A DNA stretch of 63,252 nucleotides, filler included, from Stramenopiles sp. TOSAG23-2 (taxonomy: Eukaryota): NCBI GenBank assembly GCA_900128395.1. It is 35 parts of 35 records of this genome, joined end to end, with 100 filler letters (N's around TTAATTAATTAA, not from the genome) between each part and the next. Parts side by side here need not be neighbours in the genome. Positions count along the whole stretch, not along the records: positions 57,958 to 59,656 come from LT652483.1; 34 more parts are not named here. One strand, given 5' to 3'. The position numbers were made by a program, and so were the translations under genes. The notes under the pieces were generated by a model, which saw only the letters and a program-made list of their open reading frames with translations, did not search any database and was not told where the DNA came from. Shown here in pieces: positions 1 to 63,252 of this stretch; positions within the stretch are counted from its first letter, which is position 1, and every line of letters starts with the position of its first letter.

Positions 1-1177
1 ACGATCGAAATTGAATGCCATTTACATTACTGGTGTTGTTAATAATGGTATCAATGGATGCTGTATGTAAGCCTGCAATACGATCAATATTTCTTAACGC
101 ACTCTTGCCATATGTTACTTGTTTGGTTGTGCCAGTAGTATTAAATTCATCCAGTAACCCCAGCGTCACGTCTTTAAAATTAGGAATGCATATGTTTATC
201 CTTTTACCACATTTTCCATTACCTTTCCAACTGTTTTGGTTCGAACAATGTACAGCAATTCGACCACCTCCACCACCACTTCTGCGTTGTGATGTATGAC
301 CACCACCATTTGCTTTGATCATACCATTACCAACAAGTGAAGTTGTATTAATTAAAACTGATCCACCTGCACCACCAGCATCGTAATGTGCGCTGGTAGA
401 GTAACTTCGCTGACCCTGGACATTGATTATGCCTTCAATATACGCTTTATGCGCAACATTCAAATGTATTGCAGCACCACCATTACTATATTGTAGATTT
501 TGGTTGGCAGCCGAAAGTTGCCCCTGTACGTAACCACCACTGCCCATTGTAATCGGGTATTTGAAATTTCCATATCCTAACAAACTAGTACCACGCCTCT
601 CTGACATAGTGTGGTTCATTCCACCTCCAGTACCACCATGCGAACCTCCTTCATAATGTTTACGACTTGATCCAGGTCCTTCCATGTATTTGTATCCACG
701 TCCTTCACCAAGAATTCGTCCATTTTCCCATACCTCCAAATAATCAGTTTCCAGTTTAAACTTTCCAAAAACCTCAAATTTAGCAACATTGACTGAATTA
801 TATACGAGTGGATCAGAATAGCCGATTTGAAATTTGCTCGTCTTGATGAAATACTTTGTCGAGTCTCGTTCTCTTAAATACACATGACCACCATCGTTTA
901 CTTTGAATTCAGTAAAAGTATATGAATCAGTGTCAGACAGTGGATAAATATCCAATACACCATTTGGCTTGACTTCCATTTTATCGACGTTTTGCATTCG
1001 ATCTCGCAGCACAACCGTAACACCATCAATTGCTATATTATGTGGAACAACAACAGTTGAATTATCTCGTATAAATGAATTGGAGTCAGCGTTCACGATA
1101 GTATTATTTGCCGTCGTTCCCACTAAAACTGGGGTTAGACGACTACCTGTAAAAAGTGTTGTTGTATGAATATCCAT
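1..1177 (-). CDS. Glycine-rich extracellular-type protein fragment (GG-HGG / GSGG / GGGGRIAV motifs), runs off window start
   Basis: Not in the ORF track. Manual translation from ATG 1177: MDIHTTTLFTG...GEGRGY...GGSHGGTGG...YGNFKYPITMGSGG...GGAAIHL...GGAGGSVLI...ANGG...SGGGGGRIAVHC. This motif order is typical of large Gly-rich surface proteins of protists and plants. Confidence 0.7.
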   Translation of the reverse strand, partial: MDIHTTTLFTGSRLTPVLVGTTANNTIVNADSNSFIRDNSTVVVPHNIAIDGVTVVLRDRMQNVDKMEVKPNGVLDIYPLSDTDSYTFTEFKVNDGGHVYLRERDSTKYFIKTSKFQIGYSDPLVYNSVNVAKFEVFGKFKLETDYLEVWENGRILGEGRGYKYMEGPGSSRKHYEGGSHGGTGGGMNHTMSERRGTSLLGYGNFKYPITMGSGGYVQGQLSAANQNLQYSNGGAAIHLNVAHKAYIEGIINVQGQRSYSTSAHYDAGGAGGSVLINTTSLVGNGMIKANGGGHTSQRRSGGGGGRIAVHCSNQNSWKGNGKCGKRINICIPNFKDVTLGLLDEFNTTGTTKQVTYGKSALRNIDRIAGLHTASIDTIINNTSNVNGIQFRS

Positions 1178-1474
1178 GTTAGTTGTTAAATATAAATAAA
1201 ATTGTATAAGAAGTAGAAGATATATATAATAAAAAGAAGTAGATGTATATATAGGAAAGCTTTCCCTCCTTACTGCTTTTTCAATGGTATAGGGGACTTT
1301 TATTTTACCCTTTATCACCCACACTAAACTAGAATCTTCCGAAGAAAATTCTAGTCTAACATGTTGTGATGCCCCGTTATCCACAACAAAAAACAAATTA
1401 TTGTGTTTGTACAATGTACATTTTGTTTTTTTTAAAGATTGTCTTCTTTGTAAATATGCATATGCTGCCATATT

Positions 1475-1580
1475 TTTTGTTTGTTTTGTTTGTTTTGTTT
1501 TGTTTGTTTTGTTTGTTTTGTTTTGTTTTGTTTGTTTTGTTTGTTTTGTTTGTTTTGTTTGTTTTGTTTTTGTTTGTTGT
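1475..1580. repeat. (TTTG/TTTTG)n simple repeat
   Basis: About 100 nt of tgttt/tgtttt units, which produce the spurious FVLFV ORFs 1366-1634. Confidence 0.95.
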
Positions 1581-1723
1581 TTTCTATCTTCTTTCTATGT
1601 ATGTACATATATATCTTTCTACATAATATATTGAATATATAGTACTATATGTTGTTGCGGATAATTTATAGTATGGACAGAGGTAGGGCTACGAGACATC
1701 AAAATTATATAGGAACATTTGTA

Positions 1724-1823
1724 NNNNNNNNNNNNNNNNNNNNNNNNNNNNNNNNNNNNNNNNNNNNTTAATTAATTAANNNNNNNNNNNNNNNNNNNNN
1801 NNNNNNNNNNNNNNNNNNNNNNN
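1724..1823. other. Artificial contig spacer (44 N + TTAATTAATTAA + 44 N); first of 34 identical spacers, last at 61455-61554
   Basis: The identical 100-nt block recurs every ~1.8 kb, the 12-mer has stops in all six frames, and the intervening contigs shrink steadily from 1723 to 1698 bp. Confidence 0.98.
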
Positions 1824-2163
1824 ATTTTTATGAAAGAGAAACGGAAAAGAATAGATGGTGATGTTGAGGAGTTGTAAAGAGTATAAGAGCGAGGAGGACA
1901 ATCTTTTTTTTTAAAGAACTCCTTACCAGACCTTTTTTTTGTAAGGAAAAATATACATTGTTAAACCCACACCCGCTAGAAGACTTGTATATTTTTTATT
2001 AATATTTTAAAACTTATTTTAACAAACCGAGGGGGCCAATTTCTCTCTCTCTCTCTGACCTTTTACCTATTTATTTGATTTTGCTTATCTTTCACGCTTC
2101 TTGTGCAATTGTATTGGGCATTGGTTTTATATATACTCGTATACATCATGATATTCATATTTT

Positions 2164-2709
2164 TTAATTTTTAGGATTTACTACCATGTTTCTCTTGCAA
2201 CATATTGGTTTGATGACAAGCCAAATGGCAGTAAACATAATCATTCCTACACTACCTAATCCAATACCTAATGCAATGATACGAAATGTATCTATACCTT
2301 CTAATTCTTTCCAACCAGTTAACATTACACTAACAATATAACTGATTACCCCTACAACGAATTTTCCAATAGGAAAATGTAATAACATTTTATGTCCTGC
2401 AGCCCAAGTTGGTATTTCTTCGTCGCTTAAGAAATTTGCTGAACGATATAAGAGTGCTGATGTTAAACAACTACATGTACATAAATGTATTGCTATTAAT
2501 GACGTCATATATATAGAGACATCCCATCCATTATTTACATCATAATCCCTTTGTAAATTGGACAATGCAAAACCACCTATTAACGCAGCCATTACGCCTG
2601 TATTTACCAGATCATTTAACATTTTTTCACGATTAATTTTTGGTATTTCCCCCATCGTTGTTTTTTTCTCTTCTCCCCACGCTAATTGTTTTTGTTCGTC
2701 GCGTATCAT
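2164..2709 (-). CDS. Small four-TM membrane protein of unknown function (first helix Orai/PGG-like)
   Basis: Complete 181-aa ORF with four hydrophobic segments; first helix is GVMAALIGGFALS. Confidence 0.65.
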   Translation of the reverse strand: MIRDEQKQLAWGEEKKTTMGEIPKINREKMLNDLVNTGVMAALIGGFALSNLQRDYDVNNGWDVSIYMTSLIAIHLCTCSCLTSALLYRSANFLSDEEIPTWAAGHKMLLHFPIGKFVVGVISYIVSVMLTGWKELEGIDTFRIIALGIGLGSVGMIMFTAIWLVIKPICCKRNMVVNPKN

Positions 2710-3395
2710 TTAATGATTATTACAGTATCAATGTGATATGCATCATTGCTTTTTTCAATTAGACAGTTGTTGCATCGCATTACACCTTTTGATTGAAACT
2801 ATAAATAGATTATTATATAGAAAGATGTGTCCAAATTTCTTTCTTAGGTCAAAAAATGCAAAAAGCAAAAACGTGAAGGTTAAGTTAAGGTAGGTTTAAA
2901 AAAGAAGAAGTAAGGAATGCCTATAGTGTATATACATATTTTGTGATTTTTTCAAGAACTATTATAACCTTACACAGTGGAAAATCTCATATTTTCGCGT
3001 GCAACAACTTTCCGAATAGGTTCACGTTCTATATTTGCAACATTTATAATGGCAGAGCATTGAAAAAATGTGCCGACTGATGCACACTGCACGCCGTCAA
3101 TCATCAATCATTATATTTTGCACTTTAACTTGCACGGTGTGCCGGTTGCACTTTGCACTTATGCAACTTATGTGAATATCAAGCACAATATACAGACTTT
3201 TTACAAACGAAATTTGATGAACTTGCTAAACTTGCCGTGCAGACCAGAATAAAATAAATGAAATATGCAATCGACAATATGTCTCTAGAGAGTCGTAGAC
3301 AACAACTTTTTTAATAAAAAACAATTGCGGGCGTCTCTATTTAATTGAATTAATATTTTATAATGCGTGCAAACAATAAAACTCTCCTTTTACAC

Positions 3396-3545
3396 TTAAC
3401 CAAACTCCTCCGTCCATTTATCGAACCGTTTCAACAATACTTCTTGATCGACACCACCATTCAAATCACCTTTCTTCATCTTATTATTATGCATACTACG
3501 ACTTTCTAATATTTTTTTCAAATGATAAAACGATAGATCTCCAAT
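3396..3545 (-). CDS. C-terminal fragment of a meiotic-clade AAA ATPase (VPS4/spastin/katanin/fidgetin-like)
   Basis: Manual translation IGDLSFYHLKKILE...VDQEVLLKRFDKWTEEFG*; a terminal F-x-x-W-x-x-E-F-G helix is characteristic of this clade. Confidence 0.6.
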   Translation of the reverse strand: MGDLSFYHLKKILESRSMHNNKMKKGDLNGGVDQEVLLKRFDKWTEEFG

Positions 3546-3646
3546 TNNNNNNNNNNNNNNNNNNNNNNNNNNNNNNNNNNNNNNNNNNNNTTAATTAATT
3601 AANNNNNNNNNNNNNNNNNNNNNNNNNNNNNNNNNNNNNNNNNNNN

Positions 3647-5326
3647 TTTCATCTTCCTTTGAAGTGCTTTTCTTTCCTCAAATGCTTCAATACGCGCTTT
3701 TGCAAGAGCTTCTTTATATGCATTTTCATTTTCTTGCATACTTTGTTTGGAGTTGAATTTTCGATTTAAATTATCCAAACTTCTTCTCCTCTGCAATCTA
3801 TTGTTTTGAATTTCCTTTGGACTCGCTTCATATGAATTCGTTCTGGTTACAATATTCCTCTGATGATTATAACTATTGTTCCCATCGAGACTCCTCCTAT
3901 TATTTTGATACCTATTACTATTATTATTGGTAGTAGTAGTAGTAGGAGGAGGAGGAGGAGGAGTAGTGTTGGTATTATCATTAAATTGATTTTTCACCGG
4001 GTTATTGAAACCTTGCATCTTTTTTTCCAATTCTTTTCTTTCTTTGAATGCTTGTTTTCTCGCTTCAGCTAACATTGCTTCGTGTTCTTTCTGTTTTTCA
4101 ATTTTTTCACTATTTCGGCGTTGTAGCATTCTTGCAGCTTTGTTTCCCCCATTATTGTTATCGTCGTTATTATTATGTCTTGGACTACTAAATGTAAAAT
4201 GTTGAGCTTGCCTGTGATTATTATTATCATTATATTTATTATCAGAAATTTTCCTACTATTATTTCTACGTTTAGATGAAGCAGCTGCAACTGCTAAAGT
4301 TTTTGGTGATAATGAGGATCTGATTTTTTTCGTCTTTCTTACATTATTACGAGTTTTAGTGTTATTACATATTTCACCTTCATTTTTCGCAGCAGTAGCA
4401 CCAATATTTTTGTTCTTATTGTTTCTTACCTTGACATTTTGATTGAAATTCGTCCGAATTTTCATAGCATTATTTGTACGATATTTTACTTGTTTTGCTC
4501 GTTGTTGTTGTTGTTGCAGTCGTTCTGGTTCAGGTTGTTGCGTTTTATTAGTAGGAGAACGTTTTACAGCCCATTTTTTGGGTTGAAATGCCGTTATTTT
4601 CTCTTTTTCTAGCGCCATACGAATGGATTCATCTGTAACCCCGAGCGTTGTTAATGATGGCGATCCAACTTGCATTACCTTCAATATATCATCGTCTGTT
4701 ATTACTGACGTATTATGATTATCCCCCTCCTCCTCGTTCTCAAGCTCTTCCTTACTATTGCTTGTCTTTGTATAATTATCAAAATTAGCACTTTGAATAT
4801 TTTGTGGTGGAGATGCATTTTTTTTTAAATAATTTGATTTATATACTTCATGTGAAAAACTTTGATCATGCCACTCATTACTATTCCTATTGTTGTTGCT
4901 TTTGGCATTTAATGAACCATTATCATTACTACTATTATTGCTGTTTGTAGTATTTGCATTCATTAATATTGCTAAATGTTTTTGAACTAAAGGTAATGCC
5001 AACATGTTATCAACTGTTGGTCTTTTAGATGGATCCTTATTCAACATTAAATTGATCAAATCAATTAATTCTTGATCAATACCACGTACTTCCAATAATT
5101 CGATATTAATAAACGACGAGGATTTGATTTGATCACATAAATATTGATACTTTTCATTATCAAATGGTTTTTTAAAAGTCAATAACTCATATATAATGCA
5201 ACCAACGGACCAAACATCAGCTTGTGAAGATAATGCTTTTAATTTGTATTTTTTTTGTGATGCATCATATAAAATCTCTCTGTTTCCGATATCAACACAA
5301 ACTTCCGGAGCTGCATAAAAAGGCAA
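3647..5326 (-). CDS. NIMA-related (NEK-like) Ser/Thr kinase, C-lobe plus long tail, partial at both ends
   Basis: APE, DVWSVGCIIYELLTFKKPF and MLNKDPSKRPT motifs; the tail has two copies of a NEK1-like LxxARxxAFxERKxL coiled-coil motif. Confidence 0.8.
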
Positions 5327-5755
5327 TTGAATTTGTTCACGTGCAGATAAAAAGAAAGAAAAGAACGANNNNNNNNNNNNNNNNNNNNNNNNNNNNNNNN
5401 NNNNNNNNNNNNTTAATTAATTAANNNNNNNNNNNNNNNNNNNNNNNNNNNNNNNNNNNNNNNNNNNNAATTCGGTTTAAGTATGGACCATCGTATACTC
5501 CCCCAAAATCACCCCTACGCGAAATGTATTTGAATTATATAGTAATTCTTCAGACAGAAATGGTTGGTGATGATATTCATGTTGTGTGCTTGTTATGATG
5601 AAAAAAGTAGTATTATATATTATAATATAGGCATAGCATTATAGGACATGGACACAGCACAGAAACCCTGATATTTACAATAATTTAGAATCTTTATAGG
5701 ACTACGAGAGTATAATAAAATTACATAAAAAATTAATATATAGTAAAACCTGAAT

Positions 5756-6394
5756 CTATGAACGAGATAAAAATATATCATCGATCACTTCGTCTTCACT
5801 TTCTGATTCAATTTTTTTTGGTTTTGGTGCATTTTTTTCAAATTCAATAGTTAAATCACTAACACTTTTCTTTTTAGTAGTAGCAGTTATTTCCTCGTTT
5901 TCTTCTTTTTTACCAGTAACAATAGAAGAAGATACTTTTTTTGCATGGTTTTTTTGTGATTTCTTCTTTAACTTCATGCTATTATTGTAAGTATTTTTTC
6001 TTCTGTTGGAACCGTTATTTAATGAACTAATCTGCTCTTGTAATGATAATAATATTTTCATTTGTAATACATTGACTTGTTTCTGCGTACCAGTTTCCAA
6101 GATATGATTATAGTATTCCTCATCGGTATTTTCATGTGCAAATGCTAATGCTCGTGCAAGTTTTGCATCTCGTGTTTGGTTATAATATTTATCAAAACCT
6201 TCAGGTTCATCTTTTTTTTCTAACAAATGTGTATTTTTCAATACATTATGAAAAGAAGGTTTACTAGTGTAGGAACGCCATAAATCTTTTATCATGACCT
6301 TTCGAACTTTTAATTCATATTCAGGAAAGTTTTCCATTACTTCATTGAATGCGTCTCTAGTCATCTCAAACATTTGGCAGATTGTCAAGGACAT
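5756..6394 (-). CDS. C-terminal part of a cyclic-nucleotide-binding-domain protein (CNG/HCN/KCNH channel-like), 5' end missing
   Basis: SLTICQMFEMTRDAFNEVMENFPE matches the last strand and B-helix of CNBDs (A-x-T-x-C-x-L-x-x-L-x-R-x-x-F-x-x-V-L-x-x-F-P). Confidence 0.6.
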   Translation of the reverse strand: MSLTICQMFEMTRDAFNEVMENFPEYELKVRKVMIKDLWRSYTSKPSFHNVLKNTHLLEKKDEPEGFDKYYNQTRDAKLARALAFAHENTDEEYYNHILETGTQKQVNVLQMKILLSLQEQISSLNNGSNRRKNTYNNSMKLKKKSQKNHAKKVSSSIVTGKKEENEEITATTKKKSVSDLTIEFEKNAPKPKKIESESEDEVIDDIFLSRS

Positions 6395-6751
6395 GCAGAG
6401 TATGCACGAAGAAAATTAGTTGAAGATGATTTAGAGAAAAAAAATTTTAAAATAAAGAAATTGAATAGAAAAGCTAATTTTTTAAAACGAAAACTATACA
6501 ACGATGATAAGAGACTAGAGGAAGAACGGAAAGTAAGAAGGAAAGATCAATTACAACAATTGAGTGATAGACACGTCATGCATTTTCAACGTAAAAATAT
6601 GTATAAATCTATTATTGGCATGAATCGCAATGATGATGGTAGTGCTAATATTCCAAGCGAAACTCTTGCAAAGTACGGATTAGATGATGATAATGCTGAT
6701 TTGAATTTTGATAATGATGATGAGAAGGATGATGATATTAATAATAATTAA
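6385..6751 (+). CDS. C-terminal fragment of a charged coiled-coil protein
   Basis: Open, protein-like K/E/R-rich frame ending in an acidic tail; no credible ATG start. Confidence 0.5.
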
Positions 6752-7290
6752 AATAAGGATGAGCATTGACACCACAGGGAAATACACAGATAGTACAGGT
6801 GCATATATATTGGGTCGTTATTAGACCGTTTATCTGTTTAGTCAAAATTAATTAAATTAATATTTGGTGTAATGCTGTGTTGATACTATCGGACTTTGCG
6901 ATTTTTTTATTATTAAAATGAGATACTAAATTTTCAAAATAAATGAACCCATTAGACTATTCTAAAAATGAGTTTTACCTATCAATAGTATAACTAAAAC
7001 ACAAAATCACATTATACATATTTTAGTACAATTTCAAAATTTGATATAGGGTGATTGATAAATTTCACGCAATAAAAATTCTGTAAGGCCTACTGCCATA
7101 CTAATTTACCATCAACACAGAACTATCACAAATTCCTTTGATAGAAAGAGTATCAATTCTAGTTCAATTGATAAAAAATCCCTCTAAATANNNNNNNNNN
7201 NNNNNNNNNNNNNNNNNNNNNNNNNNNNNNNNNNTTAATTAATTAANNNNNNNNNNNNNNNNNNNNNNNNNNNNNNNNNNNNNNNNNNNN

Positions 7291-8030
7291 TAACAACTTT
7301 GTTTTTAATACATTTTGCTCGTTTTACAAATTCAAGTGTTGATAATGATTCATATCGATTACTGATTTCAGGGGATACAGCTGCAATCATCGACGTCTGT
7401 GCATTGCCACCTAAACTATCGCGCAACAAAAATGTCAATTTACTATCACGATATGCAACATGCCAATTGCGTTTTGATACTAAGGATTTGATAACATTAC
7501 CTAATGCAGATAATGATTTATTTATAGTTGCACCTTCTTTCAAACGGGCACCAGTTGCGCCTGTATTTTGTTGTCTTTCACTTCCAGCAAGGTCCACTAA
7601 ATTGATTTTTGATGTACGTTTAGTTTGTGCACCAGTTTTTTTATTGGTAGAATGTATTTCAAGTGACAATGTAAATACTGCATGGGAGCGACTAGATTCA
7701 TTATTCATCTTTGTTGATCCAGTTTTCCTATTTGTATTTCCAATTGCCATCCATTCAGCAGCTTCTTTTGGAGAAATGACTTCTTTTTCAACTAATTTGT
7801 CAACATATACGCATTTTTTTTTCGTATCTTCTCTTAAATCTTTTTTTCCTGATTCAATATCTAGCAAATCAAGTACGTTTTCTTGATAAATTTCTAGATA
7901 TGAAACATAGACATTGATTTTATTGTCAATCAATGAAGATTTATTATTATTATTATTTTCCACTACTTGTTTTTTTTTCTTGCACGTCTTCCAGGCATCT
8001 TTCTTATATTTTTTTCCGAAGGATGTTCCT
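7291..8030 (-). CDS. Kinesin motor domain fragment (KIF15/kinesin-12-like)
   Basis: SYLEIYQE, NNESSRSHAVF (switch I), LVDLAGSE (switch II), YRDSKLTFLLRDSLGGN, STLEFVKRAK. The P-loop half is not visible; a possible acceptor (aaaag) lies near 8030. Confidence 0.9.
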
Positions 8031-8426
8031 TTTATATATTATTATTAGTACAATATAAATAAATTCCATGTGTATTAGCAGGTGTTTAGGGTTAGGGAAA
8101 TTCGTACTTTGATTATATTTCTGTATACTTTATACAAATATCCTATCATTAAAAATTCTCCGCGCGATTTAGGGATAGCACGATAATTCCAAGGCACCAA
8201 GATTCATCATGGCCATTAAAAATAATATAGATTTGATGTATATACGACAAATATTATGTATAACCAATACATCAGAAAGTATATATATATAAATACAGTA
8301 CTCTCCATCTATCTATATCTATNNNNNNNNNNNNNNNNNNNNNNNNNNNNNNNNNNNNNNNNNNNNNNNNNNNNNNNNNNNNNNNNNNNNNNNNNNNNNN
8401 NNNNNNNNNNNNNNNNNNNNNNNNNN

Positions 8427-9010
8427 ACGAAAGCTTTTTCCGTACATACGCGACGTGGAAAATTATTAAGAGTATCGAAAGAACAATATTTAAGAACTGA
8501 TTTAGGATGTGGAACAACATGTTATAACTCACCTTTTCATGGAATAGCACAACAAATTGAAGCAATGCCAACACCTGAAAATCATGAATATTCTTCGTAT
8601 ATCGTATTAGATACAAATGTTGCTTTGCAACAAATGGATCTTTTAGAATTAAATGTACCGCCATTATCAAGAATTATTATTTTGGAAACTGTTTTTGATG
8701 AATTGAAAAATTTAAATTCTACTACATTTAGTCGATTAGAAACTTTATTAAAAGCAAATGAAAAGCAAATTATTTTTTTCTCAAATGAACATCATCAAAA
8801 TACATTTATACATCGAAATGATGGAGAATCTCCAAATGATAGAAACGATAGAGCGATACGGGTAGCTGTGAAATGGTTTATGAATACATATGGGCACCAA
8901 GCTGATTTTGTTTTTCTTTCAAACGACCGTTTATGTCGTGAAGAAGCATTAAAATTAAATATACCATCAATTTCCATACATCAATATACAAATAAATTTT
9001 CAAAAGAATA
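8427..9010 (+). CDS. DIS3: Exosome nuclease DIS3/Rrp44, N-terminal PIN domain, partial
   Basis: TRRGKLLRVSKEQYLRTDLGCG, LDTNV, FSNEHH, ESPNDRNDRAIRVA. Confidence 0.93.
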
Positions 9011-9414
9011 NNNNNNNNNNNNNNNNNNNNNNNNNNNNNNNNNNNNNNNNNNNNTTAATTAATTAANNNNNNNNNNNNNNNNNNNNNNNNNNNNNNNNNN
9101 NNNNNNNNNNTTTTTTGCAGCTATAATAATATAATTATAATAGCTGCTATTGTACCGTAATACCGTAGTAAATAATATAATATTGTTGCAGTCGTCAGGT
9201 ATTAATAGTACCCATATAATTATTATAGGTATTCGACGATGAATAATAATAATAAAAAAATTATTATCAAATAATGTTATTATTATTTTATTATTTGCAT
9301 TACTTTCAATTGTTGTTCCATTTACATTATTTGTGATAAAGAAGAAATGTAAACAACTGTTATCACAATATATATAATATTTATTTTATTAACAAATCAT
9401 CCCTTGATATAACA

Positions 9415-10451
9415 ATGGTCTTATTTCAAACGTATTACAACATATATCAATATTACGTAGAAAATATTGCAACTTCTTATATTTTCTTTTCATTTTTCAT
9501 ATTTTTTATAATATATCCAAAGTTGATTCATTTTATGAATTTTATGTTTGCATATTGGAGACCATATATAAATATAAAAAAAAGATATGGTGCAGATAAA
9601 GCAAATAATAGAACATATGCATTGGTATCAGGTGCTGGAACTGGAATTGGCTTGGAAATGGTTTGTAAATTATTGACGGAAAATATAAATGTCATTGCAA
9701 CTAGTTTACCAAGGGACAAAAATGATTTTAATAAAACAGTCAAATGCCTAATTCAAGAAAATAACTTGACATCACAAGTTCATTTTATTGGTATTGATAT
9801 TATTGCAAAAGGGGCTGCTTCTAGTGCATCTGATTTATTAGAAAAATTAGATGCATTTTTCAATGCTAACTCTATTGATTTACAAATATTAATCAATTGT
9901 GTTGGGATATCAAATGACTATCCAAAAAAATTTATGGATCATGAAATGAAAGAAATAGAAAATTTATTAAACATAAATTTAAATTTTACGGTTGTTTTAA
10001 CAAATTTAATATTAAAAAATATTTTGATTACGATAAACAATGTGGTGTAGTTTTTGTTTCATCTCAAGCAGGGGCATTACCAGGTAGTCCATTAGTACCT
10101 ATATATGGCTGTTGTAAAGCCGCGTTAATACATTTAGGGAAGACAATCAAAGCAGAAGATGAGTTTTCAAATACAAAGAAACCAATAGATGTGCTTATAG
10201 CAATTCCAGGATATGTTAATAGTGGTAAAACACCCATTTGGACAAATACAAAGAATGGTTTTGGTATTGCATCACCGCGTTTTATTGCACATTCAATTTT
10301 GGGCAATTTAGGATACAACAGTCCAATCGTTTTCAGTCCATATATAGTCCATGGAATTCAATTTGCCATATTAGATTCATGGTTGAGTGACTATATTATT
10401 CAAATGTTGTCTTGGAATGAATTGAAACATTCGAGAAAAAAAATAAAATAA
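9415..10451 (+). CDS. Membrane-anchored short-chain dehydrogenase (very-long-chain 3-oxoacyl-CoA reductase / 17beta-HSD12-like), split by a -1 frameshift near 10014-10020
   Basis: N-terminal TM, SGAGTGIG and ILINCVG in frame 0; VSSQAG, YGCCK (YxxxK) and PGYV continue in the -1 frame to TAA 10451. Confidence 0.82.
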
Positions 10452-10929
10452 AGAAAGAACACACAATGAGATGCTCAGCAGTATAATACTTTTGTATTTA
10501 TGTATACACACACGCGTATTTATATTATTTTATATATGTGTACGTAAAAATTTTCTCTTATTCATGTATTAATATAAAATTATTTTATATATGATATATC
10601 ATACGAGTATAATTTAAAATGATTCTTAAATTATTTTATATCTTCTTGTTCGTACTCTCTCTGAAAAGAAATGTTATAAACTATGCATATATGACATATT
10701 ACGTATAAAAAAGCCAAAAATATTTTTCGAATTCGTAGTATCTACGCGTACGTACTTCGTATGATAGACGATCATTTTAATACATATTTATCAAAATATT
10801 TATAAATTAAAAATACATATATGATATTGNNNNNNNNNNNNNNNNNNNNNNNNNNNNNNNNNNNNNNNNNNNNTTAATTAATTAANNNNNNNNNNNNNNN
10901 NNNNNNNNNNNNNNNNNNNNNNNNNNNNN

Positions 10930-23646: not shown

Positions 23647-24135
23647 TTGTTTGAAGATGTGCGGTATAAAAATGAAAAAGATAGATTTGCAAATTATCGG
23701 AATAAAGTATTTGCAAATCGAGTAAATAGTAAGAAAACAGAAGGATATCGAGAACGATTTATTCAATTAGAGAAAGAAGGACAACGTACTGCTTTCCTTC
23801 GTGAAAAAGCACGTGTTGCTGCTAATTATTTAAGAAAAGAAGCATATGATAAACCAATCCGTGAAAGAGGAGCGAAGGAATACGAGGTAAGCTTAAAATC
23901 AGGTGGCGGCAAAAAAATTGTGAAAACACATTTTGATCATAGAAAACATCAATGGAAACAACAGATTGGAATAAAAGAATATAAAGAAGCAATGCAACGA
24001 CGAGGTCATAATAAACTTATGATGTCTCCAGATTACATACGCGTGTTTGGTGTGCAACCTAACATGGGATGGAGTATTGACAGACGACGACAAGGTAGAG
24101 GTAGAGATTCAACAAGTACACGGTTGTTTGGGTGA
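23647..24135 (+). CDS. C-terminal fragment of a basic helical protein, unknown
   Basis: Open from the contig edge for 162 aa with protein-like composition. Confidence 0.55.
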   Translation: MFEDVRYKNEKDRFANYRNKVFANRVNSKKTEGYRERFIQLEKEGQRTAFLREKARVAANYLRKEAYDKPIRERGAKEYEVSLKSGGGKKIVKTHFDHRKHQWKQQIGIKEYKEAMQRRGHNKLMMSPDYIRVFGVQPNMGWSIDRRRQGRGRDSTSTRLFG

Positions 24136-24444
24136 AAGAAGATGTACTATTATAATGTATTTTTTTATTTTATTTTTTTCAAAAAATTTAAAATATTATT
24201 TGTGTGGTGCATAAAAAATTAAAAATTACGTAATATTCTCGTGTATTTGTTTAAATATATAAAAAAATATGATATATATAAGCACATAACGTGTTCTCTT
24301 TTCCTTATATATATGCATATAATATATACTTTCTGTATTTTATTCGAACATGATTAATTCAAATTTTTAATATTTTTTTTATTTTTTTTTTATATATAAT
24401 ATAAAAAATTAAAAAATAATTTTGTATTACACACCACATCTCTC

Positions 24445-25358
24445 TCATGAAAGAAAGGTTTCAACATTTATTCCAGTATCTTTTTCCATCAAAAGTTCCG
24501 TCTGTGCTATCTCTTCGATTAAACGTACCGCACGTTGTACAGGATACTTTGGTATTCCTACTTTATTTAACTGTTTGCTAAATTCATCATTTTTATTATA
24601 ATTATTATTATCATTTCCTTCCTTTTCATTTAAAATCATCAAGTTTTGTTTTTTGGCAAAATAAGTATTTAAATCATTCGAATTATTTAGAAATGAAATT
24701 AAATTAAATCGTGCAAAAACGCCGGGAGATTTTAATCGTGTGCTTGGTGGGCCCACAAAACAGGATGGGACACCAATACTGACACTCAAACTACTACATG
24801 TACTACTATGTGATACGCTAAGGTCAGATACTTTTGTAAATATTGCTGTTGAATATTTACTACGATCCAAGATTTTAACATTAACACCAGCATCTCGAAA
24901 AATTTCTTCTTCAAATTTTGTATCTTTTATACCTGGATGTCTTATAAATGCAAATTTAAAGATGTTTCCATTTGTCGCTGCTGCTGCCTTTGCAAACATT
25001 GTAACCGAATCTGAATATGAATTATCACCATCTAAAGTATCGACATAACCACCATAATACAACACACATATACTATTGCTAGAAGTAGATGTTGCACCGT
25101 ACGCATATGATCGAATATTAAACATTTCCTCATTTGTTAATTTGTTTGTTTCATGCCTCCAACTAAGCATATTAATATCTCCACTACAATTTAATTTGGT
25201 TGTATGATCCTTCTCATCAATAAGCTCCTCTGCTTCTTGTTTCCTAGCCTTGCACGTGAACCATATCTCATGAAAAGATTTTGAAGAAAGAAATGCAGCT
25301 CCGTAAGTTTTATTAAACGAATAATATCCATCACGAAATGCTATACAATACCATTGTC
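24445..25358 (-). CDS. Putative GT-B-fold glycosyltransferase-like protein, 5' partial
   Basis: RHPG and DLSVSHSSTCSSLSVSIGVP resemble the xHP and STxxxEAxxxGxP motifs of GT-B C-terminal domains; the frame appears open upstream of ATG 25170. Confidence 0.45.
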
Positions 25359-25869
25359 NNNNNNNNNNNNNNNNNNNNNNNNNNNNNNNNNNNNNNNNNN
25401 NNTTAATTAATTAANNNNNNNNNNNNNNNNNNNNNNNNNNNNNNNNNNNNNNNNNNNNTTCAGTTTTTGTAAAAAAAAAAGGGCCAACCAAATTGAACTT
25501 TATCCGTAATACCTGGTATCACAGGTGCATCAAGACATATTTAGTGGCCTAAAAAGCTGGCATGCTGGCGGCATGCTGGAATGCCAGGAAGAATGCTAAT
25601 GCTATTAATATACTACCAGGTATAAATTTAAAAAAACAACAACAAAAAAAGAAACAACACCACCTGGATGGAACCAGAGAGAACACAACAAAAAAAGAAG
25701 TGCACAAAACTACTTAATAGTAGCTATGTATATGCACGTATCTATTATTTATTATTTGGAAAATTTTAAATCTATAAGAATATTTGGTACTGGACATATT
25801 TATATTCAAAAAAAAAGACAAAAATTATTCATTATAGATCACCGTATGCCTAATTATCGTTTTATTAAA

Positions 25870-27172
25870 ATGTTATTGGATGTATTTGCTTCTTTAGTAT
25901 TATTGTTATCATCAAATGTTTTGATGGTAGCATCTAGTGAAAACCAAGTTCCAGTTGAAATTGCCAGGGTCGTAGGAAATGCTTTTTTAGAAAATGAATT
26001 AACATTTATAAACTGGGAAGGAGGATTTCAGTATGGTCCAGCAATAGTAGTAGACGGCCTATATGAAGCGTTAGAAATATTAGATGATGAAACAAAATCG
26101 AGTTGGGAAGATCAGTTGTCGGCAATATTGAATCATTACTTTGAAGTCAATAATGAAAATACTATTCCGTGCAATCAAACTTGTCCATATGGCAAATGTT
26201 TAAAATTTCGAAGTTGTGCTTTTGATATATTAAATACCAAAATGCCACTATCGGATTCTATTTTCCGTAATGTTGGTGATCTAATGAATTTGTTTCCAAT
26301 TGGGTATTTACGTAGGTATGACTTAAACAATAAACTATATGCAAGCGATTTAGAGTTGGCAAAGATAACTGTAAATAAATATATATTACCATTTCCACTG
26401 CGTACATTTGATGGGACTTTCTCTCGGGAAGGTGGGTTCAATAATAAAGATGAAGAAATTTATTACGACGACAGTAATAATGAGGATGGAAAAATTGCAC
26501 CATTTTTATGGGCGGATGATCAATTTATGGGTCTAACGCTAATGGCACGTTTGAGTACTACTGCAACACCTACGATAACGGATGAACAAAGATTACAAAT
26601 GGTAAGCTTCATTTCAAAAATGCAATTACGATTCATCAAACATATTTATGATCATGATCATGATGGTTTGATTTATCATGGAACCTTTTTAAATGAAAAT
26701 ATGAAGAAATACTCATGTTGCAAATGGGGTAGAGCAAATGGTTGGGGGGCCATGTCGCACATGGAAGTTTTGAAAAGTTTGGAACAATTTCCAAATCACC
26801 CCGATCGTTCAAAAATATTACAATCATACCAAACTTTTATTGATTCAATGTTGAAATTCCAAGACGAAATTACCGGTCGATGGCGACAGGTGATAAATGA
26901 GACCTCTACTTACTTAGAAACATCTGTTACGGCAATGATGGTTACTGCTATGGCAACTGGGATTAAAATGAAGTGGTTGGTATCAAAAGAAAATTCAATT
27001 TACAACTATACTGATGTTACATTGAAAGCTTGGCATGGCTTATTGACACAAATTGAAAAAAATGGAACTGTAAATAATGTTTGCATGGGTACCGGAATCC
27101 AAGCTAATTTTACTCATCATAATGAGAATTCGAATCGCAAAGTAAATGAGGCTGGTAGTATGATTGAAGAAA
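25870..27172 (+). CDS. Secreted GH105/GH88-type unsaturated glycuronyl hydrolase, 3' partial
   Basis: Signal peptide from ATG 25870; LWADDQFMG, WGRANGW, GRWRQV, YLETSVTAM, VCMGTG. Confidence 0.88.
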
Positions 27173-27360
27173 NNNNNNNNNNNNNNNNNNNNNNNNNNNN
27201 NNNNNNNNNNNNNNNNTTAATTAATTAANNNNNNNNNNNNNNNNNNNNNNNNNNNNNNNNNNNNNNNNNNNNTATATATATATTATCAATCAACCAATCA
27301 TCAATAATAACATATGCTAACACACATATACACACACACATTAAATTCATATATACATAG

Positions 27361-28985
27361 GCAAAACGCGATGATGCAAAGAAACAAATTGCAGAGTTTA
27401 CTTCAAAATTAATTAAACAATCGCAAATTGATTTTACACGTACTGCTTTACAAGCTGCGGAAGATGCAGAAGGAAAAGCAAAGAAAGAATTTCAACGTGA
27501 AGAAGCAATTTTTCATCATGATATGAGCCATTTAGAAGCTGTGAAAAATGAAAGCACACGTATCATTGGATTGTTAAATGGACATTATATCAATAAACAA
27601 AATATTGAACAAGGTGGTGGTCTAGTGAAACCAAAAGCAACGTTAAGTGAAAACGATGATTTACAAGATCTTATACCAAATCCAGCACGTGGACATGTTA
27701 ATATTGGTTTACAACAAACAAGCAATAAAAAAGCAGAAGTGAAAAAAGAACAAGCTAAAAAGAAAGTGAAAGATACCAGTGCACCAGCGATTGTTAAGAG
27801 TAAAAAACCAGCAAAACCAATCCCAGTACCAAAAGCAGAAACAAACAATGTAGTTGCATTATTACAAATGGCACAACATAATGGTTTAGGTGATTATGAA
27901 CATATCATCCGTCATTTACAACAAAAACCAGTGGTTGCAACGATGGAGGAGAAAAAAAAAGCAACAACGAAAGTACCATATCAAAACCCAGACAAAAATT
28001 CGCCAAAATATCATGCACGCGTACCAAGTACGGAAAAAGAGGAAAGTACAGAAAAAGAAATGAGTGCAGATTCAAAAGCAGAGAAAGGACGTGTGAAGGA
28101 AGAGGAAGATATTAAACAAGCAGATGGTAGTAAACTTAATCCAAATGCGGCTAAAAAATTGAAATTAACTGCATTAGGTAAAAAAGTAAACGTTGGTAAA
28201 GATGTTGGTGGACATGTCATTGCAGCAATGACGAAATTACATGGTTTCATCTCCGATCATTCAAACAATAGGGAAGAAGCATTTGAATTGGCAACGAAAC
28301 ATGTACGTACAGAATTAGCACGTGCACGTAGTGAAATGAAACGTTTAACTGCATTAATTGCTGATTATGTGAAAACAAATGCTGCATTACAAAAAAATAT
28401 CAACGATTTCAAACAATTGGTTACACAAAATCAAATGCAAATTGATCAATGTAAATTGGATAAGGAACGTGGCAAACTTGGCGAATTGGATGCAAAAACA
28501 AAAGTTACCCATATCTTAGCTGATTTAAAGAAATTAACTAAATCATATAAAAATGTTGTTGGTGATTTTAAAAATGAAAGGAGTACAGCTGAATATGTGA
28601 TTAAAATGGTCAAATCAAAAATAGTGAAATTACGTAAATTTTTAGAAGTTGCAAAGAAACGTGAAGAATTAAAGAAAAAAGTAGTAGCAGAGAAATTTGT
28701 CGATCCTGATTTACCACTATACCATGGATTGAAAGAGGCATTGGAATGCGACCCAAATGCATCCCCAGAGGAATGGTGTAAATCACCAAAAATGATGGTA
28801 CGATGTGGCGTAACGAAAGAATCATGTGATACTTTCCATTTCCAAAAATTAGCGATGCCACCACATGCAACACCAGAAGCAGATCAAGCTACGAAAACTG
28901 ATTGGAAAACAACTAAATATAAGGAATACAAAGCTGGGCAAACAACCGTAGATGCACGTAGTGAAGCAGAGAAGAAAAGGGACCT
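27361..28985 (+). CDS. Long coiled-coil protein exon with a small Cys motif, partial
   Basis: Frame opens after a likely intron acceptor (atacatag|gca, 27360) and stays open to the contig end; SPEEWCKSPKMMVRCGVTKESC is saposin-A-like. Confidence 0.6.
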
Positions 28986-29086
28986 NNNNNNNNNNNNNNN
29001 NNNNNNNNNNNNNNNNNNNNNNNNNNNNNTTAATTAATTAANNNNNNNNNNNNNNNNNNNNNNNNNNNNNNNNNNNNNNNNNNNNT

Positions 29087-29823
29087 GTAGTTGAAGAAAT
29101 ACATTATAAAAATGTACAATTTGCACGTGTTTGGTTGACCAGATTTCAAGCAAGAAATGCTTTAAACAACGAAACCTTGCAAGATATTGTGGATGGTTTT
29201 ACGTTCTTGCAAACTCAATTTCATTTAAATGTTGTTGTACTGGGTGGTAAAGGAAAATCGTTTTCGGCTGGTGCTGATTTGAAAGCTAAACCGGGCCAAA
29301 AGAAAGTACTGTTAGGGAAAAACGTTATAACGTCCAATTAGGTAGAAGAGCGATAGCTGCTATTGAAAATTTAGAAGCTATCACGATAGCACGTGTACAA
29401 GGCCATGCTGCAGGAGGTGGGTTTGGATTATTACAAGCATGCGATATGCGAATTGTCGTTGAAAATGCACGCCTTTGGTTCCCTGAGGTGGATATAAACT
29501 TACCATTGACCTGGGGTTTAACAGCACGTGCCATCCGCGATCTTGGGAGAGCTAAGGCAATGGAATTAATATCCATGGGAAATGATTTACCTGTTATAGA
29601 TGCTTATAGGTTAGGACTTGTAAATAAAATCGCAAAAGATGAAGCAGACCTTGATATTATAATCAAAGATATGGTTGTCACACTTGGGAACAAAAATGCA
29701 AGTACATTGCATTTCATAAAAACACATTTTAAACAATTGGATAATATGGTTGATTTAGGTAGGGCTACTGATACAGATAATGATTATTTATTGTACAATC
29801 GAATGTTGGATGCAAGTTTATAA
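29087..29823 (+). CDS. Enoyl-CoA hydratase/isomerase (crotonase) family, 5' partial, -1 frameshift at 29290-29338
   Basis: RNALN and SFSAGADLK in frame 0; TIARVQGHAAGGGFGLLQACDMRI, FPEVDI and AYRLGLVN in the -1 frame. Confidence 0.85.
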
Positions 29824-30005
29824 AAAAATGTATATATATATGATATATATGATATACCTATAAGTTCGTATACTGTGTTCCAAATATTTTACAACCTGTG
29901 TGCGTCTTTTGTTTATATATTTATGTACGACGAACACGTAATTATATGTCTTTTTTTTTTAAAAAAATCTGTACGCAAAGTATCTCTCTACTCACCCACC
30001 CTCTC

Positions 30006-30796
30006 TTAAACATTACCATACAAACAAATATTTCTTCCAGAAAAATTCAATGTCGTCTGTTTTACTTTTTCTGGATCTTTTTCCATTAAATATTGAATGA
30101 AATCATTAAACTTTGAGACGTCATTTCCATTTTTTAATTTTCGATTTTGAAATAATTTAGGAAATACACAGCATGGAACAATTGCAAATGGTTTATTTTC
30201 CTTCAATGCAAAATCAACACTGCATTTTGACATTTTATTAGATAACATATATACTTGTTCATCTTCTGATTTTAACTCTTCATTAAAATATAATGATCTT
30301 GAGGCAAAAATACTTTTTTTCTTTTTACCATTATTTGTATTATTATTATTTACATTATCATCATCATTTTTTGTTGTATTATTGCTGCTGAGGATATTAA
30401 CATTACCATCATCACGTGTATGACTTATTGGTAAAGGATATTCAAACCAACATCTATTATGTTTAGGCAATAATAAATTAGAATATATATGTACTATTGA
30501 CGATATATTCTCACTAAAATCATTGCCAACATCATTTCCTATGTTTCTTATTTCAATTTTTTTCACCGTACCATCAGTTCTTCGTCGTATGCGATCAATA
30601 TGTCCCCTTGTTAATCGTTTTAACATACCAAATATATTATATGGTCTTGGATCAACAATTGTAATATTTTTTATACGTCCATATGCTAAAAGTTCATATG
30701 CTAATTCACCTTTTCCACATAGCAATCCATCTAAACCAGAATATCCATAAGAAGATATACGTTAAAATAGAACAACAGTCTTTATTCTTCTTAAAT
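30006..30796 (-). CDS. SAM-dependent methyltransferase-like conserved protein, 5' partial
   Basis: GKGELAYEL, IVDPR, VDFAL, KPFAIVPCCVFP, F.GRN motifs. Confidence 0.6.
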
Positions 30797-30896
30797 NNNN
30801 NNNNNNNNNNNNNNNNNNNNNNNNNNNNNNNNNNNNNNNNTTAATTAATTAANNNNNNNNNNNNNNNNNNNNNNNNNNNNNNNNNNNNNNNNNNNN

Positions 30897-31876
30897 ATGG
30901 TAATAACTCAATTTTAAATGCAACGCAATCGATTGATTTTTCAAATGTATATGTAACCCAGTTAGATGATACAGCGATGATTATGAATGAAAAATTAAAT
31001 AAAGGATTGCATTTAGTAATTTCACCGGGTATTTATCACCTTGATCAACCATTAGTGATAAATAAACCAAATCAAATTATATTAGGTCTTGGATTAGCAA
31101 CACTTGTCTCAGCAAAACAAAATATATTAATATCTATTGGTAGTATTGATGGTGTTCGAATATGTGGATTAATTTTGCAAGCTGGGCCTGCTGCGAATGG
31201 TATTTCAGCACCAACATTATTAGAATGGGGTAGAACCGATTCATATCATGCTGGCAATCCACAAAATCCAGGATTCCTACACGATGTGTTTGCAAGGGTT
31301 GGTGGACCAGATGGGACTTCATCAAATCCTGTAGCAGCCAATTCAATGGTTCATATACGCAATGGTAATGTTATTGGTGATAATATGTGGTTATGGAGAG
31401 CAGATCATGCAGACGGTGGTGCCGTTACGTATGATAGCAATCCTTGCGACAATGGTATGGTAATTGATGGAAATGATGTTACAATGTATGGATTAGCTGT
31501 TGAACATACAGAAAAAGATTTAACAATATGGAACGGAGAAAATGGTCACACCTATTTTTACCAATCAGAGCTTCCATATGGCGTAACACAAGAAGAATAT
31601 GGTAATTATGTAGGATATCATGTTGCCAGTAATGTAAAACAACATGCTGGATATGGAATTGGTGTTTATTCTTTTTTTCGCGATCATAATGTTACTGTTA
31701 AATCAGGTATAAAAGTTCCACATCAATTAGAATCAAATTTTGTACATCCTTTCACAGTATTCTTGAACGGACATGGTGGTATTTTACATATAATAAATGA
31801 TAAAGGCAATGCAAGCACATATTCAAAGCAGAAGATAAGTGGTGGTAATGTGCATTATTTGTGTGATTTTAATTAG
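30897..31876 (+). CDS. GH55 exo-beta-1,3-glucanase (laminarinase), bacterial-type, C-terminal beta-helix; 5' partial
   Basis: PGIYHL, LGLGLATL, DVFARVGG, DNMWLWRADH, YGLAVEH, WNGENG.TYFYQSELPY. Confidence 0.85.
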
Positions 31877-32147
31877 TTAATTACTCTCTAAGGAAATTTA
31901 ATATCATACTAGTAAAAATTAAAAAAAGAGAGGAAAAAATAGTTTTTATTTTTACGATTTTTAATATTAGATAAAAAAGTACGAGTATTTTTTTTATACG
32001 TATTATTTTTAACATCGCATTTCTTTAAAAATTGACAACGAGTACCATACATATCATTAAATATATTGCATTACGAAAGTACATCTTAAATAATTATCAC
32101 ACCACACTCTATAAATTTAATTTTGTGAGTTTTTTCTTTTCTTCGTT

Positions 32148-32426
32148 TTAATCTGCTGAACGGATTGATTTTTTATCATTTGGATGATGCAATTTTTTAT
32201 TTTCTTGTAAAGAACCTATTGGTTGTATAATCGGTACTGATGGTCCTGCTGGATATGATGGCATTGCTGGTGGAAATCCAGGTGACCATGCTTTGTTTTT
32301 ATTTGCTTTTACTATATTCTTGTTATCCCTTGGTGGAGTAAGACCAACTGTCACTTCTATTATCATTATTTGTACAAATATTGATATCAAACATATCCAT
32401 TTAAATATATGAAGATGAATATGCAT
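32148..32426 (-). CDS. Small putative secreted Pro-rich protein
   Basis: 92-aa ORF with ATG, hydrophobic leader and Pro-rich core inside AT-rich flanks. Confidence 0.45.
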   Translation of the reverse strand: MHIHLHIFKWICLISIFVQIMIIEVTVGLTPPRDNKNIVKANKNKAWSPGFPPAMPSYPAGPSVPIIQPIGSLQENKKLHHPNDKKSIRSAD

Positions 32427-32886
32427 TTTCTATTATTAATTTATGGAGAGTTATACCAGATAAAAATCTATTTATTAAAGTTATGAATAATAAAATACGT
32501 TATTTTGTAATATTTTATTTTTTACAAAACATATAAATAATGTATGAAATACGACACGTATCTTATATGTATGTGATAAGAAGCGTTTGCGCGTTCGTAC
32601 CTGTGANNNNNNNNNNNNNNNNNNNNNNNNNNNNNNNNNNNNNNNNNNNNTTAATTAATTAANNNNNNNNNNNNNNNNNNNNNNNNNNNNNNNNNNNNNN
32701 NNNNNNAGTGTGCAGTGAGCTAGAGTAAAAAAGCAATTTACAAGCGAGGTACAGAGCACACACACGCGCACAATTTATATCAAAAACTTTTAAAAATATT
32801 TTTAATAAAAACATATGCATACAACTAAAAAAATTTAGAGTAAAAAATGTTTTAATCTCATAGTGTGTAAAACACCCACAGACAAT

Positions 32887-34140
32887 TTAGTTATCATTCT
32901 CAACCCATCGTCTCTTCTTCGTCATTGTCCCGGCGGTGGTATTGTTATTATTATTATCACTATTATCATTTGTATCTTTTTCTACCCATCTACGTTTCAT
33001 TCCTCCTGCTTTGCTGACATTCTTACCATTACTTCTATTACTGCCACCACCACGACGTTTAAACGCATTCCATTCTTTAGAGACACTTTGACTGAAATCA
33101 ACTTGAATTCTTCTATCATCAATTTTAACATTATTCATCTTTAAATATGCTTCATTGCATGATTCTTCATTTTCATATTCTATAAATGCATATTGTAAAC
33201 TATCCCCAGTTTTCCAATCACATACAACATGGCAAGATTTTATATCACCAAATCTTGAAAATATCAATTCCAAAGCATCACTATCAGTAATTGAATTTAA
33301 TTTACATACAAATAAAACTGTTTCAGGTGGTTTCGTATCAACTGTTGGTAAATCCCCTAAAATTTCTAATGTTTTTGCAGCACTATCTGCATTTTGTTTT
33401 TCCTTTATATTTATCTTTGTGTTGGAATTGGTACCATTAGATGTTTCAACATGAGTACTTGTATTCCCATGATGATTTTTCTTGTCATTATTATGTTTGT
33501 CGGCTGTATTATTTAATTTTTTCCATGATACACGTGGTACAACAATTTCTTCTTTTGGTCGATAGTCCCCATTATTATTATTATCAAGAATGAATGTTGT
33601 TTTATCAACTACAACATTATTACTAGGTATTGCAAATGGATCATCAATAACATGTGCTTTTAAGATCCGTATATCGGCTAGGGGACGCCCATCATTATCG
33701 GTGGGCATATTATTTAATTGTTGGATGATATTATTTGGATCTTCTTCTAAAGAACCAAAGGCTGTATACTTCCCATCAAGATAATCTATTTGACGACGTA
33801 AAGTTATATAAAACTGTGAGCCATTTACTTTTGCATTATTTGTCACATCAAAATTATTATTTAATTTATGAGAATAGCCTAATATTCCTACTTTATCATG
33901 TTTAACATTTGTTGGCAATTCTCTAGGAAAGAGCCCCCCATCAAACGAATCGCTGACTTGCCCAGTACCAGTACGGTCACCGCTTTGTACTATAAATGAT
34001 TTTTCCAAGTTATAAAATAAACACCCATTATAAAATCCACTTTTACATAATTGTATAAAATTTTTACATGCTACCGGGCAACGTTTGGTATATAAATCAA
34101 ACACTACATCACCAAGTGACGTTTCAAAATAGATGGACAT
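32887..34140 (-). CDS. PPIL4: Cyclophilin-RRM peptidyl-prolyl isomerase (PPIL4/CYP59)
   Basis: MSIYFETSLGDVVFDLY, GSQFYITL, LEILGDLP...KPPETVLFVCKLN, GDSLQYAFIEY, KMNNVKIDDRRIQVDFSQSVSK. Confidence 0.93.
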   Translation of the reverse strand: MSIYFETSLGDVVFDLYTKRCPVACKNFIQLCKSGFYNGCLFYNLEKSFIVQSGDRTGTGQVSDSFDGGLFPRELPTNVKHDKVGILGYSHKLNNNFDVTNNAKVNGSQFYITLRRQIDYLDGKYTAFGSLEEDPNNIIQQLNNMPTDNDGRPLADIRILKAHVIDDPFAIPSNNVVVDKTTFILDNNNNGDYRPKEEIVVPRVSWKKLNNTADKHNNDKKNHHGNTSTHVETSNGTNSNTKINIKEKQNADSAAKTLEILGDLPTVDTKPPETVLFVCKLNSITDSDALELIFSRFGDIKSCHVVCDWKTGDSLQYAFIEYENEESCNEAYLKMNNVKIDDRRIQVDFSQSVSKEWNAFKRRGGGSNRSNGKNVSKAGGMKRRWVEKDTNDNSDNNNNNTTAGTMTKKRRWVENDN

Positions 34141-34516
34141 AATTGCTCTCTCCACACACGTGTATGTTGTTATATTATTGTTGGTGCAAATCGGGGAGCA
34201 GGAGGAAGGAAATAATAACTCTACAAATATATTTAGACGATGTTGTTATGTATAATAAGAATGATATATATATTGTACTATAATTAATTTGTAAAAAAAC
34301 AGTATATGTTGTATTATATAGGGAGATTGTAGTTGGTAGTATATAAATATATAAATATATCTTAATTATTACCATATCGCCATCCCTTCCACTTGTTGAT
34401 ACCCGTTTGATCCATCNNNNNNNNNNNNNNNNNNNNNNNNNNNNNNNNNNNNNNNNNNNNTTAATTAATTAANNNNNNNNNNNNNNNNNNNNNNNNNNNN
34501 NNNNNNNNNNNNNNNN

Positions 34517-35811
34517 TAGAAATTGCAACTGGTGAAACACCAAATTTTAAAAGACGAGTTTCTCCACGTTGGGCTGGTGCGCATGAATTGACACCCTCTT
34601 TATCTATATTGACAAGTTCATTCTCCAATTCATTTAATAGCGTTGATTCAAATATAGACATGTTAGAAGGTGGAAGTGCTAGGCAAATTTTAAGTGATGA
34701 TTTATTAAGTCCAATAGTAAATGTAAGAAAGTGGCAAAAATGTTACGTTGTACGTAAAAATAAAGTTGAATTTACCATGTATTTGGAATCATCGAAACGT
34801 GTCTTGTTAACCGCGAGGAAAATAGGGGATACCCTTTATTTATCATGTTACAATGATTTTCCAGAAAATATTGGGGATATACCATTGGAAGGGGCAGGGG
34901 CAAAACCTGGTAATGATCGTGGAACAAAATATAATATGGCTGCAGTCTGTGCATTAATTAGGTTACATAAGAAAAAAAAACGATATACATTATATTCGCG
35001 AAGTTGTGAATTATGTGATGGCGTTTTATCGCGTTTCACATGTGGTGCTGATAGCCCGGTCAATGGAGATAGGCAATTATTAGCGGAAATTGAACATGAA
35101 GTTGTTCATATACCAAGAGCTGGTACGGTATGTCGACGAATTGCTGTTGAATTGCCATATGTACATTCTCGCGATAAATCAAGAGTAGTATGGTGCCCAC
35201 GTTCAGGTACTCCACGTGATAAAGCAAGGAAAGAATCGCTTGTAGCACTTGGAATGCTAGATGCAGAACCAGTACGTGTAAAACGGTCGGATTCTGGATC
35301 AGATGCGTTGCGACAAATTGTTAAGAAAACCACGCCAAAAAATAGCAGTAGTAAAAGCGGATGGGATGATGACGAGGATAATAATAATCTTAGTAGTAGT
35401 GGTAGTAGTAGCAGCAATAATAATAATAATGATAAAGAAGTAAATGCACCATCAACGACGACGATGAGGACACCGAAGAAAGTAGATATAAATGATAGTT
35501 GGCAAGATGATAAACATAAAAATCGTTTATTATTAATGAGCAAATTGCCTAAATGGAATGATCGCGTTGAAAGTTTTTGTATGAGTTTTCATGGGCAACG
35601 TATTAAAGTAGCATCCTCTAAAAATTTTGTTTTTGGTACGAATCAAGGTAAAACAAGAGAAGAAAAAGATTCTCCTGTCTTACAATTTGGCAAACAAAGT
35701 GAAAATGGAAAACGTTTTGCATTGGATTTTCGTTATCCAATGGCTCCAGTACAGGCATTTGGTATATTTTTGACAGCATGTAATTGGTGTGGACCAAAAC
35801 AAAAAGATTAA
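34517..35811 (+). CDS. Tubby-like protein, 5' partial
   Basis: KLPKWND, FHGQRIKVASSKNF, LQFGK, FALDFRYPMAPVQAFGI. Confidence 0.9.
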
Positions 35812-36397
35812 CAATCATTACGTCGAAATGTGGTATGTATTTTATTTATTTTTGATCATATTTTGAATGAGATTATTTCATATTTATATTTAGCTTATAA
35901 AACAAAAATATATAATCTAAAAACAGAAATTTACGAAGTATTATTTTTATTTTTATTAAAAAGAGTGGAGCGAAAGAATACTGATACAGATGAAAAGTGA
36001 AAGAGAGAGAGGAGAAAAAAATACGAGTACTGTGAGGTGCGTATCTGTTTTTCCACACGCACACACGCGCTATTCATTAAGTGTGTTGTATTACGAAGTA
36101 CTAGCATATTATTATATAATATATGATACCATCTATTTTACCTTCATTGGTTTTCTCTATTATATGGGAATATCAACACATTAGTGTGAGATAGATTATT
36201 TCAGTTATTGTATTCTTTTGAANNNNNNNNNNNNNNNNNNNNNNNNNNNNNNNNNNNNNNNNNNNNTTAATTAATTAANNNNNNNNNNNNNNNNNNNNNN
36301 NNNNNNNNNNNNNNNNNNNNNNAAATGGGGAATATATGGCGAAGAAATAAGCTACTGCACTATTAAACGATTAATATACCAGACCATTCTTTCATTA

Positions 36398-38028
36398 TTG
36401 ACATCCGGTTTCCTTGCAACATTAACAGGACAAACAGATAATTTGTTTTTTTGCAATGCAAATATTTATAGATCAACGGGTACAATCGATCGTAAAACTA
36501 TAAATGCAAATTATGTACGAAGTCTGTCTATTGAAAAAAGTAATAGCATGAGAGAAGGAAGCATGAATAATGACAGTCGTAAAGCTGCAGCACAAAAAAC
36601 GAAAGACGATGAAGAAACAGAAATGCAAGATAATATTATTGAAATGGCCACAAACAAAGGAAACGAAATGTCCAGAGATAAAAATATTTTGTTTGTCAAT
36701 GAGAATGTTAACAACGATAAAAAACACAATAAATCTGAAAATTCACCTGCAATAGTAAAGTCGGATCATACTAAACAAGATATCAAGTGGTTTGAAAATC
36801 CATTACCCAAAGACGATACCAACGACAATAAGAATGAGCAAGGTGGGAAAAAGAAGACACAAAAAAGACCTACCATGATTAGAAGATTATCACAATGGTT
36901 TGTATCAAATCAAAAAACAGACATATGGGATGAACAAAGATTACATAAACTACATGGTTTCATCGTTATCTTACTTGTTATTATGTATATATGTCATATT
37001 ATTGCAAGTCCATTTACTAAACTTATCGAAAATAATAATACTATTGTAATTATAAACATAGTTGAAGTTATATGTTTAATAATAGGAATATCAAGTTTAG
37101 TAAAAATGTTTTTTGTAAATGGTAGTTTGACAGCTACAAAAATGATATTTGATAAAGGCAATATACGTACATATATTTATATATTTTGGATCATACGGTC
37201 ATTTATAATAGAATTTTTAAAAGGTCAATTAGTATATAGTTTTGTTGTTGTATATCATAGTATTGTATTATATTCAAGTGATATGTGGTATATATGTAAT
37301 CGAAAATATTTAATTTTGAATTTCATATTATTTTTATCAATCTTGATATATGAATTTTTCATAACAATCTCACCATTTGCACCAAGTGAGCCATCATGGA
37401 TGTTTATGAATATAAAAACGACGGCAAATAGTATATCACGATCAAATATATTTAATTTATTTGTAATATTTTTTGATGCACTAATCGTTGTTATTTATGA
37501 TGTAAACCGATCAAAATATGTAATGTTAGTGAAGAAGCAAAAACGATTTGTGTTGAAAATGTCATCGGAACAAAAAAGAAAAATCATGACATGGTGGAAG
37601 GTTGGTGGTTTCTTTGCTGCGATTGGATTGATAACATTCATAGTATGCACCATTTTGAAAGTTTCAAAAATGATTTATAATATTGCTTTGGCGATTCCAT
37701 TTTGCATAGGTATTTTTTTCTTCGTTCGAATAATTTACAGCTCTAGTAGTACAGAGTCATACAAAATATTTTGCTTGCTTGTACAAGAGCGACGGGTTAT
37801 TTTTCAATATATATTATTAGGCATTTTGTTTTATATCGACAACTTTTATTTTTATGTGTCTACTGCAGGTATATTATTTCCAATTATTATGAGTGTGTAC
37901 ACGTCGTTGGATTTTATAGTTGGATTTTTTCCACGTAGAATTTCAATAGCGGTAATGGCAAGTATATCAATCGTATTAATCTTTAATATTTTCAATAATA
38001 CATTTTTAAAAACAGATTGCGAAGAGCG
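36398..38028 (+). CDS. Polytopic membrane protein of unknown function, partial
   Basis: Hydrophilic region followed by about 10 hydrophobic segments; open to the contig end. Confidence 0.7.
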
Positions 38029-38386
38029 NNNNNNNNNNNNNNNNNNNNNNNNNNNNNNNNNNNNNNNNNNNNTTAATTAATTAANNNNNNNNNNNNNNNN
38101 NNNNNNNNNNNNNNNNNNNNNNNNNNNNCGAATCTTGGAACAGCAGAAAGTAAAGTTTTTGTATCAAAGACACGTCTTTAAAAAATTATTATATGTACTA
38201 TATAATTTAATCATATATTGTAATAAGTATAAAAATATTCCTATTTACTCCACTTTCACACCACACAAGAAACTAAAACCAGAACACAAGTTAATAAAGT
38301 TAGGTGCTTAGAAATCGTATTACTGTAGTTTTAAAAAAGTAATTATTTTATTACTTACACACACACGCACACATAAGAAACCGCAA

Positions 38387-39115
38387 TCAACGTAACAATC
38401 GACCGGACGAATTTGTTTTTGTCAATTCACCGATTGTATCATTATACACGCTACCAGTAATCTCCTTAAATGCATCTGGATCAAATTTTTGTATCAAACG
38501 AAATACTAATAACACAGTTAATGTCATGACAAGACATAATAAAAACAATAAACAATAGATACGATCCAAACATTTGGTTTGTGAATTCATACATTTATTC
38601 ATTCCTTCCTGTGTTTTTTCAATTTTGTCACCTTTCTCTAAAATTTTCTCCATGTGTTCACCTTGTTTTTTAATTTCAACATTCCTATCAATTAGATCTT
38701 GTGAAGTTTTTTTTGTTGTTGATTCATAATATAATTTACCTTGTTTTAATGTATCTTCCACTAACTCAAAACCATGGTCTAAATCTTTAAAATCCTCTTG
38801 CAATCCACGCCAATGTAATAGCAGTTCTTTATATTGTTTTTCTTCTTTTATTTGCGCTAATTCTGCTTCTGAATTTATGTCATTGTTACCGGTTTCTCCC
38901 GATCCTATTTTTTTCAAAAGATCTTCCTTTGTTTTATCCCAATTTGCTTTACTAACGTCAAAATCCATTTGTATGTTCAATACAGCTTCTAACACTTGTC
39001 CCCGAGTCCACTCTTTACTATTATTACTATTATTATTATCTACCTTACTCTCATTATCATTATTAGTTACATCATCGTTCACAAGGATTTGTTTCTGTTC
39101 ATTCATCTCCGCCAT
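38387..39115 (-). CDS. Q-SNARE-like coiled-coil protein with a near C-terminal TM helix
   Basis: Heptad region EIKKQGEHMEKI with central Q, followed by a ~20-aa TM segment. Confidence 0.5.
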   Translation of the reverse strand: MAEMNEQKQILVNDDVTNNDNESKVDNNNSNNSKEWTRGQVLEAVLNIQMDFDVSKANWDKTKEDLLKKIGSGETGNNDINSEAELAQIKEEKQYKELLLHWRGLQEDFKDLDHGFELVEDTLKQGKLYYESTTKKTSQDLIDRNVEIKKQGEHMEKILEKGDKIEKTQEGMNKCMNSQTKCLDRIYCLLFLLCLVMTLTVLLVFRLIQKFDPDAFKEITGSVYNDTIGELTKTNSSGRLLR

Positions 39116-39337
39116 TGTTATAAATAATTTTATTTTGTTTTATTTGTATGTCTACTATGGCCATCTACTACATATATGTATATATATACTATTAATACTA
39201 TGAGGTTATATAATTTTACAACTTCAATTATTTTTTATAATTATGTATTATTTTAGAATTTGTAGAATTATAATATTTATTTTATTTTTTTTTATAGTTA
39301 TCTACATTAAAGATGGCCGAAAAAAATTTTTTTTTTT

Positions 39338-39833
39338 TTTTTTTCAACTTTTTTTTCCCAGCCCTCTAGTATGGAAATAGCATTACTAGGATGGAAATAG
39401 TTTATTTGTAAGACGATTGACTATAATTGCGGTGTAACTCTTCAAAAGGACGTTTATTCTTGTCGCCGTTGTTTTCATTTCTCATAGACGCCATTTTCTT
39501 ACAATCTTATTATATATATGTAAGTATATATCTTAGCGTATCAAGTGTATATGTGTTGTTTTTATATGTATCAGCGTATCAAGTGTTTCTTTGTATGTAT
39601 GTAAGTATGTTTTTACTATGCTATTAGACGACCATCTATATTTTCTATTTGTATGTTTTACTTTCAAAAATGTGAATTAAATTGATGATAATAGTGTTTT
39701 ATGCGTCATGTTAATGTGTTTGTTGTTTGTGTAAAAATTATAATTACCTCCTGAAATCGTCCATGTAATGGTATTTCCATCCTAGTAATGCTATTTCCAT
39801 ACTAGAGGGCTGGGAAAAAAAAGTTGAAAAAAA
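39338..39833. mobile_element. Inverted repeat of at least 62 bp (39338-39399 / 39772-39833): MITE/foldback-like element or inversion chimera
   Basis: caacttttttttcccagccctctagtatggaaatagcattactaggatggaaata and its exact reverse complement; the right arm runs to the contig end. Confidence 0.6.
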
Positions 39834-40665
39834 NNNNNNNNNNNNNNNNNNNNNNNNNNNNNNNNNNNNNNNNNNNNTTAATTAATTAANNNNNNNNNNN
39901 NNNNNNNNNNNNNNNNNNNNNNNNNNNNNNNNNTATCTCGCGTTGTCCCTATAAAACTACTAACAGCACCACAACTTGAATCCAATACTATTTGATAATA
40001 TTTATTTATATTTAATTTATTACTTTACCAAAGATATCAAATTTACGGGGAAACAACACTTATCGGTTAAAGTGGCATCGACAAATAATTCTAGTTCCAA
40101 ACCAAAAGAAGATGAATCACAAGCAAAGGATGACAATAGTAAAGCCACGAAATCTAAGGATTGAAACGAAGTACGGAGTATATTATAATATTTTGAGAGA
40201 TATAATATGATAAAATGTAGATATGTAAAAAAAGTACGTAAAAATACAAGAGAGTATATATTTTGAAACACAAATGCAATCATCTTATGGGAGTCCGAGG
40301 AGGAAAATGTGCAAAAGATAAAAATGTACCCAGCAGAAGAATAAATATATACGTAAAATATACTCGTATATTTGAAACAGGAATACCTCACATATATAAT
40401 CTAGAGATTATATATAGACGCGTACACATATGTATATTTTTAATTATTTTAACGTATATTTTTACTACGTACGTACGTTCGTACTCTAATTTTAATTTAT
40501 TTTTATTAATATTTTATTTTTGTTTTTTTTAAAAAAAATGTTACCCTTTTTTCTTTTTTTACGTACATTTATTTTTATGATATATATATCTGATAGGGCG
40601 ACCATTACATTATTTAAATATTATTATCATTTCTTCTCTCCTGCTGATATTATATAACAATACAT

Positions 40666-41232
40666 TTATTGCATAATTTTAATTTGTTCTTGTGTATTAG
40701 ATAATTGATCCATTTGTTTTTCGTGTTTCCCTTTTTCCAAACTTGCTACTTTGTTCCATTTTACTGCCTGTCCTTTGATTTCAGTCATTGCGGATTTGTG
40801 GTCAAGTTCACTGATAACCAATTGCTTCTGTAAGTCTACGGTTTCTTGTTTCTTTTCTTCAAGCTGTTCTTTCAAGTTCGTCAATTCAGATCTGTCTTTG
40901 TCCAAGTTCGTTGAAACTAATTCTTTAAGCGTTGATGCTTTGTTCAAAGCAGCTTTGCATTTTTTGTTTTTGCCAACCAACATTTGTAAAGAGAAATGCA
41001 TATCGGAAATCAAACCAGTCATATCGTCCAAATCTTGTGCTTTCTTGGTAAGTTGTGATTTTTTAACATCCATTCTCTTTTCGTAATTTTTAAGAGTACG
41101 TGCATATGCTTGTTGGGTTTTCTCCAACGTATTGGATACTGAAACAAGTTTCCTTGATAAACGTCCTGCTGCTTGATTTGCAGATAAAATAGCACTAGTA
41201 AGTTTTGAGAATTTCTTATTAAGATCATCCAT
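40666..41232 (-). CDS. Coiled-coil protein, unknown
   Basis: About 190 aa of heptad-rich sequence from MDDLNKKF. Confidence 0.55.
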   Translation of the reverse strand: MDDLNKKFSKLTSAILSANQAAGRLSRKLVSVSNTLEKTQQAYARTLKNYEKRMDVKKSQLTKKAQDLDDMTGLISDMHFSLQMLVGKNKKCKAALNKASTLKELVSTNLDKDRSELTNLKEQLEEKKQETVDLQKQLVISELDHKSAMTEIKGQAVKWNKVASLEKGKHEKQMDQLSNTQEQIKIMQ

Positions 41233-41738
41233 GATTTTCTTATTCAAGTCAATGTATACATGTAAATGTATTTGTACACATTTGTGTATATGTGTATATG
41301 TTTTTATAAATGTACTCTTCCCACATGGTATTTGCATGCTATTAATCTTTGTTAGATAGATTCGCTACATCCAAATGTGTGATTATGATTAGCATATAAA
41401 TAGCAGGTCAAAATGAATGAACGAAACACACATATAGTTGGACAAAGTCCCCACTTTTTTAAAAAAACAAAAAAAAAGTGGTTTCCTCACTTTTTTGGTG
41501 TACTCGAAACATCTCGGACTGTTCCCACTTTCTTATACTTTTTAGTATAAGATCAACACTACTATCAAATATAAAATTTGATAATATCTAATATCTACTC
41601 AGGAAACCCCGCTGTGCTATTCGCATATAGTATGGCAGNNNNNNNNNNNNNNNNNNNNNNNNNNNNNNNNNNNNNNNNNNNNTTAATTAATTAANNNNNN
41701 NNNNNNNNNNNNNNNNNNNNNNNNNNNNNNNNNNNNNN

Positions 41739-43372
41739 CAAATACCACTACCATGCATGCATCCATCCATGAGTAATACTGATAAATGTTTCGATGGCTT
41801 TTCAACTGTCATATGTAAAGCAAATGATGCAACAATCGATAAAAAACTCATCGATACGAACGTTGTTACAACAGTTAATGGTTCATAAAATTGTAAGGCA
41901 TATGCACCTGTATATCCTAAATTAATTAAAATTGGATGAACTAAATATATACCAAATGATAACCTTGACAATGGTGTCCATATATACCATTTTAAAGCAC
42001 GGCGTATGAATCCACCATGACCAGTGACAAATATAAACGTCCAGAACGTGCAACAACTGGCAACAATTACATGAGAAAATACAGAATATAAAACACACAT
42101 TAATATTGTCCAACTAGGATTTTCATACGAGGAGCCTTGATGTATAACATGAGCGGGTGTATCTGATTTTGAACTTTCATTGTGATCCAACGTTGGAACT
42201 TTTTCAACACCACCGAAATAATTTGCTGGCACGACAATCACTACGGCAATAAATAAAACGAGAGATGTGGCGTATCCGCCAATTACGTAGCAGCGGTTCA
42301 ATCGAATTTTAGAACCAACGCGATGAAACATCATTGCCGCTGCTAGTCCCATCAAATATGGAATGCACCTTGTCCAAGGTTTATCATATCCTGAAAATCT
42401 ATATGCGTCAAATTCACTTACACTCAGTGGATTCATGGAATATTCCAATTTCATTCCAACATACATTTGGTATGAAATGGACAATACGATTGTTAAAAAT
42501 ACACTCGCAATACCTAAATTACGATTTTTCCAAAACAATAAGACGTAAAGTGGTGCTAATAAATACAAGTTGAAATCAACTGCTAAATACCAAGTCCAAT
42601 CCATGCATGCATTGTTTTTCCCAGTTGTATATTTCAAGAAATTATTAATTAATAATAAATTTGTCCACCAATATTCCCTACATGGTGCAACATAATTCTC
42701 TTCATATAAATAATGCAATGGACCTGGATTTGTTAAATTTGTCAATCCAATGTAAACAAACATTATCATAGCTAGTGATGGTACAATACGAAGGAAGCGA
42801 TATACATACATTCTTGGTATATCGATGCAACCATAATGAACACGACGAATTGGTTTCCATGCACCGATACGATTGGCCGTTTTCAATTGTACTATAAATG
42901 AATGGCCAGCGAAAAAACCACTTAATACGAAAAATAAATCAACAGCAAAATATGATCCAATAACAATTTGTGCAGCCCAATTATGTTTGACATTTGCAAT
43001 TAAAGAAAATCCATTACTTTCTTTTAAAACAGGGACCATATAGCCAACTGTATTTCCAAGGACGACCCATAAGACAGCTAAGACCCTTATTGCATGTAAT
43101 GGTGCCAATGGTCTTAAGTCACGTGAAACTAATTGATTGTAATTACTTCGTATGGAAAAACTTTGTAAAATAGTTGTGCAAAAACGTCCTGTTTCCTGAT
43201 CATTAATGCTACTATTGTTAGAAATAGTAGTATTGTTATTGTTGTTATTGTTGTTGCTGTTAGTATGGCTATTATAAAAATTCTCTAGATCGCTAAAAGA
43301 TCCTTCTCCATCTGTATCGCTTTGATGTTGATTTGGTTTCCTAGCACGATTATGATAATGATGACGGTAAAG

Positions 43373-43417
<45 letters not shown>

Positions 43418-43442
43418 GTTATTTGGACGATAACGATTTTGT
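41739..43442 (-). CDS. Acyltransferase-3 family, NRF-6 (nose-resistant-to-fluoxetine)-like, partial
   Basis: SFSIRSN, AIRVLAVLWVVLG, AVDLFFVLSGF, RFLRIVP, WWTNLLLINN, CMDWTWYLAVDF, YDKPWTR, PLSRLSFGIYLVH. Confidence 0.9.
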
Positions 43443-44250
43443 NNNNNNNNNNNNNNNNNNNNNNNNNNNNNNNNNNNNNNNNNNNNTTAATTAATTAANN
43501 NNNNNNNNNNNNNNNNNNNNNNNNNNNNNNNNNNNNNNNNNNGTTGTCGATGCATATGGATTATTATCCGTTGCTAATGTCGCCATGAGTGTTTTGAGAT
43601 ATGTATATATATATATACTTCTGTTTTTATGTCAATTATATAGTCTACGTTATGTTATGTATATATATATATATTATATTATACTCCCCTTTGTATACCC
43701 TCTACTTGCTTTTCTAATTTTGTTATTTCAATGTTTTTATATTTATATATATATATCTATTCATTATTCATTTTTTGCCACTCCAAAGAAGAAGAAGATC
43801 TTTTGTAGCTCAATGGGACCCCGGGGACCCAACGAATTATTCCATAAATGATACAAAATAGATTATGTCTTTAACTGGAATTAGTATGTATTTGTGTAGA
43901 CTGAGCGACTAATTTGGATGCATTTCGGAACATATGTTGAACCCTACTCTTCAACTCTATAATAACGCTATTCCTATGCTAAACGGACGATCTTATTTTT
44001 TAATATATAATAGTTGTACTGTATTTGATAGGTAAATAGTGTTTAAGTATATGTACGATACAATTTGTACCAAACATATATTATATATTTCAGAAACATA
44101 TATCAAACATATTGAGAAAGAGGAGGTTGTGAGACACTTATATTCACATGGAGATGTAAAATTGTAAAATATTTGTAAAATATATTAATCAAAGAGATTT
44201 TTTATTTAAATTTAGATGTTAACCATCATTACCACATTATTTATACATCA

Positions 44251-45246
44251 TTAAAAAGCACTAGAACATAAAGCATTTACTAATTCTATTTGCTCTTCAA
44301 TAGGCAAGGTATAACCTGGGATACCAATACCATCATCCTCATTGCCAAGACCTAATTTTTTCTTCGAATGTTCCCTTCTTTGACGTGTAATTTCAAATAA
44401 TATTGTTCCGACTTAAACAGATAAATTTAAACTTTCAATCATTCCCATCATAGGTACATGCATTTGTATATTAGCACCAATAATAGCTGTTTCTTCGAAT
44501 GTTCCCTTCTTTGACGTGTAATTTCAAATAATATTGTTCCGACTGAAACAGATAAATTTAAACTTTCAATCATTCCCATCATAGGTACATGCATTTGTAT
44601 ATTAGCACCAATAATAGCTGTTTGAGAAAGTCCACTATGTTCACTACCAAACCAAATAGCAAGTTTTTTAATTTTTCCATCATCATTTTTAATATCGTCG
44701 TTTGTTATAAACTGCGCTTCATCTATAGATACGGTACCAGGTGCAGGTGGTCGAGTAGAAACAGATATAAAATCTTGTTTTTTTAATTCAGATAAACATT
44801 CTTTCGTAGATGAAAAAGAATACATTTGTACCCATTTTATTGCCGATACAGATGTATTTAAACCCCAACTACCCCATTCTCGCCAATCACAAACATGATG
44901 GTTACTTTTAAATAACATATTACTACTTGAACGGTCATTATTATTATTATTATTATTACCGTGTTGTTGTTGCTCATTTATTAATAATACATCTTTTGTT
45001 ATTATAGTTTCATTTTCAGTTGATAATGTATTATTATTATTACCTTGTTGTTGTTGATGAAAAGATGAAAGCCACCAATCTGGTTCCTTACCTTTATTAA
45101 ATACAAAAATAACACTAGTAACACCATATGCATCACAACTACGTAATATAGTAGCAGCATTTAACTTGTTGGAAATATCTTCTAAAACAATTACAAGTCC
45201 AGCTTGTCTACGAGCAACAATTTCTTGAACACGTTTTTGACGAACC
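44251..45246 (-). CDS. trmH: TrmH/SpoU tRNA (Gm18) 2'-O-methyltransferase, disrupted by a 131-bp tandem duplication; 5' partial
   Basis: RRQAGLVIVLEDI...NAATILRSCDAYGV, SAIKWV, FGSEHSGLS, VPMMGMIESLNLSVS, FEITRQR. The natural C-terminus (GYTLPIEEQIELVNAL) follows the second copy. Confidence 0.82.
44359..44623. repeat. Tandem direct duplication with 131-bp period
   Basis: tcttcgaatgttccc starts at both 44361 and 44492; the copies differ at gacttaaac versus gactgaaac. Confidence 0.95.
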
Positions 45247-45401
45247 NNNNNNNNNNNNNNNNNNNNNNNNNNNNNNNNNNNNNNNNNNNNTTAATTAATT
45301 AANNNNNNNNNNNNNNNNNNNNNNNNNNNNNNNNNNNNNNNNNNNNGTCCAAAGTATATAATACCATATAGAAACATAAACCAACCAGTCAAAAAACAAC
45401 C

Positions 45402-47050
45402 ATGGATATATTTGCTTCTTCTAACAATTCCCCCTCTAAACCATTTTCAAAAAAAAAGAAATTCAATAAAAAATTTCACAAGAAGAAAAAAAATAAATTA
45501 TTATATAATAATGATGATAAAAGTAGTAAAAAAATCAATAATAATAACAATAACAAGAATGGAAATAATAATAATAATAGCAACAACAACAACATAAATA
45601 ATGCTAACAACAATCAAAAGAAAAAATTCGGTAAAAAATTTAATAATAAAAAGAAACGTAAATGGGATAAAAATAATAAAAATGATAGAAAAAGAAAGAA
45701 GAAAAATAATATGAATAATTACAGTGACAGTGATAATAATATACAACCAAAAATCGAAAAAGACAACTCATATCCAAATCCTTTTGTAAATTATAACAAG
45801 GATCCAATACCAAATAGATTTATCAACCCATCTGATACGCCGTTATTTCAAACATTATTAAACGATCAATATATTGGTTTAATAGTAGATAATAATTGTT
45901 ATGAACAACATTTGTCTTCATCCTCATCCAATAATAATAATAATAATGATAATTATGACCAGATTTATCACGATAGGGCAAAGGAAGCATTGAAAATGTT
46001 GGGAGAAAAAGGTTTTTATGTATATGACTTTACACAACCACTTGGATTAAATACGCCAATTGCAAGAACATTTGTTACAAGAACGTGTATTGGAAAACCA
46101 GGTATGACATATAAATATTTAGGATTACGAATGTTTGCAATACCGTGGTCAAATTTAAAAACATACAATACTGAAAAAATTTACGATGCCAGTACTATTA
46201 ATGCATTACAAACGATACGCAAATTAAATAGCAAATTAAATATGCGTGGTCAAAACCATTTAGAGAATAATACAGCAATGAGAAATAGTGGTTCTACTAA
46301 TTATAATTTAACATTGATAAATCATATGTTACCTTTATCAGCTGAAGATTTATTGGATAAGAATCGTAAATTAAAAAATGAAACATGTTTTGATGATGAT
46401 CCATGTGCAGTATCATGGCATGCGGATTCAAGTTTAGAAAATTATTCAACTATTGCAGTTTACCAAGCTTTAGAAAAAGGTAATGATTATGAGAATCTTG
46501 CTTGGAAATTAGCAGTACGTGTACAAGTAGATGCTGAAGGACCCAATGCTGGAAGGGCAAGAAGAAATGCAAGTGCGAAAAGTGATCATAATAATAACAA
46601 TAACAGTAGTAAAAGTAATGGAAAGAAAAGCAATAAAATTGTTGAGGATATACTAGCACAAAATACACCACCATTATGCATACCACTTGAAAAATCTGGA
46701 CAATCCTATTTCATGTTCGATACATTCAATCATCATCATCAACATGCTGTTTTGGCTGGATCTTGTGAACGATGGGCATCAACACATCGCGTATGTACCA
46801 CTGAAAGGCATTCCGTTGAAGAAGTTTTAAGGCGTAATATATCAATTTCACAAAATGAAAAAAATGCTATTAAAGAATGGACTCAAAGTTTTAATGGTTT
46901 GTTGGAAATTGAATTTGAATGGTTAAGGCAATGGTATATACAAGGGACGAACCACAAAGAATTACATTTAGTATATTGGCAAGATAAAATAAAAGAGTTA
47001 ATAGGATTATGGGGAAAATTTCAAGCAAAAGAGCGGAAAAAAATGAAATA
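45402..47050 (+). CDS. FTO: FTO-family Fe(II)/2-oxoglutarate nucleic-acid demethylase, 3' partial
   Basis: IGKPGMTYKYLGLRMFAIPW, YNLTLIN, VSWHADSSL (HxD), STIAVY, HQHAVLAG, RWASTHRV (RxxxxxR) and the C-terminal-domain motif EFEWLRQWYIQG. Confidence 0.93.
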
Positions 47051-47150
47051 NNNNNNNNNNNNNNNNNNNNNNNNNNNNNNNNNNNNNNNNNNNNTTAATT
47101 AATTAANNNNNNNNNNNNNNNNNNNNNNNNNNNNNNNNNNNNNNNNNNNN

Positions 47151-48853
47151 AAACACAACAACAACCCAACCATCAATCATATTGCAAATATATTTAAATC
47201 AACGGAATATACTACTTCATCTTTATTAATATTTAAAATTAATAATTTTTTTATCAACCAAATTGATATCAATGATATACAAAAAACTGGACGTACATTT
47301 GATCTTATTTATAATTTAGGTATCGCATTGAAAGATCATACGTTTATAAATGATAATCATATACAAGAAGATCAAGAAAATCGACACGAACAGGAAGAAG
47401 AAGAAGAAGAATCAATACGACGGCGACAACGACAAACACCATCTTTTGATATAAATGCATGGCGTCATGCTGTATTAGCTGGTATTGTACCACGAAGTTT
47501 AAAACATGCTATGTCTATCAATGGACATTTATATGGTATGGTTTTAAATATGTTGGAAAAGTTTTGTAAATCAAAATATACAACATGGAAAAACAATCAA
47601 ATTATTTTAAAAGCATTAGGTGTATTGTTTTATTTTATAAATCAAACGAATATAATAAAACATAACGACGATGATCATCAAGACGAAGAAATGGATACAT
47701 CATCATATTATGATATGATATTGTTAAAACAAATACCAATACAAATTATTATTTATTTTTTAAAATTTGTTACTTTGGAAAAATATTCAATACGTTTGGA
47801 AAAACAATTATCATTATTATATGCAAATCGTGTTGGGAAATGGTATACTACATCGTTTCATATATATGGTAATAACAATACGACTAAAAACAATGGAATG
47901 TTGGTAAATCAACGTAGAAATGATGTAACTATGAGACATACATTGATGGAATTATTTCAAGGTGCAACATCACCAACTACACAAGGTATTATGTATTATT
48001 ATTTATTACAACATATTGGAAATAGTTTCATTCTTGTTGAAAATACAATGAATCAGAGGATGATGACGACGACAACGAAACAACAAGAATTATATGATCA
48101 TGTGATAAGTGAATTAGCATGTAGTGGTTTTATTGTTATTTTACATAATTATATGATTGTAAAGAAAAAAATAGGAAGAAAAATAACAACAACGACAACC
48201 ACAACCACAACAAATAATAATAATAATATACATGAAAATCATTTTAATAGTTTAATCAATCAATATTTATTTGGTGATAAACGTACAAAAGCAATTATAC
48301 ATGGAAAAACAAATATTGATATATACATACATAAAGTTGTACGATATAAAAAAGTGAAAATGGAAATTGCACGAAGTATATTAAAATTTATACAAGAAAT
48401 TGTAAAATATATTCATGAATTTTTAGAAAAAGAACAAATGAATGAATCAAATACGATGGAAATACAAAATAATAATAATAATATACTTTTGAATTCAAAA
48501 AAGACTTTATTATTACAAGAGAAATATGATGATGATACAAATATTATCATGGCAAAAGAAATTGAAAAAGAACTTTATCATAGTAATTTAGTCATGATTG
48601 ATAATATGGAAAATGGAAAAGATAAAAATCATGTATTAAATACGATAGAAAAAGATACACCACATTTATTATTACGTGCTGTTTTTGGTCGTAAATCATT
48701 ATCCCATTTGAAAAATATCAATAAAAAGAAATATTTAATAATTATTAAAGATGCAATTGATATTGCAAGGAAATACAATCAAGATATTGTTGATACCGCG
48801 GTTGAATTGTTATTAAATATGGAAGAGGAGAAGGTAGTAGTGGAGGAGGAAGA
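47151..48853 (+). CDS. Internal fragment of a large low-complexity helical protein, unknown
   Basis: Open frame of more than 500 aa across the contig. Confidence 0.6.
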
Positions 48854-48953
48854 NNNNNNNNNNNNNNNNNNNNNNNNNNNNNNNNNNNNNNNNNNNNTTA
48901 ATTAATTAANNNNNNNNNNNNNNNNNNNNNNNNNNNNNNNNNNNNNNNNNNNN

Positions 48954-50656
48954 ATTTAAATTAGCTAAATCTTGCGGCAAACGACAATTTGCATCTTCGG
49001 AAGATGTAATTTTATGCATACCACCCTTATCATGCTTTTCCATGAAATACACTAGTACATCTTTTCGACAATAACTACATGCAAAATGAAATGGTGTTGC
49101 GCCATAATCATTTTTTGTCTCTAACGCCGTAGGGTATAGATTATAAAGAGCTATTATTGTGTCATTTGGGGCATTTGATTTAATTGCTATATGGAGAGGG
49201 AAATTTCCTTCCTTGTCACAGCATTTTATTTCCTCAATAATTCCTGGAAATTCGGGCTTATGGGATATTAATCTCATTACATCTTCCACCTTCGTGAATA
49301 TCCACGGTGTGCCAGTTTCGTGTAAATAGGACACCCCACGATATGTATCTTGCCACTGAAATTCCATGTGATTAGGATTTTTAGCTTTAAACAACTCTTG
49401 GATTTTAATAATATTTTCGCATCGTATAATTTCGTCCCATTGCCATTTGTATGTTACGTAATATACAAAAAATGCTAAAAAGACACCTAAAAAAAGAGAA
49501 CTTGAGAAAGCAATTCTTTCAATGTATTCATTTTGTCTGATCAACTTAGCACCTATACTAACATCAGTTCTATTAAACTTGGTTGAGACTTTTCTCGCTT
49601 TCCACACGCCATTGTATACATGAAATTCATATTTATCACGAACGATGCAATTGTATAAGACAGAAGGCAAGCCTAAATCACACAAATATTGATTTGGTAA
49701 TAGACGATGATAAAAAAACTCTGTACTTCTTATCATACTTCTAGCATCTGCAATTTCATTTTCATTTGGTTTCAACAAGAGCTGTATTAATTCAACTGCA
49801 ATGGTAATTAACAATTCAGCCTCATTTTGCTTTGGACATATATCGTCCTTCAATTTGAGGGTAAATTGTCTTACATTTGGCTTAATAATACCTAAACTCA
49901 TCAATGCTATATAACGATAATCAATTAATTGAAACGCTTTATTTTTTGTCCACACAAAAAAACCACGACCGCTGTCTCTTAAACCTTTGATGCGTACTAC
50001 GACAGTGTCAATATTTTCGTAAACGTTTTCAAGCTTATCTGTTTGATTCAGATCTGTATTGTATGCTTTCCATATGTACGTGTAAAAAAATGTAGAAACG
50101 TCCATTTTATTATCTTCGTCAAGTACGTTTGCATGATTTATAGTTGAATCAAACATGCTGTGTTCTATCGCGTGATTAAAAGACTGTGCATTTAACAAAG
50201 CGTATGAAGAATATTTGTGGCTTCGAAAGTTATCCAATGAATTTTGTTTCAAATAATCCGGTATTCGTGATTTGAATCTAGTGTTAATATTTTCGTCTAC
50301 TTCGCGTTTAAACTTGTATATGTTAACATCGTAGAAATCATCTGAACCAATGAGTATAACACTTTTGTACAAATTTTTGACGAAAATTGATGTATCGTTA
50401 TTACTATCTTGTATCCCACTATACTTGTACCTGTTTAAATTAATATCATTTATAACTTTATCAAAAAAATATATGTCGATAATAGAGTTATTATCACTAT
50501 TTCCAAAGTAGTTATTTGTTGAGGCATTTACTTGTTCACTGATCATACCATCATTAAAACAGACAGTAGATTTATTACTAAGAACAACTAAACGACCTTT
50601 CTTCATATTTAAAAATATGTTACTGCTTGTTGCATCTGATTTTATTGTCATAGAAA
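48954..50656 (-). CDS. Single-TM protein with cytoplasmic ankyrin repeats, partial
   Basis: TM segment IAFSSSLFLGVFLAFFVYYV, then GNFPLHIAI and GATPFHFAC. Confidence 0.7.
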
Positions 50657-50756
50657 NNNNNNNNNNNNNNNNNNNNNNNNNNNNNNNNNNNNNNNNNNNN
50701 TTAATTAATTAANNNNNNNNNNNNNNNNNNNNNNNNNNNNNNNNNNNNNNNNNNNN

Positions 50757-51824
50757 GTTGTTGTTGTTGTTGTTGTTGTTATTATTATTATTATTATTAT
50801 CACTATCATCATCATTATCAAATTTTGATTCAACCTGTTTTTTCCGATTGTTATTATTACTAGTAATATAATTATTAGGTACAAGTGGCGGTTTGGAAGT
50901 TGCTTGTGGTGCTTTAGGATCTACACCGCTATTATCATCGTTATATTTTTCACCATAATAATCATCATCTTCTTTCACTTCCACTTGTCCATAATCTTCA
51001 TTTAAATTGCGTAAATTTGGATCATATCGTTCATCCATTGCATTTAATGCTTGCGCTTTTTCTCGCTCTTCTGCTTCTCGTTGAGCATTCTCATAATTTA
51101 GCATAGCATTATGCAATGCATCATTCGTCATAGATGCTTGATCTCCTTCATCTTCATAATCATAATGTGTACAAACAGTTACACAATTTTTATTCATAAA
51201 ATCATATTCAACATCAAGTTCTTCTTCATCGTCATCGTATTTGCTACTAGTCAAATCATCCATATCGTTATTTACATTATAAGTTTTTACTATTGCCAAT
51301 ACTTTTTCCATAATATGATCCTCACGTGATGATATATTATTATTACTACCACTGTTAAATTCACTTTCATTTATTGTTATTATAATTGTAGCGTTGTGAA
51401 AATAACCTTTCACAAATTCCAAATCTTTCTCTAACTTTTGTACTTGCAATGGTGATGTCTGTTGGCCAATCCACCTTAGTAAAATAAAATATGGTTTCAA
51501 AGAAACAACATCGCTGTCGTTGTCATCATCATTGCTTCGGCGATTTCGAGATATACGAAAACCACAATATTGTACTTGGTCAGAATTTAATAAAGGTATA
51601 ATATTTAATAAACCACCACCACCATCACCTTGTACATGTAACTTTTCAACTGAACCAGTCACAAAACCTATGACAAAATAATTACATGGAAAAGTGTCGA
51701 ATTTCACTTGATTCCAAAATGATGGAAAAGCCTTTTGGTGTACTAATGATAAATCTAAATGTGCAATAGTATCACGAAAACGTTCATCTTGTTCTTCGTC
51801 GTCAGAGGAAGAAGAAGTTTTCAT
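50757..51824 (-). CDS. ADF-H (coactosin/drebrin-like) domain protein with acidic and Asn-rich tail, 3' partial
   Basis: YFVIGF...GDGGGGL...LNSDQVQYCGFRI...YFILLRWIG. Confidence 0.65.
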
Positions 51825-52269
51825 TATATATTTATTATTATTGGTTATTGAAGCCGATACTTATATACTACAAGTGCTGTGTGGACTAAATAACAAAACA
51901 AATAAATTACACCTTTGTATAATATTTATTTATATTTCACCAATAATAAAACAACAAACTATATTTGTATATGTTAATATTATTGCATTGAAAGTAATGA
52001 TGTATCTGTACTTATCTTTCTTAACCAACAAAACAATATCAATTACGCGGTGTTGGTGTATGGCAAATGAGTGATGCACCATTACCAGATTCAAAAGGTA
52101 ATGATCCTTATAAACAGGAAAGAAATGATATGTTGAATGCACTGTATGCTTGGGATCAATAAAAAGATGTGAAAGAGTGAGATACACAAATCCGAAACGT
52201 CATGTAAAAAACACATTATATAACTGTACATTCATGAAAAACGTACCGATTGTTAAAAACAACATTTTT

Positions 52270-52457
52270 TTATAGTTTCCCACGGTTTTTTTTCAAACTT
52301 AATCGAACTTGATTTTTCGTGCCTTCCAATACTGGATTTAATTGAAATAATTTCCTCTTTGTCAACGTTGCACTTTTATGGATATCTGATTGTTGTAGGT
52401 TTAAATCTCGCGTTCTCACACCACGTTCATGTAACGCATCTACTACACCAGCATTTT
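52270..52457 (-). CDS. C-terminal fragment of an unknown protein (weak R-SNARE-like ERG motif)
   Basis: Manual translation NAGVVDALHERGVRTRDLNLQQSDIHKSA...KKNRGKL*. Confidence 0.4.
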
Positions 52458-52557
52458 NNNNNNNNNNNNNNNNNNNNNNNNNNNNNNNNNNNNNNNNNNN
52501 NTTAATTAATTAANNNNNNNNNNNNNNNNNNNNNNNNNNNNNNNNNNNNNNNNNNNN

Positions 52558-52765
52558 TTTTTGAACCAATTTTTGCGCCAAATGAACGCCTACGTTTTGG
52601 TGATATTTGTGTCATATTTGGTACACTACTTGAACGAACTGGGCGTGTATTATATGTCACATTGTTTCTATGTCTATTATTATTAACATTATTTAGTCCT
52701 ACTACTTCTTCTTCTTCATTATTATTATTAGAAGAAGAAGAAGATGCGGATACAAAAAGCGACAT
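52558..52765 (-). CDS. N-terminal fragment of an unknown low-complexity protein
   Basis: ATG-initiated S/N/E-rich frame open to the contig end. Confidence 0.5.
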
Positions 52766-54475
52766 CTTTTATTTCTATATATTTTTCCACAGGACGATGG
52801 GGGAAAAGCAAGTGCGATAATATAATCTTTTTCCTATCTGATGTGCACGCGCGTGTATGTAGTTTTATATTATGTTATCTACAAACAAATAATGATATAC
52901 AAAATGTGTGTTTATATCTTACTATATTTTATTATACTTTAATTGAAATAAAAAAAAATGTAAAAATGTCTCAAAATGTCGAAATATATATATATTGTAC
53001 TATTTTTCGTTTCAAATACGTATCACCCTTTCTTTCAAAACAATGTAATAAAACTGAAATGATAAATGGATGAAATACGTCTTACGTATTTGTCTGTCTT
53101 TTGTTGTTTTTTCTTTACATGTACAGCGTGGTTGCAATGTGATCTTCCTGTATCTTATTAGTCGGGTGTGTAAATTTGCAATGTGTGTTACTTCTTTTAA
53201 TGAGTAGTAAAAAATATTGTGAAATGGAAATGGAAATATACATGGTAGAAATATGTGGTTGATTGTATTCACCTGCTATAGTGGTATATACACTACATAG
53301 CATAGTAATGATATCACTATATTAGAAATTTATTTGCCGGTGGTCACTTCGTACTTTATATATACTAAATACAGTAATATATTCTATCAAACATATGCAA
53401 TGGTATGTCCATCCATGCATATATAGCATGTGAATACAATGGACTAGGTTTTTGAACCATATAGGAATATGTTAATATATGAGAATAATGTACACTAGTA
53501 GTAATAGTCAAAACAAATCAGTGTATATCGGATATTTTATAATACATGAACTAAGAATTGATATTTAAAGAAAAGTGCGTGCCATTTGTGTTCAAGTTTG
53601 TCGCGAAATGTCGAACGGAAAATTTTAAAATTTTTCTGATAGACACATATTCGAGTACAATTTTTAGTATACTAAAACACTACAGGAAGGAAAAAGGAAA
53701 AAGAAACCCAAAATGTGCAAATGCAAAAAGTATGGCGGATCCTGGCATCCTGCCTGGCCTGTGGTACCCTTAAGTGTACAGTTTTCTCACGGTTTAGTGC
53801 ACTAGTACAGTATTATATTATATATAAAAAAAAAATGAAATTGAGCGTATAAAATATAATAATGATGATTTAAAACGAGCGTAATAAAAATACAATTGAA
53901 AATATGCATGTTCACATAATGATATATTTCTTCTTTGACCAGTATCATATGTGTGTTATATATTTTTTATTTCTCTTCTGAAAAGTTCGTAATAATATGA
54001 TACGAAGTCTTTCGTATCATAAAAATGACATTGTACTCTCAATAATTCTTCATATATCTGTGTGTATCATATGCATACACCGACAACACCATATTTTAAT
54101 TAATAAACTGGAGATAATGTTAATTACGAGAGTATTAAATATATAATATATATTTATTGTACTTATTTTATAGTTTATTCATTTTACACGCCTACACGCT
54201 CTCTCTCTCTCAAAATCACTCCCTCTTCTTCTTGCTCTTTAACTTTCGTATATTATANNNNNNNNNNNNNNNNNNNNNNNNNNNNNNNNNNNNNNNNNNN
54301 NTTAATTAATTAANNNNNNNNNNNNNNNNNNNNNNNNNNNNNNNNNNNNNNNNNNNNTAATAATAATTCATACGTGCAATCATATATCGTTATTTTTTGT
54401 ATTATATTTATAGTTATAGTCCGTTTACATTAATAAAGTTGTGTTTATATATTTTTGGTATTCAGTTGAAAAATC

Positions 54476-56057
54476 ATGTCATCGTCATCATCAACATCAT
54501 CTTCATCAACAACAAATCAAACAAGAAATTTAGTGACCTCAACAACGACGACGACAACAACAACAACCGTAAACATTAGTAATAATACTGGTGGAAATAC
54601 AATATCAACACCTGCACATTTCCTATGTCCAATTTCTGGTGATACTTTTAAAGATCCTGTTATTGCTTCTGATGGACAAACATATGAACGAGAATGTATT
54701 GCAAAATGGATTAGAACAAAAGGAAATAGCGCTTCGTCACCATTAACTGGTTTAAAGCTAAAAGATAACAAGTTGATCCCAAATCATAGTATGAAAAGTC
54801 AAATAGCAGAATGGCAACAAAAAAAAAAAAATGGCACGCATTTTGAAAAAGCAATTAAAGATTTAGTTGGTAATTTAATAATGGCGTCGACGAGTAAAGA
54901 ATTGATTGACACAATTGAAAAAATGTGTAATGTTATCCAATCAAGCAACAAAGTATTGATTACTGAAGATAAACTTAGTCAATGGATTCAAATTGTAAAT
55001 GCCAAGCTTTTAACAGATGAAGTTGTATCATCTTTTGATGTATTAAAATCTCAAGTACAAGTATCAACAAATAAGAAACAATTGGAACAAAAAACACTTA
55101 CGGAAATCCATAAATGCCAATCATTTATGATGGAGAAAAAACAAGAACAGTGTATGCAGATAAATATTGACTTTAAAAAAGCATCCAATAAATATGATAA
55201 ATCTAAAAAAGAGTTTGAAAGAGCAAAAGAGAAGATGAATAATGATGAGTTAGAATTCAATCGTGTTAAAAAAGCAAAAGATACCAATGCAAAACAAATT
55301 GAAATCTTAGCAGGTTTACTTGAAACATCCATTTCAGAAATGAATAATAATGGCATCGTCATTACTAATATTAATAATAATAGTAGTAGTAGTAACAATA
55401 GCAATGGAAAAAGGACAATATCAGATAGTAGTGGATCATCAAGGAAATCTAAACGGCAACGTAAAACTGATAATAATAATAATAATAGTAATTTCAATGA
55501 TGATATTGATTTATCGCTTGGTGCTCGTAAATTATTTGAAGATGGATTAAACCATGCAGGATTTGTAAGTGGCAAATGGTCCATACCATTAAAATATCAA
55601 ACTATGATTGAAGCAGCAGCACATGTTGGTTATGAGCTTGCAATAGGATATTGCTTTATACTTGGAGTTGGCACATTTGTCAAGAAGCGAAAAAGAGGAT
55701 ATGAAATAATTGAAAAATACAGTAAAACTAATAAAAATGATAGTTTGGCACAATATTTAATGGGTTATACATATCGTCATGGATATGGCATCACAAAGGA
55801 TTACAAAAAAGCATTGGAATGGTATACAAAATCAGCAGAACAAGGATATGCACCTAGTCAATATAATCTTGGCGTAATGTATCAAAATGGTGATGGTGTT
55901 ACAACGGATTACAAAAAAGCAGTTGAATGGTATACAAAAGCAGCAGAACAAGGACATGCACATGGTCAATATAAACTTGGTTCTATGTATGATAATGGTT
56001 ATGGTGTTACAAAAGATTACAAAAAAGCAGTTGAATGGTATACAAAATCAGCAGAAC
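54476..56057 (+). CDS. U-box E3 ligase with coiled coil and Sel1-like repeats, 3' partial
   Basis: PAHFLCPISGDTFKDPVIASDGQTYERECI...SPLTG...LIPNHSMKSQI; three AQYxLGxMYxxGxGVxKDYKKAxEWYTKxAEQG-type units. Confidence 0.92.
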
Positions 56058-56525
56058 NNNNNNNNNNNNNNNNNNNNNNNNNNNNNNNNNNNNNNNNNNN
56101 NTTAATTAATTAANNNNNNNNNNNNNNNNNNNNNNNNNNNNNNNNNNNNNNNNNNNNATGGAAGGATAGAAACCTACTCATGCTTGTAGAGTATTAGTTT
56201 GCAGAGGTACATTAGAGCTTTACTATATTAGGATAGAATATTATTCTTGCGATTGAGTATTGAGCTTATTACTTAGCACGAGAAGTGTAAAATTATTATA
56301 ACTTAGATTTTAACCAATATTATTATACGTAAAATATAAGTAATATCATATACGCATAATTTATCGCACCATTTTTATTTTAAAATTCAAGTGTAAATGT
56401 ACGAGCGTATGTAAATATCATACACTTTGTAGGTTCGTATTTTTTAAGGCCTTCACACTCCACACTCCACCTGCACTATGATACACAAAAGAAGAGCAAA
56501 ATATCTTGTTGCTTTCTTTTGTTTT

Positions 56526-57857
56526 TCATTTTTCTTCTTTTACGGTTACCTCAATTTGTCCTTCATCCTCATTTAAAATTTTGGTAAAATTTTTATACCA
56601 TGGATGTGATGGTACAATTGCATTAGGGCCTTCTTTTAATTTATTAAATGCATTAACAACCATTTCACGTCCAGATGGCTTGTTTTGTAGCATTAAGCAA
56701 TGTCCTAAATTGCCTCTTGTGTTTAATGTGAATTGGTCATTTGCTCCAAGTACTTCTTCTAGATCCGTTAATGCACGGAGATATATTTTTTCAGCTTCAT
56801 CTAATTTATTTCGTTTTACTAACCATGAAGCAAAATTATGTGCTGTTCTTAATGTATCTCGATGTTTTCGTCCAAGTTCTTCTTCTAGATCCCTTAACGA
56901 ATGGCGATACATTTTTTCAGCTTCATCTAATATATTTGGTTCTTTTAACAATGAAGCAAAACATTCTTTGAATGTATCGGCTATACATCTTGTTAATAGT
57001 ACTATTTGTTCAGTGTTAAAATGCTTATTTACAGTATCGTCTTGCTCAAAATACAAGATAGCTTCCTTTAATGCTTCCACCTGTAAATCCAACTGGCTCG
57101 TCGGTATTGTTTGCGACTGTTGCCACTCTTTCAGCCGTTCAATCACATAACGTGATTGTAAAGTATGAGGCATTTTGACATATTTTTCTTCACAATTATC
57201 AATCAAGAGTGATAGATTTACAAAAAATTGAATGTCGTCTTCCAAATCGTCAATATCCATGCCCCATAATATTTTCAATGTACGGTATGGAATTCGAATA
57301 TCTTGTGGAAATATACCCAACATAATATAACTATTACGTAGTTTTTCATCTTCAATAAAATCAATACTCATTGATAATGCATTAAATGCTGGTTTTAGAT
57401 ATTCAGCATCTTTAACTTGAAAAATTTTTTTTCTTGCAACTTTTGAATTTTCAATTGTATCTTTTTTTAACTCACGCAATATTTTTTGTAACATATTAGG
57501 TCTACTTTTAACGTGTCTTATTATAATTGAAAGAAAAAGTATAAGCCCGCCAAGCAAATTGATAATTTCCTTTAAATCATTTTCCTCCCAAGTAGAATGC
57601 CATTTGACATTATTTTTTTCAATTTGCTCTTTGAAAAATTTAATTGCATCTTCTTCTGTCAACATGTCTAAACTGATTTTATGTGCACCCTCTAGTACAT
57701 CTTCATTACGCGTAGAAATTACAATGCATGAATTAGGTGCACATGATTGTATTATGCCACGTAACGTAGTAATACATTCCTTTGACCAAAGATCATCAAA
57801 AATGATGAGGCAATTTAAGTGCAATTTACCATTTTTTAAATATTTTTTCAATATTTC
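56526..57857 (-). CDS. NB-ARC (APAF-1-like STAND NTPase) with winged helix and TPR repeats; NLR-like, 5' partial
   Basis: Walker B LIIFDDLW, RNBS-B IVISTR, GLPL-like GGLIL, LGIFPQDIRIP...LW, MHD-like HTLQ, and two 42-aa DEAEKxYxxxLxxxEExLG TPRs. Confidence 0.85.
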   Translation of the reverse strand, partial: EILKKYLKNGKLHLNCLIIFDDLWSKECITTLRGIIQSCAPNSCIVISTRNEDVLEGAHKISLDMLTEEDAIKFFKEQIEKNNVKWHSTWEENDLKEIINLLGGLILFLSIIIRHVKSRPNMLQKILRELKKDTIENSKVARKKIFQVKDAEYLKPAFNALSMSIDFIEDEKLRNSYIMLGIFPQDIRIPYRTLKILWGMDIDDLEDDIQFFVNLSLLIDNCEEKYVKMPHTLQSRYVIERLKEWQQSQTIPTSQLDLQVEALKEAILYFEQDDTVNKHFNTEQIVLLTRCIADTFKECFASLLKEPNILDEAEKMYRHSLRDLEEELGRKHRDTLRTAHNFASWLVKRNKLDEAEKIYLRALTDLEEVLGANDQFTLNTRGNLGHCLMLQNKPSGREMVVNAFNKLKEGPNAIVPSHPWYKNFTKILNEDEGQIEVTVKEEK

Positions 57858-57957
57858 NNNNNNNNNNNNNNNNNNNNNNNNNNNNNNNNNNNNNNNNNNN
57901 NTTAATTAATTAANNNNNNNNNNNNNNNNNNNNNNNNNNNNNNNNNNNNNNNNNNNN

Positions 57958-59289
57958 ATAATAATTTTTTCTTTCGTTGTTTTTTTTCATCTCGTATTCT
58001 TTTTTTCTCCAAAACAACATCGTTGTTGGGATGATATTGCATTTGGTTTAAATATGAATTTTTTAACACCATCTTCAAAGCGTAAAAGTAATAATAAACA
58101 AACAAAAAATAATATTCGTGGTGATGGTAAAAAATCAGGTGTAACATTAGCTACGCAATTAAGTGTTGATCGTTTACCATTATTATGTAAATCATCCGAG
58201 GCATGGAATGGACCTGTTTCTGCATCTGTATATGTACGATCTGGTTTAGATGTTGCTAAATTAGCTAAATGGAGACGAAAATGCAAATCAATTAAACAAT
58301 TTGTATCATTTCATCTTTTAACACAGCCAAATATTGCAAGATCAATACCGTATCCTGTGAATATATTACGAAATATTGCAATAGATGGTGTGGAAACAGA
58401 TTTTGTTTTTAATGTAGATGTTGATTTTGTACCAAATACAGATGCGGTGGAACATATTATGACATTAACAGAGGCATTACCACAAGCTATTGGTAAAGAA
58501 CAAAAATATATGTTGGTCATACCAGCATTCGAATTTGTTTCTGGTGCACAACAACGTGATGATTCAAGTTATGGAGATGGTAATAAAATAGAAGGTGCAA
58601 GTAAAGGCAATAGTAAGAAATATACATGTAATACAAATAAAAATACAATTATTTCCCATGGTGATACTCTTAGTAGAATTGCAAGATCATATGAAGTTAC
58701 CCTTCATGCAATACATCAATGCAATCCTCACATTGTTGATACAGAATTAGAAGTTGGTGATTCTATTAAAATTCCAGCTTTAGTTGAAAAAACGGATGGT
58801 GATGATTTTTTCACAAATTCAGAAGAGATGCCAAAAACAAAAAAAGATTTATTAGAATTAGTAGAATCGTATAAATTACAACCTGTACATGCGGATAAAT
58901 TTGCTGGTGCACATCAAATAACAAATTATAAAAAATGGTATACTCAAAGTAAACGAAAACCATATCAAGTAAAATTTAAAGGTGTATATGAGCCTTACAT
59001 GGTTGGTCCAAAAACAATGCCACGTTTTGATGAACGTTTTGCTGGTTATGGTATGGATAAAGTTGAATTGAATTATGAATTAAGTTTAGCTAATTATATG
59101 TTATTAGTTGCCCCAAATGCATTTGTTGTACATCATAACCACCCAAAAGCTACGTGGGGCTTGAAAGCTGATTTAGTACGTGTATATAAAAATTGGTATG
59201 GATTTGTCTATGATAAAGATAAATTGTATGGTCATGGGCAATTTTATGAAGGTGAAAAAGTTGAAAATAGAGCAATTTTGATATCATAA
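57958..59289 (+). CDS. GT49 (LARGE/B4GAT1-like) glycosyltransferase with an internal LysM domain; 5' partial
   Basis: VTLATQLSVDRL, WNGPVSASVY, YPVNILRNIA, DVDFVP (DxD), VIPAFE, PKTKKDL, YEPY, FDERFAGYGMDK; LysM GDTLSRIA...NP...LEVGDSIKIP at about 58645-58776. Confidence 0.9.
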   Translation: MIIFSFVVFFHLVFFFSPKQHRCWDDIAFGLNMNFLTPSSKRKSNNKQTKNNIRGDGKKSGVTLATQLSVDRLPLLCKSSEAWNGPVSASVYVRSGLDVAKLAKWRRKCKSIKQFVSFHLLTQPNIARSIPYPVNILRNIAIDGVETDFVFNVDVDFVPNTDAVEHIMTLTEALPQAIGKEQKYMLVIPAFEFVSGAQQRDDSSYGDGNKIEGASKGNSKKYTCNTNKNTIISHGDTLSRIARSYEVTLHAIHQCNPHIVDTELEVGDSIKIPALVEKTDGDDFFTNSEEMPKTKKDLLELVESYKLQPVHADKFAGAHQITNYKKWYTQSKRKPYQVKFKGVYEPYMVGPKTMPRFDERFAGYGMDKVELNYELSLANYMLLVAPNAFVVHHNHPKATWGLKADLVRVYKNWYGFVYDKDKLYGHGQFYEGEKVENRAILIS

Positions 59290-59823
59290 AATATTATATT
59301 AGAAAATAAAATATGAACGAAAAAAAGGAATATGTTATGTATATGATGCGCGCGTGTGATGAAACGAACGATATTGAATGATTTTAAAACTATAGCAGTT
59401 TTTAGTGTGCAAGGAGATTATAGTTGTTTTTGGTGTTAAAAAACATTTTTTACATTATTAAAATATTATTATTTTTTTTCATTTTTTCTCGTCGTTGTTG
59501 TTCAAGTTAAAGTTTTGCCTTCTTCTTTTTTCTATTCTTCTGTACCAGGTGTACATAATCTAGGTCCTAGACTTTTCAAAGAAAAGTCTAGTTGGAGACG
59601 TAGATTTAGTGCTGTGTGGCTTCTATTTTGAGTAAAAATCAGGGGTTTTTAAGGTTNNNNNNNNNNNNNNNNNNNNNNNNNNNNNNNNNNNNNNNNNNNN
59701 TTAATTAATTAANNNNNNNNNNNNNNNNNNNNNNNNNNNNNNNNNNNNNNNNNNNNGATATGTAGAGGAAACAACCAACAGAACAACAAAATAAAACGAA
59801 GTACAAAATACAACAAAAACATC

Positions 59824-61134
59824 ATGTCAGCAATTGCAAATTCAAAATTATTCTCAGCATTACACACTGGAAAAAACAAAAATGGCCCAGTAAAACTTGG
59901 TCATCGTATAGTCCTTGCACCATTAACGAGAAATAGGGGAACCGAACCCAACCTATGCCCACATCAAGACCATGTTGATTATTATTCACAAAGAGCAACT
60001 GCTGGTGGTTTATTAATCACTGAAGCTGTTAATATCAGTCCTGAAGCTGTTGGTTACATATCTGTACCTGGAATTTGGACGGAAGAGCAAACTGTTGCAT
60101 GGAGAGCTGTTACAAACGCAGTACATGCAAAAGGTGGAAAGGTATTTATGCAACTATGGCATACAGGGAGAATTGCACATCCATCTTTCGGGGACCATCC
60201 TTTATTAAAACGTAGTGGTAAAGAAGGTATGGCATTGCCAAGTGTATCAGCATCTCCTTCACAAATGATTCATCCAAAACGGGAAACACCTTTGCCCACA
60301 TCTACTTATCAAGGTGCAGTTGAAGCTGCTGTTCCTCGTGAGCTTAGTATGGACGAAATTCCACGTTTACGACAAGATTATGCTAGGGCAGCTAGAAATG
60401 CTATGAGGGCAGGATTTGATGGCGTAGAATTGCATGCTGCGCATGGTTATTTGATAGACCAATTCATCCAGGATGGGGTAAACAAACGAACGGATGCATA
60501 TGGTGGTTCTATTGAAAATCGATGCCGTTTATTGTGTGAAGTTGTACAAACGTTAACTGAAACGGTTGGAAATGGACGATTAGGTGTAAGACTTTCTCCA
60601 ACTACTATTGATCCAAATACAGGACGTCAAAATCAAACATATTTTGCTGCATCTTGCTCAAATCCAGATGAAACATATCATTATGCAGTAAATGCCATGA
60701 ATCAATTTGATTTAGCATATTTATTATTGACAGAGCCTCGATGGAGCCCAGCAAGGGATGGTGATCCAAGTAAAGATGTTGGTTTTACACAACCCCTTTC
60801 CAATAAAAAATATCGAGATATTTACAAAGGTACATTGATGGCTGCGGGCGGTTTCACACCTGCCAGTGCTGCAAAGGCTATTGAGGATGGTGATTATGAT
60901 TTGATTGCATTTGGTCGATGGTTTATTTCCAATCCAGATTTACCTGAAAGAATACGAACTGGTGCAAAACTCAATGTATATAATCGTAAAACATTTTATA
61001 CAGAAACGATTAATGGTGGTAATGCTGAAGGGTATACAGATTACCCATCTTTAGATGGAACCATTGGTGTGCCAGGTAAATATGAATTGATGGATCAGTC
61101 AAAGATAGGTGCAAATTTAAAATCATCACTTTAA
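59824..61134 (+). CDS. Old yellow enzyme / alkene reductase (NemA/OPR-like)
   Basis: VLAPLTRNR, YYSQRA, GLLITEA, QLWHTGR, GFDGVELHAAHGYLIDQF, NKRTDAYGGSIENR, FGRWFISNPDLP, GYTDYP. Confidence 0.95.
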   Translation: MSAIANSKLFSALHTGKNKNGPVKLGHRIVLAPLTRNRGTEPNLCPHQDHVDYYSQRATAGGLLITEAVNISPEAVGYISVPGIWTEEQTVAWRAVTNAVHAKGGKVFMQLWHTGRIAHPSFGDHPLLKRSGKEGMALPSVSASPSQMIHPKRETPLPTSTYQGAVEAAVPRELSMDEIPRLRQDYARAARNAMRAGFDGVELHAAHGYLIDQFIQDGVNKRTDAYGGSIENRCRLLCEVVQTLTETVGNGRLGVRLSPTTIDPNTGRQNQTYFAASCSNPDETYHYAVNAMNQFDLAYLLLTEPRWSPARDGDPSKDVGFTQPLSNKKYRDIYKGTLMAAGGFTPASAAKAIEDGDYDLIAFGRWFISNPDLPERIRTGAKLNVYNRKTFYTETINGGNAEGYTDYPSLDGTIGVPGKYELMDQSKIGANLKSSL

Positions 61135-61829
61135 AAAAAGAAATAATGATATATATATCATACTTCGTAGTATGCATATAATTATGACGTTACGAATATA
61201 AAATTAGTAATTTATGTACAAAGTGCCGGAAATGCCAGAATGCATGACACATTCGTATAGTATTAAGATGTTTTGCAGGGGTCTAAAATAAAACAAAACA
61301 TAAAAAAAGATGAAAAATTCATACATGTAGATTGTACAGGAGAGCGCACATTTTTTGTTTGTATACGACAGAAATATGACATATGATACCGTAAAATATA
61401 ATTTTAGCTTTAAGTCTGCATTTTATTTACTTAGTATAATATATAATTATATACNNNNNNNNNNNNNNNNNNNNNNNNNNNNNNNNNNNNNNNNNNNNTT
61501 AATTAATTAANNNNNNNNNNNNNNNNNNNNNNNNNNNNNNNNNNNNNNNNNNNNATGTTAATTTCCGGGAGTAAAAGAAATTTATACGAACCGTACGAAG
61601 TTCGTTTATATTATATAATATATATAAGTAAGAGAATAATATGAGAAATAAGTAATATATATAATATATCATAGTACTAACTTTAGATTTTAACCATCAC
61701 ATGTCCTTATCGGTAATTTATGTTATGGGAGTTATTGGCACATTTTGTGAGATAGATATTAATATTGGCTAAACACTATTATTCTTTTTATCATTCATTA
61801 GGAGGTACGAGTATAAATATCTTTCATCC

Positions 61830-62183
61830 CTATACTACATCTTTTGCAGCAACCATAGACTCTTTTGTTTTCTTTGCTTCTTCAACGGCGTTTTTATACT
61901 CCTCACTTCCAGCACCATACATCCGCCTAGCTTCACGTAATCTGTCGCCTATTTCAGCCATTGGGTCTAATCTCCGCGTATATGCCGTATTAATGCCTTC
62001 ATTAACAGTTGAAACCTCATATGTGCGATAGGTCACCAACATAAAACATAAAAAGCCAAGTATATGAGGAATTAACCACACCTTTCGCGTTTGTGACGGG
62101 ACACTACATCCAATACAACGTTTCTTTTTCTTTGTTTCTGTTGATGGTGGTGATACCGATTGTTCAGTTGTTGTGCTCATTAT
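61830..62183 (-). CDS. Small single-TM protein, unknown
   Basis: ORF from MSTTTEQ with one hydrophobic helix and a charged C-terminus. Confidence 0.55.
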   Translation of the reverse strand: MMSTTTEQSVSPPSTETKKKKRCIGCSVPSQTRKVWLIPHILGFLCFMLVTYRTYEVSTVNEGINTAYTRRLDPMAEIGDRLREARRMYGAGSEEYKNAVEEAKKTKESMVAAKDVV

Positions 62184-63252
62184 GTTTATATATAATTTTC
62201 TTTTAGATCTCAAAAGTTTTGAATTTGAATATCTTGTTATGTTATGTTATATTTATTTTGATCCCTACCATGGATACAATTTATACTTTTATATTTTAGT
62301 AATATAATATGACTATGTATATTGCACATTTGTCCATAATTTCATCATCATCTCTTGTAAAACGCGCACTTGTTATTAATACTAAGTTGTATACTAAAAT
62401 AGAAGCAATCGGTTTCATATAATTTAAATAATATGCTTTTGCTATGCTATTTATATATATATTATATTTATTGCCTTGATGATTTAGAGAGCCGTATACA
62501 GTGTAGTCTAGTATATACACACTCCTACATTTCCGGTAGCTCTAGCTACTAGCTCCTCGTACTGTATCTGCGCTAGCTATTCGAACTATGCTCAAATTAG
62601 CATATAAATAACATTAAGTTCTATTTATATGGCTATTCTTTTTAAGGGTAATTGTTCTAAATTTTAATTAAAATCGGCAACCCATGCAACCAACAAATAA
62701 TAAAATATAATTTAAATAATAATTTAAAATTATAATAAATTTTCTTACTAGGAATATTTATATATTTAAATATATATCTTATCATCATAGAATATAGAAC
62801 AATGGAGTAATTTATATTAGCAATTGTATCACATAATAATTATATACATATGAACTGATTACTACGCACCACACAGCAAATACTAAATTATGAAAAATGA
62901 AATATATATAATAAGTATAATCATATTTATATGTTATCATAAATCGTTACATCATCAATTTGTATTTGATGATAATTTTGCTATCGTTAAAAATAAAGAT
63001 ATCCACCAATGTAATATATACAATATATTTTCCCATGATTATTGGGGTATGGAAATCAATAATATATTGTCAAATAAATCATATAGGCCTTTAACCACAT
63101 TGACATTTTGCTTCAACTATTGGTATGGAGGATTAAACCCTTATTATTTTCATTTTACAAATGTTATATTACATATCATCGTATGTTTAATTATGTCAAA
63201 TTTCATTACTTCAACCATTATTATTATTTCAAAAAAAAAAAATATATTCCCC

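What the first reader, a model, noticed from the sequence alone, without database searches (positions are those of the whole stretch)
57958..59289. LysM domain inserted inside a LARGE-type GT49 catalytic domain
Seen: GT49 motifs VIPAFE and PKTKKDL are separated here by about 100 aa that include a complete LysM (IISHGDTLSRIARSYEVTLHAIHQCNPHIVDTELEVGDSIKIP) flanked by polar linkers, all in one frame on one contig. Known: these motifs lie only a few residues apart in animal LARGE, and LysM binds GlcNAc polymers (chitin, peptidoglycan). I know of no described GT49 with an internal LysM. Inference: a glycosyltransferase tethered to a GlcNAc-rich acceptor, used either for surface-glycan building or for modifying prey-derived glycans. 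This is the best candidate for new biology in the window.
Basis: partly seen in the sequence, partly recalled or inferred. Interest (0 to 1): 0.8.

Follow-up and report, generated by a model that had tools for sequence, protein, structure and literature searches.

The report
LysM inside a LARGE-like glycosyltransferase
A marine protist gene encodes a LARGE-type sugar-transferring enzyme with a LysM sugar-binding module set into the middle of its catalytic domain; the arrangement is real, conserved and apparently undescribed, but what it does is only inferred.

Summary
The ORF at 58054-59289 (+) gives a split Pfam GT49 hit (2.2e-50) around a LysM hit above the curated cut-off (6.8e-9). In human LARGE1, PAFE and PKSK lie 6 residues apart. 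Here they lie 97-99 apart.

The insert is not an artefact. Two independent metagenome contigs carry the uninterrupted gene. Contigs from RNA libraries of two studies bridge both junctions, with no joints.

The window copy is incomplete. Its first 50 bases belong to a neighbouring gene. The whole protein is 684-685 aa: an N-terminal hydrophobic segment, a CBM16/CBM4-like beta-sandwich, then GT49 with the LysM.

Five orthologue clusters and one Cafeteria protein share the insert at the same site. That is 2 of 135 GT49-bearing representatives among the best 150 of 7503 hits.

The LysM core is conserved like the catalytic lobes, and its linkers are not. All GT49 invariant residues are kept.

My reading is an active secretory-pathway GT49 held on a GlcNAc-containing acceptor by its own LysM. 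This is inferred, not shown. I class it as a new variant of known kinds, of moderate interest.

The parts
57958..58007 (-). Foreign 5' end of the contig (chimeric join or deletion). Its reverse complement encodes LEKKRIRDEKKQRKKKLL, the C-terminal part of the neighbouring pseudouridine-synthase-like gene. It is not part of the glycosyltransferase gene.
   Evidence: The minus-strand ORF matches L002 ORF 1314-2417(-) (Pfam PseudoU_synth_2 2.5e-16). The alignment shows the window diverging from L001 and L002 upstream of 58008. In one search, records 10 and 18 cover 57958-58012 on the other strand and then run on unlike the window.
58008..59289 (+). Authentic 3' part of the gene, equal to residues 258-684 of the 684-aa orthologue P0002, including the stop at 59287-59289. 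The mechanical ORF starts at an internal ATG at 58054 (P0001, 411 aa).
   Evidence: (99% identity to P0002). A 1612-nt contig of run X2 covers 58008-59416 colinearly (record 11).
58132..58542 (+). GT49 N-terminal lobe (aa 27-163), with the DxD motif D122-V-D124 at 58417-58425 and the IPAFEF strand at 58519-58536.
   Evidence: Local HMM hit at 27-163. Aligns to LARGE1 339-466 including DIDFLP. D122, D124, P157 and F159 are invariant in 12 aligned GT49 proteins.
58537..58644 (+). Linker 1 of the insert (aa 162-197). It is polar and poorly conserved. It holds Cys192 (YTC), which is invariant in the five-cluster family.
   Evidence: pLDDT <50 at 164-187. Mean pairwise identity is 51% against 74-80% in the lobes. 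C465 of P0002 is invariant.
58645..58776 (+). LysM domain (aa 198-241; Pfam match 203-241 = 58660-58776), with GDTL, the conserved Asn (QCNP) and the GDSIKIP end.
   Evidence: Pfam PF01476 at 6.8e-9. PDB phmmer finds Ecp6 at 1.5e-7. The model shows beta-alpha-alpha-beta. Mean identity is 70% with 24 of 48 invariant columns. RNA-library contigs cover it: X15 records 2 and 3, X18 record 5.
58777..58827 (+). Linker 2 of the insert (aa 242-258).
   Evidence: pLDDT <50 at 246-256. Mean identity is 42%.
58828..59244 (+). GT49 C-terminal lobe (aa 259-397), starting at MPKTKKD and including HHNHP at 59131-59145.
   Evidence: Local HMM hit at 259-397. Aligns to LARGE1 473-576. The best Pfam GT49 stretch is 255-361.
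59290..59555 (+). 3' untranslated or intergenic sequence, colinear with the two reference loci.
   Evidence: Alignment.
59556..59656 (.). Contig end that does not match L001 or L002. It has very high summed depth in one metagenome, so it may be a repeat or a second chimeric end.
   Evidence: In one search table 2, depth is 167.5 in X4 at 59554-59610.

Best explanation
This is the 3' two-thirds of a gene from an AT-rich marine protist. The organism is probably a heterotrophic stramenopile, because the only named carrier of the same architecture is Cafeteria.

The full protein enters the secretory pathway through one N-terminal hydrophobic segment. It then has a CBM16/CBM4-like beta-sandwich, an acidic linker, and a GT49 GT-A catalytic domain of the LARGE/B4GAT1 type. 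A single LysM on two flexible linkers sits in the loop right after the invariant PAFE strand.

Shown: the architecture, its conservation, its presence in independent DNA and RNA-library assemblies, and the retention of every residue that is invariant in the 12 aligned GT49 proteins, including the DxD pair.

Inferred: the enzyme is active and uses a UDP-sugar (UDP-GlcA in all characterised GT49 enzymes) in the ER or Golgi lumen. The LysM, helped by the N-terminal module, holds the enzyme on a GlcNAc-containing acceptor such as a chitin-like chain, a GlcNAc-rich coat glycan or the chitobiose core of N-glycans. That would raise local acceptor concentration or processivity, much as the lectin domain does for polypeptide GalNAc-transferases.
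For: - **Domains:** Pfam gives a split GT49 hit plus LysM above the cut-off in the window protein, in 5 of 5 orthologue representatives and in P0077 (4.2e-13).
- **Insert site:** The gap is 6 residues in LARGE1 against 97 in P0002. The median gap is 8 in 172 lobe pairs.
- **Fold:** LARGE1 is the top Foldseek match (4.4e-23), followed by the K4CP chondroitin polymerase.
- **Catalytic residues:** D122/D124 align to LARGE1 D563/D565. Mutating those residues removes glucuronate transfer (PMC12514197, passages). All 26 columns invariant across the 12 aligned GT49 proteins, the window protein among them, are kept, including the DxD pair.
- **Selection pattern:** Mean identity is 70% for LysM, 74-80% for the lobes and 42-51% for the linkers.
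- **LysM motifs:** GDTL and the Asn are invariant. The Asn is described as strongly conserved in LysMs (PMC4392113, passages).
- **Second module:** The N-terminal domain model (pLDDT 79) matches CBM16, CBM4, CBM22, CBM61 and a hyaluronan-binding module (6e-9, TM 0.71-0.77).
- **Secretory entry:** There is one N-terminal hydrophobic segment of 11-19 aa and no later TM-like window in the 5 proteins printed.
- **Reality of the gene:** L001 and L002 hold the intact intronless gene. 20 of 24 listed runs from 13 studies hold the sequence or part of it. RNA-library contigs bridge both junctions, and there are no joints.
Against: - No binding or transfer assay exists, so donor, acceptor and location are all inferred.
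- I could not read model coordinates, so the distance from the LysM groove to the DxD site is unknown.
- The LysM part of the model is only moderately confident (pLDDT 73-77), and the 12-row alignment behind it is shallow.
- The N-terminal module has no Pfam carbohydrate-binding hit.
- The runs laid were assembled contigs, not raw reads. By the tool's own caveat they show presence in RNA libraries, not proven transcription.
- The architecture is confined to a narrow set: 2 of 135 GT49-bearing representatives.
- A chitin-like acceptor in these flagellates is not documented by any search here.
Confidence: 0.55

Rival explanations
1. The protein recognises prey. It is displayed on the cell surface or delivered to the food vacuole of a bacterivore, where the LysM (and the CBM-like module) binds bacterial peptidoglycan or prey chitin. 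The GT49 domain would then act as a lectin-like binder or would modify prey glycans.
For: - The one named carrier is Cafeteria, described as an abundant marine bacterivore in the abstract and passages of bioRxiv 10.64898/2026.10.13.758971.
- Sequences similar to the LysM segment include peptidoglycan-binding LysMs of bacterial cell-wall enzymes.
- The protein has a secretory entry signal and no later TM segment.
Against: - All catalytic invariants, including DxD, are under conservation as strong as or stronger than the LysM. That fits an enzyme, not a lectin.
- Nucleotide sugars are not expected in phagosomes or seawater (general knowledge).
- The CBM-like plus GT49 parent architecture occurs without LysM in organisms named in the records, including an amoeba and an annelid. 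The scaffold is therefore an ordinary biosynthetic enzyme.
Confidence: 0.15
2. The LysM no longer serves acceptor capture. It acts as a structural, regulatory or retention module, for example a lid over the active site, an oligomerisation contact, or a binder of resident N-glycans that keeps a soluble enzyme in the Golgi.
For: - LARGE1 works as a dimer (PMC9746966 and PMC12514197, passages and section 7).
- The five-cluster family has two invariant Cys flanking or inside the LysM that Cafeteria lacks, so the module is evolving lineage-specific features.
- 4 of 5 orthologue representatives have no N-glycosylation sequon at all. This could relate to self-binding.
Against: - The canonical ligand-side motifs (GDTL, Asn) are invariant.
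- Long disordered linkers suit a tethered binding module better than a rigid lid.
- In the one studied case of an inserted LysM (MoCVNH-LysM), the domains behave as independent units that keep their own binding (PMC4392113, passage).
Confidence: 0.2
3. The insert is an artefact: an assembly chimera, an unspliced intron or a gene-model error.
For: - Both ends of this very contig are chimeric or divergent.
- The window is built of short contigs.
Against: - The same uninterrupted reading frame is in two independent metagenome contigs, one with neighbours on both sides.
- It is also in a 1612-nt contig of another run and in RNA-library contigs of two studies that bridge both junctions, with no joints.
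- It is present in five orthologue clusters of 38, 2, 22, 8 and 10 members and in a Cafeteria transcriptome protein.
- The segment scores as a folded LysM and is conserved at the protein level.
Confidence: 0.02

Closest known systems
LARGE1/LARGE2 glucuronyltransferase domain and B4GAT1 (CAZy GT49)
   Same: It gives a Pfam PF13896 hit. It has a GT-A fold with LARGE1 as the best structural match. DxD aligns to D563/D565. The PAFE, PKxK, YEPY, DERF-GYG and HxxH blocks are shared.
   Different: It has no GT8 xylosyltransferase domain. It carries an N-terminal CBM-like module instead. A 97-aa insert with a LysM replaces a 6-residue loop. Donor and acceptor are unknown, and sequence identity is only about 21-22% in the structural alignment.
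CBM-like + GT49 proteins without LysM (e.g. Balamuthia 'Glycosyltransferase-like 1B', Ancoracysta, Palpitomonas, Endostelium, Dermamoeba, Ridgeia records)
   Same: They share the N-terminal beta-sandwich followed by GT49. This is the likely parent architecture.
   Different: 8 of the 10 representatives with this N-terminal domain have no LysM.
Polypeptide GalNAc-transferases (GT27) with a ricin-type lectin domain
   Same: They share the working principle proposed here: a GT-A enzyme carrying its own glycan-binding module that steers it to acceptors (recalled knowledge). GalNAc-T2 structures appear among the weaker fold matches.
   Different: Their lectin domain is C-terminal, not inside the catalytic domain. 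The CBM family and the GT family both differ. This is an analogy only.
MoCVNH-LysM of Magnaporthe oryzae
   Same: It is a precedent for LysM as an inserted domain inside another domain, with both parts folding and binding independently (PMC4392113, passage).
   Different: The host domain is a lectin, not an enzyme, and the lineage is fungal.
Chitin-binding LysM proteins (Ecp6; Thermus NlpC/P60 LysM)
   Same: They are the closest solved LysM sequences, at 1.5e-7 and 2.8e-6.
   Different: In those proteins the LysMs are free-standing or terminal and often in tandem. Here a single copy is nested in a glycosyltransferase.

Membership tests
CAZy GT49 / Pfam Glyco_transf_49 | Profile match above the curated threshold | tested here: met
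   PF13896 at E 2.2e-50, 172 bits against a cut-off of 27
CAZy GT49 / Pfam Glyco_transf_49 | GT-A fold closest to the LARGE1 GlcA-T domain | tested here: met
   Foldseek finds 7zvj_A at 4.4e-23, TM 0.57 over the query. The lobes are mostly pLDDT 80-92.
CAZy GT49 / Pfam Glyco_transf_49 | DxD motif equivalent to LARGE1 D563-x-D565 | tested here: met
   D122-V-D124 aligns with DID of LARGE1 and is invariant in 12 sequences
CAZy GT49 / Pfam Glyco_transf_49 | Inverting transfer of GlcA from UDP-GlcA | not testable with these tools
   This needs an enzyme assay. It is inferred only from the characterised members.
LysM (Pfam PF01476, CBM50) | Profile match above the curated threshold | tested here: met
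   E 6.8e-9, 36 bits against 20.9. 5 of 5 orthologues and P0077 also pass.
LysM (Pfam PF01476, CBM50) | Beta-alpha-alpha-beta fold | tested here: met
   DSSP on the model gives E197-199, H206-212, H217-223, E237-239 at pLDDT 73-77. No separate structural search of the LysM alone was run.
LysM (Pfam PF01476, CBM50) | Conserved GDTL turn and Asn | tested here: met
   G476, D477, T478, L479 and N497 of P0002 are invariant. The importance of the Asn is from PMC4392113; the role of GDTL is recalled.
LysM (Pfam PF01476, CBM50) | Binding of GlcNAc-containing glycans | not testable with these tools
   This needs a binding assay.
CBM4/CBM16/CBM22-type beta-sandwich module (N-terminal domain; outside the window) | Jelly-roll fold like solved CBMs | tested here: met
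   Foldseek finds 2zex_B at 6.0e-9, and 3oea_A at target TM 0.76. The model has pLDDT 79.
CBM4/CBM16/CBM22-type beta-sandwich module (N-terminal domain; outside the window) | Sequence-profile membership of a CBM family | tested here: not met
   There is no CBM family in Pfam at E<=0.1. It is filed as CBM-like by fold only.

The most novel reading that the evidence does not exclude
Marine bacterivorous stramenopiles evolved a glycosyltransferase with a built-in LysM that does one of two things. Either it builds a so far unknown acidic polymer by adding glucuronic acid (or another sugar) to chitin-like GlcNAc chains. Or, exposed on the surface or in the food vacuole, it uses its LysM and CBM-like modules to seize prey peptidoglycan. 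The second case would make it a glycosyltransferase recruited as a prey receptor.
Probability: 0.15. Interest if true: 0.75.

Novelty: new variant of a known kind. Interest (0 to 1): 0.48.

Why it matters
Carbohydrate-binding modules are routine on glycan-degrading enzymes but rare on glycan-building ones. A LysM nested inside a GT-A catalytic domain appears not to have been described: searches returned one irrelevant paper and none, and none of the listed papers looked relevant from its title and abstract.

The gene is held in marine metagenome and RNA-library data of 13 studies, and it has a relative in the culturable Cafeteria. That gives a tractable way to ask what GlcNAc-containing glycans tiny ocean predators make or handle. 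It also offers a natural test of whether a tethered lectin domain changes the acceptor choice or processivity of a LARGE-type enzyme.

Tried and rejected
- **Own genome:** None is held for this window (error), so paralogues could not be counted.
- **Earlier scan notes:** Three look-ups returned nothing.
- **Lineage:** A search with the window's PPIL4-like protein found named relatives at only 39-46% identity over most of the query, from unrelated groups. The lineage stays unresolved by that route.
- **ESM Atlas:** The nearest clusters are plain GT49 at scores 0.87-0.88, below the level the tool calls more than a lead.
- **My first LysM HMM:** I built it from the six family sequences. It was too narrow and missed P0077. 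Pfam and a broader HMM built from 159 LysM segments corrected this.
- **Long gaps in other GT49 proteins:** The gaps in P0181, P0171 and P0154 are low-complexity Asn-rich stretches, and those in P0138, P0097 and P0124 come from tandem domains. P0196 also has a long gap. None has a LysM.
- **Word-index search with P0077:** It found no further LysM-GT49.
- **Viral contigs:** No relative was found. With Mpv17 and pseudouridine-synthase neighbours, a giant-virus origin is unlikely.
- **Single origin of the insert:** The six LysM rows fall on one side of a branch in the best tree, but with SH-aLRT of only 61. This is neither shown nor rejected.
- **Parts of the stretch without cover in run X4** are not evidence of anything.
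- **Script:** It stopped with an error after printing 5 of 9 proteins. I did not rerun it for the remaining four.
Full report
**What the window is.** The 63,252-base window is not one molecule. It is 35 contigs of about 1.7-1.8 kb, in order of falling length, joined by spacers of 44 N, TTAATTAATTAA and 44 N. The finding lies on the contig 57958-59656. GC content is about 24-34% throughout, and the ORFs are rich in Asn, Ser and Thr runs.

**The observation.** The longest frame is 58054-59289 (+), 411 aa (P0001).
- Pfam gives Glyco_transf_49 at 2.2e-50 in three stretches. It gives LysM at 6.8e-9 (36 bits, cut-off 20.9) at residues 203-241.
- VIPAFE is at residues 155-160 and PKTKKDL at 260-266.
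- A phmmer search of the full-length orthologue against PDB sequences aligns it to human LARGE1 in two blocks. In LARGE1 the first block ends at PAFE (chain residue 466) and the second starts at FPKSK (473). In the orthologue the same blocks end at 434 and start at 532. The loop is therefore 6 residues in LARGE1 and 97 here.
- The 60-aa LysM segment alone finds 14 distinct PDB sequences at E<=1. Chitin-binding Ecp6 leads at 1.5e-7, followed by the Thermus NlpC/P60 LysM at 2.8e-6.
- An AlphaFold model (12-row alignment, mean pLDDT 69.7) has well-predicted catalytic lobes. It shows a beta-alpha-alpha-beta unit at 197-239 (pLDDT 73-77) between two stretches below pLDDT 50, at 164-187 and 246-256.
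- Foldseek puts LARGE1 first (7zvj_A, 4.4e-23). The GlcA-transferring chondroitin polymerase K4CP is next (2.8e-7).

**Corrections to the coordinates.** The frame is open back to 57958, but the first 17 codons do not belong to the gene.
- The 99%-identical orthologue P0002 is 684 aa, and similarity starts only at PKQHRCWDD.
- Two metagenome contigs hold the whole gene. L002 (5812 nt) has an uninterrupted 685-codon frame at 2810-4867. L001 (3045 nt) covers residues 6-683 at 100% identity.
- Aligned to them, the window departs upstream of 58008.
- The reverse complement of 57958-58007 encodes LEKKRIRDEKKQRKKKLL. This is the C-terminal part of the gene lying upstream on the other strand in L002, which is a pseudouridine-synthase-like gene (Pfam 2.5e-16).
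- Contigs of other runs that reach 58008 continue upstream with letters that read DGIQFHPPNC, as in P0002 (table 7).

The contig therefore has a chimeric or deleted 5' end, and the window holds only residues 258-684 of the protein. From about 59556 the 3' end also differs from both loci.

**Is the insert real and expressed?**
- 20 of 24 listed public runs, from 13 studies, hold the stretch or part of it. 16 hold half or more of its words, and 6 are RNA libraries. By their records, those whose label was shown are marine or seawater samples.
- I laid four runs, all as assembled contigs. A 1612-nt contig of X2 covers 58008-59416 without a break.
- In oligo-dT library X15, one contig covers 58325-58698, running from the N lobe through PAFE into the LysM. 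Another covers 58727-59379, running from the LysM through PKTKK and the C lobe.
- In polyA library X18, contigs cover 58008-58501 and 58636-58950.
- No joints were reported.
- The tool warns that contigs show presence in an RNA library, not proven transcription.

The gene is intronless in L002, so nothing could be spliced out there.

**Who has it?**
- The word-index search found 29 proteins at E<=0.001 among 2080 candidates. Five of them (99, 84, 79, 64 and 66% identical) carry both Pfam families. The other 24 carry GT49 without LysM.
- Those five stand for clusters of 38, 2, 22, 8 and 10 members. None of the members listed (up to 15 per cluster) has an NCBI or UniRef source, and the only source name is the automatic 'LysM repeat protein'.
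- A profile of the family searched against 1.84 billion representatives gave 7503 hits at E<=0.001. The best 150 are listed.
- By local HMMs, 135 of these 150 have a GT49 lobe, 14 are LysM-only repeat proteins and 1 is an N-terminal fragment.
- My first LysM HMM found only the family's own representative. Pfam on the ten proteins with long gaps or the N-terminal domain then showed a LysM (4.2e-13) at the same site in P0077. A broader HMM built from 159 LysM segments confirmed P0077 and found no other.
- So 2 of 135 GT49-bearing representatives have the insert. Hits ranked below 150 were not examined.
- P0077 is a transcriptome protein whose record names taxid 33652, the genus Cafeteria, a bicosoecid stramenopile.
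- A word-index search with P0077 found no further example. A scan of viral contigs found none.

**Parent architecture and origin.**
- The full-length proteins have a conserved domain of about 175 aa ahead of GT49. Its model (pLDDT 79.1) matches family 16, 4, 22 and 61 carbohydrate-binding modules and a hyaluronan-binding module (best 6.0e-9, target TM 0.71-0.77). Pfam gives no CBM hit, so I call it CBM-like by fold only.
- Ten representatives have this domain plus GT49. Eight of them lack LysM. Six of those eight have records that name Ancoracysta, Balamuthia, Dermamoeba, Endostelium, Palpitomonas and Ridgeia.
- I built a tree of the catalytic lobes only, with the insert left out. It has 59 rows: 6 with LysM, 8 with the N-terminal domain only, and the first 45 of 95 eligible other GT49 proteins. 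The remaining 50 were left out, as were tandem or long-gap proteins.
- The tree puts the six LysM rows on one side of a branch with SH-aLRT 61. The five-cluster family is supported at 99.
- One insertion into a CBM-like-GT49 ancestor within heterotrophic stramenopiles is the simplest reading. It is not demonstrated.

**Signs of function.**
- Among the five orthologues, mean pairwise identity is 74% (N lobe), 80% (C lobe), 70% (LysM) and 67% (CBM-like), but 51% and 42% in the two linkers. That is the pattern of a folded, selected module on flexible tethers.
- All 26 columns invariant in a 12-sequence GT49 alignment that includes the window protein are kept, including D122 and D124. These align with LARGE1 D563 and D565. 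The LARGE1 residues are the DXD motif of the GT49 domain (PMC9746966, passages), and mutating them abolishes glucuronate transfer (PMC12514197, passages).
- GDTL and the Asn of QCNP are invariant in the LysM. The Asn is described as strongly conserved across LysMs (PMC4392113, passages).
- Two Cys residues (YTC before the LysM and QC inside it) are invariant in the five-cluster family and absent in Cafeteria. They may form a disulfide, which would fit a lumenal or extracellular protein. This is inference.
- Each of the five full-length proteins printed has one N-terminal hydrophobic segment of 11-19 residues and no later TM-like window (the script stopped before the other four). Whether this is a cleaved signal or a type II anchor is open.

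**How it most likely works.** I read this as an active, secretory-pathway GT49 whose LysM, and probably also its N-terminal module, holds it on a GlcNAc-containing acceptor.
- The insert leaves the fold directly after the invariant PAFE strand. By general GT-A topology (recalled), that strand should end on the substrate face. I could not check this without coordinates.
- The principle matches the lectin domain of polypeptide GalNAc-transferases (recalled).
- LysM as a nested, independently acting domain has a precedent in MoCVNH-LysM (PMC4392113, passage).
- The donor is guessed to be UDP-GlcA, because all characterised GT49 enzymes use it.
- Candidate acceptors are chitin-like chains, coat glycans and N-glycan cores. 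None is shown.
A lectin-like prey-binding role cannot be excluded.

**Novelty.**
- Full-text searches for LysM with GT49, and for LysM with Glyco_transf_49, returned one irrelevant paper and none.
- From the listed titles and abstracts, broader searches gave nothing relevant.
- A review of LysM architectures in fungi does not contain the word glycosyltransferase.
- One brown-alga paper merely lists GT49 as present.
- A Cafeteria subcellular proteomics preprint exists, but its text mentions neither LysM nor glycosyltransferase, and its tables are in supplements that I could not see.

I rate this a new variant of known kinds: a known enzyme family and a known binding module in a new, nested arrangement. 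It is restricted to a narrow protist clade, and its function is inferred.

Noticed in passing
whole window; spacers e.g. 57858-57957 and 59657-59756: The window is 35 short contigs of about 1.7-1.8 kb, sorted by falling length and joined by N44-TTAATTAATTAA-N44 spacers. Two further N runs (8323-8426, 15396-15449) lie inside contigs. Neighbouring 'genes' in the window are therefore not neighbours in the genome.
   Followed up: yes
57958-58007 and 59556-59656: Both ends of this contig differ from two independent loci. The 5' end is a piece of the upstream neighbour gene in the opposite orientation, about 2 kb away in L002. The 3' end matches nothing in L001 or L002 and has very high summed depth in one metagenome (167.5). 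Other contigs of this assembly may have similar chimeric ends.
   Followed up: partly
L002 2810-4867 and orthologues P0002, P0004, P0068, P0061: N-glycosylation sequons (N-x-S/T) are absent from 4 of 5 orthologue representatives despite many Asn. P0002 has 0 observed against 5.8 expected from shuffles (P about 0.001). The Cafeteria protein and the four other relatives tested (P0079, P0080, P0081, P0131) are not depleted. The orthologues are related, so these are not independent tests.
   Followed up: partly
L002 1314-2417 (-) and 5264-5812 (+): The genomic neighbours of the gene are a pseudouridine synthase with an S4 domain (head to head, about 390 bp away) and an Mpv17/PMP22-family membrane protein downstream. 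All three have uninterrupted frames in this locus, which suggests a compact, intron-poor genome.
   Followed up: partly
cluster of P0004: In one related species the protein appears as several short pieces (59-579 aa) on long contigs of 30-108 kb, and once as a 1713-aa gene model. The gene may have introns there, or the models may be split or fused. I did not examine this.
   Followed up: no
P0181, P0171, P0154: Some GT49 proteins with very Asn-rich composition carry long low-complexity inserts between the DxD region and the PAFE-equivalent strand. This part of the fold therefore tolerates insertions in more than one lineage.
   Followed up: partly
54476-56057 (+) and 56526-57851 (-): The adjacent contigs encode a U-box plus Sel1-repeat protein and a protein that reads like an NB-ARC/TPR type. 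These are my readings of the translations, not checked against any library.
   Followed up: no
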